NCBI RefSeq assembly: GCF_003918875.1
Contig: NW_025767126.1
Location: 682,001 to 746,000, forward strand
From: Haliotis rubra
Taxonomy: Eukaryota
Direction of reading: 5' to 3'
Length of the DNA stretch: 64,000 bases
Part shown: positions 1-64,000 of the stretch, in pieces
Position numbering within the stretch: position 1 is the first letter of the stretch
Layout of the letters: each line of letters starts with the position of its first letter
The notes under the pieces: generated by a model
Database searches by the model: none
Seen by the model: the letters and a program-made list of their open reading frames with translations, nothing else
Told to the model about the DNA's origin: nothing
Made by a program: the position numbers and the translations under genes

Positions 1-163
1 GGCACGCTGACTTGGTTGACACATATCATCGGTACCCAATTGGGCAGATCGATGCTCATGCTGTTGATCGCTGGATTGTCTGGTTCAGACTCGATTATTT
101 ACATACCGCCACCATATAGATGGAATATTGCTGAGTGCGACGTAAAACTAAACTCACTCACTC
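1..163 (+). mobile_element. SINE-like family B copy (5' part outside window)
   Basis: Matches family B body (ctgacttggttgacaca...gatcgatgctcatg...ggattgtctgg...cagactcgatt) and ends in tggaatattgctgagtgcgacgtaaaactaaa(ctca)n. Confidence 0.9.
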
Positions 164-196
164 CAAATGTTAAACCCGTTTGTGCTTAAAGCACCC

Positions 197-399
197 AACC
201 CATGCTTGACGTAAGAAGCGACTAACGGGATCGGGTGGTCAGGCTTGGCTGACACATGACATCGTATCCCAGTTGCATAGATCGATGCTCATGGTGTTAA
301 TCACTGGATTGTCTAGTCCACACTCGATTATTTACAGACCGCCGCCGTATAGCTGGAATATTGCTGAGTGCGGCGTAAAACTAAACTCACTCACTCACT
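197..399 (+). mobile_element. SINE-like family B copy
   Basis: aacccatgcttgacgtaagaagcgactaacgggatcgggtggtcagg through the shared tail and (ctca)n. Confidence 0.9.
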
Positions 400-799
400 T
401 AAACGAGATTCACTTGTCTAGGTGTTTTGTAATTTGGTATCGTTGGAAAAAGCTATGATAATCCGAAAAAGAATATGTTAGAATATTTGTTGGAAATTCT
501 TTCTTTGTGTTCAGCCCAGCCCGAGACATAGGCAATTGTGTGACAGTTGCATGAAGTCATGGCTATTGATAGCAATGCCAGAGATGCACGGGCTTGACAG
601 ATGGTTTGAACTCCTATACACATATCATTAAAAACGACGGCGGGATGAGCTGTTTCGAATTATAGGGCGCTGTCGGATCACAAATCACAAAAGAACTCTT
701 TTTCTCGCACAGCTAAATCACCCACATCATTCTTTTAATCTAAATGGGCAATTATAGTTGACGTTATTCAGACAAAAAGGTTCACAATCGTTATCCAAA

Positions 800-935
800 A
801 TGGACACTTCCGGTTAACGTTTCCATCGAGTGTTGCCATCGTGTCTGAACCGGAAGTCCAGATCATATCGCCCGCTTCTCCGAATTGCAAATGGCGGCAG
901 GCGATAACAATTTATTGGCAAACTGCGAGTGAGCT
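800..935 (+). promoter_or_regulatory. Candidate promoter/first exon (ETS x2, YY1-like AAATGGCGGC, GTGAG donor)
   Basis: acttccgg (~807), ccggaagt (850), aaATGGCGGC (889-898), open codons MAAGDNNLLANC then gtgag at 929; motif-level evidence only. Confidence 0.25.
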
Positions 936-1958
936 GCTATAGACAGTCTTTGTTGTCACAGACTTAATGACTTAGCCTGACACGGATGGTTCCAAAGTCC
1001 ACCGATTATAAGAGAAACATTGTTATGTCCATATAGCATAGTTATGTGCAGGCCTTCACGTGCTGGTCACCCACAAGTGCACTAAATGTGGCTCCAATAT
1101 CCGTAGTCTGCCTTCACCGCAGAGTATGACGTCACAACTGTAATTGACATCCGTTGTTCATCTTAAATGACAAGCGCCAACAAAGGCTGTTCTTGACAAG
1201 CGACTTAATATATTGACGTTAGGTCTATAACCAAATCATGCGTGAACGAACATCCCTGATAAACGCGCCAGATCTAATAGTTTATGTCGCGGTTGCGCCA
1301 GCAGATATAATTCAAACAACGAGGAAATCCTGGCCTATATATTTTCCTGATCGAACTGTCTGGCATCGATCTCATGACCTAAAAAACTTTGAGAAATAAA
1401 ACAAACAAGGGATAAACAAACGACCGAAGCAGCATGGTTTAACTTGACAAAAGTTGCACTGGGTGTTTCTGCAGGATTGTGTTTATGCGCTGCAGAGTGG
1501 CGTCCCTTAGTCGTGACAGTATCCGATGATCAGAGGTTCGAATTCCAGATTTAAACCAATTATGAACCTCGGTCTGCCAGGAGTATACCCGTGTCCAAGG
1601 GTTTCATCAAAATGGATTACGGGAATGGCATTTAGCACTTTTGGTTTTACGCCGCTTTTAGCAATATTCCAGCAATATCGCGGCGGGTCCAAGTTGTGAT
1701 GTTGCTGGAATAGTGTATGACGGTGTGACAGCTGTACCATACACCTGTGTTCGGTGGGAAATAGACTTGCACAAGTGACTATAGTAATAAATAATAGTTT
1801 AAATGATAATGATGTCTAAAGAAATATTTATAAAAAGAACAAATTGTCAATCTAACAGACTGGCGTCCTGGGACTGTCGGCTTATCTAGGCTTGACTCGC
1901 TAAAGCTTACACTTAGTATACATCCATGGGCTTATAAATCCTTGCAGCAAGGCTAGGG

Positions 1959-2319
1959 GGAGGTGATGTGAAGTGAAATTGGGTTGTAACGTCGTACTTA
2001 AGAATATTTCACTCATATGACGACGTGCATGCGTGTGTATGTGTATGTGCGGCTGCTTGTACTAGCCCAGACTTAAGCTGGTTTTATAGTGCTAGCCCAC
2101 TGAGATACCATGCCGCAGTGAAGCATGAATACCACACTCAGACACATTATACTGACTCCGAGCCGACCAGTCCTTGTTGTACCCATTAATGCCGAGCGCC
2201 AGGCAGGGACCAACAAGTACCATATTTTAACGTCTTTTGGTATGACGCTGTCGGGGATTGAACCCGCGACCTTCCACTCTCCGGGCGGACGCTCTAACCA
2301 CTACACCACGGAGGCGGTT
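1959..2319 (-). mobile_element. Family D: tRNA-headed MetaSINE/RUDI-like SINE, full length
   Basis: Minus strand: tRNA A/B boxes (tggtgtagtgg; ggttcaatccc), Meta-domain-like gtcataccaaaagacgttaaaatatggtacttg, shared hairpin tail; TSD ggctaggg at 1951-1958/2320-2327; closely similar to 54189-54545. Confidence 0.85.
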
Positions 2320-2499
2320 GGCTAGGGAGAGAGACCTCAATCGCCTTCCTCCAGCATCAGGCAGAAACACCTGGTGTTACTGAAATACTGTTCCAAGCAG
2401 CCTTAAACAAAACTCTTTCACTCACCCAAGTGATATGTTTTTTATCAAGTACAGGTCAAGATGACAACTAATATATATTTTTGTGATATGCATTTTTAG

Positions 2500-2692
2500 G
2501 GTGAGTGGGTTTAGTTTTACGCCGCACTCAGCAATATACCAGCTATATGGTGGCGATCTGTAAATAATCGAGTCTGGACCAGACAATTCAGTGATCAACA
2601 CCATGAGCATCGATCAACGCAATTGGGAACCGATGACATGTGTCAACCAAGTCAGCGAGCCTGACCACCCGATCCCGTTACTCGCCTCTTAC
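2500..2692 (-). mobile_element. SINE-like family B copy, 5'-truncated
   Basis: Reverse complement of family B body and tail. Confidence 0.9.
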
Positions 2693-2694
2693 TA

Positions 2695-2860
2695 ACTGTT
2701 AACAGACCGGCGTAGAACAGGTTTGAATATTAATAATGAAAATATACAAGATTAATATTTACGATCAGACAATCAAAGCTCTTTCATTTTTGTGTGAGGG
2801 GCTCCAGATCTGACTGTTAACAGACCGGCGTAGAACAGGTTTTAATATTGATAATGAAAT
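2695..2860. repeat. Local direct duplication (~47 bp)
   Basis: actgttaacagaccggcgtagaacaggttt(g/t)aatatt.ataatgaaa at ~2695 and ~2813. Confidence 0.85.
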
Positions 2861-4099
2861 GTGAAATTACTAGTCTGGTATTGAACACAGATTGAGTGAA
2901 TATTGCTTAATACCCATGATCAGCAATATTCCAACTCTTCTTCGTCAGCCTGGTCCAATCTAGGCCATCAAACCAGTGATTAAGAGCATGAGCGCCAACT
3001 CAAAGCGAGACGCACAATCAGCCACGCCATAGAGATTCCCCGTTTTAGTCTACGACAGGTCTTAACATGAAAAACATATTACTAGCAAACCCGGGATGCT
3101 TTGTGTCAATACGAATCGTCCATTATGATGTTTTTATAGAACTAATGCGATTCTATTGCATTCCATTGCCTTTATTAGATAAAAAAATATAATACGAAGC
3201 AAAAAGAATAACAATTTAACTTTATAGAAAATGTCATAAAAGATCGGTTTCATGTCATCGTAAGATATTGAATATATCAGCCCGCGCGATTTAACACGAA
3301 TCTTGCATGCGTTAGAACCATAGACTATCATCAACTGGATCAGTTTACTTCGATAACGCAATTACTACGGAAATAATTTTCTTCCTTGTGGAGATACCAA
3401 TTTTACCCAAATAAAATAATCATAAAGGGCGGAACATAAACGCCGTTTCCATGACGACGAAAAAACAGATATACAACTCTTTCGCAGGGGCAACAACCTC
3501 GGGGATACTGTCAAAATCGTTTAAACCATCTATATATATTTTCACTCTGTGCATAAATTTTTCGAATTTATTAAATTATTTTTTATCTTGTACCTTTAGC
3601 AAGAAATTGGTTGCTATGAAGCGAGGTTTCGAAGTAAAACCTATTTAAAAAACAAATCATTTTAGGAAACTTTGAGAAAACCAAAACTGCTTCTGAACAA
3701 TTATGGCTATTGCTGCGGAATGATTTTCTAACACAATGGTTCATCGATTGATCAGTATCGATTACATATGTTACAGCCGGGAGGCATCGTTAATTATATG
3801 TAGGTTAAGCGTCTATTAATTACCTACTGCTCATCATTATCTGTCTGTTTACTTATCGCATTTACTTACCTTCGTCACGTGATGAATGAGTCATAGACAA
3901 GATAATTAAACGTGTAGAGTCAGACGTCGCAATGTGATGATTATGTCTTATGATTGTGAGACGCGGCCAACCTCGTGAGAAGTGGAAGGACGGAGCAGCC
4001 GGTGTCTGGCAATTTAATTAAAGATCATTATGATGTCAAGAGTTGGGGCACAGTGGGTGAGTGGGTGAGTGAGTGACACGAACGTATATAACCACCGTA

Positions 4100-4260
4100 G
4101 GGCGGTGGGGTAGTCTAGTGGCTAAAGAGTTCGCTCGTCACGCCGAAGACCCGGGCTCGAATCCCCACATGGGTACAATGTGTGAAACCCATTTCTGGTG
4201 TCCCTCGCCGTGATATTGCTGGAATATTGCTTAAATCGGCGTAAAACCATACTCACTCAC
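4100..4260 (+). mobile_element. Family A tRNA(Asp-like)-derived SINE
   Basis: gggcggtggggtagtctagtgg...ctcgtcacgccgaagacccgggctcgaatccc head, shared tail, (ctca)n; imperfect 13-bp TSD tataacc(a/g)c(c/t)gta. Confidence 0.9.
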
Positions 4261-4314
4261 TATAACCGCTGTATATACGAAAGTGTGAAACCACTTTATA
4301 TACGAAAGTATAAA

Positions 4315-4562
4315 TTGAGTGAGTTTAGTTTTACGCCGCACTCAGCAATATTCCAGCTAAATGGGGGCGATCTGTAAAATAATCGAGTCTGGACCAGACA
4401 ATCCAGTGATCAACAAGCATGAGCATCGATCTACGCCATTGGGAACCGATGACATGTGTCAACCAAGTCAGCAAGCCTGACCACCCGATCCCGTTAGTCG
4501 CCTCTTACGACAAGCATGGGTTACTTACTGAAGATTAATTCTAACCCGGATCTTCATGGGTC
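4315..4562 (-). mobile_element. SINE-like family B, full length
   Basis: Complete element; perfect 12-bp TSD cgaaagtataaa at 4303-4314/4563-4574. Confidence 0.92.
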
Positions 4563-4934
4563 CGAAAGTATAAAAGCACCTTAGATACAAACTTATAAAA
4601 TCACTGTGTAGACGGACTTTTAAAACAACTGTATAAAACATTGGAGCGGACAAACCACTTTATGTAAGAGCGAATACATTGATAGCATACCGTTACTGGG
4701 ATTGAAGCAAAACGTTGTATTTTGAAATATGATAAATAAACTCATTGCCCGAAGGACTGCAAAAACACCGCCTCAAGAATGTGTAAACTGTTGTACCTAG
4801 GAGTGCGTAAAATAACTATCACAGAGTACCACTGATGGGTATCTTGAAAAACACAAGATGTTACATCTCGAAACAAATATCAACAAAATAAAAAATAAAT
4901 ATGGCAAAAATATTTACAGAACAAATTAAAAGAA

Positions 4935-5388
4935 TGGTGGTGTGTGGTTCAATGCATAGAGCTCAGGTCACAAATCAGTTGAAGTTAAGCAACGTTGGTC
5001 GCGGAGAGTCCTTGGATGGGTGACCGTGTTTGGCAGCTTGATTCCTGAGAGTTTCTAGAACTTCTCGCCTGCCTAACAACGAAGCACACGTGACATACGT
5101 GGTCTCACCTTAGGCAAGTGAGTTTGTTCAAAATTGCCTCTGTTCACCCAGCAGAAAATGGGTACCCGGTGGTATAAGTGAGTGAGTGAGTTTAGTTTTA
5201 CGCCGCACTCATAATATTCCAGCTATATGGCGGCGGTCTGTAAATAATATAAGTCATGTGACTATAACATTCCAGCCCCTCACGGGCAGCTTGGTTTATA
5301 TTAAACCGGGGTAATAATGAACTGTCTGCACTATGGGCTTGCTGTCGGTGTGGATTTAGCGCAATGGACTAATTATCATATTATTATC
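4935..5388 (+). mobile_element. Family E: tRNA/5S-headed CORE-like SINE (with nested family B tail)
   Basis: 5S internal promoter-like gaagttaagcaacgt (4981) + 15 nt + cttggatgggtgaccg (5011); CORE-like ccttaggcaag...gcctctgttcacccagcagaaaatgggtacc; tail ending attattat; second copy at 45863-46226. Confidence 0.75.
5179..5248 (-). mobile_element. Very short 5'-truncated family B insertion inside family E
   Basis: Tail-only piece flanked by (t)ataagt duplication; absent from the second family E copy. Confidence 0.85.
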
Positions 5389-6244
5389 TCATTCTTCTAT
5401 TTCTATTTGACAATAGAAATAGAAGAATAAAATAATAATATGAAATCTAACATTTTAGGGTAAAATAGAACAGAGATAAGCAATAAATTAAATTTACATT
5501 AAGTAAACAATGATTATGTGAAAATAGAAATGTTTTAAGAAAAAATAATCTGCGAGAGTACATGCACACTGATTCCATCCCCTGCAGCGTTCGCCGAGGA
5601 CACAATTCTCCTTCACTGACAATAACGAAAGTATGTGACAAATCCAGGGTCACAGCGTGACACTTTCAGCTTGACGAAATTGACAAATCGATGTCAATTA
5701 CAGCCACGTGCCGAGCATGTAGAAATATACAGAACCCATATGTCAATATCACCATAGACATCGTCGTAATCAAGAGGCTAATCGGTCCGGTTATGGCACT
5801 GTTAATTGGCTCCGTGTCTGCGATGTGTTCATAAACCATTTCGGGAACTCATTAGTATGTATACTGACGTTTCGGAGTAGGGTTATTGACCTGGGGTTCT
5901 GGTATATGTTTCATTGTGTATATGACTAATCTGGGATTGTCTTACAAGGAATTGCACTATAAAATGAATCTGGTTACTGATATAATTTGATTAGGTACGT
6001 TTTACAAGTGCTATTAAGCAAGTGTACGATGATTACGAGACTGGTGTGCGTTGAATTACGTAGAATGGGCGAGGCAGGTATGTGATAACATCTATGCTAG
6101 GTGGTGTCGGTCGACAAGGTGAGTGTGTCAGGAACGGTTGGAGCGACGTGATTTCAGGTGTCCGACTTTTAACACTTTGGAACCAAAACACAGGCAATGT
6201 TCTGACACACCTGGAAATATAGTCATGGCGGATCTGGTATTAGA

Positions 6245-6493
6245 CTGATTGATTGATTGAGTTTAGTTTGACCCGCACTCAGCGATATTTCAGCTATATT
6301 GCAGCGGTCTGTAAATAATCGGATCTGGACCAGACCATCCAGGGATCAACAGCATGAACATCGATCTACGCAATTGGAATACGATGACGTGTGTCAACCA
6401 AGTCAGCGAGCTTGACCACCCGGTCCCGTTAGTCGCCTCTTACGACAAGCATGGGTTACTGAAGATCAATTCTAACCCGGATCTTGGTAGGTC
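6245..6493 (-). mobile_element. SINE-like family B, full length
   Basis: 12-bp TSD tctggtattaga at 6233-6244/6494-6505. Confidence 0.9.
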
Positions 6494-6559
6494 TCTGGTA
6501 TTAGAAGCAGGTCAGATAAGACAGATCGGATCAGATTATGTAGATCTATCATATAGGGT

Positions 6560-9005
6560 AGTCGAATAACATAGGTATATCGGATCATGCGGGAAGAACG
6601 GATTATGTCGGGAAACGGATCATATTGGGAGAACGGATCGTACTGGAAGAAAGGATCATGGAGTGGAGGACGGATCGTATAGGTGAGAACAGATCATATA
6701 GGAGAGAACGGATCATATAAATGAGAACGGGTCATATAGGAGAGAACGGATTATGGGGAGGGGGGACAACGGATCATATAGAACGTATCATGCAGGAAAA
6801 ACGGATCATATAGGGGAGAATGGGTCATATAGGAGAGAACGGATCATATAGGAGAAAACTAATCATATGGGGAGAACGGATCATAAAGGAGAGATCGGGT
6901 CATACAGGAGAGAACGGATCATACAGGAGAGAACGGATCATACAGGAGAGAACGGATCATATAGGAGAGAATGGATCATATAGGAGAGAACGGATCATAT
7001 GGGAGAACGGATCATATAGGAGAGAACGGATCATATGGGGAGAACGGATCATATGGAGAGAACGGATCATATAGGAGAGAACGGATCATATAGGAGAGAA
7101 CGGATCATATAGGAGAAAACTGATCATATGGGGAGAACGGATCATATAGGGGAGATCGGGTCATACAGGAGAGAACGGATCATATAGGGAGATCGGGTCA
7201 TATAGGAGAGAACGGATCATACAGGAGAGAACGGGTCATACAGGAGAGAACGGATCATATAGGGAGATCGGGTCATACAGGAGAGAATGGGTCATACAGG
7301 AGAGAACGGATCATATAGGGGAGAATGGGTCATATAGGAGAGAACGGGCCATACAGGAGAGAACGGGTCATACAGGAGAGAACGGATCATATAGGGGAGA
7401 TCGGGTCATATAGGGGAGATCAGGTCACATAGGGGAGATCGGGTCATACAGGAGAGAACGGATCATATAGGGAAGATCGGGTCATACAGGAGAGAACGGA
7501 TCATATAGGGAGATCGGGTCATATAGGAGAGAACGGATCATATAGGAGAGAACGGGTCATATAGGGAGAGATCGGGTCATACAGGAGAGAACGGATCATA
7601 CAGGAGAGAACGGATCATATAGGGGAGAATCGGAGTCATATAGGAGAGAACGGGTCATATAGGAGAGAACGGGTCATACAGGAGAGAACGGGTCATACAG
7701 GAGAGAACGGGTCATACAGGAGAGAACGGATCATATAGGGGAGATCGGGTCATACAGGAGAGAACGGATCATATAGGGGAGATCGGGTCATACAGGAGAG
7801 AACGGATCATATAGGGGAGATCGGGTCATACAGGAGAGAAAGGATCATATAGGGGAGATCGGGTCATACAGGAGAGAACGGGTCATACAGGAGAGAACGG
7901 ATCATATAGGGGAGATCGGGTCATATAGGGGAGATCGTGTCATACAGGAGAGAACGGGTCATACAGGAGAGAACGGATCATATAGGTAAGATCGGGTCAT
8001 ACAGGAGAGAACGGATCATATAGGATAGAACGGATCATATGGGGAAGAACGGATCATATAGGAGAGAACGGATCATATGGGCTGAACGGATAATATGGGG
8101 AGAACGGATCATATAGGAGAGAACGGATCATATAAGAGAGAACGGATCATATGGGGAGAACGGATCATATAGGAGAGAACGGATCATATGGGAGATCGGA
8201 TCATATAGGAGAGATCGGATCATATGGAGAGAACGGATCATATGGGAAGAACGGATCATATAGAGAGAACGGATCATATAAGAGAGAACGGATCATATGG
8301 GGAGAATGGGTCATATAGGAGAGAACGAATCATATGGGGAGAACGGATCATATAGGAGAAAACTGATCAGATGACGATATAGGGGAGATCGGGTCATACA
8401 GGAGAGAACGGATCATATATGGAAGATCGGGTCATACAGGGGAGAACGGATCATATAGGGAGACCGGGTCATACAGGAGAGAATGGATCATATAGGGGAG
8501 ATCGGGTCATACAGGAGAGAACGGATCATATAGGGAAGATCGGGTCATACAGGGGAGAACGGATCATATAGGGAAGATCGGGTCATACTGGAGGGAACGG
8601 GTCATATAGGGGAGAACGGGTCATATAGGGGAGGACGGGTCATATAGGGGAGATCGGGTCATACAGGATAGAACGGGTCATACAGGAGAGAACGGATCAT
8701 ATAGGGAAGATCGGGTCACACAGGAGAGAACGGGTCATATAGGGGAGAACGGGTCATACAGGGGAGAACGGGTCACACAGGAGAGAACGGGTCATATAGG
8801 GAAGATCGGGTCACACAGGAGAGAACGGGTCATATAGGGGAGGACGGGTCATATAGGGGAGGTCGGGTCATATAGGGGAGAACGGGTCATATGGGGAGAA
8901 CGGATCATATAGGGGAGGACGGGTCATATAGGGGAGGACGGATCATATAGGAGAGGACGGATCATATAGGAGAGGACATGTTATGTGGAGGAGAACAGAT
9001 CATAA
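6560..9005. repeat. Minisatellite, ~20-bp unit (ggagagaacggatcatatag and variants), ~2.4 kb
   Basis: Directly visible tandem array, purine-rich on + strand, degenerate edges. Confidence 0.97.
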
Positions 9006-9871
9006 ACTACATGCAGGTCAGATTCTACAAGTTATGAAATCTCTGATTAACTATGTTCCCAATGAAAGTTGTACAGACGCTTAAAGGGCAAGTAAATATA
9101 CAGGGGGATGATCACATTGAACCAAACACCAACTGACACGACACCAAGCTTCAACTGTCTTGACAAGAGGTTTTGTTGTGTTGTGATTACTTAGTGTTTA
9201 AATATCAACATAATTACCAAAAATAAAATTAAAAATAATGTAATCACAGTAGCGTTTGGTTTTGAGTATGTATGTAGTTGAAACGAAATAAATCCTTTAA
9301 ACGCCTTTATAATACCCAGTCCTAAAAGTCAAATCCATCTTTAATTCGAAACTAATTACATTCTTGTTGTCATGTGACATAATTATTATATCCATAATAC
9401 AGATGGCATTCTGGGTTTCATGTTATATTATTTTTTCAAGGTCCGATTCTTTTTAATTCCTCATTATCTTCCAGATGAAATATCCAGTCATTTAGCTAAT
9501 ACATTTTGAAATTAGATTCGAGCGTGGCCACATCACTCACCCACGTGACTGAGAGGCATTGCATAGAATCTAATGCCATCTGACATGTAATAATATCAAA
9601 GCCTCGTGCTATCGCTGCCGCTCGTGCCGTGAAATATACACCAGTCGCTGTGTTTTTCGGGTGTCGGTTTCGCATGGGTCACGTGGCTGAGTTTACAAGC
9701 TGACAATGTTTCCATGAAATTAGCCGTGGGAAGACGGTGTCAATTACGACACGTGTTAATTTCACTATTTACTGCTCGTACATTTCCGTTGAATCTGAAG
9801 CGACAGGACATCGTGGTGGAATTGGATTTCCTCCAGTAAGATACAGTGTTTGTTGTATGACGGTGGACTGT

Positions 9872-10080
9872 GAGTGAGTGAGTTTACTTTTACGCAGTAT
9901 CCCGGCTCTATGGCTGCGGTCTGTAAATAATCGTGTCTGGAACCAGTGATCAACACCATGAGCATCGATCTGCGCAACTGGGAACCGATGACATGTTTCA
10001 ACCACGTCGGCGAGCCTGACCGCCTCTAACGACAAGCATGGGTTACTGAAGATCAATTGTAACCCGGATCTTCACGGGTC
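9872..10080 (-). mobile_element. Family B copy nested in an older family B copy (host continues 10081-10268)
   Basis: TSD cggtgg(a/c)ctgt at 9861-9871/10081-10091; ends in ggatcttcacgggtc. Confidence 0.8.
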
Positions 10081-10444
10081 CGGTGGCCTGTACATAATCG
10101 AATCTGGACCATGCAATCCTGTGATTTACATCATGAGCATCGATCTGCGCATTTAGGTTACGATGACCCGCACCAACAAAGTCAATGAGCCTGATCACAC
10201 TGTATCATTGGTCGCATCTGTACACAAACAGGGCTTGCTGAAGATCAATTCAACCCTGATCTTCACGAGAAGTGACAAGGACGGGATACTGAGGACCATT
10301 TCTATCTTCGATCGTCACGGGCCTGATAAATCTGTACGTGAATACGTATGCTCAAAATGCAACAATTCAGAAACATTTGGGGATTAATTCTGATACCCGT
10401 TTATAAATTACACTTCATTTATTTCAAATGAGAAGTTTTCCTAA

Positions 10445-10815
10445 TGAGTGAGTATAGTTTTATGCCGCTTTACCAATATTCCAGAAATATCACAGCGGCT
10501 GACATCAGAAATGGGCTTCACACACTGTACCCTAGTCTGTCTCACAGTCCCTGAACCACATTATTTTCCCTACTGCCAAGCCCTATCTGCAGTGCAAAAA
10601 GCCCTAGATAAAGCAAGTCTAGATTTCCTCAGGTTCGGGCTGAATCTCCGGTCTGCCTGGGGCTCCTTTTCAATTTAAATGGGCTTGTTTCTTACTATCA
10701 AAATTTTATATATTCAGAGACTAAGCGTTTGTCTAACTGTAAACAAATGGGGAATCGAACCAGGGTCTTGGGCGTGACGAGCGAACATTTTAACCAGTAG
10801 GCTACCCCACCGCCC
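10445..10815 (-). mobile_element. Family A SINE interrupted by a family C element
   Basis: Tail half 10445-10532 and head half ~10745-10815 flank the insertion. Confidence 0.85.
10533..10735 (-). mobile_element. Family C non-autonomous DNA element (Academ-like termini, 9-bp TSD)
   Basis: Ends tagtctgtctc...tttgtcta; imperfect TSD actgta(cc/aa)c at 10524-10532/10736-10744; homologous to 16601, 22545 and 54587 copies. Confidence 0.8.
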
Positions 10816-11174
10816 ATATGTTTTCCTGACAATAACAATGTGGGAACAAATGTGTCTTGTATCAATTGAAATCACAGTGTTTTATATCAGCCTATGTAAA
10901 CTAACGCTTAACATAACGTCAATATTCTCATAAGGATCCCCAATGAGGTGAGCGATGTGGAAAATCTAGACTTGCTAAGATTTAGGCTTCAGTATTGCAG
11001 CGCGGTTTGGGAGGAAAGAAATTAACATGTACGGTTTACGTTCAGGGAGACACACTGCCATAGATCACGTTGTGAGTCACTCTAAGTTTTTATCCTTGCC
11101 TTAGGAGTGAGTGGTCTCCTGGTGGTTTAAACGGTCGCTTGTTACATTGCAGACCTGGGTTCGTTTCCCCATAT

Positions 11175-11556
11175 AGACAGACAGACGGACAGATATTTTA
11201 TTAAAGTCTCACCTTGTATTTACAAAATAAAACAATAGATAAGTCATTAATACAATATCCTCTACGAGCCACCCACTAAGGGTTACGATCGAGAGACTAT
11301 ATGTACAATGTAAAATACAGATTAATTAATAAATGGTACTAAAAAGCAATAATGGTTAAAAAAAGGCTACCCATCATGGTATAAAATATGTTGCCGTTTT
11401 TCCAATAAAAGTTTGCAGGTTTTGGCTGCTAAAATGAACACCTCGGCCTCGGACATGATAAAACTAAACTTTTCACTATGACTCAAACATTTAAAATCAT
11501 AACATATATGTCTAAAGTGTGAAGTCAATTCTCGTCTGGCCTCCGTAGTGAAGGGG
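11175..11556 (-). mobile_element. 5'-truncated LINE 3' end (CR1/L2-group-like ORF2 C-terminus plus 3' UTR)
   Basis: Minus-strand frame PFTTEARRELTSHF...LSHSEKFSFIMSEAEVFILAAKTCKLLLEKRQHILYHDG* resembles the C-termini of invertebrate CR1/L2-group ORF2; then UTR, aataaa and (tctg)n tail; lies between a degenerate family A head (~11105-11174) and tail (~11557-11592). Confidence 0.65.
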
Positions 11557-11707
11557 CTGGGTGTTGCCAAAAGCATCGTTAAACAACAACTGTTACCTTT
11601 GTTAGATGAACAACAACAACAACAGACATCTTTGTTGGTTTCAGCAATAACAACCATACCATTTTATTAGCCGCAACAACAACATCTACATGCAATCTTA
11701 GTAAGCT

Positions 11708-11872
11708 GGGCGGTGGGGTAGCCTAGTGGTTAAAGCGTCGGCTCGTCACGACGAAGGCCCGGGTTCGATTCCCCACATGGGTACAATGCGTGAAGCCCAT
11801 TTCTGGTGTCACCCGCCGTGATATTGCTGGAGTATTGGTAAAAGCGGCGTAAAACCAAACTCACTCACTCAC
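11708..11872 (+). mobile_element. Family A SINE
   Basis: Full head and tail; TSD tctt(a/t)gtaagct. Confidence 0.92.
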
Positions 11873-11984
11873 TCTTTGTAAGCTTCAGCAGCAGCAGCAA
11901 TAACAATCCATCCTTGTTATGTGCAACAATTATGGTCGCGCAATATTTCTTTGCAATAACAACAATCACGTCATTTGGGTTAGC

Positions 11985-13000
11985 TGCAACAAGAATAATC
12001 ACACCAGATTTGCTTACTGCAGCAACAACACTCATACTATCTTTGTTAGCTGCAGCAACAACAATCATACTATCTTTGTTAGCTGCAGCAACAACAATCA
12101 TACTATCTTTGTTAGCTGCAACAAGAACAATCATACTATCTTTGTTAGCTGCAGCAACAACAATCATACTATCTTTGTTAGCTGCAACAAGAACAATCAT
12201 ACTATCTTTGTTAGCTGCAACAAGAACAATCATACTATCTTTGTTAGCTGCAGCAACAACAATCATACTATCTTTGTTAGCTGCAACAAGAACAATCATA
12301 CTATCTTTGTTAGCTGCAGCAACAACAATCATACTATCTTTGTTAGCTGCAAACAACAAATCATACTATCTGTGTTAACTGCAACAAGAACAATCATACT
12401 ATCTTTGTTAGCTGCAAACAACAACAATCATACTATCTTTGTTAGCTGCAGCAAGAACAACTCATAATATCTTTGTTAGCTGCACCAAGAACAATCATAC
12501 TATCTTTGTTAGCTGCAACAAGAACAATCATACTATCTTTGTTAGCTGCAACAAGAACAATCATACTATCTTTGTTAGCTGCAGCAACAACAATCATACT
12601 ATCTTTGTTAGCTGCAACAACAACAATCATACTATCTTTGTTAGCTGCAGCAACAACAATCATACTATCTTTGTTAGCTGCAACAAGAACAATCATACTA
12701 TCTTTGTTAGCTGCAGCAACAACAATCATACTATCTTTGTTAGCTGCAACAACAACAATCATACTATCTTTGTTAGCTGCAACAAGAACAATCATACTAT
12801 CTTTGTTAGCTGCAGCAACAACAATCATACTATCTTTGTTAGCTGCAGCAACAACAATCATACTATCTTTGTTAGCTGCAGCAAGAACAATCATACTATC
12901 TTTGTTAGCTGCAGCAACAACAATCATACTATCGTTGTTAGCTGCAGCAACAACAATCATACTCTCACTGTTTAGCTGCAACAACAACCATATCATCTTT
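11985..13000. repeat. Minisatellite, 30-bp unit (gcagcaacaacaatcatactatctttgttagct-type)
   Basis: Over 30 near-identical units; degenerate halo from ~11580 to ~13150. Confidence 0.97.
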
Positions 13001-14347
13001 TAGCAGCAGCAAGAACAATGATACATCTTTTTGCTTTAGAAACAACATCATAAGACATTTTAGCTTCAACAAGAACAACCATGAGACCAACAACAACAGT
13101 CTATATTTTCAACAGCAACAACAACCATCCATGTTCGTTAACTGCAGCTACAAGAAGAGTCAATAACTTAAAGATTATCCACCTATCTATTTGTCTGTGA
13201 TAGCTGGAACGCATGCTGACGCTGCGGAGGAAACGAGCCCTCGCCACCTCACCGACGTCAACTGTTCACAAAACCTCCTTGACAACAAACCACCTTGTAA
13301 TCACAATCTACCCGGCGTGAGAGTACAACAAAACTAACAGCAGGAGTTTTAACGACACACAAATAATTGATAATTCCTTGTAAAACATCCATTGTTATTT
13401 CTACAGGTACTCGCGATTCTGTAGAAGGTCTGTTTAACGAGTTATTGACCACTCATTGTTATGGTCACTCTGTGATTAGGCTGTATGGTCATTGTTGACA
13501 CGAGACGACCACTGACCATAAAGAAGACCAGCGGGGCACGTGACCGCAGCCATTCATATGTCACCGTGTGACGTCCACGTGTGGACAAGAGGGTCGCGTG
13601 GCCTCCTGGCTTTAAACGCCAAGTTTTGACCAATGGCCGGTAACAGCTTGTTGACTTGAGGATATTTTATTTGGCAGTGAAAACTACATGAGGTATGAAA
13701 TGGTCCGAATGGGAGAAGTAGGATTATTTCCGAATTAATTAAACGAAACAAACCTTTATCAAGGCGATATCAAGCTCTTGAAAAACATTAAGAAGTTGGA
13801 CGAGTATAAATGCATGACACGTTTTATGGACAACAACGGCTTTTTATTCTTAAAATGAAAAATAAAAAGAAGTTGTTATCCATAAAATGTGTCATGCATT
13901 CAAGGAAATAATTAAATTTCATTCGCGTTTTCTCACAAAAAAACCCCGCACGATTTTCAAGAAACAAACACAAATTATTATAAAAACAAATAAACAAAAT
14001 ATACAAAATACAAAACATGTACATGTTTAGTAAGCCTTGAAGATCCGTGTTAGAATTGGTTATTTTTATCAATTCGGTTAATGAGAAGCGTCTATAACGT
14101 GTCAGGACCGGAGATTTATGCATAACATCGTATCCAAAATGATTAGGTCGATGCTCATGAAGTCAGTCACATGCAATCAAAACTCGATTGTTTATAGACC
14201 GCCGTCATAAAGCTGGAATATTGTGCCGTGTTTCACATCACGAGAAAAAATATTAACCTAAAATAATTAAGAAAAAATGTTCCTTGCATTTAAAGCAACA
14301 CAATACAATAAGTGGCATTTAGAGGCCAGCACCTTATTTCAATACTA

Positions 14348-14842
14348 CAGTCATTGGACATAAGTATTCGTCATTGTGCATAATTTCCATAGACTTGCAT
14401 GTTAATTTGGTGCAGCTAGAAAAATTATCTTGAATTTATTTGTCGTTTGATCTTGTTCATATTTTGCACATGTGTCATGAATCATCTCAGCTGCAAAGAC
14501 ATAATTTCCGTTTTATTTTCCATTCAGTATTTCAAGAATGACCACACTTTGATTGATGCGTGTCATGGTTAAGACAATTTTTAACATGGCGGTCTATGGT
14601 GAAAGAATACGCAGTGTTGTATACTAGTATATGTTGCTCATGTAACTACAATGCGGAAAATACTTGAAGGAACATTACATGGAAATTATGTATCTGTGAC
14701 CAAGATGATTTCCTAACAACCTGCAAAATTTGACAACCAAATAACGAAAGCTGAATTAATGAAAATTATTACAGCTACACTAAAATAACATGCAAGTCTA
14801 TGAGAATGTTGCCGACTGACGAATACTTATGTCCCATGACTG
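14348..14842. mobile_element. Tc1/mariner-type MITE (~495 bp)
   Basis: TA|cagtcattggacataagtattcgtca ... tgacgaatacttatgtcccatgactg|TA; long imperfect TIRs including catagacttgcatgtta/taacatgcaagtctatg. Confidence 0.85.
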
Positions 14843-15171
14843 TATGTGTTTTGTTTGCTTTTTGTGGCTTGTTGTTTAACGCCGCACTAAGCAATGTTCC
14901 AGCTATATGACGGCGGTCCAGAAACAATCTGAACCAGACATTCCTGTGATTGACATCGGCCTCCTTAATTGGGATAAAACGAGACCTGATTCCATTTGTC
15001 GCCTCTTACGATAAGAAAGGGTGGCGGAAGTCTAATTCCAAAATGATATAAATTTAATTAATAATTATGTAACCCTGACGCCCCCTTCTGATTGCCATAG
15101 CTTTCGGTCAAATCACCCCTCTTTCGATCAAACACTAAATGGCTTGGCTTGGCATTCTGTCGGAAAGCGTA

Positions 15172-15339
15172 NNNNNNNNNNNNNNNNNNNNNNNNNNNNN
15201 NNNNNNNNNNNNNNNNNNNNNNNNNNNNNNNNNNNNNNNNNNNNNNNNNNNNNNNNNNNNNNNNNNNNNNNNNNNNNNNNNNNNNNNNNNNNNNNNNNNN
15301 NNNNNNNNNNNNNNNNNNNNNNNNNNNNNNNNNNNNNNN
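15172..15339. other. Assembly gap (N)
   Basis: N run; followed by gatcttcacgggt, the 5' end of a minus-strand family B copy. Confidence 0.95.
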
Positions 15340-16435
15340 GATCTTCACGGGTTCAACATCATATGATTTAACAAAGTTTTACAAAATACAGAAGGACACA
15401 TGCATTTTTAATTCAAGAAAAGTAACTCTGTTTTTTATCAATCTTTCGGCCTCAAAACAATTATCAAACATATCCTTTCAGACGAAAGAGATTAAAAAGC
15501 AATGCTACTCATCGCTCAATTACGTGGTAATCATGTTGCAATATGATACTAGTTTTGGAAAATAGTTTCACGTAATAATCTGCTTATGACTTGACTTGCT
15601 AGTTTCACCGAACTGAAACCTTCCCCCGCCGTTTGTGATATTTAATTAACACGAAATAACTGTCAAATATGAGTCTCTGTTCTGCCGCAGAAACAAAAAC
15701 ACAAATCAAGGGGAAGAATATTACGCCTTTGTCTCCAACGTAGCATTAAGACGCCGGGAGCCACCTCTAATACTAATTATTACGGGCTATTACCCTAACA
15801 ACTGATATCACATCAATAGGTTATTGTCTTAACAGACTCTCAGACGGAGCGTTAATTATGTCGATAAATCACGTGATTAAAAGGGAGGCCCCCCAATAGT
15901 AGACAAGATGGTTGCGACAAATTATTCTTAAGTTTCTCGGGACCAGAGCTACGCCACTAAACATCGCGTTATCGCATCCCAATCTGACATGCCGCCATGA
16001 TGTATGCTGTACCATAGACCGCGGTAGCATTTCAACTGACAGACTGATACAGTCCAGATCTGCGGCAATGGTTTAAGGTTGTTGGAAATATCTTAGCAAG
16101 ATTGAGCCAGTTCATCAAGTCGTTTTTAAGAGTGTAAACAATTATTATAAGTTGTGTCTCAAATAGCTTTTACCCGCGTAAACAAACCAGGTGGGAAGGC
16201 TGGTCTGGTCAGTGATTAATGCAATTGGTATTCGGTTTGAAACCGAAGGTATTTAACGCAACATTGCTTGTTGTTTGGCTTGCGGTGAAACATCCACAAT
16301 TAACAAGAGTCGTTTAGTGATGGAGCGGTCGTTGACTCCAAAGTAATTTTCTTCCATGGATCAAACAACGAAATAGTTTGTTTGTTTATTTGACCACGTT
16401 TGATCACGTTTATAGGTTCAGCTTAGTAGTTTAAC

Positions 16436-16530
16436 CAGCCTGGTTCCCTGGGTCTGTTGCGCCTGCGCTAACGCTCCGACACTGTGTCGGCGCGTTAGCG
16501 CAGGCGCAACAGACCCAGGGAACCAGGCTG
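16436..16530. mobile_element. 95-bp palindromic MITE, AcademH-like
   Basis: 47-bp arms with 1 mismatch around a 1-nt centre; termini CAGCCTGG...CCAGGCTG; perfect 9-bp TSD tagtttaac at 16427-16435/16531-16539. Confidence 0.88.
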
Positions 16531-16600
16531 TAGTTTAACTGGCTACTGGGTCATGGATACCGTAAAAGCTTCTCTACATGCCCCGTCGTCTGATTCACTT

Positions 16601-16809
16601 CAGACTAACGTTAACGATTGACCTTTGAATATATATGATTTTGATAGAAACAAATAATTGATTTTAAATTGAAAAGGAGCCACTGTGTTAGAAGATTCAG
16701 AATGCGAACCCGAGGAAAATCTAGACTTGCTTCATTTAGAGCTTTAGCATTGCAGAAAGGGCCGGGTGGAGGTAGAAATGATATGGTTCTAGGACTGTGA
16801 GGCAGACAA
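16601..16809 (+). mobile_element. Family C element
   Basis: cagactaacg...gaatatatatgattttgat...tctagacttgcttcatttag...ggactgtgaggcagac; degenerate TSD gattcactt/gattcgact. Confidence 0.8.
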
Positions 16810-17087
16810 GATTCGACTGTACAGAACGGTACGAAGCCAGACCCATATAGTGGAGAACAGTTACGACTGAAAAAGGGTGCTCGCACAGAATAGTTAACGG
16901 TACTACAAAGTTCGCTTGCACGGAACAGTTTCTTGGCACGACTCCAAGTTACCTTGCGCAATACAGTAAAGAGAGTGCACAGTGCATGTTAAGAACAGTT
17001 AAACGGTAAGAACAGTTAAACGGTACCTAACACATCAAGTTTTGTCTAGAACAGTTAAGTGGTAAGTTCACGAGTTCTCGTCTACTG

Positions 17088-17194
17088 GGACCCTACCCAC
17101 ACAGCGTTCGTAGCACTACGCCATTCGTAAGCCAGTGATATAATTTAGGCTTACGATACGGCGTAACGTTACGAACGCTTTGTGGATAGGGTCC
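17088..17194. mobile_element. Palindromic MITE (PIF/Harbinger-like)
   Basis: ggaccctacccacacagcgttcgta...cgtaagcc / ggcttacg...tacgaacgctttgtggatagggtcc, imperfect ~46-bp arms; superfamily tentative. Confidence 0.7.
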
Positions 17195-17339
17195 AAGAAC
17201 AGTTATGCTTTACAATGGGATCGATTTAGAAAACAGTTTAAGGCCTTAGGGTGAACGGGTGACAGAGTTGTCCCCCTTGGGAAAGCCATGATCCCGGGTT
17301 CGGCCCCAGTTCGCCCAGACTATGTTTATAGCTTTATCA

Positions 17340-17605
17340 GTACCATACCAGGCTCGAAGCTTTCACCAAGTGTAAATCTGAGACCATCGTCACTCCAAGC
17401 TTTTATCCCTCATAAAAACAGACAACAGACCATACCGTGCTTGTAGATTTCACCAAGTGTAAATCTGAGACCATCGTCACTCCAGGCCTTTATCCCTCAT
17501 AAAAACAGACAACAGACCATACCGTGCCTGTAGGTTTCACCAAGTGTTACACACCTCAGACCACAATCACTTCGGGCTTCCGTAGCCTTTAAAAACAGAC
17601 AACTC
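17340..17605. repeat. Tandem repeat, 87-bp unit x ~3
   Basis: ttcaccaagtgt at 17362, 17449 and 17536. Confidence 0.92.
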
Positions 17606-19375
17606 CGTGACATAACACTCGCCCGCTCAGAGATTTAATGTACAGAACAGTTTAACGACACGTGTTCATTCATTGTTCTTCTCCAGAACAACTGAATCAT
17701 ACTCATAATTCATAACCGAAGCTTGATTAGGTTGCTTACGGTACGAGCTTCAGCGATCCACTTCTTCACATTCTGAATTAGTATTTCGCGGTTCGTAAAC
17801 CTCTTCACCATTATTCCAATATAATGTTTTCCGCGCGATTTATTATTGATAAGGATACGGTGTTAAGCAAATTGTAGACCTCATGCACAATATATGACTG
17901 GTGCCGGCGGGTCAGCAGTTATTAGAGACAGCAGTGACAATAGCCTTTTATTGTTTCTGAGTCCGGTCTAAAAGTCAGTTCCATTGGTATCGGCGTCACG
18001 CCTTGAAATGAAACGATAGACAAATAAACGATCTCCATAGAAAAGCTATCACTCGGTTCTTAATGCACGCGATTGTTTGGCGTTGGGATCGCTATTTTCT
18101 TTGTTTTTGAGTGTGTGGTAAAACTTACCTACCATCAATATTATTTTAACTCTTGCAGTAGACATGTTTCGACGGAAAGAGCTTTGATGTCTATTGCATT
18201 GTCACATGTGTTTGAAATCAACATGCAAAGCCGACGTCAAGTCACGTGTTTGACAGATGGAAGTGTTGTTTTCAAGGGCGAAGGAGAGTTTTGAAAACCA
18301 GTGTCAGCCAGGAGGGACGATATATTACTCGAGGATTTTTTGTCAAAGGAAAATAGTTGGATTAAAAACTGACCATCTGTTTATCAGGTTTTGACACGAA
18401 TGAAAACCTTTAGGAACATATCAGACGTAAATATAAATGTCAAACATTTGAGAAAACGTTTGTTATTTCATAATAACACATAGAAAAACTAATAAAAATT
18501 CAATTTGAAAGAATAATATATGTAATTTTCTTAATATAGTAGGTCTTTATGCTTACATCGACACATTCTCAAAGCGGTAAATTAATATGTACATTTTGCA
18601 AATAAGAAACACGATATACAAGAGGAAGAAGACCCTAATCCAAGCACCCTTAACCACGCGTTGCCCTTTAGGACCAGTTCAAGAAAATCGATGCACCTCG
18701 GAAACTGCCCTAACTCTATTTTAGCACATATTTATGACCCCGTAGTATTAAAATCATTTTGTGTATTGGGCCCTCGAGAACGAAAAGTATGGAATTCCCC
18801 GTGCTAAAATTAAATCTGACTCGAGCAGTCAGCTGTGCGCCTTCTTCGGTTTCAGTCTCAATATGTTCAGGAAGTGGAATAAAACACGTAGCGTGTTGGG
18901 CTCACTTCAAGTGATAATTAACGCTGGTGTTTGTGGTCGTTGCATTAGTTGGGAAATCCGATCTGTATGCAAACACAAATTTGAAATCTCTTCTAAAGGT
19001 TCGCGCGTTACGATATTGTACACAGTTCAAATTATTTGTCCCAAACGTTTGAACTGGTTAATGGTTTGACATCAATACGGCTGAAGTGATACCGGAAGAT
19101 GCTGTAAGCAACTGGGATCGCATCTGCGTTGATGTTGTGTGGTGTCTGCAGACACAGAGAGTTGAAGTTGTGTCTTACGTATGCTTGGAACAATACTGAC
19201 ATAACGCGTTTACTGTTATAATAGTTCGCGTGTAAAGCGCATGACTCGAATCCGGGACGGGACTCAACCCAAAGAAAGGCAGAATCTGTACGTTTCTGGG
19301 AAAGTGAAATCCCAAATATTAATGAGTTACATCTGACCACTTTCTAAATGGCATTGTGTATTCATCGTATGACTC

Positions 19376-19543
19376 GGGGCGAAGTTGCCCATATTAATGG
19401 CTAAAGCGTTCGCACGAGACGCTGAAGACCCGGGTTCGATGCCCAACATGGGTACAATGTGTAAAGCTCATTTCTGGTGTCCCCCGCCGGGATATTGCTG
19501 GACTATTGCTTAGAGCGGCGTTAATCCATACTCCCTCACTCAC
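19376..19543 (+). mobile_element. Family A SINE (a second degenerate copy at ~19618-19752)
   Basis: B-box gggttcgatgccc, body and tail. Confidence 0.85.
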
Positions 19544-19818
19544 ATGAATAGAGTACGTGCACTGTCCACGGAATACACAAGTGGCGATTTTTCTGTAAAA
19601 TACTGATGGCAAGAAATGGTGGTGGGAGCCGAGTGGTAAAGCATCTGCTCGTTACTCTCATGGTAACAGTATATCAACCCCATTTCTGATGTTCCCCGCT
19701 GTGGTTGGTATTGCTGGAATATTGCTAACAGCAGCGTAAAAATACACTTTCTCAGTAACAAATGTTCAAGGAAAAGCAACAAGAATATTAGGGACATCTT
19801 CCCGCGAAGCCTGACCAC

Positions 19819-20246
19819 TAGTGTTGGGAATTGGTTGAAATCTCACAATTGATGATTGTTTCATTACCAACGAACAATCATCAAAAAAAATTGGTTAGCG
19901 TCATTTTTCAGATTGTCCTATCCAGGTTGTTATTGCAGATATTTATAACATGATGCAACTTGTTACTTTAAGGTGATGACTAATATATCATGAACATAAA
20001 CTTCCCGGCGTCTTCAAGAAATATTCAGTCATGGCTTTTCAGTTAGTGAAGTGAGTTTTCTAAGAATTAAACAAGTTTTCAGGACCGGACAACTTCGAAG
20101 ATATGTTCCATTGTCAAGTATTTCAAAGACTAAAACAGTAGTTCCAAAATCGTTTATGTTCGATTATGAGAAAATGTGATCGATTGCTTGGTCGTTTGGT
20201 CACTGCGATCAATCTTCGATTATTTCAATTAATCGGACCACCACTA
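19819..20246. mobile_element. hAT-like MITE (428 bp) inserted in a family B remnant
   Basis: Termini TAGTG...CACTA, imperfect TIRs, perfect 8-bp TSD ctgaccac at 19811-19818/20247-20254; family B sequence resumes at 20255-20328. Confidence 0.78.
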
Positions 20247-20769
20247 CTGACCACCCGCCCCTGGTAGTCGCCTCTTACGGCAAACGTGGGGTGCTTAGAA
20301 GATGACTTCTAACCCGGATCTTCACGGTTGGACAGCTAAAGTGTCCATGAGGGCATGCCCAGTCCAATTGTGTGCCGAACCAAACCAACCAACGGTTATT
20401 CTCAAGTCTGTCGTGTAGGGTACCCATATACAACTTAGTGGTGTGGGCAAAATGTGTGCAGTTGGCCTCGTAACAGCATACAACATTCCGGTCAATTTAA
20501 GTAACGAAAATGTTCACAAATTGAAATCCTTCTTTTCATGTGATTTTTCACTCCGGGAACTGATACAAATCAGGATGTTTTAATCGTGAATATATATCCG
20601 AATCAAACAGGTCTCTCTAAATTACACTCTACTGGCATACAGGCGAGGTCAAATGGGATGTATTGCGTAATATATCGATGAGATACTTGCTGTATTTTTG
20701 GCGCGTGTGCGCGCATAAGAGGTCCCAGCTAATGCTATAGTCTCGCCCGATGAGATACTTGTTGCAGTT

Positions 20770-20925
20770 TAACATGGACACCCAACTCTAACACATTATT
20801 CGGACTCCGAGACGACCAATCCTTGTGTACCAGGCTTGGTAACAACAAGTCCCACCTATTCACGTCTTTGATTTGGATGGCTCGAACCACCGACCTTTCG
20901 CTCTCCGGGCAGACCGTCTGTCCAG
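20770..20925 (-). mobile_element. Degenerate family D SINE
   Basis: acacattattcggactccgagacgaccaatccttg...cgacctttcgctctccgggcagac similar to family D. Confidence 0.6.
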
Positions 20926-20955
20926 TAGACAATTGTAACACAACTTGGTTTTAAC

Positions 20956-21058
20956 TGGACTAACGTTTAGTCCTTGAATATATATATAATTTTGATGGTA
21001 ACAAATAAACCCATTTAAATTGAAAAGGAGCCCCAGTGAGTTGGGAGATTCAGAACCA
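20956..21058 (+). mobile_element. Family C element, 5' half
   Basis: gactaacgtttagtc...aacaaataaacccatttaaattgaaaaggagcccc. Confidence 0.8.
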
Positions 21059-21756
21059 CGTTGCCAGGCAACATCCCAACATGGCGGCAGGTAAGATCGC
21101 TTGGCGATTATTCCCCTCGAATTAGCAGTCTTCCACGTGTATACAATCAACATTATTTAGCACACTGATAAACTTTGATGGTGTGAATACATTGAATGCA
21201 CTGAATTTACTTATTAATGTCTAGGTGTTGAAGAATAAGCATTTTAAAAATCGCGCGAGGATGTAGGTAACTCAAAATCTGGATGTCGGTAACGAATGAT
21301 GCTGGTAACGCATACTGTCCTGCTTTTTAGTCGGTAAACAGAAATTGTCCATTTATGTTTAAATACAAAGGAGATACTTGTCTCCAATATCAGTTCTTAT
21401 GTTTTACACAGATGTGTACTTCTGCCACATTAACAGTATGAGCGACTTTTTCTGTGCGCCGGAGATGCTTGCCTTGAAGCGGGGTGTGTTTAATCACACT
21501 ATTTATGTGGCGTTTCATTGAACTTGAACGGATTTAGATGTGTGTGCCCGTTCTCCATTCCATCTCCGTTGAGCTTTTTCTCTGTCCCTCCTCAATTCGG
21601 ACATTTGACATGTTGATTTCGTTGCAGTGTTGACGTTTAAAATACATTTCACATCGGATATTTATTGGTAGGGCTGAATATATAGGTTGTAACTTGTTTT
21701 AACTAGGTTTTAACTTGTAACTGGTGTACTTGTATATCAAACATTCATACACATCG

Positions 21757-21925
21757 AGGGGCGGTGGGGTAGTTTAGTGGTTAAAGCGTTCACCAACTGC
21801 TACAATGCCGAAGACCCGGGTTCGAATCCTCACATGGGTACGATTTGTGAATCCCATTTCTGGTGTCCCTTTCCGCGATATTGCTGGAATATTGCTAAAA
21901 GCGGCGTAAAACAAAACTCACTCAC
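21757..21925 (+). mobile_element. Family A SINE
   Basis: Head, body and tail present. Confidence 0.88.
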
Positions 21926-22544
21926 AAACATGGACAATGATAAAATAAATTAAGTGTCCATCAGAACGAGTGACCGGAGACTCCAAGACCTCTCCTGACG
22001 TGCGTTAAGTGTGATTGTCTGTTGCGGCAGCATACAGGCATCGAATTATGACTCCTTGTTGAGGTTATGTCGGATCATCTCCGCCTCCCCGGTCATCTTG
22101 ATTGGTTAGTGTTGGCAGATTCAGGACAGCTGTCCACAAAACGCGTCTCACTGGAAGATGATTCAGAGTCTATTAGTGTATCAGTCAGATCTCGGATTTC
22201 CAGGGAGTCAAGTTTCTCGGGTAAATGCTAACGCTACGAAAACTAATCAGCTCAAATATTCATTCGGGTATATATATCAAATTCCGGTTAGTTACGTGAC
22301 AACGCGCGGTATTGTCTGTCGTATTGGATGAAATGCGATTTGCTTTTATGCTCACCTTGACGACGTCTGCTTATTATAAGACGCGTGTATGCAGACAGAA
22401 ATATCAAATTGCAGAATATTACCAAAAAATCATTATTATTATTATTATTATTACTCTGTCAAATGTAATATACATTCAATTTTCTACAAGGACTGGAGTG
22501 ATATATCCTGGGTTCGATTCCCCAGTGTGTGAATCCCGTGTTAG

Positions 22545-22738
22545 TAGACGCTTAGTCTCTGAATATATATAATTTTGATTGAAACAAATAAACCCATTTA
22601 AATTGAAAAGGAGCGCCAGGGAGACCAGAGATTCAGAACCTGGAGAAATCTAGACTTGCTTCATTTAGAGCCCTAGCATTGCAGGTAGGGCTAGGCTGTA
22701 GGGAAAATAATATGGTTCAGGGACTGTGAGACAGACTA
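22545..22738 (+). mobile_element. Family C element, full length
   Basis: TAGAC...AGACTA; 10-bp TSD cccgtg(t/a)tag at 22535-22544/22739-22748. Confidence 0.85.
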
Positions 22739-22769
22739 CCCGTGATAGTTGACTCCGCTGAGCCCTTGC

Positions 22770-23368
22770 TAGACCAACGATTAGTGTCTGAATATATATA
22801 ATTGTCTTTGATAGATAAAATAATTCCTTTCAAATTTATATAATTTTGATAGAAAGAAATATTGCTTTTTAAATTGAAAACGAGCCCCAGCTGGATGGGA
22901 GAGTCAGAACCTGACCAGGAAGAAATGTAGACTTGCTTCATTTAGACTTTAGCACTCCAGAAAGTCTCACAGTCCCTGAACCACATTATTTTCCCCACTG
23001 CCTAGCCCTCTGCAATGCTAAAACCCTAAATGTCTAGATTTCCTCAGGTTCTGAGTCTCTGGTCTCCCTTGGGGCGGTGGGGTAGCCTAGTGGTTAAAGC
23101 GTTGGCTCGTCACGTCGAAGACCCGGGTTCGATTCCCTACATGGGTACAATGTGTGAAGCCCTTTTCTGGTGTCCCCCGCCGTGATATTGCTGGAATATT
23201 GCTAAAAGCAGCATAAAACTAAAATCACTCACTCACTCTGGTCTCCCTTGGGCTCCTTTTCAATTTAAAAGGGTTTATTTGTTACAATCAAAATTATATA
23301 TTCAGAGACTAAGCGTTAGTCTAGGCGGAAGGGAAATTGATGCAGTTCAAGGACTGTTAGACAGTCAA
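22770..23368. mobile_element. Nested family C cluster: forward copy split by a reverse copy (~22964-23322), itself split by a family A SINE
   Basis: Forward 5' part 22770-22963, forward 3' part ~23323-23368; reverse copy ends gagactaagcgttagtcta. Confidence 0.7.
23071..23235 (+). mobile_element. Family A SINE inserted in family C
   Basis: TSD ctctggtctccctt on both sides. Confidence 0.92.
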
Positions 23369-24604
23369 GCCCGTTGCTGGGATATTTCTTCAAGAGACCT
23401 TAAACCTAATTCGTTCATTTTCGATAACCAACCACAGGTACACACAATGACTTTAGCATTGCAGAAATGACTGGTCGGAAGGGAACATAGTGCGGTTCAG
23501 GAACTGTTAGACAGTCAAGGCCGTTGCTGTAATAATTCTTTGAGAGGCGTTAAACCCAATTCATTCAATTTCGACAACGGACCACAGGTACACTCAAGAA
23601 CAAACTATATTCATTTTCATTTTCGCCTAGAGTGTCTGTAACATAAATACTCCAATGAAAGAAAACCATTTGAAGCAAGTCAGCATTAAGTCCGAACAAA
23701 GCAGCCCGTAAATACACTGCATGCTGTTCTAAACCAGGTCAGAGTAAGAGCGCGTCTCGCGTGCATGCACATTCACGTGCAGTTTACGGGCATTGTGCGC
23801 ATGGTAATTTGGTCCGGGCGTATTCTAGTACCTGATGCAATCTGACAACATATGCGAGTTCTGACATTGTAGTACAGGCGTGATCTGTATTTCCAAATCT
23901 TACGTAATTTCAACGTGCGAGGAAAGTAACATCGATAAACAAACGCATGTCGTTAATGCGGAGACGAGACCTGTTTCTGGTACGTCGCTATAGCGACAAG
24001 CAAACACTGAATCCGGCGGATTGAACAAACAGTTTTCCTTGGATGCTACATCGTCATTATAGATTAGGTTTATGACCCACAAACCATAAATGATACACAC
24101 CGAGTGCGCTTTGAATTGAAATGTCTGATTTTGATTAATTTCAGTAAATGACCATAGGCCGCCCTTCTGTGCAATTAGGGCGATAAAGGAGAAGCCATTG
24201 CGATCGGCGGAAGCTACAAAACAGAGGAGACGCAATCAAACTCACTGTATTGAATTAACAAGGGTTTGCCGAGGGAGTGCTCAAACGAATAAGGTCTAGC
24301 TACAGAAAGACGGATGTTAAAAATCAAAAGTTTGAAACAGAACTGATGAAATTTGCAGACCTGTGCTTCAGCCCAGACGACCATCAGTAAGGTACCATCA
24401 CTAAGTGCGAACTGAAAGACTGATTAATATATAGAAGCACTTTCTTGGTACCATCTTAATATAAGCTGTATTTAAGAGTTTAAAATTAAGAGTTTTGGTT
24501 TCACAGCACCGTGACCATTGGCTTCAAAGTGCACGATCCAGATCTCTTTGAGTTGCCATTCTTAAACACAACATCCCTCTGTGAAATATTCTTCGAAGAA
24601 GCTT

Positions 24605-24728
24605 GGTCACGCTGAAGACCTGGGTTCGATTCCCCACAGTGATACAATGTGTGAAGGCCATTTCTCTTGTCGCAGTGATATTGGTGGATTATTGCTAAAA
24701 GCGGCGTAAGATCGTACTCACTCACTCA
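24605..24728 (+). mobile_element. Family A SINE, partial
   Basis: B-box, body and tail. Confidence 0.8.
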
Positions 24729-25116
24729 TCCAAGTACCAAGATAGTTCATTCACTGAGTTCAGACCATGTTGCAACACCAAGATGAATTTGTGGCTCATG
24801 GGGATTCGAACACGGGAATGAGGAGTGGACGCTCTAAGCACAGTCCTTCACCTTTGTTCAAGAGATGCTTAGGGATATCGCAATAACGTGACGTCTCTGT
24901 CAACGTGTACCTGATTTGGTTGTCCCCTTGGCAACCAAATGGTCAACCTTGGTGACGTGGTTGATTGCACGACACCATTAGGTTATCTGAACATGTTCCA
25001 TGCTTCCCGTTGTGCAAAGTAAAACTGTAAAAATGCGACTTTACTTCAGCTGTCACAAACTGGGTACATAAAAGCCAAAACTGCCATTCTATCTCTGCGG
25101 TTGGGATTACAGACCA

Positions 25117-25220
25117 CAGGCAAACTGTAGCGCAAATAGGGCTTCGCTCGCATATAGGAAGACTGGTCACTGGTCATTTTCTCTTTGTTGCGCAACCCTA
25201 TTCGCGCTACAGTTTGCCTG
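25117..25220. mobile_element. Small TIR element (Tc1/pogo-like MITE)
   Basis: caggcaaactgtagcgcaaataggg / ccctattcgcgctacagtttgcctg; TA on the right, CA on the left. Confidence 0.7.
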
Positions 25221-25374
25221 TATAAAAAGTGGCATTGTATTAATTTTTACCCATATTTAACACTCACAACTATTCTAGCACTGAACCAGGGGCGTATACA
25301 GCTTCTTGAGAAATAATACATCCGCCTATGACTTAATAAACTTGCAGGACAAAAAGGCGGTGTGTGTGTGTTCG

Positions 25375-25407
<33 letters not shown>

Positions 25408-26204
25408 GCGCGCACTCACACTCAGGATCCGCCTACGCCTATGGCAACTTTACTTGTGGTTTATATTATTAATACAGATACCCCAATCCACATGAATTAG
25501 GACCAGGACACGCACGCACGCACGCACGCACGCACGCACCAACACACAATGTAAAAATACAAATTATACAAATCACAAAATCCCCTGATCACGTTGCAGC
25601 CAATTATTGTGTGTAGTGACTGGGTTCCGCCTCTCACACCTCATCTCAACACCACAGGAGACTGATGGAAACACCAAACATTACTCAGGTACAATAAGAT
25701 TATAAGAAAACCCATCATAATCAAAGTGACTTTTGATGTTTATTGCAATATTTAGATAACTTTCCAAACTTATGCCATCATGTTTTTCGACTATTTTCTT
25801 GAAAAAAGCCAAATCACTCTATATCGATACAAAATCACCTAAATTATAATCACACCTTCTTGTCTAGATGACAACTTTATTTCTCATCAGGGACGAAATT
25901 ACCCCACTTGGGTACTTAAGTCCTTCTTTTCGCACATGTCAAATATCACAGAAACACATTAACTGCCATTAAGAGTAAACAGAAAAAATTAACAAAACTA
26001 TGCATAAAAATATATGAGATCATCAATACAATATCATCGTTAATATACCATCAGTCTGTAAGATCTTATAACAGGAGAGCATATTCAAATATTTATATCC
26101 CCAAAGTTTAAGTAAATTTAAAAAAGTCTTTACGTATTCTTTGACGTAAGAAAAATACTCAAAATGAAAAAATGAAAAAATGCTGATGTTTCATTTTTTA
26201 GTGG

Positions 26205-27320
26205 CACACAAATGCTGACGCATGACACAGTCACACGACACAGACATCACAGATACGACACAGACAACGGCACAGACACAAGGACACACGACACAGGACA
26301 CACACACAGACATGATACACACAGACATACACACAGTCACATGACACAGACACGACACAGTCATCATATATATCACACAGATGACACAGGCAGACACAGG
26401 CGTTCACGACACAGTCATGATATACATGACACGACATGGTACAGACACAGTCATGATATACATGACACAGACATGACATCATCAGCACATTACAGCGCGA
26501 CACAGACATGACACAGATATGACACACACAGACACGACACAGACATGACATACATGACACACAGACACGACACAGTCATCACGACACAGTATATATCACA
26601 CAACACGACACAGGCACACAGACACGACACAGGCATCACACAGACACGACACAGACACGACACAGTCATGATATACATGACACAGACACGACACAGTCAT
26701 CATATATATCACACAGATCACACAGGCGGACATCACACAGACACGACACAGTCATGACACATGACACAGGCACGACACAGGCATGACAAACACGACACAG
26801 TCATGATATACATGACACAGACACGACACAGGCATTACACAGACATGACACAGATACGACACATACAAGACACGACGCAGACACGACACCGACAAGACAC
26901 AAACACGACACAGACACGACACAGTCATGATATACATGACACAGACACGACACAGACATAACCACAGACATGACACAGATACGACACAGACAAGACACGA
27001 TACAGACACGACACAGTCATGACACAAACACGACACAAACAAGACACGACACAGACATGACACAGGCACGACACAGACATGACACAGATACGACACAGAC
27101 ATGACACAACACGACGCAGACACGACACAGTCATGACACAAAAACGACACAGACACGACACAGGCCTGACACGACACAGTCATGACATACATGACACAGA
27201 CACAACACAAACACGACACGGGCATGACGCAGACAAGACACAGTCATGACAAAGACAGACACAGACATGACCTAGACACGACACAGACATGACACAGACA
27301 CGACACAGAGACGACACAGA
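26205..27320. repeat. Complex low-complexity satellite built from gacac / acacagacacg / catgacacag units
   Basis: Directly visible; source of the Cys/Val- and Thr/His/Asp-rich pseudo-ORFs. Confidence 0.95.
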
Positions 27321-27949
27321 TTCCCACCTGTAATCAGATGTTTGGGCTCAGGTAAACACATAATGAGCATGGCAACGAGTTTAACCACTGATGCAGATTT
27401 GATTTTAAATGCCACTTCAGTCGCGTATCACTGAGGATGTGTTGCGAGCCGATGGTGCGTTAAGCTCATTAGCGCCGGGTTACATATTACTGCTTGCTGA
27501 AGAAGTGGCTCGTTACATACCTATAGCTTCACCATTTCAACACAGGTGTATGATCCGAGTCTTAACAGTGCTGGATCACTCTAACGTTAGGCGTGTGTGC
27601 ATCGACGTGAACGTTTAAGCAAATGTTTCAGTAATGTTTAAACAATATTGTAACCATGTTCAGCAATGTGTTAACCTAAACGGCGATGTTGTAGCAGTTT
27701 GCAGCAATGCTGTCGCAGGAATGGCAAGCTCTGCAGCGGTGTCCGTATAGCTGTTCTACACATTGGGAGATGTTTTAGCAGTGTTCTTTAATGTTTCAGC
27801 ATTGCTGTATCAATGTTTTCAGCTGATATAGCAGTGTTCAGTAGTGTTAAAGCAATGTTTCAGCAATGCTATTGTTTCCAACAATGTTGTTGTAGCGTTC
27901 TTTAGAGATGTTTTAGCAGTGATGTAGCAGTGTTCAGCAGTGTTAAAGC

Positions 27950-29380
27950 AATGCGTCAGCAATGCTACAGTTGTATTCAACAATGTTGTACTGGTGTTCA
28001 GCAATGCTACAGTTGTATTCAACAATGTTGTACTGGTGTTCAGCAATGCTACAGTTGTATTCAACAATGTTGTACTGGTGTTCAGCAATGCTACAGTTGT
28101 ATTCAACAATGTTGTACTGGTGTTCAGCAATGCTACAGTTGTATTCAACAATGTTGTACTGGTGTTCAGCAATGCTACAGTTGTATTCAACAATGTTGTA
28201 CTGGCGTTCAGCAATGCTACAGTTGTATTCAACAATGTTGTACTGGTGTTCAGCAATGCTACAGTTGTATTCAACAATGTTGTAATGGTGTTCAGCAATG
28301 CTACAGTTGTATTGAACAATGTTGTAATGGTGTTCAGCAATGCTACAGTTGTATTCAACAATGTTGTATTAAAAACTGGTGCGTTCAGCAATGCTACAGT
28401 GTATTAAAAATGTTGTAATGGCGTTCAGCAATTACAGTTGTATTGAACAATGTTGTACTGGTGTTCAGCAATGCTACAGTTGTATTGAACAATGTTGTAC
28501 TGGTGTTCAGCAATGCTACAGTTGTATTGAACAATGTTGTAATGGTGTTCAGCAATGCTACAGTTGTATTCAACAATGTTGTACTGGTGTTCAGCAATGC
28601 TACAGTTGTATTCAACAATGTTGTACTGGCGTTCAGCAATGCTACAGCTATTGAACAATGTTGTAATGATGTTCAGCCAGTAAACAATGTTGTACTGGTG
28701 TTCAGCAATGCTACAGTTGTATTCAACAATGTTGTACTGGTGTTCAGCAATGCTACAGTTGTATTCAACAATGTTGTACTGGCGTTCAGCAATGCTACAG
28801 TTATATTGAACAATGTTGTACTGGTGTTCAGCAATGCTACAGTTGTATTAAAAATGTTGTAATGGTGTTCAGCAATGCTACAGTTGTATTCAAAAATGTT
28901 GTACTGGTGTTCAGCAATGCTACAGTTATATTGAACAATGTTGTACTGGTGTTCAGCAATGCTACAGTTGTATTAAAAATGTTGTACTGGTGTTCAGCAA
29001 TGCTACAGTTGTATTCAAAAATGTTGTAATGGTGTTCAGCAATGCTACAGTTGTATTGAACAATGTTGTAATGGTGTTCAGCAATGCTACAGTTGTATTC
29101 AACAATGTTGTACTGGTGTTCAGCAATGCTACAGTTGTATTAAAAATGTTGTAATGGTGTTCAGCAATGCTACAGTTGTATTAAAAAATGTTGTACTGGT
29201 GTTCAGCAATGCTACAGTTATATTGAACAATGTTGTACTGGTGTTCAGCAATGCTACAGTCGTATTAAAAATGTTGTAATGGTGTTCAGCAATGCTACAG
29301 TTGTATTAAAAAATGTTGTACTGGCGTTCAGCAATGCTACAGTTATATTGAACAATGTTGTACTGGTGTTCAGCAATGTT
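27950..29380. repeat. Minisatellite, 42-bp unit (dimer of two 21-mers)
   Basis: ttcagcaatgctacagttgta + ttcaacaatgttgtactggtg; degenerate 21-mer halo ~27620-29620. Confidence 0.97.
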
Positions 29381-32300
29381 GAAGCAATGTTGAAGCATTG
29401 TGGAAGCAGTGTTCAACAATATTGTAAACGTGTTAAAAATGTTGTTCGTAGGAAGATATGACAAGTAAACTCTGTGGGAAGAGAATGGTTTCAGTAATGC
29501 AGTAGGGGGTTTGTTTTAGCGATGTTATAGCACTGTTGAGCAATGGTCAGTAATGTAAAAAGTGTTCAGCAATGTGGTAGGGGTATGTAGCAAAACATCA
29601 GTTGAGGTGTGCTCTCAAACGTTAAGCAAACCTTTCAACACAAGGAGGGTTGGGCTCTTGCAACCAATCGCAAGCCCGCGGCCAGGTATTACTTGCATGG
29701 TTATCTACAATGCACACTTGACAGAAGAAACGGAAAAACAGAGACAACAATGTCTACAAACATCCAGCTCACCCGAATCATTTCGTTTTACAGATATTTG
29801 TTAGCTCAGTTTCAAATATAATTTTGTAAACAGATTCCGTGACAAAAAGTTAATAACAGAAACATTCAAACGTACACATTAGGCATTTTTTACCAAAATG
29901 ATTTAATCTATTTCTTGTTATATCAGTCAAAAGTATTGAAAGATTGGCCGCTTCAGCGAAGTTAAATTTAAATAGAATGATAAATAATATGAAGGAAACG
30001 ATCTTAATTTCGGGACCCCGAAAGTTTTAAAAAAATGGAAAATCAGATTTATAAAAAAGGTATTTTCCTAACTATGCAAAGCAAATTACAAAACATATCT
30101 TTGCTAATTATTTAGGATAAACGTGCCTTCAAATCCTATATTCCTCTATAATTGTCTAATTTGTCTAAATGTTGAAACAAACACATGTCAATATTTACCC
30201 CAATCCTCAGTTACAACTGTTGATAATGCTGGCGGCGTGTTGATTATCAAATTAAATTTGAAACTAAAACCTTAAAGGAGAGAGAAGAATCGCTATTAAC
30301 GTTGACGTTTAAGCTTTTATTGTAAACAACGTTAAATCAGGCAGAACGATACCTCATACAGAGAAAACAGAAAATGGACCATGTTGAAAGAAAAAGCTGA
30401 CTGTATTTGACTCGCGACCCAATGCAGTTTATCTTTAAAGTTTGTCAATGTTTAGGAGCCAGGGCCCAGAACCTGCACCTTTTCTCTACTTTGATCGCAT
30501 CACTACCGTTGTTCCAATGTCCTGGAGTCTGTAAAACTACACTACAAAAATAAACACGCTGCTCGATTAGCCGGCGAGAGTTCACGCCGGATCATCCAAG
30601 ATGGCGGGTCTAGACAAACTGGAATGTATTTGTAATTGAAAGAAAACCATCAGGTTTGAAGTTATGAAACACAAGCCGCCTTTTCCGAAGCTTGGGGATG
30701 TCACTCCAGATATGAGTAATTCAAATCGCCCACCAAAACGAAAGGTGTCACAATTTTTTTCCTCCCGAGGTTCACGAGCTCTGTAGAAGTCAAAGAATTG
30801 GTAGACGCGAAAAGGTATCATTTTCAGCCACTTGGAGATGTTGTAATCACCACCAGATGGTCAGATAACCTCTCTCGTCCATTTTTCTTTTTGTCGTCTG
30901 CTCTTTCAGTCAAGCAGACGACCCGAAACTGGCGCGTCTACCAACTTTTCGCGCGTTTTGGGCTGAAACGTCGTAACAGCGGCGCCCTCGGGAATCTTCG
31001 GGGGCCGAAAACAGCAGACATCCTGGTAGTTTTATCGCAGTTTCAGCACTGTTCTTGTCTAGAATTGGCATAATAAAGTGGCAGAGAGCTACCAAGGATG
31101 ATTAGGGCTCAATTAAAGTCAATTCCTCGCTGTATCTGCTGCGTGAATCACTTTAGGGAACTTCTGTAAGAGTCTGCCTCTGGTTGACGCCAGCTTACTC
31201 TGTTTTGACTCAGCAATTGGATTACATGGTTAATTATTACACCCCTACAAACAAACGCCCGTCAAAGTACGAACAGACTTTAACTGAAGTATAATGGCGG
31301 GAGTAAAGAGGGCATATTGCTCATTAAATCAAACGTTTAGATAACAAGAATTGCTCGGAAGGGGGTCCGGGGACACAGATAGCCACGTGGGTTATAAACC
31401 CTACCCATCAAATTGCCTCACCCTCCTGCCCCACCCTCTGAGCGAATCCCAACACGTCCCCATTCTCGCAATCAAACTTCCCGTGTAGGCACCGGCGGTT
31501 TAAGGTAACGACATATCACTATTAAACATCCGACAGACGGCGGTATCACTGGCATTAAAGCCAATCTCTGGCCTCAGTTGGGAATTAATCTTTTTATTGC
31601 GGACATTTGGGACAGGCTCAATTGTTCCTTAAATCTCTATCAATTTTTGTCTGTTGGTTCCGATTTCAATGCTTCAGTAATTAGCATCGGTATAAAGTTT
31701 GATACAGTTCTCATACAGGACTAGACGGAAATATGAGTTGATTGAGGAATTAAAATCTATTAAGCGGACTGTGCTCCCGTTTACCCTTGTACCTATAGCT
31801 GTGTCTCGACACGCACAGCGTATGTCATATATGTGGTGCGTCATCGTTAATTGCTCCTTATTTGATTTTACCCACAGGATAGTCATAAAGATGATAGTCA
31901 AGACGTGGTTGATGTTCACAATATATCTAGGCACAGAAAATACCAGGTACAGTTGTTAAAGGAAGGATGTATAAAGAATGTTTAATTTCGGCCAAACGTT
32001 TACCGTTATGATGACGTTACTCGGTTGTTGTTGCAGTTGATTCTGGGAATTCACTAGCCAGTCTGAAGTAGACTGATAAGTCCCAGAAATGAGGTCATTT
32101 GAAACAGAATTATACCTACATTATAAAAATTAAATCAAAACAAAGTCGAGAACAATCCTTGACATTTAATCCCAGAAATGTAGTTATCTTATCTGAATAT
32201 ACAGTAGGTATCTACAAAATGAAAATAATGAAATCACTCGAATGTGTTGAATCGAGAAGCATTTTCAACAGATACTCATGATTACCCCAGAACCAGCTGT

Positions 32301-32624
32301 TACTTGTCATGTATAGTGATTAAATCCTACCGGAGACTGATTTAATCCAAATGAAATATCTTGTGAACACGGTAGTGAAATCTAATTGTTTCTACTTTTT
32401 TATACGTTGGGCTGAATGGGATAGTGTGTGCTTTGGAGTGCTTATGTGAGCTTGCGCTGTGGAAATGTGTCGAGGGGTGTACGTGCGCGTGTGCGTGTGC
32501 GTGTGCGTGTGCGTGTGTGATTGTGTGGAGGTTGGGATGTAAGGTCATCTAATACATATTGCAGGCTTGGAGTGTGACTCGTCCAGAACACGACTTTGTT
32601 TTACTGTTACAACAATGACGATTC

Positions 32625-33332
32625 NNNNNNNNNNNNNNNNNNNNNNNNNNNNNNNNNNNNNNNNNNNNNNNNNNNNNNNNNNNNNNNNNNNNNNNNNNNN
32701 NNNNNNNNNNNNNNNNNNNNNNNNNNNNNNNNNNNNNNNNNNNNNNNNNNNNNNNNNNNNNNNNNNNNNNNNNNNNNNNNNNNNNNNNNNNNNNNNNNNN
32801 NNNNNNNNNNNNNNNNNNNNNNNNNNNNNNNNNNNNNNNNNNNNNNNNNNNNNNNNNNNNNNNNNNNTCATCCACCACCACCACNNNNNNNNNNNNNNNN
32901 NNNNNNNNNNNNNNNNNNNNNNNNNNNNNNNNNNNNNNNNNNNNNNNNNNNNNNNNNNNNNNNNNNNNNNNNNNNNNNNNNNNNNNNNNNNNNNNNNNNN
33001 NNNNNNNNNNNNNNNNNNNNNNNNNNNNNNNNNNNNNNNNNNNNNNNNNNNNNNNNNNNNNNNNNNNNNNNNNNNNNNNNNNNNNNNNNNNNNNNNNNNN
33101 NNNNNNNNNNNNNNNNNNNNNNNNNNNNNNNNNNNNNNNNNNNNNNNNNNNNNNNNNNNNNNNNNNNNNNNNNNNNNNNNNNNNNNNNNNNNNNNNNNNN
33201 NNNNNNNNNNNNNNNNNNNNNNNNNNNNNNNNNNNNNNNNNNNNNNNNNNNNNNNNNNNNNNNNNNNNNNNNNNNNNNNNNNNNNNNNNNNNNNNNNNNN
33301 NNNNNNNNNNNNNNNNNNNNNNNNNNNNNNNN
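32625..33332. other. Assembly gaps (N) with a 17-bp island at 32868-32884
   Basis: N runs at 32625-32867 and 32885-33332. Confidence 0.95.
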
Positions 33333-33485
33333 GTAACACATTAATCACATTCTGGGTTGTTCCGAGCGTCTCATTGAAGGTTCGTTCATGTTCACGCACA
33401 GTTCTATGCGTAGGGTTCCCCGATAGTTTAAAATTACATATTTGCCAAGATCATGGCCCTGGGAGCCGTTTTACTAAACAACCTA

Positions 33486-33733
33486 GACCCGTGAAGGTCC
33501 GGGTTAGAATATTGATCTTCAGTAACCCATGCTTGTCGTACGAGGCGACTAACGGGATCGGGTGGTCAGGCTCGCTGACTTGACTGACACATGTCATCTT
33601 ATCCCAACTGCCTAGATCGATGTTCATGCTGTTGATCACTGGATTGTCTGGTCCAGACTCGATTATTTACAGACTGCGCCATACAGCTGGAATACTTGCT
33701 GAGTGTGGCGTTAAACGGCAACCAAAACCAAAT
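33486..33733 (+). mobile_element. SINE-like family B, full length
   Basis: Starts gacccgtgaaggtccgggttagaat; ends with shared tail. Confidence 0.9.
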
Positions 33734-34266
33734 CTTACTGAGACACAGCGACACTGCTGGAACACGCACATGCGCATATACAATATGACCTACTTGTACT
33801 GAGGCCCTGTAAACAAAAAGCTTGTCGCGTGTGGTACATCTGTACTTGGCAACAACAGGAAGAATAGCGATGATGCAATATTTATCATGAGTGACAGCCT
33901 CTGTAATCAATCACTCATTTCCCGACATAACGTCTTCATGTTACTCAGAGCTTTTGATATTTCATCACGTCCTTGCGGCGTCTCGAATTCGATATCATAC
34001 CATGTGTTATCCATAAAGTTGTATGCTTAATTATTGACTCACTCACCAACTAGAATGCCGATCAAACAATTACTGCAATGTCGTTTTTATTACGTATTAT
34101 TTAAGTTCTCTGTATTGATATATGATCGATATTATATACATGATTTGCATATGACAGTAAGCCTAACAATAATGATCATGATATTGCGATTATTATTGCT
34201 ATCATATTATTATTGTTGCGATATTTATCACTATTCATAACTGATATGATGTATTTATTCTCTTAA

Positions 34267-34397
34267 GGGGCGGTGGGTAGCCTAGTGGTTAAAGCATTCG
34301 CTCGTCACGCTCGTCATGTGTGAAACCCATTTCTGGTGTCCCCCCGCCGTGATATTGCTGGAATATTGCTAAAAGCGGCGTAAAACTAAACTTACTT
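34267..34397 (+). mobile_element. Family A SINE with internal deletion
   Basis: A-box and tail present, B-box region missing. Confidence 0.85.
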
Positions 34398-35228
34398 TCT
34401 TATCCTTTAAAACATAAACAAAGTTGGTTGAAATTGACATAGTTTTCGTTGCTGTTTTTTTAATGATTAACAATGTTTTTATATGATTTTTAAACACTAA
34501 GAGGTCAAGTCGTGAATGAAGTGAAGTAATGTAAGTCCTTCGTGTGTCTACCACTCAGTATTGATCAGCGCGTTGATTAAAGTGGCCGAACAGAACATCC
34601 ACCTTAACCCGAGCACATATCAACACAGAGTGATGTTTCTAAGCGCTTGAACGTGGAATGGATATCTCTCCACGTGGAAAGCGAGCATGACTAAGGTTCT
34701 ATTTTTAGACCGCTCGCGCCACGTTCGATGTTCTGGCATTCCGCCAATAACGGTCGTGGTGATGTCACGAGGCCTAATAACCGTGGCAACAGGGAAACAC
34801 TTCTCCCGCCCTTTCAACACGCATGCGACAATACCGAGATCTGCCCTGTGCATATTTCACGAAGCTATCGTTGATTACCTGCACAGGTACATCGTCAGGT
34901 AAATCACAGGTAGACAGGTAGGCAGGCCACAAGGCAGGTTGAGGATCTGTGCGATGGTGCTCTATCAAATATGACCTTGACGCGGAGAAGGATGAAATAT
35001 GAAGACAATATATGGTTGAAGCAGCTTAAGAATGTTTTATGCTGATATTAAATGGCTAGATCCTAGATTACAGATTGGTCACATGGTGCATAGATATTTA
35101 CATGCGGATTTGTAATTGTACCTGATATGGATAATAGGTGATTGGATTGATGATGGACGTTTGGGTTAAGAGGATGACTATAGGTAATGGTCGAGGTGGG
35201 TGATTTAACAGATAAATGACTGCCCGTG

Positions 35229-35632
35229 GGGTTTTGTTTATTGCTCAACACCGCAATATTCCCGTTAATATTCGTGTCTGGACCAAACGATCATGTGACT
35301 GTCATCATGATCATAGATCTACGCAATTGGGGCGGTGGGGTAGCCTAGTGGTTAAAGCGTTGGCTCGTCACGCCGAAGACCCGGGTCGAATCCCCACATG
35401 GGTACAATGTGTGAAGCCCATTTCTGGTGTCCCCCGCCGTGATGTTGCTGGAATATTGCTAAAAGCGTCGTAAAACCAAACTCAGTAAGTCAGTCAATCA
35501 GTCTACGCAATTGGTTTAGGGTGACATTTGTTTCAACTAAGGTAGAGAGCCTGACCACCCGATCCCGTTAGTCGCCTCTTACGACAAGCATGGGTTGCTG
35601 TAGACCAATTCTAACCCGAGTTTTCACGGGTT
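35229..35632 (-). mobile_element. Family B copy interrupted by a family A SINE
   Basis: Family B halves at 35229-35330 and 35502-35632. Confidence 0.78.
35331..35501 (+). mobile_element. Family A SINE nested in family B
   Basis: 13-bp TSD tctacgcaattgg at 35318-35330/35502-35514. Confidence 0.92.
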
Positions 35633-35704
35633 AGTAATTAGGCGAGATGGGGTGAGTGAGTGATTATTGCTTAACGCCGCTATTCGCGGCAATGGCGAGA
35701 AGGG

Positions 35705-35908
35705 TTGTTGGTTGGTTGGTTGGTTGGATGTTTAACGCCGCACTCAGCAATATTCCAGCTATATTGCGGCGGTCTGTAAATAATCGAGTTTGGACCAGAC
35801 AATCCAGTGTTCAAAAGCATGAGCATCGACCTACACAATCTGGATACGGTGACCCCCCATCCCATCAGTCACAAGCATAGGTTGCTGAAGACCAAATCTA
35901 ACCCGGAT
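35705..35908 (-). mobile_element. Family B copy with (ccaa)n tail
   Basis: Reverse family B body, internal deletion. Confidence 0.82.
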
Positions 35909-35909
35909 T

Positions 35910-37310
35910 GACATAGTTGATGGCAAGATGGATATAGTCGATGGCAAGATGGATATAGTTGATGGCAAGATGGACATAGTTGATAGCAAGATGGATATAG
36001 TTGATGGCAAGATGGACATAGTTGATGGCAAGATGGACATAGTTGATGGCAAGATGGACATAGTTGATAGCAAGATGGATATAGTTGATGGCAAGATGGA
36101 CATAGTTGATGGCAAGATGGATATAGTTGATAGCAAGATGGATATAGTTGATGGCAAGATGGACATAGTAGATGGCAAGATGGACATAGTTGATGGCAAG
36201 ATGGACATAGTTGATGGCAAGATGGACATAGTTGATGGCAAGATGGATATTGTTGATGGCAAGATGGATATAGTTGATGGCAAGATGGACATAGTTGAAA
36301 GATGGATGGCAAAAGACATAGTTGATAAGATGGACATAGATGGACATAGTTGATATAGCAAGATGGACATACTTGATGGCAAGATGGACAGAGTTGATTG
36401 CAAGATGGACATTGTTGATGGCAAGATGGATATAGTTGATGGCAAGATGGACATAGTTGATGGCAAGATAGACATAGTTGATGGCAAGATGGACATTGTT
36501 GATGGCAAGATGGACATAGTTGATGGCAAGATGGATAGTTGATGGCAAGATGGATATAGTTGATGGCAAGATGGATATAGTGGATAGCAATATGGATATG
36601 TTGATAGCAAGATGGATATAGTTGATGGCAAGATGGATACAGCTGATAGCAATATGGATATGTTGATAGCAGGATGGATATAGTTGATGGCAAGATGGAT
36701 ACAGCTGATAGCAAGATGGATATAGTTGATGATGGATATGTTGATAGCAAGATGGATACAGATATGGAGATGATAGATATAGTTGATAGCAAGATGGATA
36801 TAGTTGATAGCAAGATGGATATGTTGATATAGTGGATATGATAGATGGATACAGCTGATAACAATATGGATATGTTGATAGCAAGATGGATATAGTTGAT
36901 GGCAAGATGGATATAGTTGATGTCAAGATGGATATGTTGATAGCAAGATGGATATAGTTGATAGCAAGATGGATATAGTTGATGGCAAGATGGATATAGT
37001 TGATGGCAAGTGGATATAGTTGATAACAATATGGATATAGTTGAGCAATATGGATATGTTGATAGCAATATGGATATAGTTGATGGCAAGATGGATACAG
37101 CTGATATCAATATGGATATGTTGATAGCAAGATGGATATGGTTGATAGCAAGATGGATATAGTAGATAGCAAGGTGGATATAGTTGATAGCAAGATAGAT
37201 ATAGTTGATAGCAAGATGGATATAGTTGATGGCAAGATGGATACAGCTGATAGCAATATGGATATAGTTGATAGCAGGATGGATATAATTGATAGCAGGA
37301 TGGATTATTA
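35910..37310. repeat. Minisatellite, 21-bp unit (gatggcaagatggatatagtt)
   Basis: Direct tandem array with 20-bp variants. Confidence 0.97.
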
Positions 37311-37505
37311 TGTGCATAGAAGACTAGTCAGTGTGGGGTTGATCATGTGATAGATTTCAGAATGGATAAATGGTATCGAGAGAAATAACATTCATTGGTG
37401 GTTGCATAATATATGGCAAACCAACCGATTGAGATCGGATTGATTCACGGCGGGAAAGGGGACTAGGTAGATGAATAGGCGTTTAGATGATTGACCTGCA
37501 GTTAA

Positions 37506-37662
37506 GAGTGAGTGAGTTTTTCGCCACCGTTAGCAATATTCAATCAATGTCACGGCGAGGGACACCAGAAATGAGCTTCACACATTGTACCCATGTGAGG
37601 AATCGAACCCGGGTCTTTGGCGGAATGAGCAAAATGAGCCACGAGGCTGCCCCTCCGCCCCG
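37506..37662 (-). mobile_element. Family A SINE (degenerate family B follows at ~37665-37830)
   Basis: Reverse complement of family A. Confidence 0.82.
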
Positions 37663-38087
37663 ACGGACCAGCGAAGATCCGGGGCAGAAATGATCTTCAG
37701 CAACCCCTTGCTAACGGGATCGGGACTTCAGCCTCGCTGACTAGGTTGATGTATGTCATCGTACCAGTCTGGTAAACTTGGTATTTGCAGACCGCCGTCA
37801 TATAGCTGAAATATCGTAAAAACCAAAAACAAATTAGGAAAAACCCAACTAACCGGAGAGGTTGTTTTTAGCATTCGTACTCACAGAAGTGAACGTTCTC
37901 ATTCCAACTTTTAAGAAGTTAGGTTCATAAAGCTGGATAAAGTGTATCTTATTTATGTCACGCCCGTGCCATAACTCAAGGAGTTCATCTGGACCTGCTC
38001 AGAGGCCGATGGATTGCCCCAAGTCTGCCGGAAATGTCATTACTATTTCCTAGAAACGGATTGAAAACTATTCCAATTTTGTGTCAT

Positions 38088-38255
38088 ATCATCATCATCA
38101 TCATCACCCATCAACTGAGAACTTATAGAGCGCAAGAATCCAGTCAGTATAACTGCTCTAGAGCGCTTTGAGAGGATGCATGTGACATGTATCAACAATG
38201 TCCACTCGATCTAGGCGAATGTCTTTGAGAAAAGGTGGGTTTTGAGATTGGTTTT
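38088..38255 (-). mobile_element. L2-like LINE extreme 3' end
   Basis: Minus strand 38255-38211 reads KTNLKTHLFSKTFA* (L2-type LKTHLF terminus), followed by aaagcgctctagagcag...tggattcttgcgctctataag and a (gat)n tail. Confidence 0.72.
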
Positions 38256-38262
38256 AACTAAA

Positions 38263-38427
38263 CTGACTGAGTTTGATTTTTACGCCGCTTTTAGCAATAT
38301 TCCAGTAACATCACGGCGGGGGACACCAGAAATGGGCTTCACACATTGTGCTCATGTGGGGGGAATCTAACCCGGGTCTTCGGCGTGACGAGTGAACGCT
38401 TTAACCACTAGGCTACCCCACCGCCCC
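38263..38427 (-). mobile_element. Family A SINE
   Basis: 14-bp TSD tggttttaactaaa at 38249-38262/38428-38441. Confidence 0.93.
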
Positions 38428-39908
38428 TGGTTTTAACTAAAAGCTACGTATATGATTACATATATATTAGTATAAATGCTTATGTTATTGCATTAAATGC
38501 TCAATATAATTTAATATAATTTAAAAAACCAAATCTCAATGTGCACGCCCGGGTTACTTAGTTTAAAATCCCTGATAACTCACGGAATACCTATCAGGAT
38601 CATGTGTAAGTAGGTGATGCTGGCAATTAGTGCTGGAGTAAAATCATTTGGTAGCATTTGATGAAATCATTATTTTCATTGATTTAAGAAACATTTACCG
38701 CACCTGTGCAGTAAAATACACCCACGTCTGGGAGTGGTGGCCTGTTTCACCAAATATCGTGTTTATGGACTTGTGTTTAGTATCTACTAGTCTGTTTGGG
38801 TCTACCGATGAATCTCCAAATGGGTTCATAGAGTGAATCCCATTTCTGGTGTCCCCCTCCGTGATGTTGCTGGAATATTGCTAACAGCGGCGTAAAACTA
38901 AGCCCACTCACTTAACTTATTAATTAAAAGAAATCCCAAACCTCGACACAAATATTTCCATACACTTCCTCATAACAGCTCCTCCAGATATTCTTTCACA
39001 AATACAACTACACCATATTTCTTTCATTGCTTTCGATAAATAATACCTTTAATTATAAATTGACACCTTAATTCGATACGGTATATTATCCCGAGAGGTC
39101 GAGTATCTTTTTAATGAAACGACTTCGTAGCATGCAGAGACCAGAAATATTGATAATTGTTAATATATAATATCATTAATAAGCAGAGCACATATGTTAA
39201 CACCGATCCCTTATCATGCACAGAACGGCTATTGAAGAGACAGTTCACGTGTGCGCTTGCAACAAACGCCACACGCATATTTAACAGAAATTAATGCTTA
39301 ATGACTTTGATTTCCTAAATCAGGGATTTCTCTTGAAAAATAAAAAAAATGTCAATTCTCACACGGTTTGTATTTCGTATTTATCAGCTATGAAACAGGC
39401 GAAACGGAATTTGTATTAAATATTCATAACGGGGTGTCGTTTCTTTGAGTGTGTGCAAGCCGATATAATGTTCGTATGTTTCACAGGGATAAACGGACAC
39501 TATAGCATTTGTGATCTGGATGTCAACCCGCAAACCGCAGATATATTTTGGTGATAACATATATCATCGTCGCTTTGTAAAATGTCAATATAAGATTTAT
39601 TACTGACGGGTTGTGTAACGTTTCATCTTTTCATCTCTATGGCTGTATCAGAACCTCTATGTTTGACGGAGCGAACAAATAGGAAATGTTCCCACGATCG
39701 TTATCGTTGCTGGATGAATGAGTGAGTGAGGCGTTTGTTCGTCATTTTGAGAAATATCACGGGAGACAGTGTGAGTGGTCTTTAAACAGAACGAACATCG
39801 GGGTTTTCATTGTTAGTTTGTTGCATGCACCGCTTGTGTCACTCACTCACACATCCGCTACTCGTATTTGTAGTGACAAACTCGAAGCTCGGAATCAAAC
39901 CCTTGTGA

Positions 39909-40071
39909 GTGAGTGAGTTTAGTTTTACGCCGCTTTTAGCAATATTCCAGTAATATCACGGCGGGGGACACCAGAAATGGGCTTCACACATTGTACCCTT
40001 GTGGGGAATCGAACCTGGGTCTTCGGCGTGACGAGCGAACGCTTTAACCACTAGGCTATCCCACCGCTCCC
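39909..40071 (-). mobile_element. Family A SINE
   Basis: 11-bp TSD aacccttgtga. Confidence 0.93.
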
Positions 40072-40555
40072 AACCCTTGTGAACTGATAAAAGAGTGAGG
40101 GAGTGAGTCGCTATTAACGGGGGACACCCGAAGGGCTTCACGCATTGTACCCATGTGGGTATGAAAATACGTTAGGACTGATGTGATACACTGTGTATAC
40201 TTGATAACACGAACTACAGTTATGTCGAACCAAACGAAACTGATTTGTGAGATATGAAACGTCTATAGTCCGCCATTCTAGTTTTGTGTGTAGGGTGTCT
40301 ATGGATTTTAGAAATAACACAGTGTTATCTTCTAGATCTTTTAAGTTAAAGAACCTTGATCAGACGAAAATGGTATTGTAATGAAATGCCATTTCGTCTA
40401 TAGAAGACTGATGATGTTACATGTATCCGACTTGATGTGTCTCTCCCCCCAGAAGAATAAATCAAATATTGAATCTACCTCCAGTCTGGAATGATCTGGC
40501 AAGTCTACATTATTCTGGGTTGCATATAGACTTATTTTGTGAGCTCCATTTTACC

Positions 40556-40711
40556 TGGGCGGTGGGGTAGCCTAGTGGTAAAAGCGTTCGCTCGTCACAC
40601 CGAACACCCGGGTTCGATTCCCACATGGGTACAATGTATGACGCCCATTTCTGGTGTCCCCCGCCGTGATATTGCTGGAATATTTCTAAAAGCGGCGTAA
40701 AACCATACTCA
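40556..40711 (+). mobile_element. Family A SINE
   Basis: 12-bp TSD ctccattttacc. Confidence 0.93.
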
Positions 40712-42282
40712 CTCCATTTTACCATCATGTTCCATACTAAACATTCCGTAGATATGAATACCTTTACTCTAGATATCTTTATGTTCTTGTTTGTGTAATT
40801 TTCAAGGTACTTCGTGTAATATTTTAACCCTATCACGGTGTTGGACATCACACACCACAAGTAGTACTATGTTTAGAATCGAATCCGAGTCTCTGTCTTA
40901 ACGAACCAACGTTTCAACCACTGGGCTACCCTCAGTACCCCTCCGACGTTAGACTAACAACTAGTCTCTGAAATGAACATACTTTACTGAAAAAATAGTT
41001 CATAGTAAAAAAACATAAAATATAATGAAAAGGAGCCCTGAGACTTTCTTCATTTTCAGAAGCTGTGGAAATCTAGACTTGCCACATTTTCTAGACTTGC
41101 GTGGGCTTTCTTAGATATATTTGCTTCAGGGTCTGTACGAGAGACCACTCCGACGTGTACGTGCCGGGATTCTAATCCAATGAGTCATGAGAGCAACACG
41201 TGACATTGATTCTCTTCTTATTAAACACGGGTACTATAAATTTTAGGACAGCCTAAGAAGATTCATAAATAAAGTATTATTTCCATTGTGTGTAATCTTA
41301 TATATTAGTTTTCAAATTATATACGCAGTTATCAAAATATCTGGAAATCACGGAAATTTGGTCATCAAGAGCATATCAGTCCATTAAAAAATATTAATCC
41401 CACATTAATTTCACATTGCAGAGATTTGCCTCTCAACTTCATTAATTTAATTGTAAACAAGTGAATAATGTTTACGTGTGCGGCACGCGCTTCATCTTTT
41501 ATAAATCCCCAAACAAATATTTCCCCCCAAGATTTCCTTCCCAAAGGTAAAGATCATTTGTTTATTTGTGGGCTCAACGCAACATAATGGCTTACACATG
41601 CTCGATGGCGTTCTTTAACAGGGTTAAATATCAGTGTTGTTGTACAATATTGGACGCCTTCCAATTAAAGAATTATTTATAGAAAACAATCGAGTACAAC
41701 TGACAAGGAAATACACATTTAGAGCGCTGATGTCATTTTTAAAATCAACGTCATTCTCTTCCTGTTCAGCAAACAGGCTGGCCTTGTTTATGTTTACAAA
41801 TCTGTCACGAACCCACGGCTCAAGCCTCTGACAACAATCCCTGCGGAGGATTGAAGGTCAATCGGCAGCCTTTTGCGAGGTTCGTGTCTGATTACGTCAC
41901 AGTTTTGTGAAAATGACATTGACACGGAATTAACACCGACAAAGGGCACGGTGTGATTATTTGCACGGGGCACGTGGCTCGATATGGGAGGAAGGTCGAT
42001 ACACGGAGTCGAGGGTCGGTTGCGTTTTTTCGCGTTGTGTTAGTACTGGGTTGTCTAATTGCAGTTTGTTTGTTTGTTTGTTTAACGAAGCAATGTTCCA
42101 GCTACATGACGGCGGCCTGTAAATACGAGGACTGGACTAGGTAATCAAATGATTGATGTCATGAACATTAATCTACGCAATTAGATCCGATGACATGTAG
42201 CAATCAAGTCAGCGAGCCTGACGTCCGACACCATTAGTCACCCCTGGCTGGTGACGGGGGTAATTTGTTGTTTAAGAGTTTA

Positions 42283-42525
42283 GTGAGTGAGTGAGTTTAG
42301 TTTTACGCCGCACTCAGAGAATATTCCAGCTATATGGCGGCGGTCTGTAAATAATCGAGTCTGAACTAGACAATCCAGTGAATAACGTCATGAGCATCGA
42401 TCTTCGCAACTGGGATACGATGACATGTGTCAACCAAGTCAGCGAGCCTGACCACCCGATCCCGTTAGTCTCCTCTTACGACAAGCACGGGTTGCTGAAG
42501 ATCAATTCCAACCGGATCTTCACAG
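42283..42525 (-). mobile_element. Family B, full length (older copy at ~42063-42245)
   Basis: Complete reverse family B. Confidence 0.9.
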
Positions 42526-42948
42526 TTAGACTTTGGAGTGAGTGAGTGAGTGAGTGAATGAGTCATACTCACTCACATACTGTTCGATGTGATGCCACTG
42601 TTTCATCACGACGTCGGATTAATATGGAAGGGAAGACCGAAGTGAAGCAGCTTTTAGACGATATCCACTAGTTTCTAGACGATATCCACTGGTCTCCCAT
42701 TTTGAGGTGAACTATAGCTCCGAGCGGCGTGAAATCAGATTCACTCTCTCCTACCGACGCTTCTGTGTAAACAGACCTTCATATATCATGGGACCAGATA
42801 TTCCATATGCTGATGAGAGGTAATTTCGTGCTGACATTTTCAAGTCGCCATAACAATGACAATGACATATATTAGACAAACAATTTACATTAAACACAAT
42901 AACAACTAATTATAGAATTAACGACAGCTATTGAGTCCAGCTGTTAAA

Positions 42949-43100
42949 GGCTGGTGGGGTAGCCTAGTGGTTAGAGCGTTCCCTCGTCACGCTGAAGATC
43001 CGGGTTCGATTCCCCACATGGGTACAATGTGTGAAGCCTATTTCTGGTGTCCCCACCGTGATGCTGATATATTGCTAAAAGCGGCGTAAAAGAAAACTCC
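42949..43100 (+). mobile_element. Family A SINE
   Basis: Head, body and tail. Confidence 0.87.
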
Positions 43101-44494
43101 GCTAAATGGCGCATGTTTGAATATGAAAACATCCACCTGTTACAGAGGACAACTGTCTGTTGAAAACTGATGTTTTATATTTGCAAACCTAAGGGCGTAC
43201 GTACATCTGTGTCGTGAAATACACTCTATCCTAGTTCAATCATGTATAATCACACTCAAACATCCCTAATTTGAACCTAAGCACCTAAACTATTTCAACA
43301 TGATCGTTTTGATAACAGTATTAATAAAAACATTCACGAAGATTACGTTTTATAACTGTGAGAGCACGGTGTGAATCGACCCCGCACGTGAAATGGGTTC
43401 CCGGGCCATCTGCACGTGCAACTCGTGCTCAGTGACAGGGCGGTGAAATGTCTGTCACATGGCAAGCACTCAGATCTGCCACAGGACCAACCGAAGCATA
43501 TTCATCAATCACCGAAATATTATTTATCATTGGTGGGTATATCATGCGTGTTATTACTATACAGATCAGCCAATTAAAATATCAGGAATTTGTTGTTTGA
43601 AGTATATGCACATTACCGCTGATTGATGTTCTAACTTATCATAAAAAAACGACAAGTATACGACTTATTTGTCTAGACAAACGCTACTCGCTCAATGAAC
43701 CGAAATGAGATACAGCCACTCATCCGTACTCCAACAGTATTGATTATACGTCCACCAGAGGCTTTAACATATTACAGTACCTGCCACATTTCACAGACAA
43801 TATCATTTTCAAAACATGAAAATTTGGTATATCATTTTTCACTATTCACTACCCTATTTCGTTTACATATTTTTTTATTCTATTTATAAAAGTAATCATT
43901 CGGAACGAGGGTTCGAACCGTGGAAGAGGGTGTCCGAGGTTGTGCAGAGTTGCTTCCTTTCGACGAAGCAGGATCCTATGATCTCTGTCGTTCCATCATC
44001 CATCCACCCATCTGTACATCCATCCATCCACTTATAAATCCTCAAATACACTGGTGTATACTCCTTGTATCTTATCTATCGCGAGTAAAAAAACGTGTCT
44101 GACAATTTTCTATATAATCTATTTCACGTACCATTTCTGAACAAGGGTTAAATAAGTTGCATGCTGTGGCTACATAAATTGAAATTACAGACAGACGTAA
44201 TAAACTAAAGTTGGAACCGCGCCACGTAATTAGTGAGCGTGTGAAACTATGTATGGAGAACCCCGAGGCGCGACTTAACACCCGGAAGTTGATAGTCACC
44301 TTCCGGAAGTGCCCATATGCGAGATTGTGATCTCAGAATGTCTGTGTTTCCGTCATGTTTCATCATCGTAACATTTGTATTCTATGTTTACGGAAACCGA
44401 GACTTAACAAAAGCCTTTTATTGGCTCATATCATTGTAAATTGTAGTTGATCGTGTAATCATGTATTTAGGCCGGGGTCGCCAAAACATTGACA

Positions 44495-44690
44495 CCAATT
44501 ACACCGTTCAAAACAATTACACAAATATCGACGTGTTCAAAACAATTACACAATTATAGACGTCTTCAAAACAATCACACAACTATAGACGTGTTCAAAA
44601 CAATTACCCAATTATAGACGCCTTCAAAACAATTACACAAATATAGACTCTTCATGACAATTACACAATTATAGACGTCGTCTAAACATT
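44495..44690. repeat. Tandem repeat, ~29-bp unit (caaaacaattacacaattatagacgtgtt)
   Basis: About 6 copies visible. Confidence 0.9.
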
Positions 44691-45050
44691 TCTACTTTTC
44701 CAGCTCACTTTTCCATGATGTTTACATGTGGAAAGAAAAAAGGTAAATAAATAGATAAGCAGACAGTAACTGAATAATCAACACGAAATGGAGGAGTACT
44801 GTATGATTGCCAAGATACTGTGATGCGGCAGGCCTGTGGGGTTGGGGATTGGATTGGGATCGGGGGTCGGGTGCGAAGTAAACAGTTTTGTAGCTGGGTT
44901 AGGGGTTTGGCATGAACGCCATGGATTACAAACACAATGACGTACTAAAACAAACTAGGGAAACAAAACTTGTATATGACATTATACATCAGTGTCGTGT
45001 CGCAGCAAATACACTCACTCTCTGTCTATATGTATGTATGTATGTATGTA

Positions 45051-45087
<37 letters not shown>

Positions 45088-45090
45088 ATG

Positions 45091-45274
45091 TGAGGTGAAA
45101 TTGGGTTTAACGTCGTTCTTGAGAATATTTCGCTTGCTTGTACTAGCCCAGACTGAAGCTGGTTTTATAGTGCTAGCCCACTGAGATACCATGCCGCAGT
45201 GAAGCATGAATACCCCACTCAGACACATTATACAGACTCCGAGCCGACCAGTCCTTGATGTACCCATTAATGCC
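45091..45274 (-). mobile_element. Family D SINE, 5'-truncated
   Basis: Matches the 3' two-thirds of 1959-2319; preceded by (tatg)n/(tg)n. Confidence 0.85.
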
Positions 45275-45454
45275 AAACCCAAATGCCGGGTGTGGGTGCG
45301 CTCTTGCCCTTGTTTCCACTGGCCGGTCTCCGGTGTCTACCAAACATCTTGACACGGGTTAATAACTCGAACTGCCTAATACACCACTTGGCCCATCATT
45401 AAATACTAGTAGTAAATATCAAAGTTTCGTTCCAGTTTTTTTTTATCACGAAAG

Positions 45455-45620
45455 GAGGCGATGGCGAAGACTAGTAGTTAAAGCATTCGCTCGTCAATAT
45501 CCGAAGATCCGGGTTCGATTCCCTACACGGGTACAATGTGTGTAGCACGTTTCTGGTGTCCCCCGCCGTGATATTGCTGGAATATTGGTAAAAGCGGCGT
45601 AAAACTATACTCACTCACTC
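45455..45620 (+). mobile_element. Family A SINE
   Basis: Head, body and tail. Confidence 0.85.
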
Positions 45621-45862
45621 CATTATGAAACGGAGTGCCACAATTACCCCAAACAGAAACCGAAAACCAGAAACCTGGCATTGCGGGTTCGAATCCTGGT
45701 CCAATTATCTTTCTTCTTTTGTCAGCACCGTACCCTTGTTCCTGTGTTTGATTGTCTGATGCCTGAATTACTTCGGGCGTCCCTCCCACATAAAACAAAC
45801 ACGGCTTGATAAGAATAGGAAAAAACAACGTTAAATTCCAACACACGCATTCATCTCCCTGA

Positions 45863-46226
45863 TATATAAATAACAATGTGTACTTCTATAACGCTAAATT
45901 CCATAGACCAAGTGCATGCTCGAAGCGCATACAAACAGACAGCTCATTATTACCCCGGATAACCCAAGCTGTCTGTGAGGCGCTAGAAGGTTATAGTCAC
46001 ATGACTTATCCCACCGGGTACCCATTTTCTGCTGGATGAACAGAGTCATGTGTGAACAAACTCACCTGCCTAAGGTGAGCCCACATGTATCACATGTGCT
46101 TCGTTGTGGGGCAGGACTGAAGTCCTAGAAACTCTCAGGAGTCAAGCTGCCAAACACGGCCACCCATCGAAGAAATCTCTCCGCGTCCAACGTTGCTTAA
46201 CTTCAACTGATTTATGATGCCACACA
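45863..46226 (-). mobile_element. Family E tRNA/5S-headed CORE-like SINE, second copy
   Basis: Colinear reverse complement of 4935-5388 without the nested insertion. Confidence 0.78.
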
Positions 46227-46348
46227 TATTAATACACTATACACAAAACAAATGATTTAGTTAGTTTATAGACGTATGCTTCGACACCAAACACCCCCAC
46301 CCCCCCTCTTTCTTAGGTGCTAGTATGACACAAATATTATAACGTTAA

Positions 46349-46494
46349 AGGGGCGGTGGGGTAGTAAAGTGGTTAAAGCGTTCGCTCGTCACGCCTAAGA
46401 CCCGGGTTCGATTCCCCAAATGGGTACAATGTGTGAAGCCCTTTTCCCGCCCTGATATTGCTAAAAGCAGCTCAAAACTAAACTCACTCACTCT
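46349..46494 (+). mobile_element. Family A SINE (internal deletions)
   Basis: Head and tail. Confidence 0.85.
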
Positions 46495-47400
46495 AAAGTA
46501 CACACATATATCTCGTTCTATTTTTCTATAATATCATCAAAGGCATACACAATAAAGCTTTTTAATAACAGAATAGACCGTCCTCGTTTAAGAGAGTGTC
46601 ACAAAAACTAAAATAAACAATAAATGATAGAACAAAACTCATAGAAGTCATAAATAAGATTTTTAACATGTTAATAACCCGCGCAGCACGCTGGTTCAAA
46701 TAACACGCACTGAAATTGCCCTTTACGGAGCTTATAAGTGTTGTATATCCACCGTTAAAGAAAATACACGGTCTTCCAGCGGAGAGCTCTTACGTTAATT
46801 TTGCCTCGAGAAAAATGAACCCTGGTCGTTGTCCTTGGTATTTAAGAAGCTCGGGTACTGTTTCAATCGCCTTAGGGAGAGGGAAGTTGGCATCGGAGTG
46901 TTGACATTAGAGCATCTTGCTCCTAAATCATAATAGACAACCGACAAGGTTAAATTACATCGGGAAATTCTTATAAACAGAGGGAGACTTGGTAAATAAG
47001 ATAAATATACATCCTTAGGGAAAAAGAGAAACTTTTATCAAAGAATCCCCGTTTATGAGGACGATCCCGTTGAAGTCTTTTGGATTGACAAAAAAAAGGA
47101 GAATGTTCCATCTCTTTATACTACTCAAATTTTGATAGGGATGCTAAGCTGCTTCACAATGTTGCAATTCTTAAAACATCAGCTTAAGGAAAGTATTGCG
47201 TATGAAAAAAGGTCTATAATATACTTCTTATTTGCAGTGATGAGACTGCAATATTGGATGCTGTTTGTGTGACGACTTCTCCTAGAGATCTGTCACGTTC
47301 AGGCCTCACTTTGGCGCTAAGAATACCCTGTCAGGTTGAGTGGCATATACAGGAAAGCCTATCCTAGTTTTAATAACGCACGAGGACGTCAAGACGTCAG

Positions 47401-47561
47401 AGAGTGAGTATGGTTTCACGCCGCTTTTAGCAATGTTCCATCAATATCACGGCGGGGGACACCAGAAATAGGCTTCACACACTCTACACATACGCAGAAT
47501 CAAACCCAGCTCTGTGCGTGACGAGCAAACGCTTTAACCAGTTGGCTACCCCACTGCCCCA
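47401..47561 (-). mobile_element. Family A SINE
   Basis: Reverse complement, diverged. Confidence 0.82.
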
Positions 47562-48452
47562 GTCAAAATGTGAAGCTTTTGTGACGTCGCCTTTGATCGT
47601 CGTAAACATTTATGTGAAAGTGTAAACAATTATCGCGAAAGTGTAAAACAAACCCCCTAAAACACAAATCCTAGTTCATTTTTGATGTCTTTACTTTACA
47701 AAGGCCTTGTACTTTCATAATGATTGACCTAGGGCAAACATTATAGTATGTTTTCCAATTTGTAACGGGAATGATATTTACAAACAGACATGTTATCATG
47801 CTCTGTTGCTTGAAATTCTAATAAACAGAAAATAAAGCACAAATGACATATATTATTGATTAATATCCTACGACAAGAGACCTTATTATATGGTCTCTGC
47901 TATGACACTGACGTTCCGTTTAGTTTATAAAAGTCACAGAGATAGCGTGTTTTCCAAGGGTTCGTGTCAGTTTGAAGTCATGTATGAAAATACCTAACTT
48001 ATCTTAATCACAGCTACACGTGTCCAATACGGGAAGTGACAGTTATTACGTCAGCAACGCGGGTGAAGGATGGGTCTCGTGTTCCCATGGGTTCTCGCGA
48101 GATCTCGTCGCACCTTGACCTTCACCTTAGGTCGTGACCTCATCTGTTTGGTATAGGAAATGACTAATCTAAAGGTGGAATTTGAAAGGACAACCAGTCA
48201 ATAGTTTTGGGTGTTAGTGTTGTGAATATATCAGATAAAGTTTGATGTTTATATTTATTGCTCTGTTTGATGGTTATCATCAGCAGGTGTGATAGGTTCG
48301 TGTGAAGAATTCTTGACTTCAGTGCTTAATGATTGATTGGCGTTTTTATTTTTATTTCGCATTGGAAACGTTGTATCCAAAAATAAAAAGAAGACGAAAT
48401 CCAGAATTCTTTTTATGTTCTTCAGTGTTTAATGTCAAACTAAATGGTAAAA

Positions 48453-48752
48453 GTTGAGTTGAGTTGGGCTTTACGTCACATCGGCATTATTCCAGCCATA
48501 TAGTGACGAGAACAAGTTTGCATTAGTAAACATTGTAAGTACAGAGTCAAAATGAGTTATATTTCAAAAACATATATTCATTTCATTGTCATTTAAAAGC
48601 AGAAAAAGTCATAGCAATAAATTTAAAGGCAGGCAATTTGTTAGTCACATTACACAGTTACAATTTTTGATACAGACCAACTTCCCTCAGGTAGTTCACT
48701 ATCAGATGAGCGCTCACGCGGGAGAACAGATCTTTCAGATTTGTTGTTTCAC
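48453..48752 (-). mobile_element. 5'-truncated I/Nimb-like LINE (ORF2 C-terminus, 3' UTR, hairpin tail)
   Basis: Perfect 11-bp TSD aaatggtaaaa at 48442-48452/48753-48763; minus strand 48750-48658 reads ETTNLKDLFSRVSAHLIVNYLREVGLYQKL*, like I-group RT-RNase H ORF2 termini; ends in hairpin plus (caact)n. Confidence 0.8.
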
Positions 48753-48964
48753 AAATGGTAAAAATACCGATATATGCAGGTATAAGGATCAACTACTTGA
48801 ACTAATTCCGCAATTTGCAGACCTAACCCTGGGCTAAATGAGAGTCTCAGTATGCATCTGGGCAAAAGAAATATACAGGAGTAAATAGTATCTGACTAAT
48901 AACTTACCAACGTTCTCAAAACGTAACTAGGCTGATAACAGTCGAAGGAACGCTTCAAATGAGC

Positions 48965-49131
48965 GAGTGAGTTAGTGAGTTTGGTTTTACGCTGCTTTTA
49001 GCAATATTCTAGCAATATCACGACCGGGACACCAGAAATGGGCTTCCCACATTGTACCCATGTAGGAATCGAACCCGGGTCTTTAGCTTGACGCGCAGAC
49101 GCTTTAACCATTAGGTTACCCCACCGCCCCC
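48965..49131 (-). mobile_element. Family A SINE
   Basis: Reverse complement, full length. Confidence 0.88.
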
Positions 49132-49976
49132 GGTGCAAATGAGGAAAACATTTAATCTGGATGCTTGGACTAATTCCGAAATCTGCAGACCTATTTAACG
49201 TCCAAACCATAGCTATGATAACCGATATCACAATACATCACTATCGAATAACATTTTGTTTGTTTGTTTCATTTTAAGCCACTATATGACATGGATGTGT
49301 ACAATCTTTTGCCATCAGTTTAGTTTGATACGAGTCGTTCAAACACCTCTTCTCTCACAACTAACTAAAATAATGAAGACCAAACGCGCAGTTAATGATC
49401 TCCCAATTTGGCGATACGGGTCAGTCCAACACGTGACACAAACATCGTCTTGACCTAGACTAGACAAGTACACCACACCATCGAGCCTAATGACCCTTAT
49501 TTAGAACAGCAGATACTAAATGTACGGCCTCACCTAGTTAATACTAATTTCAGATAAAAGTACAAAACATGAACATTTACACATTTGAAATATCGTAATT
49601 TCCTTAAACACCTCAACGCTTTGTGATCTACACTGGTTTTATTGCCCAGCTACGAAGTCTGTATCACCATTGTGTTCATACAGTTTGTCGATATAGGCAT
49701 ATTGTGTACACTATCTATGTTTACAAGTTGTTCATCAGCCACGCTTGTAGTACAGTGTATGACTAACCTAAGCGTGATAGCGATGTGTGCCAGACACGTT
49801 CCTTGCTTAAAGTAGCCGATATAGGTCACCGCCCAGACTTAGTTGGTGAAATCTTGACTAATGTTGCAACATGGCAATGAATATTTGACATATATCTCAA
49901 ATGACTGGTTAACACCCGGGCTGTTGACGAGCTAATATCTAATGACTTAAATGTTGCAACAAGCTACTGCTGGGCA

Positions 49977-50141
49977 GGGCGGTGGGGTAGCCTAATTGTT
50001 AAAGCGTTGGCTCGTCACGCCGAAGACCCGGGTTCGAATCCCCACATGGGCACAATGTGTGAAGCCCATTTGTGGTGTCCCCCGCCGTGATGTTGCTGGA
50101 ATATTGCTAAAAGCGGCGTAAAACCAAACTCAGTCAGTAAG
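49977..50141 (+). mobile_element. Family A SINE
   Basis: 12-bp TSD tactgctgggca. Confidence 0.93.
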
Positions 50142-50229
50142 TACTGCTGGGCAACTGCGATGTTGTTAACGTAACTGCCAACCTATGGAAGAGTTACTGA
50201 CGAGTAATGGGTGAAGAAGGATACCAGAA

Positions 50230-51270
50230 GTTACAAGAAACTGAAAAGCGACACAGAAATTACATAAGGGTTGTTAACAAGAAACTGAAGAGCCACACAT
50301 AAATTACAGAATGGTTGGCAACAAGAAACCGAAGAGATACACAGAAATTACAGAAGGGTTTGCAAACAAGAAATCGAAGAGCCTCACAGAAATTACAGAA
50401 GGGTTGGCAACAAGAAACTGAAGAGATACACAGAAATTACAGAAGGGTTGGCAACAAGAAACTGAAAAGATACACAGATAATACAGAAGGGTTGGCAACA
50501 AGAAACTGAAGAGATACACAGAAATTACAGAAGGGTTGGCAACAAGAAACTGAAGAGATACACAGAAAATACAGGTGGGTTGGCAACAAGAAACTGAAGG
50601 GATACACATAAATTACAGGTGGGTTGGCAACAAGAAACTGAAGAGATACACATAAATTACAGAAGGGTTGGCAACAAGACACCGAAGAGCTACACAGAAA
50701 TTACAGAAGGGTTGGCAACAAGAAACTGAAAAGATACACAGATAATACAGAAGGGTTGGCAACAAGAAACTGAAGAGATACACAGAAAATACAGGTGGGT
50801 TGGCAACAAGAAACTGAAGAGATACACATAAATTACAGGTGGGTTGGCAACAAGAAACTGAAGAGATACACATAAATTACAGAAGGGTTGGCAACAAGAC
50901 ACCGAAGAGCTACACAGAAATTACAGAAGGGTTGGCAACAAGAAACTGAAGAGCTACACAGAAATTACAGAAGGGTTGGCAACAAGAAACTGAAGAGCTA
51001 CACAGAAATTACAGAAGGGTTGGCAACAGAAACTGAAGAGCTACACAGAAATTACAGAAGGGTTGGCAACAAGAAAGTGAAAAGATACACAGATAATACA
51101 GAAGGGTTGGCAACAAGAAACTGAAGAGCTACACAGAAATTACAGAAGGGTTGGCAACAAGAAACTGAAGAGATACACAGATAATACAGAAGGGTTGGCA
51201 ACAAGAAACTGAAGAGCTACACAGAAATTACAGAAGGGTTGGCAACAAGACACCGAAGAGCTACACAGAC
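50230..51270. repeat. Minisatellite, 44-bp unit (gaagggttggcaacaagaaactgaagagatacacagaaattaca)
   Basis: gggttgg at 50401, 50445 and onward; about 23 units. Confidence 0.97.
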
Positions 51271-51784
51271 ATTATAGACGATATGATAATATAACTGCCA
51301 CCTTCATGTCTCTCTCTCACAGACAGAGAGAGAGAGAGAGAGAGATGAGAGAGAGGTGAGAGAGATATATCTGGCACACAAGTAGGCACGGATTAACACA
51401 CACACGCACACCACACAGACACAGAGATATTTGACACACATCTCGTCAATCGACTTTTCAGACGTCTCGCTGTTAACCGCATACTAATTACATTAACTTG
51501 TTATTTCACTGTAAGAAATGTCACGTGTCTTCTCCTGCTTCACGTCTAGACCATATAAAGATATTCTACATTACAAGTGCAAACTGAAGGTTATTAACTT
51601 TACCTCATATCCGGTTTGAACCAAGGGGTTTGTTCGCGGGGCAAGCCACACTCGAAGCACTTGGCTGGTACTTGATCTGGAAAATTGAAAAACACAAGAA
51701 AATAAGCGTACGCATGCAACATCACATATTCAATACACGCTTTATAGACAAGTAACAAACATCAGTTTTAACGTTTGTTTTGCG

Positions 51785-51986
51785 TGTTTGTTGTTTATCG
51801 CCGTGCTTGGCAATATTCAGCTATATTTCGGAGGTCTGGAAATAATCGGGTCTGGACCAGACAATCCAGTGATCAACAGCATGAGAACTACGCAGTTTGG
51901 ATACGATGACGTGGTCAACCCATTAGTCGCCTCTTACGATCTCTATGGGTTGCTGAAGACCAATTCTAACCCAGATCTTCACGAGT
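51785..51986 (-). mobile_element. Family B copy, degenerate
   Basis: Reverse family B with deletions. Confidence 0.78.
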
Positions 51987-52199
51987 ATCGGTTTTAACGA
52001 CCCTTACTTGTACGACTGCATCAGGTGTGGATCGAGCCACCCTGGCGTTTGAAGACTTAATGTCGGTATTCCCAAAAGAAACTGCCCTTCTTAACACCAA
52101 AGTAGTGTTATATCGCGATACCCGTTTTTTTCAAAAAAAATAACTTTCTTGTAATTCATAACATTCGTACTATGAAGTCATTATAGGGCACCCTATAAT

Positions 52200-52440
52200 G
52201 AGTGAGTGAGTGAGTTTTACGCCGCACTCAGCAATATTCCAGCTATATGGCGGCGGTCTGCAAATAATCGAGTCTTGGCCAGACAATCCATTGATCAACA
52301 GCATGAGCATCGATCTATACAATTGGGATCCAATGACATGTGTCAACCAAGTCAGCGAGCCTGACCACCCGATTCCGTTAGTCCCCTCTTACGACAAGCA
52401 TGGGTTGGTGAAGACCAATTCTAACCCGGATCTTCACTGG
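52200..52440 (-). mobile_element. Family B, full length
   Basis: Complete reverse family B. Confidence 0.9.
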
Positions 52441-53394
52441 TATAGCGAAAATGGAATTAAAATACAACATAATTTGTCAATGGAAATGATTGGCACATAA
52501 CATTAATTACAGAAATTAGGAGGCTGCCTTGAAGGATTTGGTGATTTTTCTTCATTATTGAGTCGATATCTGTTCTAATTGCTAAGGGTTTTGACAGTGC
52601 TATGTATAGGCAGTTCACAGCAGCGCACCAGGCCTCAATGAGAACTGTTTCAACCGGAGATTCATAGTCGGGTAGGGACAGGGGCATTCGTGCTGTGGGC
52701 GATTAACGGTTACTGCACTCAAATTATATTCTTTAATGCTTCTTTCCATCTACAAATCGCTGTGATCACATATCTCATACGATTGATCTTCAAGTTCTGA
52801 AGAGGGAACTCAACTCGCACGTACCCATTCACATACCCACACCCAGAAATACACAATTCACATAATTTCATCCACCTGGACAAGCCCAATCAGGGTGCGG
52901 AGCCAGGTAATACCCGGAGGACGTATTGTTAAATATATTCACATATTGTCTCATAAATTTCAAATGAAATCATTACGAGTGTGTAACATGAGCACATGTT
53001 TAAAGCAAGTTGTACTTGTGATTTTCTTCCAATGGGATCATATTTCACGTGTGATTGTCTTTGAGTCGGATCATATTACACTGGTGATCAGCGATGGGTG
53101 GAGTATAGCCGCCGAGGGCACCTGCGTGTGTCCATAATGAGGTCATTCAATACACGTGTTAACTTACCCGACCTCGAGTGTAACCAAGGGCTGTAGGGAA
53201 TTGGTTTATCGTCTTCAGTTAGGTGTCTGGAGGCAGTGGAACCGTCAATATTTCATCAGAGTTAATAAATAAATCTGAGACAGTCGCAGACAGCTGTTCA
53301 AGCGTGACTGTTACGCATGTAGGTAAGAACGCGATATTGGTGCTCGTAGTGCAGTGTGTCACACTCACCTGTCTGGTAAATCAGGAACCATTTA

Positions 53395-53539
53395 CATCGA
53401 AACATCGTTGTGTCGAACTTCGGTTGTCGCGAAGTAAATCTTATTCCCCGCACACCTTATAAAGAAATCAGTTTTGGTTGTGTCGAACTTCAGATAACTC
53501 GAAGTATCCTTTCAACTTCGACACAACGGGGTTCGACTG
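53395..53539. mobile_element. pogo/Tigger-like MITE remnant
   Basis: Right end ttcgacacaacggggttcgactg|TA; degenerate left end TA|catcgaaacatcgttgtgtcgaa; related sequence at 59531-59575. Confidence 0.6.
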
Positions 53540-54188
53540 TAAAGCGAATGCTGATTAGAGATATTTAAAATGCTCTGAGATTCTGACCACAGTCTGTAAA
53601 AAACAACTCCTCATTTTTGCCCAGGAATTGTCGTCTACCGTACTTATATTTTCATATTTTAATCAGATTACTCAGACATAATTCAAACCATAAGCTAGAA
53701 TTGAAATGTATTGACTCAAAACGTTGGATCACCCACTGCACTACTCTGGGTGTCTATTATACATGTACACAACGGTTGCAATATGCAAGTCATGCTCGAG
53801 CCTATTGTCTGCTCTATTAAGAAATCACGGAAGTGGAACACAAATGTCAAATAAATTAGGTTATTACGTTTATCTTTGACATGGTGTACTTCCTAAAGGT
53901 AAATTAACTCATAACTGTTGCTCTAAAATATTTGGCTTCATCAGTCATGTGACAGGCAAGGCCACTTTTGTCGTCAGAAGATAGACCAAGTGTGTCCATG
54001 ATTAACGGCTGATTCAAGTAGTGGGCATATTTCTCCACGTGGGGTTTTCGACCTAATAATATCAGATAATTGGTTATTTTTATTAACTGACGTGGAGTAG
54101 TATTACATGATTAGAGTTGGCATTGATTAGGTCATAATTCATTTGGTAGTTTTAGCATTTATGCCATATATAGATTTAGCGGTTTAGG

Positions 54189-54545
54189 TGAGGTGAGGTG
54201 AGGTGAAGGTTAAACGTCGTGCTTGAGAATATTTCGCTCATATGACGACGTGCATGTGTGTGTATGTGTATGTGCGGCTGCTTGTACTAGCCCAGACTTA
54301 AGCTGGTTTTATAGTGCTAGCCCACTGAGATACCATGCCGCAGTGAAGCATGAATATCCCGCTCAGACACATTATACTGACTCTGAGCCGACCAGTCCTT
54401 GTAGTACCCATTAATGCCGAGCGCCAGGCAGGGACCAACAAGTACCATATTTTAACGTCTTTCGGTATGACGCGGTCGGGGATCAAACCCGCGACCTTCC
54501 GCTCTCCGGGCGGACGCTCTAACCACTACACCACGGAGGCGGTCT
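54189..54545 (-). mobile_element. Family D MetaSINE/RUDI-like SINE, full length
   Basis: 14-bp TSD tttagcggtttagg at 54175-54188/54546-54559; (cctca)n tail. Confidence 0.9.
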
Positions 54546-54586
54546 TTTAGCGGTTTAGGGACTATTCATGGATGAAATAGTGAGAT

Positions 54587-54971
54587 TAGACTAACTCTTA
54601 GTCTCTGAATACATATAATTTTAATAGTAACAAATAAACCCATTAAATTGAAAAGGATCCCCAGTGAGTTGGGAGATTCCTGAACCTGGGGAAATCTAGA
54701 CTTGCTTCATTTAGGGCTTTAGCTTTGCAGAGAGGGCTTGGCAGTAGGGGAAATAATGTGGTTGAGGGACTGTGAGACAGACTAATCCAAGCACTGTCCG
54801 TGCTCGACGTTGCTGGCGTGAACCAGTCGTCTCCAAGCTCATCTCAAGACTGGAAACTTACACGAGACTATGCAGTCAGCCTACAAGTTAGGTCTCAGTA
54901 CGGAATCTGCTCTGATGAGAGGGCTAGGCAGTTGGGAAAATAAATGTGGTTCAGGGACTGGAGACAGACTG
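54587..54971 (+). mobile_element. Composite family C element with two right ends and ~130 bp of extra sequence
   Basis: 9-bp TSD tagtgagat at 54578-54586/54972-54980 encloses a full copy (to 54784), unique DNA and a second right end (~54915-54971). Confidence 0.78.
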
Positions 54972-54997
54972 TAGTGAGATGAGTGTCAGTCTTGTTC

Positions 54998-55073
54998 CAC
55001 ACCATAAGGACACCATAAGGACACCCTAAGGACACAATAAGGACATCATAAGGACACCATAAGAACAGCATAA

Positions 55074-55154
<81 letters not shown>
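54998..55154. repeat. Compound repeat: (ccataaggaca)n, (ga)n, (gat)n
   Basis: Directly visible. Confidence 0.92.
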
Positions 55155-55983
55155 CGGTGAGTATGTGACCCGATGAATGTGTGTGTAATGTGATGTATTG
55201 TGCGTGTGCACGCGTGCGTGAGTGTGAAAGACATGACGGGACACATATATTAACAACTCTTCTCTAACTTATGGGTAAAAATTCTTTCCGACAACTCTTC
55301 TGTAACTCCCAAGATTGTTGTTCACTTTCTTGTCAGTAGAGAGAACTCACGAAGAATTATGCAACAAGATACCATCAGCGGTGAATATCGTTCACGAGCA
55401 CCTTGGGATCCCGTTATATATTATTTACGGCTCAAGTCAGCATTCTTCTCAAAACTCTCCCCCAATAATTACCGTTGCCTGATGACCCCCCGTGACCCCG
55501 AGCCTCGATCCCGGTACCTCGGTGCTTCCAACACGGACATCAAAAGACAAGGTGTCAGGTTGCATGAATCTTTAATAACCTCACTGTCCCTTCTCTCTTC
55601 GGGAAAATCCGAGATAAGAGCTGTAAGTGCAGGTAGCTTTGATTGTCTGTTTGTTCAACACCTGAGCAATTAGCATTGTCGGAAACGCCAGGTGGTGAGG
55701 CGGGGGACAATCAGGGCCACGAACCACGTGCTTGCTTTTGAAGAGGGGCCGTGTTTTATGGACAGATTCATTCGGCACACTTCGGCTCGTTCCGTCAATA
55801 AATGAGACTCTTGACCATTCGTAACCGCTGATGTCATTCTGCGCCGAAGAACGATCTGGGTTTGGCGTGTGATGTAATGGATGGTAATTTTGAGATTCGG
55901 TACGAGCGATTACAATCGGACTTCCACGGCGGTCTTTTTCAGCGTGTTTGATTGTCCTCGTATATTTAATGTGAAAGATTAAG

Positions 55984-56150
55984 AGTGAGTGAGTGAGCAT
56001 GGTTTTACGCCGCTTGTAGCAACATTCCAGTAATATCACGGCAGGGGACACCAGAAATGGGCTCCAATGATTCTACCCATTTAGGGAATCAAACCCGGGT
56101 CTTCGGCGTGGCTAGCAAACGCTTTAACCAATAGGCTACCCCACCGCCCC
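55984..56150 (-). mobile_element. Family A SINE
   Basis: Full length; flanking aaagatta duplication. Confidence 0.88.
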
Positions 56151-57597
56151 TAAAAAGATTAGGATAATGACAATATTCTATTCAAGTTTTCACTAATTAG
56201 CACTTCTATATTTCAAAACCCATTCCTTCATACAACCGAACCTCATTATAACGGACCGGTTTACGGTGAAAACCTCAATACAGCTGAGAACAAGGTTCCG
56301 AAGACTAAAACTTCACAAAAAGGATATTCGTTAAACTGGCATCACCAAGTGAGGCTTAAAGGGGTTTCATAATTTTATATGTCTTACATGAAATGGTTAG
56401 ATGTTTGAAACCCTTGGTTTGTATAACCCTTTCTACTGACGGGAAGGTTGTGGGGTGTTAGGTGGTGGTAGGGGGGTTGGGTGGTGGTAGTGGTGGAGTT
56501 CATGCTCCACTCGTCACCCCGATTACCATGTGACATATGAAAAAACAAACAACCAATAATATTTTCATTATTTAAAGGAAAAACATTTGATAAAATGCCA
56601 TGTGTGAGACAGAAACAAGAATCAGACGAATTATTCCCTTCTATATATATTTTATCCCAAACGTACAAAAACAACAACAAAAATCACTCAAATCGACTAA
56701 AAGTGTCAATTAACAGGATTCAAGCAGGCACAAATAACACGTTACTTTGTTTTCACGTGAAACTCAACAAAACCTCAATTTGTTTTGAAATGTTTAATAA
56801 CAATCAGGATTACCGTTATGTCATTAAAAATTACTACCCTGTCGAACCGTTAACGCGTTTTTGCGTTTTATACATTGTTTGCCACTACTGACATTCGAAG
56901 AGATCTGATGCTGCCCGTTCAGGGACCACAATCCCAGGAATATTAGAGAACAATTGACGTCATTGAAAGCGTGTGCTTCCTCACAAACGGTAATGTCAAG
57001 ACGACGGGCGATAAAAGCCGGATTTGGTCGTATTGTCCAGGTTTTTGTATTCCGATATTCATTTATTATTGCGAGGATATTTATAATTCAGAGTCATGGT
57101 TAAATATTCACGTAAAGTAGCCACAATCAGAGGGCCTCGATGGTGTATATACATAAAGAAAGTTCACCCAGACAACGCCCCCGTTGATTGATGATCAATG
57201 CTTGTCAATATCATGAAAATCTAAAAGTTGCCGACGCATTAGCATCAGTGATGACTTGTCGATTGCATCCTTTGATATGGACATGTTAACGAAATAACTC
57301 AGACTTTATGAATAATCAATTCGATCGTTTTCTCACGCAGAACACTTTTATGGTGGAAATGTGACAAACAAGATAAACTGAACGACACGTGGTTTTAAAG
57401 TTTTAAAATATCAAAGATATGCAGTTCATGTAAGAGTATGTACAAGTTTCAGATTAGAATAGGTCCCGGGTAAACTGTGATTGTCGTAGAAAGCGACTAA
57501 ACCGATCGAGTGTTCATCCTCGGTGACTTTCGTCTCAACATACCCCAGTGCGATGGCGCTCATTTTATCGATCACTGGTGTGTCTAGCATGGTACAA

Positions 57598-57760
57598 GTG
57601 AGTGAGTGAGTGAGTTTGGTTTTACGCTGCTTTTAGCAATATTCGAACAATATCACGGCGGGGGACACCAGAAATGGACTTCACACATTGTACCCACGTG
57701 GGGAATCGAACCCGAGTCTTCGGCGTGACGAGCGAACGCTTTAACCACTAGGCTACCCCC
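57598..57760 (-). mobile_element. Family A SINE (next to a degenerate family B at ~57462-57590)
   Basis: Reverse complement of family A. Confidence 0.88.
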
Positions 57761-59076
57761 AGTATGGTTCGAGACATAGCTCTATGTAAGTCAAGGGAAT
57801 AAATGTTTCGTATATCAACTAATTCCTCATTATAAAAGCAAAAGGAGACACATCCTAATCATACCGTCAAAAAAATCTCAAGAATAGTGATGACACCAGG
57901 TGTAAATTGTAATCCGCAAATTGTAATAAAAATTGACGTGAATTGTTATTTATCTGACAAAGTGTGTGAAGTTCGCGTCTCAAATCCCAATCTCATGACA
58001 GAAGAAGGAAGAAAATTAAACATGAAATGAAAGATTGTGTCCATTTTGTAGAATTTTGTTTTTGCCAGATATGTCCATTTTACAGTGACCTTGAGAAAAC
58101 ATTCTTTTAAACAATATTTATTGTATATCATGCGTTTACACCGATCAGCAAATGATACAATTTAAAATAAGGGATTACATTCAAAGTAGTTTTGGTCACT
58201 GATGAGTCAAATATAAAAATGTCATCTACATTTTAACCAAAAAATAATAGACGGAAATACGAGTACGTTTTTTGTGTTTTTATTGCTATGTTACAAACTT
58301 ATTGCTCAGTTTTAATCACGGAAGGTGACCTTTAGAATGTCCTTGACAATATATCAAAGTTTTGTTTTTGTTCGTATTCTCCTTTAAAGATTTATTTCGG
58401 CCTTGGCTGTTGTAACCCTGCTCTAAAGTATAGCAAAAGTATGACTGCCGCTCGTTGAAATTTTAGAAAAATCGAAACTGGAAAGTCGTAAATCCAAAGC
58501 CTGAAGTTGTTGGAATATTCTCAACATAAAGGGAAAGTTGAACCCGTTACTCTTGTCAATACAGCCTTGTTGCACTCAAGACTTTTTAAGAAATTTAATT
58601 AATTTCACCCTGGTGTCATTATACGTTGCTGTGACCTTTGAAACATGATTTGAATTAATCTCAGTTGTAAAGGTAAGTGAATTCATAAGTCAACATTGTA
58701 GCTGCATGTGGATCGAATTACTGGCTATGTACATCAGCACAGCTGATATCAACTTGTGAGACTAATTTAACATCTCGTTCTTAAAAAGTTTGTTGAGCGG
58801 TATCATATTCTCCCTTCTCCAATAATGACTGCGAAACGAGAAATGTGACTCTTTGATTAAACATTTTTTATCCGGGAAACATTTGAATTAGATGAATAAC
58901 TTACTCTTAAGAATGACATATCCGATTTTAACATATTCCGTTTGGATTAATTAGAAACATGCCGGCAGTGGATTCCTTTTGATTAATTCTGTATCGAGTT
59001 TACCTAACACACATTCTGTCATTTCATCTTCACTCTGTCAAATCTGAAGGAAAAGTAACGACATGTCTCTCCTGAA

Positions 59077-59325
59077 CCCCATGAGGGGTCCGGGTTAGAA
59101 TTAACCATAACCCATGCTTGTCGTAAGAGGTGACTAACGGGATCGGGGGGTCAGGCTCGCTGACTTGGTTGACACGTGTGATCGGTTCCCAATTGCGCAG
59201 ATCGATGCTCATGCTGTTGATCACTGGATTGTCTGGTCCAGACTCGATTATTTACAGACCGCCGTCATATAGCTGGAATATTGCTGAGTGCGCGTAAAAC
59301 TAAACTGAACTCACTCACTCACTCA
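59077..59325 (+). mobile_element. Family B, full length
   Basis: 8-bp TSD ctcctgaa at 59069-59076/59326-59333. Confidence 0.9.
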
Positions 59326-59391
59326 CTCCTGAATTAACGTTTTCTATTTCTGAGTAACTAAAATGGTTCTTTGGAACAATCGGCCGAGAGG

Positions 59392-59530
59392 NNNNNNNNN
59401 NNNNNNNNNNNNNNNNNNNNNNNNNNNNNNNNNNNNNNNNNNNNNNNNNNNNNNNNNNNNNNNNNNNNNNNNNNNNNNNNNNNNNNNNNNNNNNNNNNNN
59501 NNNNNNNNNNNNNNNNNNNNNNNNNNNNNN
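59392..59530. other. Assembly gap (N)
   Basis: N run. Confidence 0.95.
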
Positions 59531-60216
59531 NAACTCGAAGTATTTACTTCAACTTCGACATAACGGAGTTTGAATAAACATCGAAGGACTGATCAGTGAA
59601 TGAACGAACAACTATCGCAATAAAATAGGTTTATCTGCATATCCAGGTACATATTATGTACATTTGTAATCATATATAAGTGTACAAAAGATGGTGAATT
59701 TGAAGTTTCGGTCACAGCTGAAGATGCACATACTCAGGCAGATTTTTCGGTGCATTTTCAAAATGTTTTACATATCAAAAAGTGTTTGATAAATTCCAAA
59801 TTGAAATTAAACTCTTTATGTAAATGTTTCATGCGGAATTCAGCAGCACTCGATATGCGTCCTCGTCTGATGGGTGGAATGTTTGAATGCGTACATTTTA
59901 ACTAATATGTCATCTAGCGTGCCAACACGCACCTGCTTCGTCACGTGTTTTATTTGGATTTTACTGAATCGAAAGTCATCAAATCAACATTGAAAAATGA
60001 TATTTACGCATGGATGCACAGCAGCTATTGCCGAGATTGAATATTTTTTATATCGAGACTGATGTCGAATACAAAATTTCTACTAAATGTTATGATTAAA
60101 ATTTTGTTTGATTAATTAATAAGTTCGAACGTACATGTATTTTTACATAAATTAATAAAGATAATTGGTTTGCTCATCTTATATTTTATTATTTGGTTTA
60201 GCGAGCCCATCTTATA

Positions 60217-60344
60217 TACTCATGCCAATAATGGTTGTCACCCCTCTCCCCACCCCAACCCCACACACACCCCACACCCACACCCCACACCCCCTCTCCA
60301 ATAAAACAAATTGAAGGGGGTGACAACCATTATTGGCATGAGTA
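60217..60344. mobile_element. Tc1/mariner-type MITE (128 bp)
   Basis: Perfect TIRs tactcatgccaataatggttgtcacccc / ggggtgacaaccattattggcatgagta, TA TSD, C-rich interior. Confidence 0.88.
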
Positions 60345-60414
60345 TATTTTATTATTTGGTTTAGCGAGGACGTCTTTTCATATATACTCCTATAAAGAGA
60401 ACGTGAATGTATTT

Positions 60415-60550
60415 GGATTGACACTGGTTTTAGAAAATATCACAGCTGGGGACACCAGAATAGGCTTCACACATTGTACCCATGTTGGGAATCGAACCCG
60501 GCCTTCGGCGTAACGAGCGAACGCTTTAACCACTAGGCCCCACAGCCCTC
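60415..60550 (-). mobile_element. Family A SINE, degenerate tail
   Basis: Reverse complement of family A. Confidence 0.82.
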
Positions 60551-60764
60551 CTTAAAATAAGTTTAAATAATGCCCGATATATTTATTTGACTAGTTAATC
60601 ACTTACGGCATGACATAACACTCAATAATATATTAACAGATCGGAGTTTGTTTGAGTGATTCATTACTCATTATGATTTTTTCTGATACAATGTGGAGAA
60701 AAGACGCTTTACTCATAAAAAATGAAAACATGTCAGTTGATGTATTACTGGAACTTCTAAATCA

Positions 60765-60960
60765 TCTGTGACGCCATGAATAATGTATGACGTCATCTGT
60801 AATTATTCGTGACAGACGTCTAAATGAGATCACATGTGCACCTTAGCGTTTCTTGGTGGTGACTGGTCATTTGGAGAGACGATGATCAGAGAGAGATGAT
60901 GCCCTATAACATGACGTCATCCGTTATTCGCGTTGTCAAAATAGAGTGATGACGCGTTTC
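60765..60960. promoter_or_regulatory. CRE/ATF site cluster
   Basis: Two perfect ATGACGTCAT palindromes (cores at 60788 and 60912) plus TGACGC half-sites. Confidence 0.35.
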
Positions 60961-63900
60961 CAGACAAACAAGGTTTTGTAGAATTGGAAATCCTACCAAA
61001 ACCTTTTTTCTAGACAATGATTTTTTCTTTAAATTTTTAAAAATGACAACTTCAGATTATGTATTTTTTGTTATTCTTCAGTAAAGCTTGTAAATCACAA
61101 CCAATGTTTATGGTTTATACTTTTATACTCTTTGATTTTTTTATTTCCATGGCAAATACACAAAATCTCTGTCGTCGATAATCACCATAATGTATGTCAA
61201 AAATCTCTGTCGTCAATAATCACCATAAGGTTAACGTAAGAATACCCCATGATTGTAATGACTAGTATATATTTACTCTTTCAAATGTGCTTTCAACTGA
61301 AAATAAATTGCTAAAAAATGCTGCAATACGTTCCGATTTCGATTTCTTTCAACAAATCAAAATTGTATCGTTCGTGACCATGGGTGATATCTCATATTAA
61401 ATATTGATATAAAATTGCTGAAATATGATACGAATATTCGGCATATATCTGATTCCAAGGTTATCTGATATACTGGAACATTTTCATCGGACGAAGCATA
61501 TATTTCCCACGGTGTTTTAACAATTAGCTGCCCATTGTTCTGGGGAAGAAGAAACGTTCTCGGGAGTTTTCCTGTTTATGAGTTTACCCCATTGGCGTAT
61601 CATCAATCATCTGACTAAACGTACCAAGGCCCGAGAGAGAATAATGACCTGTACAATTTGATAAAGCTCGGTACTAATAGTTCCATCTCTCGGTTAAAAG
61701 GTTGTTTCTAGTCTACCTGATAATGTTTCTCCTTAATTGTTTGGTTTATGCGGTTTTATCCATAATATACAACTAAGAATTTTGTATGGTCAGGTTAAAG
61801 GTCGAAATATGTCTTATTGTGAAATTAGAAATAAATAAAGCGTGATATTTTATATCGGAATAAGAACTGTTAGATGGTACAATGGGACATAACTTGCACG
61901 TGTTTTGTTCATGAAAGAATTTCTCCTTGAATGTTAAAGGGTTACTGTAAACAATGATGCAAAATATCACGGCGGGGACACCAGAAATGATTGATAGTAA
62001 TTAGAAGACAGCTAACGAGGAACTATAAACTGAGTATCATGAAGAATTCCGGATTCTTCGGGGTTTCTCTTTATTCCGAGTGAAGGAATTAATATATTCA
62101 AAGGAAAGCCCACGAATCTTTAGAGGGATACTTTTATAATTTGTAAGGAAAACCAGAAAAAACCTTGTTCGTATTTCCAAGTTTCAAGTACACTCTAACA
62201 CCAAAATTACCATAGAATAAAAACAAATGGGCCGATTTATTTGTGTATTGTTCGAAAATTAAATATAAGTAGATGATGATATATTTTCTACCGACATCCA
62301 CTGAACAAATCAGCAGATTTGCAAATGCTTGTTCCTGCTCAATACCAGAAAACAAGTCTAAATTCCTGAAAATCATGAGTTTGATATCATTTTAGTATTG
62401 CATGTTTTTTAATCGGTTTATTGGTTTTATTGGTCTTGGTATGTGCAAACGCGTCATATATCATGTCCATAATATTTATATCAAAGTAATTGTACCTAAA
62501 ACGTTCCATCTTGTAAATTATATTTCCAGCGTTGGGATTCTGAGAGATTCCGAGAATCCTCCCGTGCGTACTGACAAGGAAATAGCTATAATATTGATCG
62601 GGTCGCTCCTCTAGGGTTCTACTTAGAAATAAGACAAGGGATCTTTGGGGATCGCGTCCCCTGGGCCGTCAAGTATAACTTAATTGAATTCTGATTAGCT
62701 ACATACGAAAATGACTCGATTTATTGTAACACCTATTCTCAATAGGACATCTTCTGTAAAAATGGCCGTGAGAGAAAAAATGTACACACTTTTTTGCGAT
62801 TTAGAAAAGCCCCAAGGAAATTGGAATTGATCCGTTGGTTTCTGTTTGGGCTTTAATTGAGAAAAAAGGTGATGGAGAAAGTGACATACTTTGTAATCAA
62901 TTTCTAATGGCCCAGTGAAACTGATTAAAGTGGTTTTATGTGCGTGTTCCGGGAGTCAAAGTGACTGGTTCACGAGGGATGGGGAGCGTGGCGTCCTATA
63001 CAATTGTTTACCTCTTCTTTGTAGTGTCCACCTTCTCGGTCTTAAAATCGCAGTTTATTTGAAAAGTTAAAATTAAACCAAATAAAATTTACTGCACGAG
63101 GATACAATATATCCTTGGTTTAACATACAGATAGGACATTGTGCTTGGTCTTATTTCGGATAGTTCTTGTATTCAATGTCAATCTGAGATTACGCTCATT
63201 ATACTGCTCTGGTTTTATGCCTTTGTACCATCTGTATTTTATGTGAGACTTTAAAATAAATCATATGTGTGTCTGTCTGTCTGTCTGCGAAAACGGTTAT
63301 ATAAATAACCATGGGCCACGGCCATTTCATGTGTAAGTACAGGCTCCCCTGTGTGGATTCCGGAAACCAGAGTGATAGTGATTTACATTTACTATGCACC
63401 AACTGAAATAGATGCTATAGAGTGGACAGCAAAGTTAGCAGAGACGATATCATTAGGCTTTAAGGCCGGGTTGTGCAGGGCCACAGATCGTTTAACACTA
63501 CTGGATAAATCAAATGTAATAAAAGAAAATATCAAACTAAAATTTTAAAAAATCAGCGTGTTCGAGATTCAGCAGAGAAAGCTTCATGGTTTTAATCTTT
63601 GTGTCATTCGTTGACATCATTTGTTGTCCTTGAAGTGGCACTATAATAATGCAAAATGATGTCCATATTATGTCCGTCCACTGCATATTCTTGTTTAAAG
63701 AATATGACAACTTTTGGTTTAATCGTATATGACATTAACAATGCTAATGAACTGGGAAATTGAGAACAGATAAACAGACAAATGAGTGAGTGAGTTCGTT
63801 TCATGTCTTTATCGATATTCTGTGGAGCAGTATCGAGTGGTTTCTTTTTCATCAAACGAGAAACGATAATGCGTTCTTGTCCTCCCGTAGACCATCGAAA

Positions 63901-64000
63901 TAGGTTAATGTGATACTGTAGCAGATCTCAGAACCGTGGTTCCCAGGATAACCAGACCATTTGGAATTGGTAGTCGTGGGAAAATGGCGCGATTTTTTGC

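What the first reader, a model, noticed from the sequence alone, without database searches (positions are those of the whole stretch)
48453..48752. One LINE, three passengers: a covarying 3' hairpin shared by an I/Nimb-like LINE and SINE families A, B and D
Seen: this TSD-bounded 300-bp LINE fragment ends (minus strand) in CGTCAC-tatat-GGC-TGGAATAAT-GCC-gat-GTGACG-taaa...(caact)n. Family B ends in CGCCGC-catat-AGC-TGGAATATT-GCT-gagt-GCGGCG. Family D ends in CGTCGT-catat-GAG-(T/C)GAAATATT-CT(T/C)-aag.-ACGACG. Family A ends in CGCCGT-gatat-TGC-TGGAATATT-GCT-aaaa-GCGGCG. Both stems change sequence but keep pairing (A has a G-U and a U-U), while the 9-nt loop stays almost fixed. Established: SINEs borrow LINE 3' tails that the LINE reverse transcriptase recognises as a stem-loop. 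Inference: this is the RT-recognition element of an I/Nimb-type machinery that mobilises three unrelated SINE bodies, and the stem variants may correspond to different LINE subfamilies.
Basis: partly seen in the sequence, partly recalled or inferred. Interest (0 to 1): 0.75.

Follow-up and report, generated by a model that had tools for sequence, protein, structure and literature searches.

The report
Shared LINE/SINE 3' hairpin in abalone-like genome
A 35-base RNA hairpin at the extreme 3' end of an I/Nimb-like LINE retrotransposon is also carried by at least four SINE families of this mollusc genome; its stems change by compensating mutations, which is the expected signature of the handle by which the LINE enzyme picks its template. 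This extends a known principle to a LINE clade where it had not been shown.

Summary
Window 48453-48752 (-) is a 5'-truncated LINE copy flanked by an 11-bp target-site duplication. It holds the last 30 codons of ORF2, a ~150-nt 3' UTR, a two-tier hairpin and a (CAACT)n end. Longer copies encode ORF1 (CCHC) and ORF2 (endonuclease, reverse transcriptase, RNase H), so it belongs to the I superfamily and is Nimb-like.

SINE families A, B and D, and a further family E, end in the same hairpin with different stems. A covariance model finds about 45 such tails in the window and roughly a million candidates genome-wide.

LINEs with 49-62% ORF2 identity from other molluscs carry the same architecture just before their terminal microsatellite. 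So do three tails at a spider locus. Across 19 lineages 94.7% of cells pair (shuffled 74.8±1.8), and 8 of 10 pairs show double changes. Loop sequence follows the ORF2 tree.

Not shown: that ORF2 protein binds the hairpin, or that this LINE family drives A, B and D. Its stems, one loop base and its microsatellite differ from theirs. About 57 LINE copies all carry one stem set, and no LINE with A-, B- or D-type stems was found.

Shared mollusc tails and Nimb partners in bivalves are published. The structure, its covariation and the abalone LINE appear to be new. It is a new member of a known kind.

The parts
48453..48752 (-). 5'-truncated LINE copy (300 bp): ORF2 C-terminus, 3' UTR, hairpin and microsatellite
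   Evidence: 30 further copies are 95-97% identical, have variable 5' truncation points, and show upstream homology that continues into ORF2.
48753..48763 (.). Target-site duplication, copy next to the LINE 5' end (TTTTACCATTT read on the minus strand)
   Evidence: direct reading.
48442..48452 (.). Target-site duplication, copy next to the LINE 3' end
   Evidence: direct reading.
48658..48750 (-). Last 30 codons of ORF2 plus the TAA stop
   Evidence: The frame-2 peptide matches the conserved ORF2 C-terminus (…LK.LF…FLKEIGLY.KL*) of 10 foreign LINEs and of longer copies in this genome.
48509..48657 (-). LINE 3' UTR (AT-rich, about 149 nt)
48474..48508 (-). Two-tier hairpin. Outer stem 48503-48508 with 48474-48479. 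5' internal loop UAUAU. Inner stem 48495-48497 with 48483-48485, plus U48498·G48482. 9-nt loop 48486-48494. 3' internal loop AU.
   Evidence: MFE and centroid fold give this structure, -12.9 kcal/mol.
48453..48473 (-). UAAAGCC spacer and (CAACT)n terminal microsatellite
   Evidence: The number of repeat units varies between copies.
40553..40713 (+). Example of a full-length family A SINE (tRNA-like head, about 160 bp; ends approximate) with TSD CTCCATTTTACC
4315..4565 (-). Example of a family B SINE (head derived from the LINE 5' UTR, about 250 bp; ends approximate) with TSD TTTATACTTTCG
54189..54546 (-). Example of a family D SINE (tRNA-like head, internal (CA)n, (CACCT)n end, about 358 bp; ends approximate) with TSD CCTAAACCGCTAAA
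34338..34391 (+). Family A tail hairpin
   Evidence: 74.7 bits.
40655..40708 (+). Family A tail hairpin
39917..39970 (-). Family A tail hairpin
45557..45610 (+). Family A tail hairpin
4199..4252 (+). Family A tail hairpin
23171..23224 (+). Family A tail hairpin
21864..21917 (+). Family A tail hairpin
11807..11860 (+). Family A tail hairpin
10452..10504 (-). Family A tail hairpin (the SINE body carries a nested insertion)
47408..47461 (-). Family A tail hairpin
57614..57667 (-). Family A tail hairpin
55997..56050 (-). Family A tail hairpin
48979..49032 (-). Family A tail hairpin
1639..1692 (-). A-type tail hairpin with C-G at outer pair 6; the upstream body was not classified
50076..50129 (+). 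Family A subfamily tail (internal loop AUGU, (TCAG)n end)
35428..35481 (+). Family A subfamily tail (AUGU, (TCAG)n-like end)
38272..38325 (-). Family A subfamily tail (AUGU, (TCAG)n-like end)
52209..52262 (-). Family B tail hairpin
333..386 (+). Family B tail hairpin
42295..42349 (-). Family B tail hairpin
59253..59305 (+). Family B tail hairpin
2509..2562 (-). Family B tail hairpin
100..153 (+). Family B tail hairpin
4323..4376 (-). Family B tail hairpin
5190..5242 (-). B-type tail hairpin
6261..6313 (-). Family B tail hairpin (decayed)
35725..35778 (-). Family B tail with a (CCAA)n end
14869..14922 (-). B-type tail with GUUAAAC and an A/C-rich end
51788..51840 (-). Family B tail with an A/C-rich end (decayed)
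33668..33721 (+). Family B tail (decayed); its head is at about 33486
1979..2032 (-). Family D tail hairpin (inner stem GAG/CUU)
54204..54257 (-). Family D tail hairpin (inner stem GAG/CUC)

Best explanation
The feature is the 3' terminal module of an I-superfamily (Nimb-like) LINE: a 35-nt two-tier RNA hairpin, a UAAA(A/G)C spacer and a short terminal repeat. The hairpin has a 6-bp GC-rich outer stem, an asymmetric internal loop (5' N-A-U-A-U, 3' G/A-rich), a 3-4 bp inner stem usually closed by a U·G pair, and a 5-9 nt apical loop. SINE families A, B, D and E of this genome carry the same module at their 3' ends. Selection keeps the shape while letting the stem letters drift. The loop stays nearly constant within one RT sub-clade and differs between sub-clades. 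Most likely mechanism (inferred): ORF2 protein binds this hairpin on LINE RNA in cis, or on SINE RNA in trans. The endonuclease nicks the target, and reverse transcription is primed inside the terminal repeat (target-primed reverse transcription). This leaves the TSDs and variable repeat numbers that are seen. Shown: the shared module, covariation, position at the extreme 3' end, TSDs and the link between loop and RT tree. Inferred: protein binding, and which LINE subfamily serves which SINE.
For: The LINE identity rests on Pfam hits in longer copies: Exo_endo_phos_2 5.5e-23, RVT_1 1.8e-17, RNase_H 4.4e-10 and ORF1 CCHC knuckles. The copies show variable 5' truncation. The window peptide is the ORF2 C-terminus. 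The tail is far above chance: 18 motif hits against 0.06 expected; 132 and 45 model hits in about 360 kb of this genome; about 1.17 million rough candidates genome-wide. TSDs of 8-14 bp flank copies of A, B and D. Covariation within the window: 6 of 9 pairs change on both sides, with 0-1 of 500 shuffles reaching the observed values. Across lineages, ORF2 homologues of 49-62% identity from other molluscs carry the same hairpin 150-600 nt after the stop codon and 6-16 nt before their microsatellite. On 19 lineages, 94.7% of cells pair against 74.8±1.8 shuffled and 23-48% slid. Eight of 10 pairs show double changes. Pair 11/42 shows GC 7, UA 5, AU 4 and CG 3 with none unpaired. RNAalifold finds the same structure unprompted, and 12 single-sequence folds agree. 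A model trained on these finds untrained tails after another ORF2 end and at a spider locus. LINE copies whose 3' UTR is only 73-77% identical keep the hairpin identical, and the hairpin is the conservation peak of the 3' region. The ORF2 tree groups this LINE with L070 and L074 (support 100/99), the only LINEs with the UGRAAKAWU loop. A second clade (100/100) shares AGACGC stems and CCC/GGG inner stems. This pattern matches the bipartite recognition shown for zebrafish L2 LINEs, where the stem is read generally and the loop specifically (PMC4176376).
Against: No binding or retrotransposition data exist. Hairpin stability is modest (-9 to -19 kcal/mol; single-sequence z-scores -0.25 to -4.7). 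Most foreign hairpins were located by eye next to the microsatellite; only L070 was a significant hit of the Haliotis-only model (E 6e-8), while L072 (E 0.15) and L073 (E 2.9) were weak hits at the expected place. This inflates the percentage paired. The conserved unpaired motifs and the fixed position argue that the hairpins are homologous. The window LINE's tail is not identical to any SINE A, B or D tail, whereas classic stringent partners usually match closely. A few SINE A copies have chimeric tails with broken stems, so pairing is not absolute in every inserted copy.
Confidence: 0.7

Rival explanations
1. Several LINEs rather than one. Each SINE tail type (A/B with (ACTC)n, D with (CACCT)n, older B copies with A/C-rich repeats, an A subfamily with (TCAG)n) was captured from, and is or was mobilised by, its own LINE subfamily with matching stems and terminal repeat. 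On this view the window LINE family, with (CAACT)n, is a relative and not the driver.
For: The window LINE differs from A, B and D in stems, one loop base and microsatellite. Microsatellite type switches within SINE families while the hairpin stays. A foreign sister LINE (L074) has a nearly B-type tail (AGC/GCU inner stem, UGAAAUAUU loop, (CTCA)n end), so such LINE tails do exist. Stringent LINEs recognise their cognate tails strictly (PMC4176376).
Against: About 57 sampled LINE copies from three subfamilies of this genome all carry one stem set. No LINE 3' end with A-, B- or D-type stems was found in about 360 kb. Family E combines the LINE's exact stems with an (ACTC)n end, so stems and repeat type are not rigidly coupled. 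The sampling was limited.
Confidence: 0.4
2. The hairpin is under selection for another RNA role, such as 3'-end formation, transcript stability, export or translation control, and not for recognition by the reverse transcriptase.
For: Covariation shows that a structure is selected, not what it does. No binding data exist.
Against: The element is shared by Pol II-type LINE transcripts and by SINEs with tRNA-like (Pol III-type) heads. What these have in common is their dependence on LINE proteins for reverse transcription. It sits immediately upstream of the repeat where cDNA synthesis would start. Its loop follows the RT phylogeny.
Confidence: 0.1
3. There is no function. The tails are alike only by descent, through template switching from a LINE, and the complementarity is a by-product of a GC-rich palindrome.
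For: SINE tails are derived from LINE tails, so sequence similarity alone is expected.
Against: Double compensatory changes occur at 8 of 10 pairs across 19 lineages. All four Watson-Crick pair types appear at one position with no mismatch. None of 500 shuffles reached the observed values, and slid partners pair far less. The hairpin is invariant where the flanking UTR has diverged by 25%.
Confidence: 0.03

Closest known systems
3' stem-loops of stringent-type LINEs of the L2 clade (eel UnaL2/UnaSINE1; zebrafish ZfL2-1 and ZfL2-2)
   Same: A hairpin lies at the extreme 3' end, just before short terminal repeats, and is shared by a LINE and its SINEs. Stems tolerate compensatory change and the loop is specific. 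ORF2 binding and a requirement for retrotransposition were shown for ZfL2 (PMC4176376).
   Different: The LINE clade differs: I/Nimb-like with RNase H, not L2. The hairpin is two-tiered, with a conserved AUAU internal loop and a U·G-closed inner stem. There are no experiments here.
Nimb LINE partnerships with V and Meta SINEs in bivalves (Martelossi et al. 2024, PMC11481361)
   Same: Nimb-clade LINE 3' ends are homologous to the tails of several SINE superfamilies, and one tail type is shared across different SINE bodies.
   Different: That work covers bivalves and rests on sequence homology of 35-61 bp. A term search of its text found no mention of 'stem-loop' or 'secondary structure'. I could not compare sequences directly, because no supplements are held.
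Shared 3' tail of HalSINE1, LitSINE1 and bivalve V/Meta/MD SINEs (Nishihara et al. 2016, PMC4824008), and the Haliotis MESC SINE (Matetovici et al. 2016, PMC4758252)
   Same: Family D fits the published description of the Haliotis MESC/Meta SINE: tRNA head, internal (CA)n and a (CACCT)n end. The papers state that these SINEs share a tail and presumably one LINE clade.
   Different: Both papers left the partner LINE unidentified and called the gastropod tails of unknown origin. Here a LINE with the homologous tail is found in the same genome. The consensus sequences from those papers were not available for direct alignment.
LP-SINEs (LINE-promoter SINEs) of Haliotis, Littorina and oysters (Matetovici et al. 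2016, PMC4758252)
   Same: Family B has no tRNA head. Its first ~63 nt are about 75% identical to a segment of this LINE's 5' UTR, and part of it matches a Patella LINE 5' UTR. This fits the LP-SINE description.
   Different: Here the head and the tail of B both trace to one LINE lineage present in the same genome. The head segment lies about 65 nt inside the LINE 5' UTR, not at its first base.

Membership tests
LINE/SINE shared 3' recognition stem-loop (stringent-type model) | The same 3' terminal module is present in an autonomous LINE and in SINEs of the same genome | tested here: met
   The module is homologous (same architecture, loop and spacer) but not identical in its stems, one loop base and terminal repeat.
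LINE/SINE shared 3' recognition stem-loop (stringent-type model) | A stem-loop maintained by compensatory substitutions | tested here: met
LINE/SINE shared 3' recognition stem-loop (stringent-type model) | Position at the extreme 3' end, directly before the terminal repeats, in insertions flanked by TSDs | tested here: met
LINE/SINE shared 3' recognition stem-loop (stringent-type model) | ORF2 protein binds the stem-loop, and retrotransposition depends on it | not testable with these tools
   This needs binding and retrotransposition assays.
I superfamily / Nimb clade of non-LTR retrotransposons | ORF2 with an AP-type endonuclease, RT and a C-terminal RNase H domain | tested here: met
   (PF14529, PF00078, PF00075). 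Homologues have the same domains.
I superfamily / Nimb clade of non-LTR retrotransposons | ORF1 with CCHC zinc knuckles | tested here: inconclusive
   zf-CCHC_6 scores 1.6e-4, just below Pfam's cut-off (21.9 against 22 bits).
I superfamily / Nimb clade of non-LTR retrotransposons | The RT domain groups with Nimb reference elements in a phylogeny | not tested
   No named reference sequences (Repbase Nimb, I, LOA) could be obtained. The tree holds only unnamed relatives.
I superfamily / Nimb clade of non-LTR retrotransposons | The 5' UTR module reported for the Nimb-clade LINEs Nimb-17_LMi and I-3_DR | tested here: inconclusive
   The LINE 5' UTR shares a module with family B, which is LP-SINE-like, and with a Patella LINE. 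It was not compared with the named Repbase elements.
MESC/Meta SINE superfamily (family D) | tRNA-derived head, MESC/Meta central domain, and, in Haliotis, an internal (CA)n and a (CACCT)n end | tested here: inconclusive
   The head, (CA)n and (CACCT)n are seen. The central domain was not aligned to a published consensus, because none was available.
LP-SINE (family B) | No tRNA or 5S head; a 5' end homologous to a LINE 5' UTR; flanked by TSDs | tested here: met
Any Rfam family | A match at the gathering score, or at E of 1 or less | tested here: not met
   whole window, 0 matches; L033, which holds a full-length LINE and SINE tails: only chance tmRNA fragments.

The most novel reading that the evidence does not exclude
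One ancient two-tier hairpin (GC outer stem, AUAU internal loop, U·G-closed inner stem) is the universal template handle of a Nimb-like LINE clade found in many molluscs and in at least one spider. On this reading the stem is read as a shape, and the apical loop co-evolves with the ORF2 protein as a specificity code. In this abalone-like genome that single handle underlies on the order of a million SINE and LINE insertions. These include a SINE (family B) built from the LINE's own 5' and 3' modules.
Probability: 0.5. Interest if true: 0.6.

Novelty: new member of a known kind. Interest (0 to 1): 0.45.

Why it matters
This LINE is a candidate for the partner that two 2016 papers left unidentified for the gastropod MESC/Meta and LP SINEs. 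It supplies a concrete, covariation-backed RNA structure for the 3' end of Nimb-like LINEs, a clade for which I found no published structure. It also offers a natural series of stem and loop variants tied to an ORF2 tree. That series makes the stem-general, loop-specific recognition model, so far shown only for L2-clade LINEs, directly testable in a second superfamily. In practice, the covariance model marks the 3' ends of what may be the most abundant repeat class in this genome, which helps repeat annotation in molluscs.

Tried and rejected
1. Alternative AU-only hairpin (AUAUU pairing with AAUAU inside the loop region). It is possible in family A (5 bp) but falls to 3-4 bp in B, D and the LINE. 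It is impossible in foreign LINEs whose loops differ, and its columns never vary within this genome. Rejected.

2. Rfam scans (for the window, for L033) and a tRNA scan found nothing relevant.

The PF00075 search meant to reach other LINE families returned places but no DNA. I did not try to obtain those letters another way.

4. A search for other LINE families in the ~360 kb already held, using foreign ORF2 C-termini, found only the known family. The one extra fragment (L054:3152-3634, minus strand) has no 3' end.

5. A search with the ORF2 of L074, the LINE with the B-like tail, gave 63-66% identity at best. This gives no sign of a much closer L074-like family, but the copies found could not be read.

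6. L079's contig ends before the tail. The L081 spider gene model is a spliced mosaic, so only its tails were used.

7. A possible third helix between the U-rich 5' flank and the UAAAAC spacer appears in some folds. It is absent in the SINEs, so it was not pursued.

8. A literature search by sequence strings and look-ups of supplements yielded nothing.

9. The species was not determined. An abalone (Haliotis) is suggested by the match to published SINE descriptions. The assembly size resembles one abalone assembly I recall, but that is from memory only.

Full report
**What is at the coordinates**

Read on the minus strand, window 48453-48752 starts inside an open reading frame. The frame ends ...NLKDLFSRVSAHLIVNYLREVGLYQKL* at 48658. 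After the stop come these parts:
- an AT-rich stretch of about 149 nt;
- the string CGTCAC-tatat-GGC-TGGAATAAT-GCC-gat-GTGACG at 48508-48474;
- TAAAGCC;
- three CAACT-type units.

TTTTACCATTT flanks both ends.

**It is a LINE 3' end**

- The 300 bp have at least 2451 candidate matches in the window's own genome (1.378 Gb in 2855 contigs).
- In 30 fetched copies, 95-97% identical, the homology continues upstream for different distances, the classic 5' truncation pattern.
- The longest copies are about 5.7 kb. One of them, in L034, carries a 13-bp TSD.
- ORF pieces hit Exo_endo_phos_2 (5.5e-23), RVT_1 (1.8e-17) and RNase_H (4.4e-10). An upstream ORF hits CCHC knuckles weakly.

Endonuclease plus RT plus RNase H is the I-superfamily architecture, so 'I/Nimb-like' is reasonable. 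I could not place the RT against named references.

The 30-aa peptide is the conserved C-terminus of ORF2 in this and ten related LINEs. Many copies in the genome keep an open ORF2 of about 1230 codons. I built no consensus and single out no copy.

**The SINEs**

Alignment of the window copies gives these families:
- **Family A:** about 160 bp, with a tRNA-like head.
- **Family D:** about 358 bp, with a tRNA-like head, an internal (CA)n and a (CACCT)n end.
- **Family B:** about 250 bp, without a tRNA head.

TSDs of 8-14 bp flank many copies.

Family D fits the published description of the Haliotis MESC/Meta SINE. Family B fits the 'LP-SINE', whose head derives from a LINE 5' UTR (PMC4758252 and PMC4824008). 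B's first ~63 nt are about 75% identical to a segment roughly 65 nt inside this LINE's 5' UTR. Part of it recurs in a Patella LINE 5' UTR.

These matches suggest the genome is an abalone or a close relative. I did not verify the species.

**The tail in this genome**

- The core motif occurs 18 times in the window against 0.06 expected.
- A covariance model built on those 18 tails (R1) finds 132 matches in the window plus the first loci, and 45 more in further loci. It gives about 1.17 million rough candidates genome-wide.
- Classifying unique hits by upstream sequence gives about 40 A, 29 B, 8 D and 57 LINE tails. There is also a new family E: the LINE's exact stems, loop UGAAAUAUU and an (ACTC)n end.
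- Terminal repeats switch within SINE families. Most A and B copies end in (ACTC)n, one A subfamily in (TCAG)n, and older B copies in A/C-rich repeats. The hairpin stays.

On the 18 window tails, 6 of 9 pairs show changes on both sides. 86% of cells pair, against 23-57% with slid partners.

**Is the structure selected?**

Copies within a family mostly record neutral decay, so I looked for independent lineages.

- ORF2 homologues of 49-62% identity exist in other assemblies. These include the limpet Patella caerulea, several unnamed ENA or Logan assemblies, and contigs filed under bivalve-symbiont MAGs.
- For ten of them the DNA after the stop codon could be read.
- In every one with a recognisable 3' end, a hairpin of the same architecture sits 150-600 nt after the stop and 6-16 nt before the terminal microsatellite.
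- The hairpins share unpaired motifs (N-A-U-A-U on the 5' side, G-A on the 3' side, U[U/A]AAAC after the stem). Their stems differ: CGUCGC, AGACGC, UGGCGC, AGCCGC, CGGCGCG, GGUGCG, UGUCUC.
- A model built on these (R2) then found untrained examples: one after another ORF2 end, and three at a spider locus.

With 19 sequences:
- 94.7% of cells pair, against 74.8±1.8 in shuffles and 23-48% with slid partners.
- Eight of 10 pairs show double changes.
- One outer pair shows GC 7, UA 5, AU 4 and CG 3 with no mismatch.
- Another shows CG 7, UA 6 and AU 4.

Twelve single-sequence folds give the same shape, although each hairpin is only moderately stable.

Within this genome, LINE copies whose 3' UTR is only 73-77% identical keep the hairpin letter for letter. 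The hairpin is also the conservation peak of the terminal 283 nt.

One caveat applies. Most foreign hairpins were found by eye next to the microsatellite, which favours paired candidates. Their fixed position, the shared unpaired motifs and the hits of models not trained on them argue that they are homologous.

**Loop and enzyme**

An ORF2 tree puts this LINE with L070 and L074 (support 100/99). These are the only LINEs with the UGRAAKAWU loop that the SINE tails also carry. A second clade (100/100) shares AGACGC stems, a CCC/GGG inner stem and a U-rich pentaloop.

So the stems drift under a pairing constraint, while the apex follows the enzyme's phylogeny. This is the pattern expected from the bipartite recognition shown for zebrafish L2 LINEs, where the stem is recognised generally and the loop specifically (PMC4176376).

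By that analogy, the most likely function is recruitment of ORF2 protein to the 3' end of LINE or SINE RNA for target-primed reverse transcription. This step is inferred, not shown.

**What is not supported**

'One LINE, three passengers' goes beyond the data.
- The window LINE differs from A, B and D in 2-3 outer pairs, in part of the inner stem, in one loop base and in the terminal repeat.
All of about 57 LINE copies, from three subfamilies, have one stem set, and no other LINE 3' end turned up in about 360 kb.
- A sister LINE from another assembly (L074) does carry an almost B-type tail, so the several-LINEs model remains open. I give it about 0.4.
- Rare family A copies with a LINE-type 3' half and broken stems look like template-switch chimeras. 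They show that not every inserted copy keeps the pairing.

**Relation to what is known**

- That SINEs borrow LINE 3' stem-loops is textbook.
- That HalSINE1, LitSINE1 and several bivalve SINEs share one tail was reported in 2016, with the partner unknown (PMC4824008; PMC4758252).
- Nimb LINEs were proposed as partners of bivalve V and Meta SINEs in 2024, from sequence homology (PMC11481361).
- I found no paper describing the secondary structure or covariation of this tail, and Rfam has no such family.

The finding is therefore a new member of a known kind. It has three useful additions: a candidate partner LINE clade in an abalone-like genome, a covariation-backed two-tier structure, and a link between loop type and the ORF2 tree.

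**Verdict**

Interest is 0.45.

Noticed in passing
window 33486-33560, 52380-52450 (-), 42460-42530 (-); L033:2575-2638; L034:3460-3516; L072:149-171: The head of family B is about 75% identical to a segment of the LINE 5' UTR about 65 nt from the LINE's 5' end. It holds a 7-bp hairpin whose stem differs between B and the LINE by compensating changes (GAAGAUC/GGUCUUC against GUGGACC/GGUCCAC). A GUCGUAAGAGGCGAC box is also kept in a Patella LINE. This is a conserved structured 5' module of unknown role; it has no Rfam match.
   Followed up: partly
L051:3307-3359, L056:608-660, L059:140-259, L067:3514-3566, L014:47-99 (-): A further element family, E, has exactly the LINE's stems, loop UGAAAUAUU, spacer GUUAAAUAUUAA and an (ACTC)n end, preceded by about 330 nt of AT-rich non-coding sequence. 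Whether it is a SINE or the 3' UTR of another LINE is open.
   Followed up: partly
window 50076-50129, 35428-35481, 38272-38325; L031:5278-5331; L062:550-603: A subfamily of SINE A has AUGU instead of AUAU in the internal loop and ends in (TCAG)n instead of (ACTC)n.
   Followed up: no
window 35725-35778 (-), 42075-42121 (-), 14869-14922 (-), 51788-51840 (-); L039:5617-5670; L032:4490-4543: Older-looking family B copies end in GUUAAAC followed by (CAAA)n, (CCAA)n or (AACAA)n instead of (ACTC)n. This suggests a past change of terminal repeat, and perhaps of partner.
   Followed up: no
L015:3169-3222, L003:76-129 (-), L024:2329-2382: These SINE A copies have a tail whose 3' half is LINE-like (GUGACG/GCGACG followed by UAAAACCCAAC), so the outer stem no longer pairs. 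They look like template-switch chimeras between LINE and SINE RNA within the loop.
   Followed up: no
L081:4172-4224, 4743-4795, 7556-7608 (spider assembly GCA_019973935.1): Three tails of the same architecture (UGGCGC/GCGCCA outer stem, AGUAU internal loop, microsatellite ends) lie in a spider locus annotated as an 'X-element' polymerase gene. The module therefore reaches beyond molluscs.
   Followed up: partly
P0027, P0048, P0083 (L077, L078): LINE ORF2 proteins of this clade are deposited as proteins of bacterial symbiont MAGs of lucinid clams (Thiodiazotropha, Lucinoma symbiont). These contigs carry an ORF1, an ORF2 and, read in L077 and L078 for P0048, a LINE tail. They are most likely host DNA binned by mistake.
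   Followed up: no
L075:5338-5390 and 5556-5608: In one foreign LINE copy the whole 3' UTR with its hairpin and (TCAA)n end is present twice in tandem.
   Followed up: no
whole genome; window: The tail model has about 1.17 million rough candidates in 1.378 Gb, and about 45 hits in this 64-kb window. SINEs with this tail may make up a sizeable part of the genome. The window also holds 999 N, which were left alone.
   Followed up: partly
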